From Acholeplasma laidlawii PG-8A (lineage in GTDB: Bacteria > Bacillota_I > Bacilli_A > Acholeplasmatales > Acholeplasmataceae): a stretch of 32,000 nucleotides of DNA. The translations under genes and the position numbers were made by a program. Below the pieces are notes generated by a model. It was not told the DNA's origin and searched no databases. It saw only the letters and a list, made by a program, of their open reading frames with translations. Below, piece by piece: positions 1-32,000 of this stretch (position 1 is its first letter; every line of letters starts with the position of its first letter). Location: the NCBI RefSeq assembly GCF_000018785.1, contig NC_010163.1, positions 1,230,001 through 1,262,000 on the forward strand. The letters run 5' to 3'.

Positions 1-81
1 AAATGCTGGGTTATCTACCATTAAACGAAACGCAAGTCTACCAATACGACCAAATCCGTTAATTGCTACTTTGATAGCCAT
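1..81 (-). CDS. gap: Glyceraldehyde-3-phosphate dehydrogenase, first 27 codons only (the gene continues off the left edge)
   Basis: The reverse complement of 1-81 reads MAIKVAINGFGRIGRLAFRLMVDNPAF, which carries the INGFGRIGR NAD-binding signature of GAPDH. A GGAGG RBS (complement of 90-94) lies 8 nt upstream of the ATG at 79-81. Confidence 0.85.
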   Translation of the reverse strand, partial: MAIKVAINGFGRIGRLAFRLMVDNPAF

Positions 82-170
82 ATGTAATTCCTCCTAATAT
101 TTTGATTTTTATTCACTACTATTTTATCATAATAATTTTATTATGCTCATATTTTAGGATATTTTCGAAT

Positions 171-184
171 TGTAAACGTTTACT
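171..184. promoter_or_regulatory. cre-like / LacI-family operator-like palindrome upstream of gap
   Basis: TGTAAACGTTTACT contains the perfect 12-bp palindrome GTAAACGTTTAC. It matches the Firmicute cre consensus TGWAANCGNTNWCA at 13 of 14 positions and lies about 90-100 nt upstream of the gap ATG. Confidence 0.45.
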
Positions 185-251
185 TACCATAATCCCCATT
201 ATTTAAAATTTATTGCAACTATGATATAATTATTACAAGAGGTATATTATA

Positions 252-809
252 ATGCACATGAATGTAGAAATTGAATTTAAAACACGCATCACTAAAGAAA
301 AATATGATGAACTTATTGATATATTTGAATTAGACCAAAATGTTTTCAAACAAACTAACTACTATTTTGATACACCTGACCTTGATTTAAACAAACGCTC
401 TATGGTCCTTAGAATCAGACATAAAAGAGACGCTTTTAAATTAACGTTAAAGTCTCAAAGTGAAACAGGTTCATTCGAGTATCATGTCTTAATTGATGCT
501 GAACAAGCTGAAAAGATGAAAAAGGATGGATTCCATACAAAAGAATTCTTCGAACAAATTGATTATCATGTATATTTTCAGACATCATTAGACAACTTTA
601 GAGCATCTACACCTTACATGGGTGGTATTCTATTCTTAGATTATAATGAGTATTGCGGTAGAACCGATTACGAACTTGAATATGAAGCAGATCATTTTGA
701 AACTGGTTTAGAAATCTTTAACAAGATGTTACACAAATTCAATATTGAATTTGAACAAACCAAGAGAAAAAGCGAACGTGCACTACTTTGTATTGTACCA
801 ACTAAATAA
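252..809 (+). CDS. CYTH-domain protein (triphosphate tunnel metalloenzyme, YjbK-like)
   Basis: The N-terminal EIEFK sequence is the ExExK CYTH signature, and the size is about 185 aa. The start could be 252 or 258. A stem-loop plus T-run follows the gene. Confidence 0.75.
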   Translation: MHMNVEIEFKTRITKEKYDELIDIFELDQNVFKQTNYYFDTPDLDLNKRSMVLRIRHKRDAFKLTLKSQSETGSFEYHVLIDAEQAEKMKKDGFHTKEFFEQIDYHVYFQTSLDNFRASTPYMGGILFLDYNEYCGRTDYELEYEADHFETGLEIFNKMLHKFNIEFEQTKRKSERALLCIVPTK

Positions 810-820
810 ACACTTAACAA

Positions 821-852
821 ACGTTTAAACTTCTAAGTTTAGACGTTTTTTT
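821..852 (+). terminator. Rho-independent terminator of the CYTH gene
   Basis: A 10-bp stem (acgtttaaac / gtttagacgt, with one G-U pair) and a 6-nt loop are followed by a run of seven T. Confidence 0.7.
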
Positions 853-857
853 ATCAT

Positions 858-890
858 AAAAACACCTACTGATATCAAGTAGGTGTTTTT
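858..890. terminator. Bidirectional stem-loop terminator, serving the minus-strand NERD gene
   Basis: aaaaacacctact-gatatca-agtaggtgttttt forms a 13-bp perfect stem. Its A/T-run arms give a U-tract on either strand. Confidence 0.7.
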
Positions 891-926
891 ACATGGTGCT
901 ACTTAAGGTTCCCCGCCCTTAAACCA

Positions 927-1682
927 TCACTTTTGAATCAACTGGCTAACCTCACTTACGTGATTAGTCTTCGTTGATTGATCTTTCAATATGGCCGAAT
1001 TTAATCTAGACTTTATTTCATTTAACATGTCATCACTAAATATATCTGGTCCATGGGATAATATATCTTTTGTATATTTTATAGTATTTTTTGTCTGCAT
1101 CACAGGTGATGTGCTATCCACTTGGATTTTACTTAACTTACTTCGATTTGAAAAGCTAACCACTGGATAGACTGATTCAAATGGAATGGTTAAATAGTTT
1201 TCTAGTGCTTTATGGTGTGCATAGTTTTGCCTTAACGGATTATAAAACTTATGTTTACTAAAATAATTTAAAACTTGTGTCCAATAGGTATCTAGTTTAG
1301 AACCATAAATATAGCCCCCATAGTTTTTAACTTCGTATACAATTAAACCTTTTTTGCTGACAACTAATAGATCTAATTCTGTATGTGTTGTATTTAAACC
1401 TGGTAAATAAATATTTGTATATATTTCATCTTCTTTAACAAGTCTTTTAAGTTTACGGTATAACCTAAACTCACCCATATGACCTTTGTTAAAATAAGTT
1501 TTGAAAAAGCCATTACCTGACTTCTTCTTATAGCCACTTTGGTAGATAGTTATCACATCATAGATAAAACAAATGATTTTAATTAATAGGTTGATCGTAA
1601 ATATTGTCAGTGTTACAAGTAATGAGGCTACCCCTACAAACACATCTACAATATCTGCTTGTTTCTTTTTTCTTCGTGCCAT
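927..1682 (-). CDS. NERD (nuclease-related domain) protein with an N-terminal transmembrane anchor
   Basis: A hydrophobic helix (VFVGVASLLVTLTIFTINLLIKIICFIY) is followed by a NERD-like core: GEFRLYRKLKRL...IYLPG...ELDLLVVSKKGLIVYEVKNYGG. The gene has its own TATAAT and AGAGGG RBS in 1683-1740. Confidence 0.7.
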   Translation of the reverse strand: MARRKKKQADIVDVFVGVASLLVTLTIFTINLLIKIICFIYDVITIYQSGYKKKSGNGFFKTYFNKGHMGEFRLYRKLKRLVKEDEIYTNIYLPGLNTTHTELDLLVVSKKGLIVYEVKNYGGYIYGSKLDTYWTQVLNYFSKHKFYNPLRQNYAHHKALENYLTIPFESVYPVVSFSNRSKLSKIQVDSTSPVMQTKNTIKYTKDILSHGPDIFSDDMLNEIKSRLNSAILKDQSTKTNHVSEVSQLIQK

Positions 1683-1740
1683 CTTTTATGCCCTCTTTTC
1701 AAGTTATCTTTAATCGGTATGCTCATTATAGCGACATAAA

Positions 1741-1779
1741 AAATAAAAAAAAGATGTTGTGACAATACAGCAACATCTT
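1741..1779 (-). terminator. Rho-independent terminator of the HTH-membrane gene
   Basis: On the minus strand: aagatgttg-ctgtattgtca-caacatctt, followed by tttttttt. Confidence 0.7.
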
Positions 1780-1804
1780 CTATATGATTGTGACAATTAT
1801 TCAA

Positions 1805-2785
1805 CTATTTGTCTTGATAAAGCTTTTGAGGTGGTTTACCGTGGGCATCAAATATAATCTCATATTGATTATAGTACTTGGAGATATTGATAAAATCTAT
1901 AATGTTTAAACTATATAATAAACAGCTTAATATAAGTATAGGAATATTTAATGTAGTTGCAAACAACGTAAACAATATATAAACAAATTGAAACGAACTA
2001 AAACTTAAAAGTAATAGACTTAAATCATAGCCATCTAACTGATTATCATAGCGAACCACTTTAAATCTAAACGGTATGTGTGCGACAGATACTATTAAGA
2101 GCATCATTTGAAGCAGCATAACTACTATATAAAGACTCATGATATAAGCTATCGATGCCTCTAATTGAGTGAATAACAAGATACAAAATACTAACAGTAG
2201 AATCATCAGTATGAACATGATAATTCTACTGTAAATATTTAGTTTAACTGAAACTTGCTTAAGTGGTTTAGCTTCATAATATATATCATCAGTATAATTG
2301 ATAATAAACTGTTCTCTTCTTTTTAGATATCTAATAAGTATATATAAAGAAACAGTCAACATACCAAACACTACAATCATAAAATAATCACTATTTAATT
2401 TAATAATCTGTGCAACAAAAGATACTATTACAGATATAACTACGAATAAAAATATTAATATAACAGGTTTTCTTAAGAAAGGTTTATAGTTTAAAAATAG
2501 TTTTATTTTTTGTGGTATTTGAGGTTCAAATCCGGCTTCTACTGCACCGATTCTTAAAAGTTCATTTTTAGTGTAGTAAAGTTCATTAACACTTATATTA
2601 AAATATGAAGCCGCTTGATAAATATGTTCCGGACTCATGTTAGAAACACCACTTTTCCATTTAGATAAAAGTGTCCTATCTAAATCGTTTGCTAGTGCGT
2701 AAGCTGACATCGTAATACCTTTGGACTTCAAATGCTTAAAGAAGTTATCCTGAATAATTTCTTGTCTTCTTGTAATTTGATCCAT
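1805..2785 (-). CDS. XRE-family HTH domain fused to a polytopic membrane domain
   Basis: The N-terminal ~70 aa look like an XRE/Cro HTH (ITMSAYALANDLDRTLLSKWKSGVSNMSPEHIYQAASYFNISVNELY). About six long hydrophobic segments follow. Confidence 0.65.
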   Translation of the reverse strand: MDQITRRQEIIQDNFFKHLKSKGITMSAYALANDLDRTLLSKWKSGVSNMSPEHIYQAASYFNISVNELYYTKNELLRIGAVEAGFEPQIPQKIKLFLNYKPFLRKPVILIFLFVVISVIVSFVAQIIKLNSDYFMIVVFGMLTVSLYILIRYLKRREQFIINYTDDIYYEAKPLKQVSVKLNIYSRIIMFILMILLLVFCILLFTQLEASIAYIMSLYIVVMLLQMMLLIVSVAHIPFRFKVVRYDNQLDGYDLSLLLLSFSSFQFVYILFTLFATTLNIPILILSCLLYSLNIIDFINISKYYNQYEIIFDAHGKPPQKLYQDK

Positions 2786-2831
2786 TTAAAACCTCTCCAC
2801 ATAGTATCATTATAAAGTCATTGTACCATGA

Positions 2832-2865
2832 ATAAAAAAAGAATAACTCGTAAAAGTTATTCTTT
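2832..2865 (-). terminator. Rho-independent terminator of spx
   Basis: On the minus strand: aaagaataac-ttttacga-gttattcttt followed by ttttttt. The stem includes the TAA stop codon. Confidence 0.7.
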
Positions 2866-3318
2866 ATCAGTTTCATTTGTATCAATTGTTGCAAAATATC
2901 TGCTTAATGTGTCTTCGTAATGTGTAAAATCCTCCTCAGAGTTTTCTCTCATGATCATTTCACGTAATTTCTTAGGAATAAACACACGAATTTCTTCATC
3001 ATTATAACCTACTTGCATGCGTTTAGCATCCACGATAATTGGTCGTTTTAAAACAGATGGATGGTTAATAATGAAATTTTTAAGTTCAGATACAGACATA
3101 TCTTCTACTTCTAATTCTTGTTCTTTAAATACTTTAGAACGTGTTGAAATAATGTCATCAAATCCGTTTTCAGCGTGATGTAACATCATCTCAATGTCGG
3201 TATCATCTATGCGGTGGTTGAATAAATTCTTTTCCTCATATGCTACCTTATGCTCATCGAGCCACTTTTTTGCCTTACGACATGATGAGCAACTTGGAGT
3301 CGTATAAATTGTAATCAT
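2857..3318 (-). CDS. spx: Spx/ArsC-family redox-sensing transcriptional regulator
   Basis: MITIYTTPSCSSCRKAKKWL carries the CxxC switch. ISTRSKVF and LKRPIIVD..RMQVGYN are collinear with Bacillus Spx as recalled. The C-terminal tail is about 20 aa longer and acidic. Confidence 0.85.
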   Translation of the reverse strand: MITIYTTPSCSSCRKAKKWLDEHKVAYEEKNLFNHRIDDTDIEMMLHHAENGFDDIISTRSKVFKEQELEVEDMSVSELKNFIINHPSVLKRPIIVDAKRMQVGYNDEEIRVFIPKKLREMIMRENSEEDFTHYEDTLSRYFATIDTNETDKE

Positions 3319-3385
3319 CTTTAGTCTCCTCCTATCATGCTACTCTAATTATATAGGGCTAACGCCTTCAAGAGTGTCTACTGTT

Positions 3386-3414
3386 ATTATATAGTTTTGT
3401 CAAACAATTTACAA
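3386..3414 (-). promoter_or_regulatory. Putative sigma-A-type promoter of spx
   Basis: On the minus strand: TTGTAA, a 17-nt spacer, then TATAAT. Confidence 0.5.
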
Positions 3415-3502
3415 TAGTAAACCCGGAATTTATTTTTAACCTCAAACTGAAAACGTATTCATTAAACAAATGTGCATATAATAACTTGTTTTCTTTATAT
3501 TT

Positions 3503-3531
3503 TTGTATTTTATTGATATAATTACTATAAT
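3503..3531 (+). promoter_or_regulatory. Putative promoter of pepF
   Basis: TTGTAT (3503-3508), a 17-nt spacer, then TATAAT (3526-3531). The AAGGAG RBS and the ATG at 3554 follow. Confidence 0.55.
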
Positions 3532-3553
3532 TTATTTAAGGAGCGTGGACCAT

Positions 3554-5317
3554 ATGTCAAAATGGGATTTATCAGTCTTTTATCCAAATGATGAAGCATG
3601 GGAAAAAGATTTTAATTTATTAAAAACAGAGGTTGCTAAATTCAGTAATTTCAAAGGGAAACTAGGGAATTTTGATGATTTCTTAGCTTATCATAAATTC
3701 GATGAAGAAGTCACTAAACTCTTATACAAAGTATATGCATATGCACATTTAGCATCAGATTTAAACTTAAAAGATACTAAGAAAATGCAAATGAATCAAC
3801 AAGTTGGTTTAGTGTTATCCGAGTTAAATCAATTAACTTCATTCATCTCACCAGAGATTATTGACCTAGGAAAAGATACTGTGCTAGCATTTGTTGAAAA
3901 GGATGAATTCTTAAAACCATTTAAGTTTCCTTATGAAAAGTTATTTAGAGGTCAAGAACATATTCTAGATGCGAAGAGTGAACAGTTAATGTCTAACTTC
4001 TCACCAATTAAGAATATCCCTACTTCTTTATACCAAGCATTATCTACAATTGATCGTAAAGATGAAACAATTAAGTTATCAGATGGAAGTGATGTATTAG
4101 TTACTCAAGCTCAATTTAGAGCATTAATTGAAGATGCTAAAACACCTGAAGATAGAAAAGCAATTTTTGAATCTTTATATAGAAAATATGTAGATAATAA
4201 AACAGCATTTGCTGCAACATACAACTTAGTTTTACAATCTCTATCAGCAAATAATAAAAATAGAGGTTATGCATCCAGTTTAGATGCAGCACTCTTTAAC
4301 AATAATATTCCTACTTCAGTATTCCATAACTTAAAAGATACTGCATATGAAAATACACATACATTAAAACGTTATATTGAAATTAGAAAAAAAGCTTTAG
4401 GTATGGACGAGTACTTCACATATGATCGTTTCTTACCACTTGCAAAATCCGGTAAAAAATATCCATATGATGAAGCCAAAGCACTATTCCTAGAATCTAT
4501 TAAAAACTTCCCTAAAGAATTCGTTGATAACCAAAAAGATGCAATCAAAGATGGCTTTGTAGATGCACAACCTCAAGATGGTAAACGTAGTGGTGCTTAT
4601 TCTTCTGGTATGTATGGTCATCATCCATTTATCTTATTAAATCATAATGATACATTAGATGCAGTCTTTACCCTAGCACACGAAGCAGGACACTCAGCAC
4701 ACTCAATTTTCTCTGATGCTGCACAACCAATGGCTATTTCTAACTACACAATCTTTGTTGCAGAAATTGCATCAACATTTAATGAGCATGCTCTATTAGA
4801 TTACCTATTAGAAAAATCTAGTTCTAAACAAGAAAAGATTGAATTACTATCTTTAGCAATCGATAACATTCATTCAACCTTCTACCGTCAAACTTTATTT
4901 GCTACTTATGAATATGAAGCCAATAAACTTGTAAGTGAAGGGAAACCAGTCAATGAAAAAGCATTAAGCCAAATCATGATTGATTTATACCAACATTACT
5001 ATGGTTTAGATATTACTAAAGAACCTGGTAAACAATATGTTTGGGCATATATCCCTCACTTATTCTACACACCGTTTTACGTATACCAATATGCAACAGC
5101 ATTTAGTGCTTCATTAAAGATTTATGATAATGTTAAATCCAATGAACCTAAAGCATTTGATAACTATATTGCGATGTTAAAAACTGGTGGATCTATGTAT
5201 CCAGTAGATGAAGCAAAAATTGCTGGTGCAGATTTAACTAAGAAAGAATCTTTCCAAGCAGTCGTTAAACGTATGGAATCTTTATTAGATCAACTAGAAG
5301 CTTTATTAAACGAATAA
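3554..5317 (+). CDS. pepF: Oligoendopeptidase F (M3B zinc metallopeptidase)
   Basis: The HEAGH zinc motif (LAHEAGHSAHS) is present and the length is about 587 aa. The start is set at ATG 3554 (MSKWDL...) behind the AAGGAG RBS, because the track's TTG at 3503 lies inside the predicted promoter. Confidence 0.85.
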   Translation: MSKWDLSVFYPNDEAWEKDFNLLKTEVAKFSNFKGKLGNFDDFLAYHKFDEEVTKLLYKVYAYAHLASDLNLKDTKKMQMNQQVGLVLSELNQLTSFISPEIIDLGKDTVLAFVEKDEFLKPFKFPYEKLFRGQEHILDAKSEQLMSNFSPIKNIPTSLYQALSTIDRKDETIKLSDGSDVLVTQAQFRALIEDAKTPEDRKAIFESLYRKYVDNKTAFAATYNLVLQSLSANNKNRGYASSLDAALFNNNIPTSVFHNLKDTAYENTHTLKRYIEIRKKALGMDEYFTYDRFLPLAKSGKKYPYDEAKALFLESIKNFPKEFVDNQKDAIKDGFVDAQPQDGKRSGAYSSGMYGHHPFILLNHNDTLDAVFTLAHEAGHSAHSIFSDAAQPMAISNYTIFVAEIASTFNEHALLDYLLEKSSSKQEKIELLSLAIDNIHSTFYRQTLFATYEYEANKLVSEGKPVNEKALSQIMIDLYQHYYGLDITKEPGKQYVWAYIPHLFYTPFYVYQYATAFSASLKIYDNVKSNEPKAFDNYIAMLKTGGSMYPVDEAKIAGADLTKKESFQAVVKRMESLLDQLEALLNE

Positions 5318-5326
5318 TCTTTATAA

Positions 5327-5355
5327 TTGACTATTCAAACATAAAATTATACAAT
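5327..5355 (+). promoter_or_regulatory. Promoter of the trpS T-box leader
   Basis: TTGACT (5327-5332), a 17-nt spacer, then TACAAT (5350-5355). Confidence 0.6.
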
Positions 5356-5361
5356 ATGAAT

Positions 5362-5562
5362 AAGCAATGATAAGAACAAGTAACTACTAACTTTTTATTT
5401 AGAGACCTATAGCTTGGTGAAATATAGGAAAAACTTAGTCGTGAATGGACCTTGGAGCTTATACAACTACATATAAGTGCTAGATTTTTATCTAGAACTA
5501 AGGTGGTACCGCGAAATTACATTTCGTCCTTAGAAGTTTTATACTTTTAAGGACGATTTTTA
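5362..5562 (+). promoter_or_regulatory. T-box riboswitch (tRNA-Trp-responsive leader) of trpS
   Basis: All expected elements are present in order:
- AG bay AGAGA at 5401-5405
- distal loop GGTGAAA at 5416-5422
- specifier context GAA-UGG-A at 5443-5449 (UGG at 5446-5448)
- stem III ctagat/atctag around 5479-5496
- T-box sequence AAGGTGGTACCGCG at 5500-5513
- terminator tcgtcctta...taaggacga plus T-run at 5524-5562. Confidence 0.9.
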
Positions 5563-5580
5563 TTTATAGAAAGGAATTAT

Positions 5581-6588
5581 ATGATGAAAAGACTTGTATC
5601 AGGCATTAAACCAACCGGTGAGTTAACACTTGGTAACTACATTGGTGCAATCAAACAATTTGTTAAACTACAAAATGAATTACCAGATACCGAATTCTTT
5701 ATTTTTATTGCTGACCTACATGCAATAACAACCCCACAAGATAAGCAATTATTAAAAAAGAGAGTACGCGATATTGCAGCATACTATATCGCATGTGGAC
5801 TGGATCCAAACAGAGTGAACTTATTTGTTCAATCTGAGGTGATGGAACACGCTATGCTTGGTTACATTATGGAATCTACTGCTTATATTAATGAAATGGA
5901 GCGTATGATTCAGTTTAAAGAAAAGCGTACCTCACAAACTGAAGGCGTTCGAACTTCCCTTTTAACTTATCCAGCACTCATGGCTGCAGATATTTTACTA
6001 TATGATGCAAGTATCGTACCAGTTGGGGAAGACCAAACTCAGCACTTAGAACTTACAAGAACACTAGCTCAAAGATTTAATCACTTATATGGTGATACAT
6101 TCGTCATACCTGAAGGTCATGTTACTAAAGTTGGTGCTAAGATTAAAGACCTTCAAGAACCAACCAAAAAAATGAGTAAGTCTGAGGGCTTATCTCAAAA
6201 ATCTTATATTTTATTAGAAGATAATTTAAATCAAATTAAAAATAAGATCAAGTCTGCTGTAACAGATTCAGATACTAAGATATATTTTGATGAAGTCAAT
6301 AAACCAGGTATCTCTAACTTGCTTACAATTTATTCAGCAATTACAGATACACCAATGAGTGATATCGTGGATAAATACAAAGATGAAACATCTTATGCCG
6401 GCTTTAAATCTGATTTAGCTGAAATCGTTGCAGAACATATTGGTCAAATCCAAGAAAATTATAAAACTTTAATGGCTTCAAATACCTTAGACGATATATT
6501 AGATACGGGTGCTCAAAAAGCGTCCATGTATGCTCAAAGAAAAATTTTGAAAATCCTCTCGAAAATGGGCTTGAAAAGAAAAAAGTGA
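5581..6588 (+). CDS. trpS: Tryptophan--tRNA ligase
   Basis: Class I aaRS features are present: a TLGNY (HIGH-like) motif and KMSKS (KKMSKSE). The length is about 335 aa. The upstream T-box has a UGG specifier. The gene ends in TGA. Confidence 0.92.
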   Translation: MMKRLVSGIKPTGELTLGNYIGAIKQFVKLQNELPDTEFFIFIADLHAITTPQDKQLLKKRVRDIAAYYIACGLDPNRVNLFVQSEVMEHAMLGYIMESTAYINEMERMIQFKEKRTSQTEGVRTSLLTYPALMAADILLYDASIVPVGEDQTQHLELTRTLAQRFNHLYGDTFVIPEGHVTKVGAKIKDLQEPTKKMSKSEGLSQKSYILLEDNLNQIKNKIKSAVTDSDTKIYFDEVNKPGISNLLTIYSAITDTPMSDIVDKYKDETSYAGFKSDLAEIVAEHIGQIQENYKTLMASNTLDDILDTGAQKASMYAQRKILKILSKMGLKRKK

Positions 6589-6608
6589 TTTTATAATCAC
6601 TTTTTTTT
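6581..6608. terminator. Bidirectional terminator between trpS and the EAL gene
   Basis: aaaagtgatt-ttat-aatcactttt is followed by a T-run. The stem includes the trpS stop codon. Confidence 0.65.
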
Positions 6609-8232
6609 ATACCATATTTTTATAAAACGCTTCAAGGTCTTCTCTTTCTAGAGGTTTAGATAGGTAATAGCCTTGTACAATGTCACAGTTCATACTTTTA
6701 AGTATATTGAGTTGTTCTTTCGTTTCAACCCCTTCTGCAATAACTTTAATATTCAAATCATGTGCTAAGCTTATTAATTTTTCTATCATTTTTTGGTAAT
6801 TTGGCTTTGTTATATTTGTGATAAATGATCTATCCAGTTTAACAAAATCCATTGGTACATTGACTAGGTGTATTAATGAATTGTACCCAGTACCAAAATC
6901 ATCTAATGATATTTTAATGCCCATCTGTCTAAATTCTTTAAAAAGCTCTATGACTCTTTGACTTTTATCAAGTACACTTCTTTCAGTAACTTCTAGTTCT
7001 ATTAAAGAAGGGTCAATCTCACAATCAGTTAATATATGCTTAATGAATGAAGTAAAACCATCATGATTAAAATCTCTCGGGGATATATTGATGGATGCTT
7101 TAATTTCAAGTCCTACGGATTTTAGGTACTTTAATTCTTCGATTACTCTCCTTATAACGATTCTTGTTATTTCCGTCATAAGCCCTGCTTCTTCAGCAAC
7201 TGGTATGAACACTAAAGGACTAATTGTACCCTTAAATGGGTGGTGCCATCTTAATAGCGCTTCTACACTTTTATGTCCCTCACCCTTTAGACATATTTTA
7301 GGTTGATATACTAAGTGAAATTGATCATTTTTTATTGCATGAAGTAATTCAGGTATAAGCTCACCATGCAATTTACTTCTTCTTTCCATTTCATCATCAA
7401 ATTCATGAATACCAAAGTCATTAGTTGTTTGATCTAAAATCATAGCTGATTTTTTTAATGCATCATGGGCATCTTTTATGTGTACTGGATATTGAACAAT
7501 ACTTCCATTTAATAAGATTCCTATTCTATATTTGTCTATTTGGATGGAATCAGCAGTCTGATTAATTAGATCATTTCCTATCCCAAGCGCGTAGCTATAA
7601 TCCGAGGATGGGATAATTGCTGTAATTTCATTAGAACTTATAGAATAAACCATGTTTTTATGATTATCCGAAAGCATTTCAGATATTTTAATTAAAACCT
7701 TAGTCCCAATTTCATAGGTCATATTTTGTCTAATACTATTCATATTAACAATTCTAAATCCTAATAATGAAAACGGTGTTTTAGATTCAATAAATTCATC
7801 TAAATCATATTTTAATTTATTCATGTTAGGGTAGTTTGTTATACTACTAACATATAATCTTTCAAGTTCCAATTTTTGATATGCCTTTATTTGTTTATTT
7901 AATAAGGCGTTGATAGCACCAATTGCTATAAATATAACCACTCTAAATACCCAAGTCGTAGCCGGTTGCATAATCTCTGCCTGAACATCTTGTGGCATAA
8001 AGGGACCAAGGATTAAGCCTGAAATAAGCGCAATCACAATGGTTTGCCAAAAGCCTAATGCATATCCTGCAATTAGAATTGGTATATACATCAGGTGGGT
8101 ATAAGAATATCTTGAACCACCAAAAATATAGACAATTAAAGCAACAACTACAACCATTAATAAGATTATCAGCCATTTTGTAAAGGAACTATATGTAAAC
8201 TTTGAATTCTTGTTTAAAAAGTTATTAAGCAT
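6607..8232 (-). CDS. Membrane-anchored protein with a degenerate GGDEF domain and an EAL domain (putative c-di-GMP phosphodiesterase)
   Basis: The N-terminus has about four TM helices. The central GGDEF-like fold carries SSNEI where GGDEF is expected. The EAL domain has EALLRW, DDFGTGYNSL, KLDRSF, IAEGVET and QGYYLSKP. Confidence 0.8.
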   Translation of the reverse strand: MLNNFLNKNSKFTYSSFTKWLIILLMVVVVALIVYIFGGSRYSYTHLMYIPILIAGYALGFWQTIVIALISGLILGPFMPQDVQAEIMQPATTWVFRVVIFIAIGAINALLNKQIKAYQKLELERLYVSSITNYPNMNKLKYDLDEFIESKTPFSLLGFRIVNMNSIRQNMTYEIGTKVLIKISEMLSDNHKNMVYSISSNEITAIIPSSDYSYALGIGNDLINQTADSIQIDKYRIGILLNGSIVQYPVHIKDAHDALKKSAMILDQTTNDFGIHEFDDEMERRSKLHGELIPELLHAIKNDQFHLVYQPKICLKGEGHKSVEALLRWHHPFKGTISPLVFIPVAEEAGLMTEITRIVIRRVIEELKYLKSVGLEIKASINISPRDFNHDGFTSFIKHILTDCEIDPSLIELEVTERSVLDKSQRVIELFKEFRQMGIKISLDDFGTGYNSLIHLVNVPMDFVKLDRSFITNITKPNYQKMIEKLISLAHDLNIKVIAEGVETKEQLNILKSMNCDIVQGYYLSKPLEREDLEAFYKNMV

Positions 8233-8328
8233 ACAATCACCTGTTATTTTCTATAATAAAAAAATATGTCTGTTGCCCTCTTGATTATGTTTATTATACT
8301 ACATATTTTAAAACCTTAGATATATTTG

Positions 8329-8367
8329 AAAAAAATCTAGACTGAAATGGTATTCAATCTAGACTGA
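8329..8367 (-). terminator. Terminator of the tyrS / lipid-kinase operon
   Basis: Two copies of aatctagactga (8334-8345 and 8356-8367) can pair through the self-complementary TCTAGA cores. A 7-nt U-run follows on the minus strand. Confidence 0.5.
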
Positions 8368-8379
8368 TTTTTCTATATT

Positions 8380-9222
8380 CTATTTATTTTTAAATACTTC
8401 AAACTCTCTTACAGGATATTCATGTTCACCATCTCTTTGAAGATAGCTATCTGTTAACATCGATACTTTGATGTGTTGTCCTTTGTAAAATCTTACAAAA
8501 TTTCTAAATATTTTATGCCATCCTAAATAGATAGTTGGAAATATCATAAAAATCAACCATCTAGGTACCTTTTTTATGACTACCAATTCTAAATGATTAA
8601 GTTTCCGTAATTTTTTAGGTGCGAGTTTCATACCGCCACCAAAATAAGGTGCGTTCATTGCTGTGACAAACCAAACTTTATTTTCTTCCCATACCTTACC
8701 ATCGACATCAATTAACACCGATACTGGTTTATAAGACATAAATGATTTAAAAGCATTCTTAAAATAGTTTGATTTATTCTTAGATTCCTTAGAAGTGTTC
8801 ACATTATAACAAACAAGTCCATCAAGACCAACACCAGCACCATTTAAAAATAATTCTTCTTTACCATTTACTTTTAAGATTGGTAGATTTTGAATGTATG
8901 GTTTAATGTCAACCAAGTGCTTTTTGGATTTAATGCTGCGCATAAAATCATTACCGGTACCTGCTTTATACATATAGATCTGTGGTTTTATTTCAATACC
9001 TTTAATTTGGTTTACAACACGGTTTAAAGTACCATCACCACCAATTAAGATCATACGATCCTCTTCATTATAACCATTTAAAAACTTTTCAACATCCCCT
9101 ATTTCAAGTAGGTTAACAATTTTAGATGATCTCTCTTCTTTGATTGCTTTTTTATGAAGTTTTTCTGCAATTTTTATATTTTTGCCCTTGTTTGATAATG
9201 GGTTATATAAGATTATCTCCAT
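8380..9222 (-). CDS. Diacylglycerol/lipid kinase family protein (DAGK catalytic domain, YegS/BmrU-like)
   Basis: The GGDGT motif (LIGGDGTLNRVV) and GTGNDF are present. The length is 280 aa. It starts 8 nt after the tyrS stop with no obvious SD sequence. Confidence 0.75.
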   Translation of the reverse strand: MEIILYNPLSNKGKNIKIAEKLHKKAIKEERSSKIVNLLEIGDVEKFLNGYNEEDRMILIGGDGTLNRVVNQIKGIEIKPQIYMYKAGTGNDFMRSIKSKKHLVDIKPYIQNLPILKVNGKEELFLNGAGVGLDGLVCYNVNTSKESKNKSNYFKNAFKSFMSYKPVSVLIDVDGKVWEENKVWFVTAMNAPYFGGGMKLAPKKLRKLNHLELVVIKKVPRWLIFMIFPTIYLGWHKIFRNFVRFYKGQHIKVSMLTDSYLQRDGEHEYPVREFEVFKNK

Positions 9223-9230
9223 CGCTATAT

Positions 9231-10472
9231 TTAAAATACGATGAGTGCGTATTTTTTCTTCCCTCTTCTAATGATTGCATATGTATCAAATGCTTTTGAT
9301 GTTTCTCCTACATTATACATGGAATCTGTTATCTTTTCACCTTGAATACTTATAGCACCATTTGAAATAAACTCTCTTGCTTCTCTGTTAGAGGAAGCAA
9401 GTTTTGATTTTACTACAAGCTCAATTAAACTTTCACCATTAAAACGCACCACGTCAATAACGCTTTCTAGTGTCTTATAAGCTGATTTTGTTAAACCATT
9501 AAACTCACCACTAAATAATGCTTCTGTTACTTGGAGTGCAGTTTCTAATTCTTCTTTACCATGTACTAATTCTACAACCGCTTTAGCTAATACTTTTTGA
9601 GCGTGGCGTAGCTCTGGTTTTTCACGGTGTGTTTCTAAAATGGCTTCAATCTCATCTTGTTCAATTAATGTTAGAAGTTTTAAGAATTGTTCAATATCTG
9701 TATCACTACTATTTAAAAAGTATTGGTATAACTCATAAGGTGATGTAAGTTCTTTATCTAGCCATAATGCACCAGATTCTGATTTACCAAATTTTGTACC
9801 ATCCGCTTTTAATAATAGTGGGCTAGATAATCCAACTGCATCATTTTTACCTAATACACGGCGAATCAGTTCTAATCCAGATGTTAAGTTACCCCATTGG
9901 TCTGATCCACCAAATTGAATTTTAACATCACGGTTTTGGTATAGATTTAACCAGTCAATGGACTGTAAAATCATATAAGAAAACTCTGTATAAGAAATAC
10001 CTGATTCTAATCTTTTTTGAACCGTATCTTTATGTAACATATAAGATACACTAAAATGTTTTCCATAATCTCTTAAGAAACTAATTAAATCGATTTTAGA
10101 TAACCATTCATAGTTATTTACAAACTCTACATTACCTTTAATAAGTCCTTTGATTTGGTTTTCAATTTTCTGAGCATTTTCAAGTGATTTTTCAAGTGTT
10201 AATAAAGAACGTTCACTTGTTTCTCTTGGATCTCCAATCAAACCTGTACCACCACCAATTAATACAACCGGTGTATGTCCATGTTTTTGTAGGTATAACA
10301 TACGTACAATTTGGACTAAGTGTCCGACTGTTAAAGATTCACCTGTTGGGTCATAACCCACATAAAATTTAATTTTTTGTTCATTTAATAATTGTTTAGC
10401 AAGTTCAAGATCACTAACATCTTTGACCATGCCTCTATATTCTAGTTGTTTAAATAAGTCCATTTTCTTCAC
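9231..10472 (-). CDS. tyrS: Tyrosine--tRNA ligase
   Basis: [14 protein letters not shown] (HIGH region), KFGKSE (KMSKS-like) and a C-terminal S4-like domain are present. The length is 413 aa. The upstream T-box has a UAC specifier. Confidence 0.92.
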
Positions 10473-10477
10473 TATCC

Positions 10478-10705
10478 TTCTTTATACTTTCATATCTTAT
10501 CATAATTTATTAAAAAATAAGTCCCTAGGTTGAAAAATCAACCTAAGGACGCATTATATCGTGGTACCACCTTAGTTCACATTGCTGTGCACTCATTTAT
10601 TTCATTTAATCTCATTAGTTGTACTTCATACATATCATTAACTTCTAGTCTTCCACCATATACTAGATCTCTTTTTATAAGTTGATATATATTACTTAAG
10701 TCTAA
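10478..10705 (-). promoter_or_regulatory. T-box riboswitch (tRNA-Tyr-responsive leader) of tyrS
   Basis: Elements on the minus strand, with plus-strand coordinates:
- AGAGA at 10668-10672
- GGTGGAA distal loop at 10651-10657
- specifier UAC followed by A at 10621-10623
- T-box AAGGTGGTACCACG at 10560-10573
- terminator gtccttaggttga...tcaacctagggac plus U-run at 10512-10550. Confidence 0.9.
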
Positions 10706-10717
10706 ATCATCGATCGA

Positions 10718-11710
10718 TTAAATTGATTCTCTGTTAATAATTCTGTGAGGTAAGATGATTCTTGTATTTTCAACATCTTGAGATTGCATTAACTTGGTTA
10801 ATAATCTCATAGAAACAGCACCAATATCATATACTGGAATATCAATAGATGTTAATTCAGGTCTTGATAATGTTGCATACTTGGTATTTTGGAAACCAGC
10901 AATTTTTAAGTTCTCTGGCACTTTTTTACCGTTATTGATTGCTGTGTTTAAAAATGATACTGCAATAGAGTCTCTAACTGCAATTGCCCCATCTACATTA
11001 ATATCTGCAAAGAATGTCTCAAAGTGCGGTTTATTAATCGATGTGTCACCACTGGTTCTAAAAATCATTGGTTCAAGTTTAGCTTCAACCATAGCCTTTG
11101 TATAACCTTCTTCTTTTTTATCATTCACACTATATCTTCTAGCTGTTGATAGTAAGTAAATGTCTTTACAGTTCTTTTCAATTAATTTTTTAGTAATTTC
11201 ATATCCTGCTTTAACATAGTCAATCGATACAGTAGGTACGATTGGATCTGATGTTGCAACATTAGCAAACACATAAGGAATCTTGTTTTCATTAAACATA
11301 CGTTTAATTAATTCAACATCTTTATCGCTTAATTCATCATTTAAATAAAGAATGCCATCCACTTGTTCTGCAACAATATTTTGTAAGGTATCTAGTACAT
11401 CAGCTTCATCATGTATGGTAAAAAGTTTAATAGAATATTTATACTTTTCAGCAATATCAGCAATACCGCCTAACATTTCAGAAACAGATGCTCTAGTAAT
11501 ATCTGAAATGACAACACCGACTGTTGTTGTTTTTCTACTCGCTAGACCTCTAGCGATAACGTTTGGTCTATAACCTAACTCTTTAATTACTTTTAAAACA
11601 CGTAAACGCGTTTCTTCTTTAACCTTCTCTGGTGAATTTAAAACTCTGGAAACTGTAGCTAATGAAACACCTGCAGCCCCAGCAACGTCATAAATAGTTG
11701 CATTACTCAT
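10718..11710 (-). CDS. LacI-family transcriptional regulator (CcpA-like)
   Basis: The N-terminal HTH is ATIYDVAGAAGVSLATVSRVLN, followed by a periplasmic-binding-protein-like sugar-binding fold. The start is set at ATG 11710 behind AAAGGAG. The track's GTG at 11758 lies inside the operator and promoter. Confidence 0.85.
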   Translation of the reverse strand: MSNATIYDVAGAAGVSLATVSRVLNSPEKVKEETRLRVLKVIKELGYRPNVIARGLASRKTTTVGVVISDITRASVSEMLGGIADIAEKYKYSIKLFTIHDEADVLDTLQNIVAEQVDGILYLNDELSDKDVELIKRMFNENKIPYVFANVATSDPIVPTVSIDYVKAGYEITKKLIEKNCKDIYLLSTARRYSVNDKKEEGYTKAMVEAKLEPMIFRTSGDTSINKPHFETFFADINVDGAIAVRDSIAVSFLNTAINNGKKVPENLKIAGFQNTKYATLSRPELTSIDIPVYDIGAVSMRLLTKLMQSQDVENTRIILPHRIINRESI

Positions 11711-11735
11711 AGATATCACTCCTTTAATATTACAA

Positions 11736-11764
11736 ATTATATCATATATTGTAAGCACTTACAA
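11736..11764 (-). promoter_or_regulatory. Promoter of the LacI-family gene
   Basis: On the minus strand: TTGTAA, a 17-nt spacer, then TGaTATAAT (extended -10). Confidence 0.55.
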
Positions 11765-11767
11765 TAT
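11746..11767. promoter_or_regulatory. Perfect 10+10 palindrome with a cre-like core (probable autoregulatory operator)
   Basis: ATATTGTAAG-CA-CTTACAATAT is the palindrome. Its core TGTAAGCACTTACA matches the cre consensus at 13 of 14 positions. It overlaps the -35 box and spacer of the LacI-family promoter. Confidence 0.55.
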
Positions 11768-11831
11768 GTAATGTAACAAAATGTAAAAACTTTCATAAAC
11801 CGAACATATTATACATAAAAATTGTATTTAT

Positions 11832-11869
11832 AAAAAGAAGAGCACTCAAGTACTAGGCTTGAGTGCTCC
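11832..11869 (-). terminator. Terminator of rplS
   Basis: On the minus strand: gagcactcaag-cctagta-cttgagtgctc followed by ttcttttt. Confidence 0.75.
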
Positions 11870-11881
11870 ACTATCAACAAA

Positions 11882-12244
11882 TTAGTTTTGTTTTCTTTCT
11901 TTAATACGTGCAGCTTTTTTACTTAAAGTACGGATGTAATTTAATTTAGCTCTACGTACCACACCGTAACGAATGACTTCAATACGATCTACTGCAGGTG
12001 AGTGTACTGGGAATGTTCTTTCAACACCAATACCACTTGATAATTTACGTACTGTAAATGTTTCACCAATGCCAGCGCCTTGACGTTTAATTACTAAACC
12101 TTCAAATAACTGGATTCTTTCTTTCGCGCCTTCTTTAATTTTAACGTAAACACCAACAGTGTCTCCTGCGTTAAAACTTGGGCGTTCCATTAAGTGCTTT
12201 TTTGTGATTTCAGCGATTAACGCTTGACCTTTTAGTTTTGCCAT
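11882..12244 (-). CDS. rplS: 50S ribosomal protein L19
   Basis: The 120-aa sequence is typical of L19 and sits in the conserved position after trmD. Confidence 0.92.
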
Positions 12245-12328
12245 ATAACGATTCTCCTTATTCTACGTCTGTTCTTGAGTAGATAAAACTCAGCGGACCA
12301 GCGTGCTTTTTAAATTATACATGAAACC

Positions 12329-13060
12329 CTATTGGGATTCAAGATTTTTTTTTATTTTACTTAATATCTTACTTTCTTCCTTGGTAAGATCTCTATTCAC
12401 TAATAAATCAGGTCTTTTGAGATATGTTTTCTCTAAACTCTTCTCTAAGCGCCATAATCTAATTTTTTCATGATGTCCAGATTTTAATATATCTGGAACG
12501 CTCATGCCTAAATATTCATCAGGTTTAGTATATTGTGGGTATTTAAGTAACCCTTGTTGATGGGTATCTTCCATGTAAGATGCTTCATTAATCACACCAG
12601 GAATTAACCTTGTAATACTGTCTGTAATCACCATTGCAGGTATCTCACCGCCAGTTAATACATAATCACCAATACTTATTTCTTCATCGATTAAGTTTTG
12701 AATACGATCATCAATACCTTCATAATGCCCACAAATTAAAATTAAGTGTTTAATTTCATCACGCCACTTGGTTGCTACTTGTTGATTGAAGACATTACCT
12801 TGTGGTGATAATAAAACTGTATACGTATCTTTAGTTTTTAATTTGTTAATAAGTTTATGAAAAGGTGGATAGATCATTAACATACCCGCACCACCACCAT
12901 AGGGTGTATCATCAATTTTTCCACCTTTTAAATCGGTATACAATCTTAAGTCGTGGATATTGATTTCCACACGCTTATCTTCGATTGCATGCTTGATTTT
13001 AGATGTTGTTAAAAATTGATCAAAGAAGTTTGGGAAGATTGTAATAATATCAATAATCAT
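12329..13060 (-). CDS. trmD: tRNA (guanine37-N1)-methyltransferase
   Basis: MIIDIITIFPNFF, YGGGAGM and GHYEGIDDR are TrmD motifs. A 4-nt ATGA overlap links it to rimM. Confidence 0.92.
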   Translation of the reverse strand: MIIDIITIFPNFFDQFLTTSKIKHAIEDKRVEINIHDLRLYTDLKGGKIDDTPYGGGAGMLMIYPPFHKLINKLKTKDTYTVLLSPQGNVFNQQVATKWRDEIKHLILICGHYEGIDDRIQNLIDEEISIGDYVLTGGEIPAMVITDSITRLIPGVINEASYMEDTHQQGLLKYPQYTKPDEYLGMSVPDILKSGHHEKIRLWRLEKSLEKTYLKRPDLLVNRDLTKEESKILSKIKKNLESQ

Positions 13061-13536
13061 ATTAAACCTTCTATCGTTTCAATGTGAATAGATGTTTCAT
13101 CAACTGATTTAATGAATTTATCTATAAACGGTATAAGCACTGTCTTACCGTTATCATCTCTAAGAATTCTTAGGAGATAACCTTGTGGTACATCCACTAA
13201 TTCTAAGACTGTTCCAATCAAATAATTATGTTGATCATATACTTTAAGACCAATTAATTTGGGCAGATGAAATGCATCTGATTCTAAATCAAGAGGCTCT
13301 TCATCCGTATAAATTTCTTGTTGTTTTAAGTGTTCCACGTCAGTTAAAGTTGGATAGCCTACAAATGAGACTAATAATAAATCCTTTTGCTCTCTAACAG
13401 TTTGAATTTTGTATTTAGTGTCTTTAATGATAACATCAAAACCTTTTACAAAACGATCAAAATCTGTATGGGGTTTAATTTTAACTTCACCCTTGATGCC
13501 GTGGGTTTGCACCACTTTACCAATAGAATACAACAT
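13057..13536 (-). CDS. rimM: 16S rRNA processing protein RimM
   Basis: IGKVVQTHGIKGEVKI is the N-terminal RimM motif, and a PRC-barrel-like C-terminus follows. The gene order is conserved. Confidence 0.88.
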   Translation of the reverse strand: MLYSIGKVVQTHGIKGEVKIKPHTDFDRFVKGFDVIIKDTKYKIQTVREQKDLLLVSFVGYPTLTDVEHLKQQEIYTDEEPLDLESDAFHLPKLIGLKVYDQHNYLIGTVLELVDVPQGYLLRILRDDNGKTVLIPFIDKFIKSVDETSIHIETIEGLI

Positions 13537-13539
13537 TGA

Positions 13540-13788
13540 TTAATACGTATCGATGTGTAAATGGACACGTTTACCAACTTTAGATGCACCTGCATAAACG
13601 ATGGTACGGATTGCAGTTGCAATCTTTCCACCTTTACCAATTACACGACCTAAATCTTGTTCATTTACAAGTAATTGAATATGAACGATTTGATCATCTT
13701 CTGATAATACTTTTACAGAAACATCATCTGGGGAAACCACTAATGGCGTAACTATTTGTTTGATTAACTTTGCAAAATCTACTGCCAT
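13540..13788 (-). CDS. khpA: KH-domain RNA-binding protein (YlqC/KhpA family)
   Basis: The protein is 82 aa with the GRVIGKGGKIATAIR GxxG KH motif. It lies between rpsP and rimM, as is typical in Firmicutes. Confidence 0.85.
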   Translation of the reverse strand: MAVDFAKLIKQIVTPLVVSPDDVSVKVLSEDDQIVHIQLLVNEQDLGRVIGKGGKIATAIRTIVYAGASKVGKRVHLHIDTY

Positions 13789-13809
13789 ATGTTTGACCCC
13801 CTTTTATAA

Positions 13810-14052
13810 TTATTTGTTTAAAACATTAAACTTTTTGAATAAACTCTTTACTGTGTCTGTAGGTTGTGCACCGTTATTCATCCAAGCTTGAACTTTTTCG
13901 CTATCAACTGCTACAGCGCCTTTGATTGGTTCATAAGTTCCAACTATTTCTAAGAATTTTCCATCTCTTGGTGCTTTAGCATCAGCTGCTACAATTCTGT
14001 AGAATGGACGTTTATGATTACCAAAACGTTGTAAACGTAATTTAACTGCCAT
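13810..14052 (-). CDS. rpsP: 30S ribosomal protein S16
   Basis: [24 protein letters not shown] is the canonical S16 N-terminus. Confidence 0.93.
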
Positions 14053-14089
14053 ATTATTTTCTCCTTATATCTAAATTTAATTCCATACT

Positions 14090-14117
14090 ATTTTAACACA
14101 ATAATAACATCTGTCAA
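14090..14117 (-). promoter_or_regulatory. Putative promoter of the rpsP operon
   Basis: On the minus strand: TTGACA, a 16-nt spacer, then TGtTAAAAT. Confidence 0.5.
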
Positions 14118-14136
14118 GTAGTTTTGGTTGACAATG

Positions 14137-14367
14137 TTATATATTGGCATTTTCGTCATAAAATAGTGAAGGAGTTACCCCAATAAACCCTTTAACATTC
14201 TTTAGATGATTGACTAAAAGCTTTTCACCCTTAGCTTCATCAAGGTATACAATCGCGTAATTAAATTTTTTAGAGATGTAAGTTAGATTCACATCCATCT
14301 TACTTAATCTTTTAGGTACTTCTTTACCTTTAAAGTCGACTATAAATGCACATCTTTTTATTTCCAT
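14137..14367 (-). CDS. UPF0298/DUF2129 family protein (YlbG-like)
   Basis: VNLTYISKKFNYAIVYLDE...GFIGVTPS resembles the YlbG family. The start is set at ATG 14367 (MEIKR...) behind GGAAGG, which removes the overlap with the upstream gene. Confidence 0.6.
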   Translation of the reverse strand: MEIKRCAFIVDFKGKEVPKRLSKMDVNLTYISKKFNYAIVYLDEAKGEKLLVNHLKNVKGFIGVTPSLFYDENANI

Positions 14368-14371
14368 AGTA

Positions 14372-15070
14372 TTACCTTCCAAATATATCGTTTTCTTCAA
14401 TTTCTTTATATGTTCCCGGTTCTAGATCAAGTGTTAGAGCACCAATTTGAATTCTCTTTAAATTAGTCACCAAAAACCCAACTTCTAAAAACATCTTTTT
14501 AACTTGATGAAATTTACCTTCATCAATGGTTATATATGCAACATCTTCCTTATAATGTAGGTCTAGTGCTATACCGATATAAGGCATGCCATCTTCACCC
14601 ATAATTTCAACACCTTGAAGTAGTTTTAACTTGGATGACTCGTTAAAGTGTTTATCGAGTTTAGCTTCATATACTTTTCTGATTTTCTTCTTAGGGTGTG
14701 TGATTTGGTGAACCAAATCACCACTCGTTGTAAGAATGACTAACCCTTCAGAATCATAATCTAATCTACCTGCGATCTTTAAATCATATTGATTATAAGG
14801 TGCACCGATTAGTTCAAATAATGATGGGTAAATTTCTGCTTTATGACTTGATAAATAGCCTGCAGGTTTATAAAAGGAAAGTATGACATTTTCTTTATAA
14901 ATGACTTCGGTGCCATTAACGAATATTTTATCATAATTTGGGTCAATTTTAACATCGGATGATTTAACGGTTAAATTACCCACTTTAACAAGCCCGTTTT
15001 TAACCATTAATTTAATTTCTTTTCTACTCCCATAATTTAAGTTAGAGAGGAATTTGTCTAGTCTCATCAT
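14372..15070 (-). CDS. rRNA pseudouridine synthase, RsuA/RluB family
   Basis: The N-terminal S4 domain is MRLDKFLSN...GSRKE. GRLDYDSEGLVILT carries the catalytic Asp motif. The start is probably the second ATG at 15067, judging by spacing from AAGGAG. Confidence 0.85.
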   Translation of the reverse strand: MMRLDKFLSNLNYGSRKEIKLMVKNGLVKVGNLTVKSSDVKIDPNYDKIFVNGTEVIYKENVILSFYKPAGYLSSHKAEIYPSLFELIGAPYNQYDLKIAGRLDYDSEGLVILTTSGDLVHQITHPKKKIRKVYEAKLDKHFNESSKLKLLQGVEIMGEDGMPYIGIALDLHYKEDVAYITIDEGKFHQVKKMFLEVGFLVTNLKRIQIGALTLDLEPGTYKEIEENDIFGR

Positions 15071-15080
15071 AATCTCCTTA

Positions 15081-15089
15081 TGATATAAT
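15081..15089 (+). promoter_or_regulatory. Extended -10 element upstream of def
   Basis: TGATATAAT lies about 22 nt upstream of the def ATG, with the AGAGGTG RBS in between. Confidence 0.4.
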
Positions 15090-15110
15090 ATGTCTTAGAG
15101 GTGAATACAT

Positions 15111-15698
15111 ATGATTAAAATGAACCATATCATTAGGGAAGGACACCCTAGTTTAACAACCCCATCAAAACCCGTCCTATTACCATTATCTCAAAAAGAT
15201 ATAGATTTAGGTAAATCTCTAATAGAATATGTGAAAAATAGTCAAGATGATGCAATGGTTAAAAAACATCGCCTTCGCCCATCTGTTGGACTAGCTGCAC
15301 CACAAATTAACGAATTAAAAAGAATGTTTGCTATGCATGTAGAAGATATGGACGGTACCCTTTATTCTTACGTGATGATTAACCCTGAAATTGTTGGTCA
15401 TACTCACGAAGAAACCTACCTACCTGGTGGTGAAGGATGTCTTTCAGTAGACCGTGCAACAAGTGGTTTAACACCAAGATACTACGGTATCATGGTAAGA
15501 GGCTATCATCTTGATTTTGAAAGCTTAACGGCTAAACCAATTGAGTTAACCTTAGAAGGTTATCCTGCAATTGTATTCCAACACGAATATGATCATTTAG
15601 ACGGTATTATGTTTACATCTAAATTATATCCTAACTTACCAAATGCATTCCCGTTATTCGAAACATCTGAGGAAGAATCAGAACCGATTGCTGAATAA
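15111..15698 (+). CDS. def: Peptide deformylase
   Basis: All three PDF motifs are present: GLAAPQI, EGCLS and QHEYDHLDG. Confidence 0.92.
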   Translation: MIKMNHIIREGHPSLTTPSKPVLLPLSQKDIDLGKSLIEYVKNSQDDAMVKKHRLRPSVGLAAPQINELKRMFAMHVEDMDGTLYSYVMINPEIVGHTHEETYLPGGEGCLSVDRATSGLTPRYYGIMVRGYHLDFESLTAKPIELTLEGYPAIVFQHEYDHLDGIMFTSKLYPNLPNAFPLFETSEEESEPIAE

Positions 15699-15702
15699 AC
15701 TT

Positions 15703-15747
15703 AAGGCTTAGAACCCAAATTGATATGAGTTCTAAGCCTTTTATTTT
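15703..15747 (+). terminator. Terminator of def
   Basis: aaggcttagaac-...-gttctaagcctt forms a 12-bp stem, followed by ttatttttat. Confidence 0.7.
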
Positions 15748-15763
15748 TATTGATTATTTTAAA

Positions 15764-17623
15764 TTAAACTGTAACACCAACAGAGACAACTGGTTTATAT
15801 CTAAACTCTGCAATGTTGTGTGATTTTTGTACCACATCTTTATTTCCATAGTAATCAAGTACTTCAACTTCAAGTTCTTCAATACGTGTGATTTGACCAT
15901 TTAGATATTGGTTTAATTTAAGTATGGCTGTATCTATTCTTTGTAAGATACCACCAATTCTTAAATCTTGAATCTCATAACCAAATGCTTTATTTTCTAG
16001 ATACCATTGTTTCATAAAGGCGTCTTTAAATTCAACAATTAGTTTTTTAGTTTGTTTTAGATCGCGTAAGGATTTTAATAAACCATCTTTATCTTTTCGT
16101 TGATACGAACCTCTAAGTTCAACACCTAATAACACTTTTTTCTTTAAGACTTTGAGCAGGGCAAATTGAGTTTCAAATATATATCTATATTCACCATAGT
16201 TATCCATTTGTTTTTTCATCTTATTGACATGTTTTGTATAGATTTTAGGATAGTGTGCTTCTGTCGTTGAATCTAGTAGTCCTAGTAAGATGTCATTATA
16301 TAGGAAGTGTTTATTTGCAGTTGATTTGTGTGCTAAGTTATTTGTGAGTTGGTTCGCACTATCAATTAGCATGAAGGCATCAAAGTCTACTTTGGTAACC
16401 ACTTTAAATGTATGTTTAAATGCATCATCAATCTCTTGGTGTCCATATTTCAATACACCATTATAAGCAAGTGAAGGTAGAATTGAAAACGGTGATGCTT
16501 CTGCTCCATTATCGCCCCATGAGGTGATAATGACATTATCTACACCTTTATTTGCACAAGCAATCATACTTGCTTTATTTGCTGCTAAACTAAAACGGTT
16601 ATCCGGTGTGAATCCAATCCATTTCCATGCACCACCTGCAAAATAAATTGGGTTATTAAATGCTTGATGTTTTTCAATCATTTTTTCATAATGATCGACA
16701 TCCGTATGATAATAGTCCCAATAAACTAAACTAACTTCTTTAGGTACTTGATCAATGGTTGATTGAGGAATTTGTTTTTCCTTGTTGTAGTAATCTCCCC
16801 AACCTTGAGCAAAGAACATATCTGACCACATCATAGGTTCTAACCCGTATTTTTTACAAATATCTAGTACTCTTCTTAAGTGTTTAACCATGATTTCAAA
16901 TCTATTTTGATAACCATTTTTATCTAGGTATTTACCACGACCTAACATGTAAGCCTCATCCATACCAATGTTAATCTTTTTAGATTTAAAGGTAGTTGCA
17001 ACTGTTTGAATCATCTTTTCGATGAACTCATAGGTTTTTTCTTCACCTACTAATAAAATATCTAAGGTATCAAATAAATGACCGTATTGACGATATCTTG
17101 TAATGGCATTTAAATGAGCTAGTGTTTGGATACAAGGTACTAACTCCATACCTAACTCTTCAGCAAACTCTTCAATTTCTTGAAGTTCTACTTTGGTATA
17201 TGCACCGCGCATATAGCCAAAGAAAGGTTCACCTTCCATTTCAAATGTATCTTCTGTATAAAGTTGAAGTGCATCATAACCAAAGATAACTAAGTTTAAT
17301 AGATAGTCTTTCACTGTTTCTGTGGTTGCTACTGCATTTCTTGATGCATCTAACATGAACGTTAAGTTCTTAATCTTTTTTGGATAGTCTATTTTAAATG
17401 TTGCCTTATCTTCGTTTTCTTTAAATACTCTTAAAGCTACGTAGAGTTCATTGTGTGAGCTGATTTGAATATTTAAGTGTGTCGATGTTTTTTCCACACT
17501 TAAATGTGGTGCTAATGCTACATGAACCACAAGTCCATTATCACCAAGCTCTATACCTAACTTTTCTGCTACAAGACTAAATCCATTTTGGTATTTTAAA
17601 TCTAAGTTTTTGATACTTAACAT
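15764..17623 (-). CDS. GH20-family beta-N-acetylhexosaminidase, apparently cytoplasmic
   Basis: NIGMDEA matches the GH20 catalytic D-E pair (H/NxGxDE), within a TIM-barrel-like region. The length is 619 aa. There is no signal peptide or lipobox. Confidence 0.7.
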   Translation of the reverse strand: MLSIKNLDLKYQNGFSLVAEKLGIELGDNGLVVHVALAPHLSVEKTSTHLNIQISSHNELYVALRVFKENEDKATFKIDYPKKIKNLTFMLDASRNAVATTETVKDYLLNLVIFGYDALQLYTEDTFEMEGEPFFGYMRGAYTKVELQEIEEFAEELGMELVPCIQTLAHLNAITRYRQYGHLFDTLDILLVGEEKTYEFIEKMIQTVATTFKSKKINIGMDEAYMLGRGKYLDKNGYQNRFEIMVKHLRRVLDICKKYGLEPMMWSDMFFAQGWGDYYNKEKQIPQSTIDQVPKEVSLVYWDYYHTDVDHYEKMIEKHQAFNNPIYFAGGAWKWIGFTPDNRFSLAANKASMIACANKGVDNVIITSWGDNGAEASPFSILPSLAYNGVLKYGHQEIDDAFKHTFKVVTKVDFDAFMLIDSANQLTNNLAHKSTANKHFLYNDILLGLLDSTTEAHYPKIYTKHVNKMKKQMDNYGEYRYIFETQFALLKVLKKKVLLGVELRGSYQRKDKDGLLKSLRDLKQTKKLIVEFKDAFMKQWYLENKAFGYEIQDLRIGGILQRIDTAILKLNQYLNGQITRIEELEVEVLDYYGNKDVVQKSHNIAEFRYKPVVSVGVTV

Positions 17624-17637
17624 ATTTACGCCCTTCC

Positions 17638-18537
17638 TTATCCTAGTGCTATTTTTTTATTTAAAAACATGAGTGAGAGTACTGCCATTTGTACAAGTAA
17701 AACTCTGTACGTATCTGCAGATGTGTAACGTTCTATGAAATCATTATAGATTTTTAATTCGTGTTTAGTCTTTTTAGAAACAAGCTTTGAAAACCAGCCT
17801 TGGCCGTTTGCAGTGCCTAGAAGTTCCACTAAACTTGAATCTAAAACGATATAACCATCAAATGATTTTTTAATAAATCTTTTAGCAATCCTGGCAACCG
17901 GTATATGTTCACCACTACCAATTACACGGCCAGCCCCAGTTTTATCAATATCTTCCATAATGAGCATGCCAATATAATCTCTTAAGATACGGTATGCTGT
18001 GACTTCTGCTTCATTTATCTTATACAGATAAGTGTAATCAAATATAATTTCTACATGTTTATGTTTAAGTTCATCTAAAATGTATCTGTACATTTTAGGT
18101 GTATGTTTATCACTAAACTTAATCAATATTTTAAGTTTATATTTTCTAATGATTTTAATGTGTTCAGTTATTACTTCAACAATATGATTATAGTCATTTA
18201 CAGTTTCATCAAATACTGGAATGGTATATACATAATATGAAGCGTTAAACTTTTTAACACGTGTGACCGTTTCTTCTAGTAACTGATTATAAGGATCCAA
18301 TCCATCCATTTGATCCATATGAAAGGATGGTAAGAGTGGATCTACTGCTAAAACACGTATCTTTTCAAATTGTGGGTATATTAAATCTAGTTTATCTAAA
18401 GGCATTTCATAAATGGCTTTGCCACCAATACGTCTTAGCATATAGTGAGTTAATTTTAGTTTTTTAAATAAGTCTATTTGAGTTTCTATATCGGCTTGTT
18501 TATAATCTAGGAATGTGGATAGAATAGCTTTCATCAC
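17638..18537 (-). CDS. Hypothetical protein (possibly a xylose-isomerase-like TIM-barrel fold)
   Basis: This is a long ORF whose start overlaps the stop of the upstream gene (GTG 18537 or ATG 18534). No diagnostic motif was recognised, so the fold guess is weak. Confidence 0.45.
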   Translation of the reverse strand: MMKAILSTFLDYKQADIETQIDLFKKLKLTHYMLRRIGGKAIYEMPLDKLDLIYPQFEKIRVLAVDPLLPSFHMDQMDGLDPYNQLLEETVTRVKKFNASYYVYTIPVFDETVNDYNHIVEVITEHIKIIRKYKLKILIKFSDKHTPKMYRYILDELKHKHVEIIFDYTYLYKINEAEVTAYRILRDYIGMLIMEDIDKTGAGRVIGSGEHIPVARIAKRFIKKSFDGYIVLDSSLVELLGTANGQGWFSKLVSKKTKHELKIYNDFIERYTSADTYRVLLVQMAVLSLMFLNKKIALG

Positions 18538-19235
18538 TGTTTACTCCATTCATACATAAGTATGGAACCTGCAACTGTGACATTCAAACTTTCAACATGG
18601 TGTGTTTCAATATTTAATCTACCATCCAATAGTTCAATGGTTTTACTTCTTAAACCTTGTCCCTCATTACCTAATACTAAAATAAATGGTTTAGTTTTAT
18701 CTGGTTCTAACTCCGATTTATGCGCATCTGCACCAAATACTTGATAGCCATTTTGTTTTTTTAGCGTGATGAATTCATGAATATCCAGTCTTTCAATATA
18801 TAAGTCAAAAAGTGCACCACCAGATGCACGAATTGTTTTGTCATTATATAAGTCTGCAGTGTGATTTGAAAACACCACATGCATAAAGTTAAATGCAAGT
18901 GCACTTCTTAATATAGCACCGACATTATCTGGATTTTGAACATCATCTAAGACTAAGATTTGATTTGAAACAATAGGTGTTGAAACTTTTTTGCATACTG
19001 CAAAAACATCATACGATGTTTCAGTCACTTTCAGTTCTTTCATGAGCACTTCACTAATTAGGGTTCCCTCAATATTTGGGTTTGTTGTAACAATCTCTTC
19101 TACAACACCTTTTTTAAGTGCTAAATCAACAAAGGTTTGGCCATAAACTATATATTGATCCATTTGATCTCTATATTTTTTAGTTTTAAGCTTCATCCAT
19201 GATTTAAATTTCTTATTGTCTTTAGATTCTATCAT
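18534..19235 (-). CDS. TrmH/SpoU-family RNA 2'-O-methyltransferase
   Basis: SpoU motifs are present: NPDNVGAILRSALAF, LVLGNEGQGL and SLNVTVAGSILMYE. Confidence 0.8.
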   Translation of the reverse strand: MIESKDNKKFKSWMKLKTKKYRDQMDQYIVYGQTFVDLALKKGVVEEIVTTNPNIEGTLISEVLMKELKVTETSYDVFAVCKKVSTPIVSNQILVLDDVQNPDNVGAILRSALAFNFMHVVFSNHTADLYNDKTIRASGGALFDLYIERLDIHEFITLKKQNGYQVFGADAHKSELEPDKTKPFILVLGNEGQGLRSKTIELLDGRLNIETHHVESLNVTVAGSILMYEWSKQ

Positions 19236-19243
19236 GTAATAAA

Positions 19244-20482
19244 CTACTCCTGTGTATATGAACTTAATGCATCTTTCACATCAAAGCCGTGTAATGCGAT
19301 TTCAAAATCAGTGGTAGGGGTAATAATCATTGTTTGAACATTCTTAAGTGCATCTTCTAAGAGTTCTTTAAACTCAAATCTAGATTCTTCTTTCAATGCT
19401 TGGTCAATGGTTGGTTTAGTAACTGGGTTTCTTGGTACATAAATTGAGCAGCAATCATTAAACGGTAAAATAGATATATCATATGTATCTATTTTCTTAG
19501 ATATATTAATAATATCATTTTTGTCATAAGTAATAACCGGTCTTAAAATAGGTATAGAGGTTACATTTTCAATAACTTTAATACTACTTAAGGTTTGACT
19601 TGCTACCTGGCCAACGGATTCACCATTAATTAAGGTATCTAAACCATGTTGATTTGCATAGATTTCACCTAATCTGTAGAACATACGACGCATGATCGTA
19701 ATAATGTACGGATCTGCTACATAACTTAGTATCGCTTCATGTATTTTAGTAAACGGTACAAGATGTAGTTTAATCTTATTATATGGTGTATAGTATGCTA
19801 ATTTTTTTGCAATTTCTATAACCTTTTGAACAGATTCTAATGGTGTAAGTGGTGTGGATTCAAAGTGGAATAATTCCACATCAATGCCTTGCTTCATCAT
19901 AAGATGTGCCGCCACTGGGGAATCAATACCACCAGATAACATCACTAAGCCTTTACCACCTAAACCTATTGGAAAACCACCTAGTGCAGGTATTTTACCA
20001 ACATAGATATAAGTGCCTTCGCTTCTTAGTTCAATATCTAAAACTGTTTCAGGATTTCTCACTTCTACTTTTAACCCGTCAAATGATGGAAGTACGAGTG
20101 ATGCCACTTTTTGTGAGATTTCTAAAGATTTTAGTGGATAGTTTTTATCCGTTCTCTTCGTCTCTATTTTAAATGTTGTAGGAAGTTTAACTTCCTTTTG
20201 AATCACTTCTTTTGCAAGCTGTGCAATAGATTCAATATCTTTTGTTGTTTTGTAGATGTAACTAAATGAGTGTATACCGGATACATATCCTAGTTGTTTA
20301 ATCACTTCATCACTATCTACTTCATTAAAATGAACATATATACGATCATGTTGGAAAGTATACTCTACATTTACGTTTTTTAACTTACTTCTTATATTTT
20401 TTTTAATCTGGCCGATGAATTTAGGTTTGTTCTTACCTTTTAGTACTAAATCACCAAAGCGAATTAAAATTGCCTTTTCCAT
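19244..20482 (-). CDS. thiI: tRNA 4-thiouridine(8) synthase ThiI
   Basis: The N-terminus is ferredoxin-like/THUMP (ILIRFGDLVLKGKN), and the PP-loop SGGIDSPVAA is present. The length is 412 aa. Confidence 0.88.
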   Translation of the reverse strand: MEKAILIRFGDLVLKGKNKPKFIGQIKKNIRSKLKNVNVEYTFQHDRIYVHFNEVDSDEVIKQLGYVSGIHSFSYIYKTTKDIESIAQLAKEVIQKEVKLPTTFKIETKRTDKNYPLKSLEISQKVASLVLPSFDGLKVEVRNPETVLDIELRSEGTYIYVGKIPALGGFPIGLGGKGLVMLSGGIDSPVAAHLMMKQGIDVELFHFESTPLTPLESVQKVIEIAKKLAYYTPYNKIKLHLVPFTKIHEAILSYVADPYIITIMRRMFYRLGEIYANQHGLDTLINGESVGQVASQTLSSIKVIENVTSIPILRPVITYDKNDIINISKKIDTYDISILPFNDCCSIYVPRNPVTKPTIDQALKEESRFEFKELLEDALKNVQTMIITPTTDFEIALHGFDVKDALSSYTQE

Positions 20483-20566
20483 AATATCACCATGTATTAT
20501 TATATCATTTAAAGTAGATAAACATTATGTCATAATTTGGATATTTGTTTCACTTAACATAAAAAC

Positions 20567-20575
20567 TGATATAAT
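20567..20575 (+). promoter_or_regulatory. Extended -10 element upstream of the GAF/msrC gene
   Basis: TGaTATAAT is followed by the AAGAGGTG RBS and the ATG at 20611. Confidence 0.45.
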
Positions 20576-20610
20576 ATTTCATATTATAGACAAGAAGAGG
20601 TGTTTTAAAA

Positions 20611-21075
20611 ATGGATTATAAAGTATTGTTAGAAAGTGCTGAAGGCTTACTTTCAACCGAACCAACAAATCTTTCAATTTTAAGTAATGCATCAGCATTC
20701 TTAAATGATGCTATCCCTGATTTGAATTGGGTTGGCTTTTATATGTATAAAAATGGTATTTTAACACTTGGACCCTTCCAAGGTAAAGTTGCATGTAATT
20801 TAATTATGCCTGGTAAAGGTGTAGTCGGTACAAGTTACTCTAAAAATGAAGTGATTGTTGTTAAAAATGTGCATGAAATTGAAAATCATATCACTTGTGA
20901 TCCAATCTCTATGTCGGAAACTGTCATCCCAATTAGACATAACGGTGCTATTTGGGCTATACTAGATTTAGATAGTCCAGTTGAAAATAGATTTGATAAA
21001 GATCTCGTCGACTTTTTACAACAATTCGGTCTATTAATTGAAAATTATATTGACTTTAGTAAGGGTTTAATATAA
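20611..21075 (+). CDS. msrC: GAF-domain free methionine-(R)-sulfoxide reductase (YebR/MsrC-like)
   Basis: NWVGFYMY...LGPFQGKVAC..I..GKGVVG...HITCD..S.SE.VIPI is collinear with E. coli YebR as recalled, including the conserved Cys residues. Confidence 0.75.
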   Translation: MDYKVLLESAEGLLSTEPTNLSILSNASAFLNDAIPDLNWVGFYMYKNGILTLGPFQGKVACNLIMPGKGVVGTSYSKNEVIVVKNVHEIENHITCDPISMSETVIPIRHNGAIWAILDLDSPVENRFDKDLVDFLQQFGLLIENYIDFSKGLI

Positions 21076-21239
21076 AATAAGTAAGCGGTCAAAAGCAGGC
21101 CAAAAATAGGTTTATAAATATCCCTTCATTATATGGATGCACTAAGTAATTTTCTTCTGCTAGAAAGTGAAAAGGAATTTGCGGATTATATAGATTTATG
21201 ATGGTGTGTTTACCCAAAAATAAAAAGGAGGTAAATTCT

Positions 21240-21836
21240 ATGTCACGTTTTACAGGATCAACTTGGAAAGTTTCTAGACGCTTAGGTTATTCAATATCTG
21301 AAACAGGTAAAGAATTAAAGAAAAGACCTTATGCACCTGGACAACACGGTCAAAGACGTTCCAAATTATCTAACTACGGCATTCAGTTACAAGAAAAACA
21401 AAAAGTACGTTTTGTTTATGGAGTAAGTGAAAAACAATTTAAGAAAACTTTCCTTGAATCTGCAAAGATGCAAGGTAAACAAGGTGAGAACTTCTTAAAA
21501 CTTTTAGAATCTAGATTAGATAACGTTGTGTATCGTTTAGGTTTTACAAAGACTCGTGCTCAAGCTAGACAATTAGTGAACCATGGTCATATCTTAGTTG
21601 ATGGAAAGAAAGTTGATATTCCATCATACAGATTAGCACCAGGACAAACAGTACAATTGAAAGAAAAGAGCAAGAACTTAACAATCGTTAAAGAAGCTTT
21701 AGAAGCTCAATTCGCACATGTTGACTATGTTGCATTAGATGCTAATGGTGTTGGAACATTCTCAAGACTACCAGAGAGAAACGAATTCTTATTCGATATT
21801 AACGAACAATTAATCGTTGAATTCTACAACAGATAA
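21240..21836 (+). CDS. rpsD: 30S ribosomal protein S4
   Basis: [16 protein letters not shown] is the canonical S4 N-terminus, and an S4 RNA-binding domain follows. The start is set at ATG 21240 behind AAAGGAGGT (21224-21232). Confidence 0.92.
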
Positions 21837-21851
21837 TAGGTTTACAAAAGT

Positions 21852-21885
21852 AAAGGACATTTTATTAAATGTCCTTTTTTCTTTT
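21852..21885 (+). terminator. Terminator of rpsD
   Basis: aaaggacat-tttattaa-atgtccttt is followed by a T-run. Confidence 0.75.
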
Positions 21886-21890
21886 TCTAT

Positions 21891-22583
21891 TTAAAATGAT
21901 TGTTTGATAACCTTTTTAGTAAGTTCTTCTACGTTGAATGCTTCTGCATATTGTGTTCTAGCTTCACAACCTCTGACAATCATTAATGCTTCATAGTATC
22001 TCTTATATTCGAATGACTTAGAGTGAATCGCAAACCAGTGACTGTCGATTGCTTTTTGCCATAACTTATAACCAGCCTCAGATACATTTACATAGACATA
22101 AGGTTTAAAGTCAATTGGGTCTTCCCAGTTTTCTGCATAGTATGGTCCACTTGCATAGTGTGGTGGTAGGTCCGTTTCAAAACCTTTAATGCCTGCATAA
22201 AATTGAGCATCTTTAACAATATGATACGTTGCTTCATGATCTTTATGCATCGAATTTTTCCAGTGTGTAATTAAAACATCAGGCTTGTGTTCTCTAATCA
22301 GTTTTGCGACTTCAAATTTTACTTTATCATTGGTAAGTAGTTCACCATCACTATAAGGTAATACAACACTTATACCACCAAGCATGTCAGCAAAACTAAC
22401 CGCTTCACTTTCTTTTTGCTTTCTATATTCTTTAACACTTAAGTGTGGTGGGTTTCCTTTTTCTCCACCAGTAAGTGCAACAATAACTATCTTATGTCCT
22501 TCTAAACTCATTGTTGCAAGTGTGCCACCACAGGTGAGTTCCATATCCCCTATGTGGCCACCAATTGCCATAATCGTTTTCAT
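21891..22583 (-). CDS. PIG-L/LmbE-family N-acetylglucosaminyl deacetylase
   Basis: AIGGHIGDME matches the (A/P)H(P)xDD/E motif, and HKDH matches the HxDH metal-ligand motif. The length is 230 aa. Its ATG directly abuts the TAG stop of the upstream GNAT gene. Confidence 0.75.
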   Translation of the reverse strand: MKTIMAIGGHIGDMELTCGGTLATMSLEGHKIVIVALTGGEKGNPPHLSVKEYRKQKESEAVSFADMLGGISVVLPYSDGELLTNDKVKFEVAKLIREHKPDVLITHWKNSMHKDHEATYHIVKDAQFYAGIKGFETDLPPHYASGPYYAENWEDPIDFKPYVYVNVSEAGYKLWQKAIDSHWFAIHSKSFEYKRYYEALMIVRGCEARTQYAEAFNVEELTKKVIKQSF

Positions 22584-23561
22584 CTAAAAATCCACCTTTC
22601 TCATATCTATAAATGTTCTAACAATCTTAAAACCTTCTTTTTCATACATACGTCTAGCAGGATTGTTCTCACCTGTAAATAACGTCATGTAAGATGCGCC
22701 TAAATTCTTTAAGCCCATGACCAGTTTTGCAAATAAGGCTTTACCAAGGCCAAATCCCCTAAATTCAGAATGTGTTCCTATACCTGCAAAATACCCTCTC
22801 TTATTAGCCTCAACAATTAACGGTCCTGTAAATCCTATCACTCTATGATTAAATGTTGGTACTAGTAAAGTATTCTTATCTTTCATTTTCTCAACATGTA
22901 TGGTGACTGTTTTTTTCCATACAGGACTTCCTAAATCGTCTAATAATTCTACTAACCCATGATCTTTTTCAATATCATAGTAAGCAAACTTAACACCCTT
23001 TTCTTCTACACTTGAAATGACCTCACTTGTTTGATTACTAAATTCATAGTCTCTAATATCCATATAGTATGCATTTTGAACAGCAAAATCTATATAGTTC
23101 TTAGATTTAAAGAATAGGTAAGCAACTGAGTTTTGATCAATACCTGGAGCATTTGGATGTATTGCATCTGTGTTAGGGACAATCCAACTAAAGCCTACTG
23201 GATTAAAAAATACAATTTCAATTTTTTTCACCATAAGATCTTGTTTGATCAAAGTATCTTCTAGTGTTTTTAGCAACATTGAGCCTATGCCTTTTCTCAT
23301 ATGTTTTTCATCAACAATAATCATTGAAATATAAGATTTTTTAGTGTCTTTATCATAGGTACCACTAATAAATCCGGTAACTTGATCATTTTCTACTGCA
23401 ACAAAAGAATGAATATCATAGATTGAAGTGGATTCTAGGAACTTCATTCTAAACTGATCGATGTTTAGTTTTTCATATAGAAAGTCACCTCTATTTGTAG
23501 TTTTGTTAAATAGATTGAGTGCTTCACTTAAGTGTTTATCTTCCAACTTGGTAATATGCAT
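22584..23561 (-). CDS. Tandem two-domain GNAT N-acetyltransferase
   Basis: Two acetyl-CoA-binding R/QxxGxG/A motifs are present: RKGIGSML in the N-terminal domain and RGFGLGKAL in the C-terminal domain. The length is 325 aa. Confidence 0.75.
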   Translation of the reverse strand: MHITKLEDKHLSEALNLFNKTTNRGDFLYEKLNIDQFRMKFLESTSIYDIHSFVAVENDQVTGFISGTYDKDTKKSYISMIIVDEKHMRKGIGSMLLKTLEDTLIKQDLMVKKIEIVFFNPVGFSWIVPNTDAIHPNAPGIDQNSVAYLFFKSKNYIDFAVQNAYYMDIRDYEFSNQTSEVISSVEEKGVKFAYYDIEKDHGLVELLDDLGSPVWKKTVTIHVEKMKDKNTLLVPTFNHRVIGFTGPLIVEANKRGYFAGIGTHSEFRGFGLGKALFAKLVMGLKNLGASYMTLFTGENNPARRMYEKEGFKIVRTFIDMRKVDF

Positions 23562-23640
23562 GTGTATCTCCTTATGAAGTTATGTATTGATTGATTCCTA
23601 TATTTATTTTATCATGTTATCTTAATAACACTACATAAAC

Positions 23641-23690
23641 AAAAAAACTATAACTAGCAAATCATTTATGGACTAGTTATAGTTTTTTTT
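23641..23690. terminator. Strong bidirectional terminator ending the redox operon
   Basis: aaaaaaactataactag-(14 nt)-ctagttatagtttttttt forms a 12-bp perfect stem flanked by A and T runs. Confidence 0.8.
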
Positions 23691-23696
23691 ATATGA

Positions 23697-24338
23697 TTAA
23701 ATTTTTTCTATTTCGTTTAAGAATGCTTCAATTGGTTGATTACCTAAGAATTCATACTTATCGTTAATAATAATCTTTGGTACACTGCTTACATTATATT
23801 TCATGGATAAATCACTAAAAGTTTGAGCTTCATAAGCATCTGCTGTAATATTAGGATTTGTCATTGCAAGTCTAAATGCACTTGATACTGCACCAGGACA
23901 ATGTGGACAACTTAATGTTACAAACACTTTAATGTTCACATCTTTGTCAATTTTGCTTAATCTTGCAAGTGTCTTTTCATCAAAGAATGGCTTAGTTGAA
24001 GCACTATCAATTAATGCTGAAATAAGTGAATTGATTTCATGACCTGCAGGTATACCATTGAATCTAAAGTTTCTAAAGTTATTGTTTTGATCTAGTATAA
24101 CAAATGTAGGTGCTAAGGTTACATTGTACTTTTCAGCTTCTACTTTATCGTCTTCTAGTGTTCTTTCAACAAAAGTAATCTTATCATTTAAAGCACTTAC
24201 TTCTTCTAGTAATTGTAAAGTTGGTTCACATGTTTCACAATCATGTGATGTGAATAAAATGACTTTGATTGGATTATCCATCATTTTTAATACTTCTTTA
24301 ATTTGTCCAGCTACATCTGGTGTTAATAAACTTTTCAT
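23697..24338 (-). CDS. Double-thioredoxin-fold protein disulfide oxidoreductase (PDO / glutaredoxin-like / AhpF-N-terminal-domain-like)
   Basis: Two CxxC motifs lie about 100 aa apart: DCETCEP and SCPHCPG. The length is 213 aa. Its AAAGGAG RBS sits inside the 3' end of the upstream gene. Confidence 0.75.
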   Translation of the reverse strand: MKSLLTPDVAGQIKEVLKMMDNPIKVILFTSHDCETCEPTLQLLEEVSALNDKITFVERTLEDDKVEAEKYNVTLAPTFVILDQNNNFRNFRFNGIPAGHEINSLISALIDSASTKPFFDEKTLARLSKIDKDVNIKVFVTLSCPHCPGAVSSAFRLAMTNPNITADAYEAQTFSDLSMKYNVSSVPKIIINDKYEFLGNQPIEAFLNEIEKI

Positions 24339-24342
24339 TTTG

Positions 24343-25311
24343 TTATTCTCCTTTGAATTTTAAATATTGGTTTGCATGTATAGCTGCTTTTGCACCTTCT
24401 GCTGCAGCTATGATAATTTGTTTGTGGGGTTGATCTACCATATCACCTGCTGCATATAGCCCAGGTATATTAGTTTCTTGTTTACTATTTACGATGACCT
24501 CATGATAGTCATTTAGTGTTACGAAGTCTTTAATAAACTTCGTGTTTGGTTTCATACCAATGGCAACAAATAAGCCATCTGCTTTAAAGTTTGAAGTTTG
24601 ATTGGTCTTCTTATCTAAAATGGTTAAACTATCTACTTGATTCCTACCATGTACTTCAAGTATTTGAGTTTCTAACATATAATCAATCTTGTCGTTTTTA
24701 TACATATTTTCGAGTAGTATTTTATCTGCTCTAAACTTTGATCTTTGAATAACTGTAACTTTTTTAGCCCATTTAGCTAAATCGAGTGCAGATTCTATTG
24801 CAGAGTTTCCACCACCTGCAACAACAACGTGTTTGTCCTTGTAAAATGGTGCATCACAGATCGCACAATAAGATATACCTTTCGCATCAAAGATATCTTC
24901 TCCTGGAATACCTAACTTTTTAGGTGTGCTTCCTGTTGAGAGTAAAACTGTTTTTGATTGAATGATATCACCATTGTTTAAATATATTTGAAATAAATTA
25001 TTATCTTTTGTGATTTTATCGACATAAATTTTATCTAAAACTGGAATTTCGAACTGTTTTACATGTGAGATAAACTTTTCAGTTAATCCACTACCTGTAT
25101 CATTTGGTAAACCTAAGTAGTTATCTACATCATTGGTATTTAGTAATTGACCACCTATATCATAAGTAATGATACCGGTTGTCATACCAAGACGATGTGC
25201 ATAAATGCTTGCATTTAATCCAGATGGACCACCACCAATAACAAGAAAGTCGTATATTAATTGTGTGTTGAATGTGTTATGAAGTTGTGTGTCTAAATTA
25301 AAGTTAAACAT
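24343..25311 (-). CDS. Thioredoxin-reductase-like FAD-dependent disulfide reductase
   Basis: VIGGGPSGLNASIYA is the FAD GxGxxG motif. YCAICDAPFY is the redox-active CxxC (compare TrxB CATCD). VAGGGNSAIESA is the NAD(P)H motif. GLYAAGD is also present. Confidence 0.85.
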   Translation of the reverse strand: MFNFNLDTQLHNTFNTQLIYDFLVIGGGPSGLNASIYAHRLGMTTGIITYDIGGQLLNTNDVDNYLGLPNDTGSGLTEKFISHVKQFEIPVLDKIYVDKITKDNNLFQIYLNNGDIIQSKTVLLSTGSTPKKLGIPGEDIFDAKGISYCAICDAPFYKDKHVVVAGGGNSAIESALDLAKWAKKVTVIQRSKFRADKILLENMYKNDKIDYMLETQILEVHGRNQVDSLTILDKKTNQTSNFKADGLFVAIGMKPNTKFIKDFVTLNDYHEVIVNSKQETNIPGLYAAGDMVDQPHKQIIIAAAEGAKAAIHANQYLKFKGE

Positions 25312-25333
25312 AAATAATTCTCCTTAATCTGCT

Positions 25334-25816
25334 CTAAAGTTTAATTTTACAAACACCTGAGTGTATTTGTCTAATCACTATACCTAAGCCTATGACAATA
25401 AGTACAAGTGACATGATTTTATATGGGAATCCTGCAAGTGGTAATGCAATGACACTAAAGCTAATGCCGATTGCTGCAAAAAATGCTATCACACAACTTG
25501 TACAACCATAGGTTAGTATACCAAATAATACCGATACAAACCCTAAATTTGATGCTTTAGATTCTCTACCCTTAATCTCTACCATTGCTGTGGATAAATT
25601 CATTAAAAGCGTTGATAGAATTGCCATGATAACATTCATGAAGATGTTAATCACTACAAGATACGTACCGAATTGGTTTGCCATGGCTTCATAGGACATA
25701 TTTAAGTAATCTACGATAAAATATATAAACAAGAACAACAATAGAAATATCATACCTTGAATCACATATTTTTTAGTTTTTAAAAGATCAAATGCTAGTT
25801 TTACCATCATATTCAC
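25334..25816 (-). CDS. Small integral membrane protein (about 4 TM) with an intramembrane CxxC
   Basis: The 160-aa protein has four long hydrophobic segments, and YGCTSCV sits inside the third. An AAGGAG RBS lies 5 nt before the ATG. It is the first gene of the redox operon. Confidence 0.7.
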   Translation of the reverse strand: MNMMVKLAFDLLKTKKYVIQGMIFLLLFLFIYFIVDYLNMSYEAMANQFGTYLVVINIFMNVIMAILSTLLMNLSTAMVEIKGRESKASNLGFVSVLFGILTYGCTSCVIAFFAAIGISFSVIALPLAGFPYKIMSLVLIVIGLGIVIRQIHSGVCKIKL

Positions 25817-25836
25817 TCCTTATTTGCAATTATAAT

Positions 25837-25854
25837 TATACCATGTGGGGTATA
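25837..25854. promoter_or_regulatory. Operator-like palindrome TATACC-N6-GGTATA, copy 1, overlapping the -10 box
   Basis: On the minus strand: TATACCccacatGGTATAAT. The right arm is fused to a TATAAT -10 box about 25 nt upstream of the RBS of the membrane ORF. Confidence 0.6.
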
Positions 25855-25935
25855 TTGATAAATTAATATGCTTTAAAGTGTTAAATATTAGGATTTTACC
25901 CACATTTATACTTTTTAATGCATTATTTGACCATT

Positions 25936-32000: not shown

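Follow-up and report, generated by a model that had tools for sequence, protein, structure and literature searches.

A reductase pair and an undescribed membrane cysteine protein in one predicted operon of Acholeplasma laidlawii: a possible membrane thiol relay

The described systems closest to the one considered here include the protein disulfide oxidoreductase (PDO) systems of hyperthermophiles, in which a PDO, a protein of two thioredoxin folds, is paired with a low-Mr flavoprotein of the thioredoxin reductase (TrxR) type, as in Pyrococcus, Sulfolobus, Aquifex and Thermotoga. From work in Pyrococcus, Sulfolobus and Thermotoga this flavoprotein is established as the electron donor of the PDO, and the described proteins include those of P. 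furiosus (1A8L), P. horikoshii (1J08) and Aquifex (2YWM/2AYT) and the glutaredoxin-like protein and TrxR of Thermotoga. AhpF and the 'AhpF homolog' fusion described by the model TIGR03143 likewise combine a TrxR-like flavoprotein with two thioredoxin folds. Two classes of transmembrane thiol-disulfide transducer, DsbB/VKOR and CcdA/DsbD, are relevant for the membrane, and operons controlled by CstR, the cst operons of S. aureus, E. faecalis and S. mitis, are relevant for regulation. The cst operator of S. mitis is ATATACCCTTATGGGGTATAT, with the core TATACC-N7-GGTATA (PMC8643695).

Here we describe a three-gene locus of A. laidlawii, found in a stretch of 32 kb that was analysed as a whole (the window). 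It encodes a PDO beside a low-Mr TrxR-type flavoprotein, as in the hyperthermophiles, but A. laidlawii is a mesophilic, wall-less relative of the Bacillota, and its pair is predicted to be under a CsoR-family operator and co-transcribed with a membrane CxxC protein, ORF1. A search of the literature on A. laidlawii thioredoxin reductase and PDO/TrxR found nothing specific. The reading that we favour, with confidence standing at about even, is that of a stress-inducible system leading from NAD(P)H through the flavoprotein to the PDO and joined to a membrane thiol relay of a new type.

Operon layout and promoter

The initial annotation described three tightly packed minus-strand ORFs, each with its own ribosome-binding site (RBS), and this is borne out by their coordinates (Table 1): ORF1 and ORF2 are separated by 22 nt, ORF2 and ORF3 by 4 nt, and AAGGAG lies ahead of all three. 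The motifs that it listed are all present, namely YGCTSCV in ORF1, the FAD motif GGGPSG, the redox-active CAIC and the NAD(P)H motif GGGNSA in ORF2, which together are the motifs of a TrxR, and CETC and CPHC in ORF3. On this layout the three genes are a single predicted operon. The GTG at 25816 from which ORF1 was called overlaps its own RBS (AAGGAG, 25821-25816) and homologues begin at the position of the ATG at 25810, so the true start is probably this ATG, giving a protein of 158 aa.

Table 1. Coordinates of the genes and predicted signals of the locus within the window
Feature	Position	Strand	Remarks
ORF1, membrane protein	25334-25816	minus	160 aa as called
ORF2, flavoprotein	24343-25311	minus	322 aa
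ORF3, PDO	23697-24338	minus	213 aa
Intrinsic terminator of upstream tpiA	26003-26027	minus	9-bp stem with 6 GC pairs, then T-run
Distal CsoR/CstR-type operator	25936-25953		perfect TATACC-N6-GGTATA palindrome
Proximal CsoR/CstR-type operator	25837-25854		perfect palindrome overlapping the -10 box (TGGTATAAT)
-10 box	25835-25840	minus	TATAAT
Intrinsic terminator closing the operon	23641-23689	minus	18-bp stem, U-run after

The tpiA terminator forms the upstream boundary of the three-gene unit, and the terminator that closes it folds at -20.3 kcal/mol (z = -5.8), a value that 0 of 200 shuffled sequences reached. The earlier picture of an autonomous unit bracketed by terminators stands as far as the terminators go and fails on autonomy, in that CsoR/CstR-type operators lie over the promoter and the unit is not regulator-free. 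These operators had been missed. The leader upstream of ORF1 is 224 nt long and carries two perfect TATACC-N6-GGTATA palindromes, the only ones in the window against 0.10 expected by chance, which resemble the S. mitis cst operator (spacer N7 in S. mitis; PMC8643695) and are sites of the cst type that marks a CstR regulon. The layout of an operator over the promoter is shared with a related locus (L174; related loci are given here by L numbers), and in L001-L005, L019, L035 and L049 the start codon is preceded, at about -40, by an operator. The position of the distal operator is kept in L001, L002 and L005, with conserved arms and a spacer that varies. In A. laidlawii the distance from the tpiA terminator to the distal operator is about 50 nt, since the regulator gene present there in relatives is absent.

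The reductase pair and the repressor of its relatives

Against TIGR02187, the NCBIfam model for PDO, ORF3 scores 242 bits (cutoff 185) with positions 4-208 of 209 covered, and it matches over its full length the hyperthermophile structures 1J08 (1.2e-31), 2YWM (9.8e-31) and 1A8L (6e-30), the best in the PDB. It contains two Thioredoxin_3 stretches (Pfam), and each thioredoxin fold has its own CxxC. Judged by these matches ORF3 is a true two-thioredoxin-fold PDO, a known kind, in keeping with its earlier description as a PDO-like double-CxxC protein. ORF2, which had been called a TrxB-like flavoprotein, matches Pyr_redox_2 over the full length of the domain (3.3e-42), the low-Mr thioredoxin reductase model TIGR01292 with 315 bits (equivalog cutoff 343.45) and the C-terminal half of the AhpF model TIGR03140 with 319 bits (cutoff 502.9); its PDB matches are an AhpF (4o5q, 2.6e-66) and a TrxR (7jyp, 3.7e-66). 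The name was well chosen, and by profile and structure ORF2 is a FAD flavoprotein disulfide reductase of the low-Mr TrxR/AhpF-C type, below both equivalog cutoffs.

ORF2 and ORF3 together span the TIGR03143 fusion and keep its domain order, with scores well below its cutoff, and on this alignment they correspond to a split form of that fusion. They differ from it and from AhpF in that the modules lie in two genes, both thioredoxin folds carry a CxxC and no AhpC is nearby. The statement that the gene order is reversed relative to AhpF is correct for the classical AhpF, but the order of TrxR and then PDO is that of the TIGR03143 fusion. The pair could also be taken for a split AhpF serving a peroxiredoxin encoded elsewhere, as an alkyl hydroperoxide reductase system, given that the C-terminal half of AhpF is where ORF2 has its best score, that ORF3 reaches 99 bits on the N-terminal domain of TIGR03140 (cutoff 502.9) and that the fusion is covered in order. 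We consider this very improbable, as both ORFs fall well under the cutoffs for AhpF and TIGR03143, ORF3 scores instead as a PDO and has a CxxC in both domains, unlike the N-terminal domain of AhpF, and no AhpC-like gene (E <= 0.01) was found in the window, within 6 kb on either side of 80 related loci, or in the PDO contexts L170-L175. The earlier remark that no AhpC is adjacent extends well beyond this locus, and a split AhpF with a nearby AhpC was rejected, AhpC being in none of the loci.

The TrxR-PDO pairing recurs in L001-5, L020, L055 and L170-175, and Acholeplasmataceae and Izemoplasmatales widely have homologues of the PDO. The conserved core in these relatives consists of a CsoR-family repressor gene and then TrxR and PDO, and does not include the membrane gene: L001, L005 and L020 have a CsoR-family gene (PF02583) next to the operon, in L170/171 and L174/175 such a gene comes first in repressor-TrxR-PDO operons, and in these repressor-bearing loci ATACC-N6-GGTAT lies over the -10 box. 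Among solved structures that of the persulfide sensor SpCstR (7mq1) is closest to the repressor, which keeps the attacking Cys and the Asn 'wedge' and shares with the cst operons the type of operator and an association with CoA persulfide-reductase-type and rhodanese genes. The same repressor type is found with ORF1 homologues near sulfur genes in L017, L019, L035, L049 and L079, these being CoA-disulfide-reductase-rhodanese fusions, rhodaneses and a CDR-Rhd-TusA-DsrE fusion. The regulated genes differ from those of the cst operons in being TrxR-PDO and ORF1, and the repressors themselves differ in having Cys3 and Cys31 (C-C-x-x) with a Thr at the resolving position; the x-C-x-C motif of attacking and resolving Cys that defines CstR is absent from them, so the inducer is uncertain. 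Control by a Cu-sensing CsoR was considered and rejected, since these repressors are without the His and Cys ligands for Cu(I) (PMC8643695) and are closest to CstR. In A. laidlawii no repressor gene adjoins the operon, and none was found by a motif scan of the 32 kb window or by tblastn against the 80 loci; a database search of limited sensitivity gave no match named A. laidlawii.

The membrane protein family and its gene neighbours

ORF1 had been introduced as a membrane protein of four transmembrane (TM) helices with a CxxC, and this part of the description holds, the CxxC of YGCTSCV being invariant in the family down to about 20% identity. A third Cys, invariant and cytoplasmic, had been overlooked, and the full set consists of C105-x-x-C108 in mid-membrane and C156 near the C-terminus, all three invariant across 41 diverse family members. 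In the AF2 model (pLDDT 82.6, and only 61-69 around the CxxC) helix 92-102 is separated from helix 106-124 by a break, at which the CxxC lies, and the topology predicted from the positive-inside rule is N-in/C-in for the family. The two outer loops have 0.07 and 0.00 Cys per sequence, and in one subgroup a vicinal CC replaces the CxxC. Counting against a relay, the family has three Cys only and, unlike DsbB and VKOR, none in the outer loops, and its tail Cys would have to reach a CxxC in mid-membrane.

In a set of 1.84 billion proteins the family is represented by 79 clusters. ORF1 matches nothing in Pfam or NCBIfam, none of the 41 members has a Pfam match at E <= 1, Foldseek returned no PDB match for the fold, and a PDB profile search with the family gave only a designed helical protein (E = 0.28). 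None of these searches, whether of Pfam or of PDB sequences and folds, gave a homologue among the characterised redox membrane proteins. As far as they reach, ORF1 belongs to a small, undescribed family that is in neither Pfam, NCBIfam nor the PDB, and is the new part of the operon.

Conservation of the triad as neighbours, which the initial annotation had set as a check on its reading, did not hold up: ORF1, TrxR and PDO are adjacent in 7 of the 80 closest genomes (Acholeplasma sensu stricto and two other loci), ORF1 is not beside TrxR/PDO in the other 73, and the widely kept core is the one without the membrane gene. In most Acholeplasmataceae ORF1 lies between potABCD and a TetR-ABC cluster, without the operator. 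The count of seven, the conservation elsewhere of a repressor-TrxR-PDO unit lacking ORF1 and the wide spread of PDO homologues would all fit a locus in which only ORF2 and ORF3 matter, as an ordinary stress-inducible TrxR/PDO system that acts in the cytoplasm on oxidised proteins, on low-molecular-weight disulfides or on persulfides, with ORF1 an unrelated membrane gene that came to lie ahead of the pair in one small clade. We think this quite unlikely, as ORF1 stands first behind the operator-covered promoter, 22 nt from ORF2, and as the same operator accompanies it in Erysipelothrix and at further loci without a nearby TrxR-PDO. It is moreover tied to TrxR-PDO in three gene orders, with ORF1 leading the pair in five Acholeplasma loci (L001-type), the repressor gene placed between ORF1 and the pair in L020, and ORF1 following the pair in L055 and L172/173.

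Very distant ORF1 homologues (ORF1h) also have, independently, genes for Trx, Grx, TrxR or DsbA-like proteins next to them, in the arrangements Trx-HTH-ORF1h (L081), ORF1h-Grx-TrxR-cupredoxin (L087) and Grx...TrxR-MauE-ORF1h (L113, L124). Among 64 mostly archaeal metagenome loci, found with a narrower ORF1 subgroup alignment (A4), the next same-strand ORF is a TM-anchored DsbA-like protein (PF13462, 1.6e-39) in 21, and five further loci have a DsbA-like gene within 3.5 kb. To judge from these contexts, the link between the ORF1 family and thioredoxin-fold or TrxR genes is one that recurs independently in distant lineages.

Other neighbours are of a different kind. Rhodanese or CoA-disulfide-reductase genes occur near ORF1 homologues in several loci; a YeeE-type sulfur transporter and TusA/DsrE are also among the neighbours; copper genes (CopA, cupredoxins) recur near distant homologues; and in 20 Acholeplasmataceae loci the gene after ORF1 encodes a small protein whose Cys/His-rich tail hints at metal binding. 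All of these would suit a protein that is not an electron relay and instead carries a soft ligand (sulfane sulfur/polysulfide, or a thiophilic metal such as Cu(I) or Hg(II)) along its Cys, in the manner of MerT/MerC, from the outside to the membrane Cys pair, the cytoplasmic Cys and finally a cytoplasmic thiol protein, with TrxR-PDO (elsewhere CoADR-rhodanese) processing the imported species or repairing its damage. The predicted topology is compatible with such an outside-to-inside Cys relay, the vicinal CC of one subgroup is as in MerT, and when the family was compared by hhalign with one MerC sequence (no profile) its CxxC was placed on the CAAC of MerC, within a similar G-C-x-x-C...A-A-I-G-L pattern. 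The MerC match is, however, not significant (probability 5%), MerT gave no alignment, and no MerC or MerT match was found in Pfam among the 41 members; homology to MerC/MerT was rejected as a claim and is kept as a lead. The commonest neighbour of the family is moreover a thioredoxin-fold protein and not a metal or sulfur enzyme, and the His and Cys required for Cu(I) sensing are missing from the repressor (PMC8643695). On balance we find a role in carrying such ligands rather doubtful.

A possible thiol relay and its meaning

The invariant Cys of ORF1 and its gene neighbours suggest that thiol chemistry is carried across the membrane. In the relay that we favour, ORF2 and ORF3 would form a cytoplasmic disulfide reductase pair, leading from NAD(P)H through the FAD/CxxC flavoprotein to the two-domain PDO. 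The ORF1 family would swap thiol and disulfide (or sulfane sulfur) with thioredoxin-fold partners through its cytoplasmic C-terminal Cys and the CxxC at the N-terminus of the mid-membrane half-helix, and would so couple the reductase pair to the membrane or its outer face, a role drawn entirely from gene context. We infer that ORF1 is reduced by the PDO, as we do the direction of transfer, the inducer and the terminal substrate. Since a CsoR/CstR-type operator covers the promoter, the operon would ancestrally have been turned on under thiol-oxidant or reactive-sulfur stress through a thiol-based repressor of the CsoR family; as the adjacent repressor gene is gone in A. laidlawii, expression there may be constitutive or controlled in trans.

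In function ORF1 would resemble CcdA/DsbD, and less so DsbB/VKOR, with no detectable homology. As in CcdA/DsbD/ScsB, membrane Cys would join cytoplasmic reductants to extracytoplasmic thioredoxin-fold proteins, and the contexts of ORF1, which combine TrxR and Trx, Grx or PDO with extracytoplasmic DsbA-like proteins and copper genes, recall Scs. ORF1 is unlike CcdA/DsbD in sequence and fold, with four TM helices and not six, and whereas those proteins have one Cys in each of two repeats, it has a CxxC in one broken helix and a Cys in its cytoplasmic tail. With DsbB/VKOR it shares a four-helix membrane architecture, a CxxC at the N-terminus of a helix and, at 21 of the 64 metagenome loci, adjacency to a membrane-anchored DsbA-like gene; it differs in lacking homology and a second Cys pair in the outer loops, its third Cys being cytoplasmic. 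Many of the hosts (DPANN-like archaea, relatives of Acholeplasma) may lack quinones. More tentatively, the family may be a third, independent class of transmembrane thiol-disulfide transducer beside DsbB/VKOR and CcdA/DsbD, linking cytoplasmic PDO/Grx/Trx to extracytoplasmic DsbA-like proteins, in which the tail Cys and the mid-membrane CxxC would pass redox equivalents from or to TrxR-driven thioredoxin-fold proteins.

If ORF1 is unrelated to the pair, a routine stress-inducible PDO/TrxR system remains. The loci also define a variant of the CsoR-family repressor, with Cys3/Cys31, and the operator that goes with it, which are predicted to govern the TrxR-PDO operons of Acholeplasmatales and Izemoplasmatales. 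The recycling of DsbA-like proteins where DsbB, VKOR or quinones are lacking is a standing problem, and DsbA-like proteins exist that 'lack a regenerating enzyme partner' (PMC12453122). The ORF1 family is small and well delimited, with three invariant Cys, adjoins DsbA-like genes in archaeal metagenome contigs and, in the cultivable A. laidlawii, adjoins a complete NAD(P)H-driven reductase pair, and is therefore a concrete and testable candidate for the missing partner. Were it indeed a third transducer class, it would give DsbA-like proteins the membrane partner that they lack in organisms without DsbB or VKOR, such as mollicute relatives and small-genome archaea.

The operon and its soluble components

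The window has a G+C content of 31.6%, and its redox operon comprises ORF1, a four-helix CxxC membrane protein, ORF2, a flavoprotein, and ORF3, a protein with two thioredoxin folds. The initial annotation's tight packing (gaps of 22 nt between ORF1 and ORF2 and 4 nt between ORF2 and ORF3), ribosome-binding sites and flanking terminators were all recovered, as was every motif that it listed in the three proteins. ORF1 is 96% identical to its counterpart in A. laidlawii strain 8195 (L002; L numbers denote compared loci from other genomes and metagenomes) and likely starts at the ATG at 25810, where its homologues start; the GTG at 25816 overlaps the ribosome-binding site.

Features of the redox operon and its leader
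Feature	Position	Strand	Remarks
ORF1	25334-25816	minus	AAGGAG 5' of start
ORF2	24343-25311	minus	AAGGAG 5' of start
ORF3	23697-24338	minus	AAGGAG 5' of start
Proximal operator	25837-25854		overlaps -10 box (TGGTATAAT)
Distal operator	25936-25953		
tpiA terminator	26003-26027		5' of operon; terminator scan
Downstream hairpin	23641-23689		-20.3 kcal/mol, z = -5.8, U-run next (folding)

By profile comparison, ORF2 and ORF3 belong to a known kind of system. ORF3 scores above the cutoff of the NCBIfam protein disulfide oxidoreductase (PDO) model (242 vs 185 bits) and aligns end to end with PDO/Grx-like structures from Pyrococcus and Aquifex (1e-31 to 6e-30); PDO homologues at 55-60% identity occur widely among Acholeplasmataceae and Izemoplasmatales. 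ORF2 is equally near to the C-terminal half of AhpF and to TrxR, under both equivalog cutoffs, and is a TrxR/AhpF-C-type flavoprotein. That the two are a split AhpF is disfavoured by these family scores and by the absence of an AhpC-like gene, noted initially for the immediate neighbourhood, from the window, 80 related loci and six further PDO contexts. The gene order, described as reversed, is so only relative to classical AhpF; ORF2 and ORF3 follow each other as their domains do in the TIGR03143 fusion.

Immediately downstream of the operon (21891-23561, minus strand) lie genes for a two-domain GNAT acetyltransferase, syntenic in L004 and L005, and a PIG-L deacetylase, whose top NCBIfam match, the bacillithiol enzyme BshB1, is below cutoff (92 bits vs 182.5); the pair recalls MshB/MshD-type steps of low-molecular-weight thiol synthesis. 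Elsewhere in this mollicute-related genome, a 136-aa ORF adjoining pgk (28915-29325, minus strand) has a match to ComK-family competence regulators (PF06338, 1.4e-09).

The ORF1 membrane protein family

ORF1 is the novel part of the operon. It matches no Pfam or NCBIfam family, nor does any of 41 diverse family members, and 1.84 billion representatives searched exhaustively with HMMER yielded only 79 clusters. Only C105, C108 and C156 (ORF1 numbering) are invariant down to ~20% identity, and the membrane CxxC singled out initially (C105/C108) is conserved to that depth. In the AlphaFold model (pLDDT 82.6), which resembles no solved structure, there are four long helices. The CxxC occupies the break that separates helix 92-102 from helix 106-124 and so marks the N-terminus of a mid-membrane half-helix. 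Mean Lys+Arg per sequence across the family is 3.9 at the N-terminus, 2.6 in loop 2 and 3.2 at the C-terminus, vs 0.95 in loop 1 and 0.93 in loop 3, giving a predicted N-in/C-in topology and therefore a cytoplasmic C156; the outer loops are devoid of cysteines. One metagenomic subgroup (L162-L169, e.g. L162:4001-4465) has vicinal Cys-Cys where other members carry the membrane CxxC, and retains the C-terminal Cys ~50 residues later.

Operators and the repressor

The 224-nt leader contains two perfect TATACC-N6-GGTATA palindromes (see table), absent from the initial account and the only two in the window, vs 0.10 expected by chance. Their sequence is of the CsoR/CstR operator type; in S. mitis the cst operator reads ATATACCCTTATGGGGTATAT (PMC8643695). 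Related operons (L170/171, L174/175) run from a CsoR-family (PF02583) repressor to TrxR-like and PDO genes, and in L174 ATACCCCGTAGGGTAT sits over the -10 box. The repressor gene is divergent and upstream of all three genes in two Acholeplasma sp. loci (L001, L005), with both operators in the common intergenic region, and lies between ORF1 and TrxR in L020. Among proteins of solved structure its product is closest to SpCstR, a persulfide sensor (7mq1, 1.4e-11), of which it keeps the attacking Cys and Asn wedge, with Thr at the resolving-Cys position and a conserved Cys at position 3 instead. This replacement puts it outside the CstR definition, which requires an x-C-x-C motif (PMC8643695).

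Both operators are intact in A. laidlawii (window and L002), which lacks the repressor gene at this place. No homologue was found in the window or its flanks, and a database search of limited sensitivity gave no match named A. laidlawii. The operon may be constitutive there, or under a repressor encoded elsewhere. In other Acholeplasma species the gene is located between tpiA and the operon (L001:1871-2143, L005:5572-5883); it is cleanly missing in both A. laidlawii strains (25954-26002 in the window).

Genomic neighbourhoods and a putative membrane relay

Among the 80 closest genomes of the 245 species with an ORF1 homologue, TrxR and PDO genes adjoin it in only seven (L001-L005, L020, L055), the TrxR-PDO-ORF1 order of L055 also occurring in L172/173. 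The three genes are not generally conserved as neighbours; the wider core among relatives is repressor-TrxR-PDO. This narrowness fits a routine TrxR/PDO operon that ORF1 joined by coincidence, a reading at odds with the shared operator, which lies at ~-40 of ORF1 in L001-L005 and also in L019, L035 and L049, these three without TrxR-PDO, and with independent recurrences of ORF1 beside thioredoxin-fold genes.

Such neighbours recur among distant homologues (20-35% identity), mostly on archaeal contigs (eIF-1a, NMD3, primase, fibrillarin and RLI present). A thioredoxin (WCGPC) and an HTH gene precede the ORF1 homologue in L081; in L087 it is followed by Grx (CVYC), a TrxR-like protein (CSTC) and a cupredoxin lipoprotein, and L113 and L124 have Grx, then TrxR, MauE and the ORF1 homologue. 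In a metagenome scan (64 loci, 1e-21 to 1e-43 vs the family HMM), a membrane-anchored DsbA-like protein (Thioredoxin_4 1.6e-39, DSBA 9e-23; CPFC) is the very next same-strand ORF in 21 loci and lies within 3.5 kb in five more; its N-terminal anchor puts the thioredoxin domain on the extracellular side. Two Erysipelotrichaceae loci (L050:5883-6479, L057:9091-9405) have a DsbA-like gene ~2 kb from the ORF1 homologue on the opposite strand, a weak bacterial echo of this pairing. Around the pair in archaeal-type contigs (L130, L131, L139, L140, L143-L146, L150) recur a membrane-anchored winged-helix regulator (CxxxxxC), a DUF3105 protein with an N-terminal zinc finger, a Met/Cys-rich membrane protein, one or two cupredoxin-like proteins and sometimes CopA, which looks like a conserved envelope redox/copper island.

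Other contexts would suit a MerT/MerC-like, Cys-lined carrier of sulfane sulfur or a soft metal. A rhodanese follows the ORF1 homologue in L092 and L094, and CopA in L085 and L086. Sulfur-trafficking genes surround it in five loci (L017, L019, L035, L049, L079), the set comprising the same repressor type, CoA-disulfide-reductase (CDR)-rhodanese fusions, single rhodaneses, a CDR-rhodanese-TusA-DsrE fusion and a YeeE-type sulfur transporter. Most other Acholeplasmataceae have ORF1 flanked by potABCD and a TetR-ABC cluster, without the operator, and in 20 loci there the next gene encodes a small protein whose tail is Cys/His-rich. The carrier fits these rhodanese, CDR, CopA, cupredoxin and Cys/His-tail contexts, and a weak, non-significant MerC-like motif in the ORF1 family agrees with it. 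The L079 fusion (512-3004; 830 aa) lies directly 3' of the ORF1 homologue in an Erysipelotrichaceae MAG. The small protein (~100 aa, no Pfam family; L009:6528-6851, L012:6529-6885, L028:6543-6893 and 17 other loci) has the conserved core EVKLFTDK..VEIFKIED.LYKVLV.RR; its C-terminal tail, in which Cys or His is abundant (CCxxxxxxCC repeats, HHHH), looks metal-binding.

What unites the ORF1 family across lineages is a thioredoxin-fold partner, which is cytoplasmic in some (PDO, Grx or Trx with TrxR) while others have an extracytoplasmic one (DsbA-like). Given such partners, a Cys on the cytoplasmic side, a CxxC in mid-membrane and outer loops free of Cys, the simplest mechanism would be a transmembrane relay of thiol-disulfide (or sulfane-sulfur) exchange, functionally like CcdA/DsbD without homology to them. 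Electrons would pass from NAD(P)H to ORF2 (FAD, CAIC), to ORF3 (CPHC/CETC), to C156 of ORF1 and through C105/C108 to an outer-face acceptor, ancestrally with expression under a thiol-sensing CsoR-family repressor. The reductase pair ORF2/ORF3 suggests that flow runs from inside to outside; it might instead be reversed, ORF1 exporting oxidising equivalents. The relay proposed in the initial annotation is partly supported: it gains from the PDO/TrxR identities, the invariant CxxC and the recurrent thioredoxin-fold neighbours, and loses by the narrow gene association and a direction that is inferred. On purely comparative evidence, ORF1 and its partners would be best classed as a novel version of a membrane thiol-disulfide transducer.
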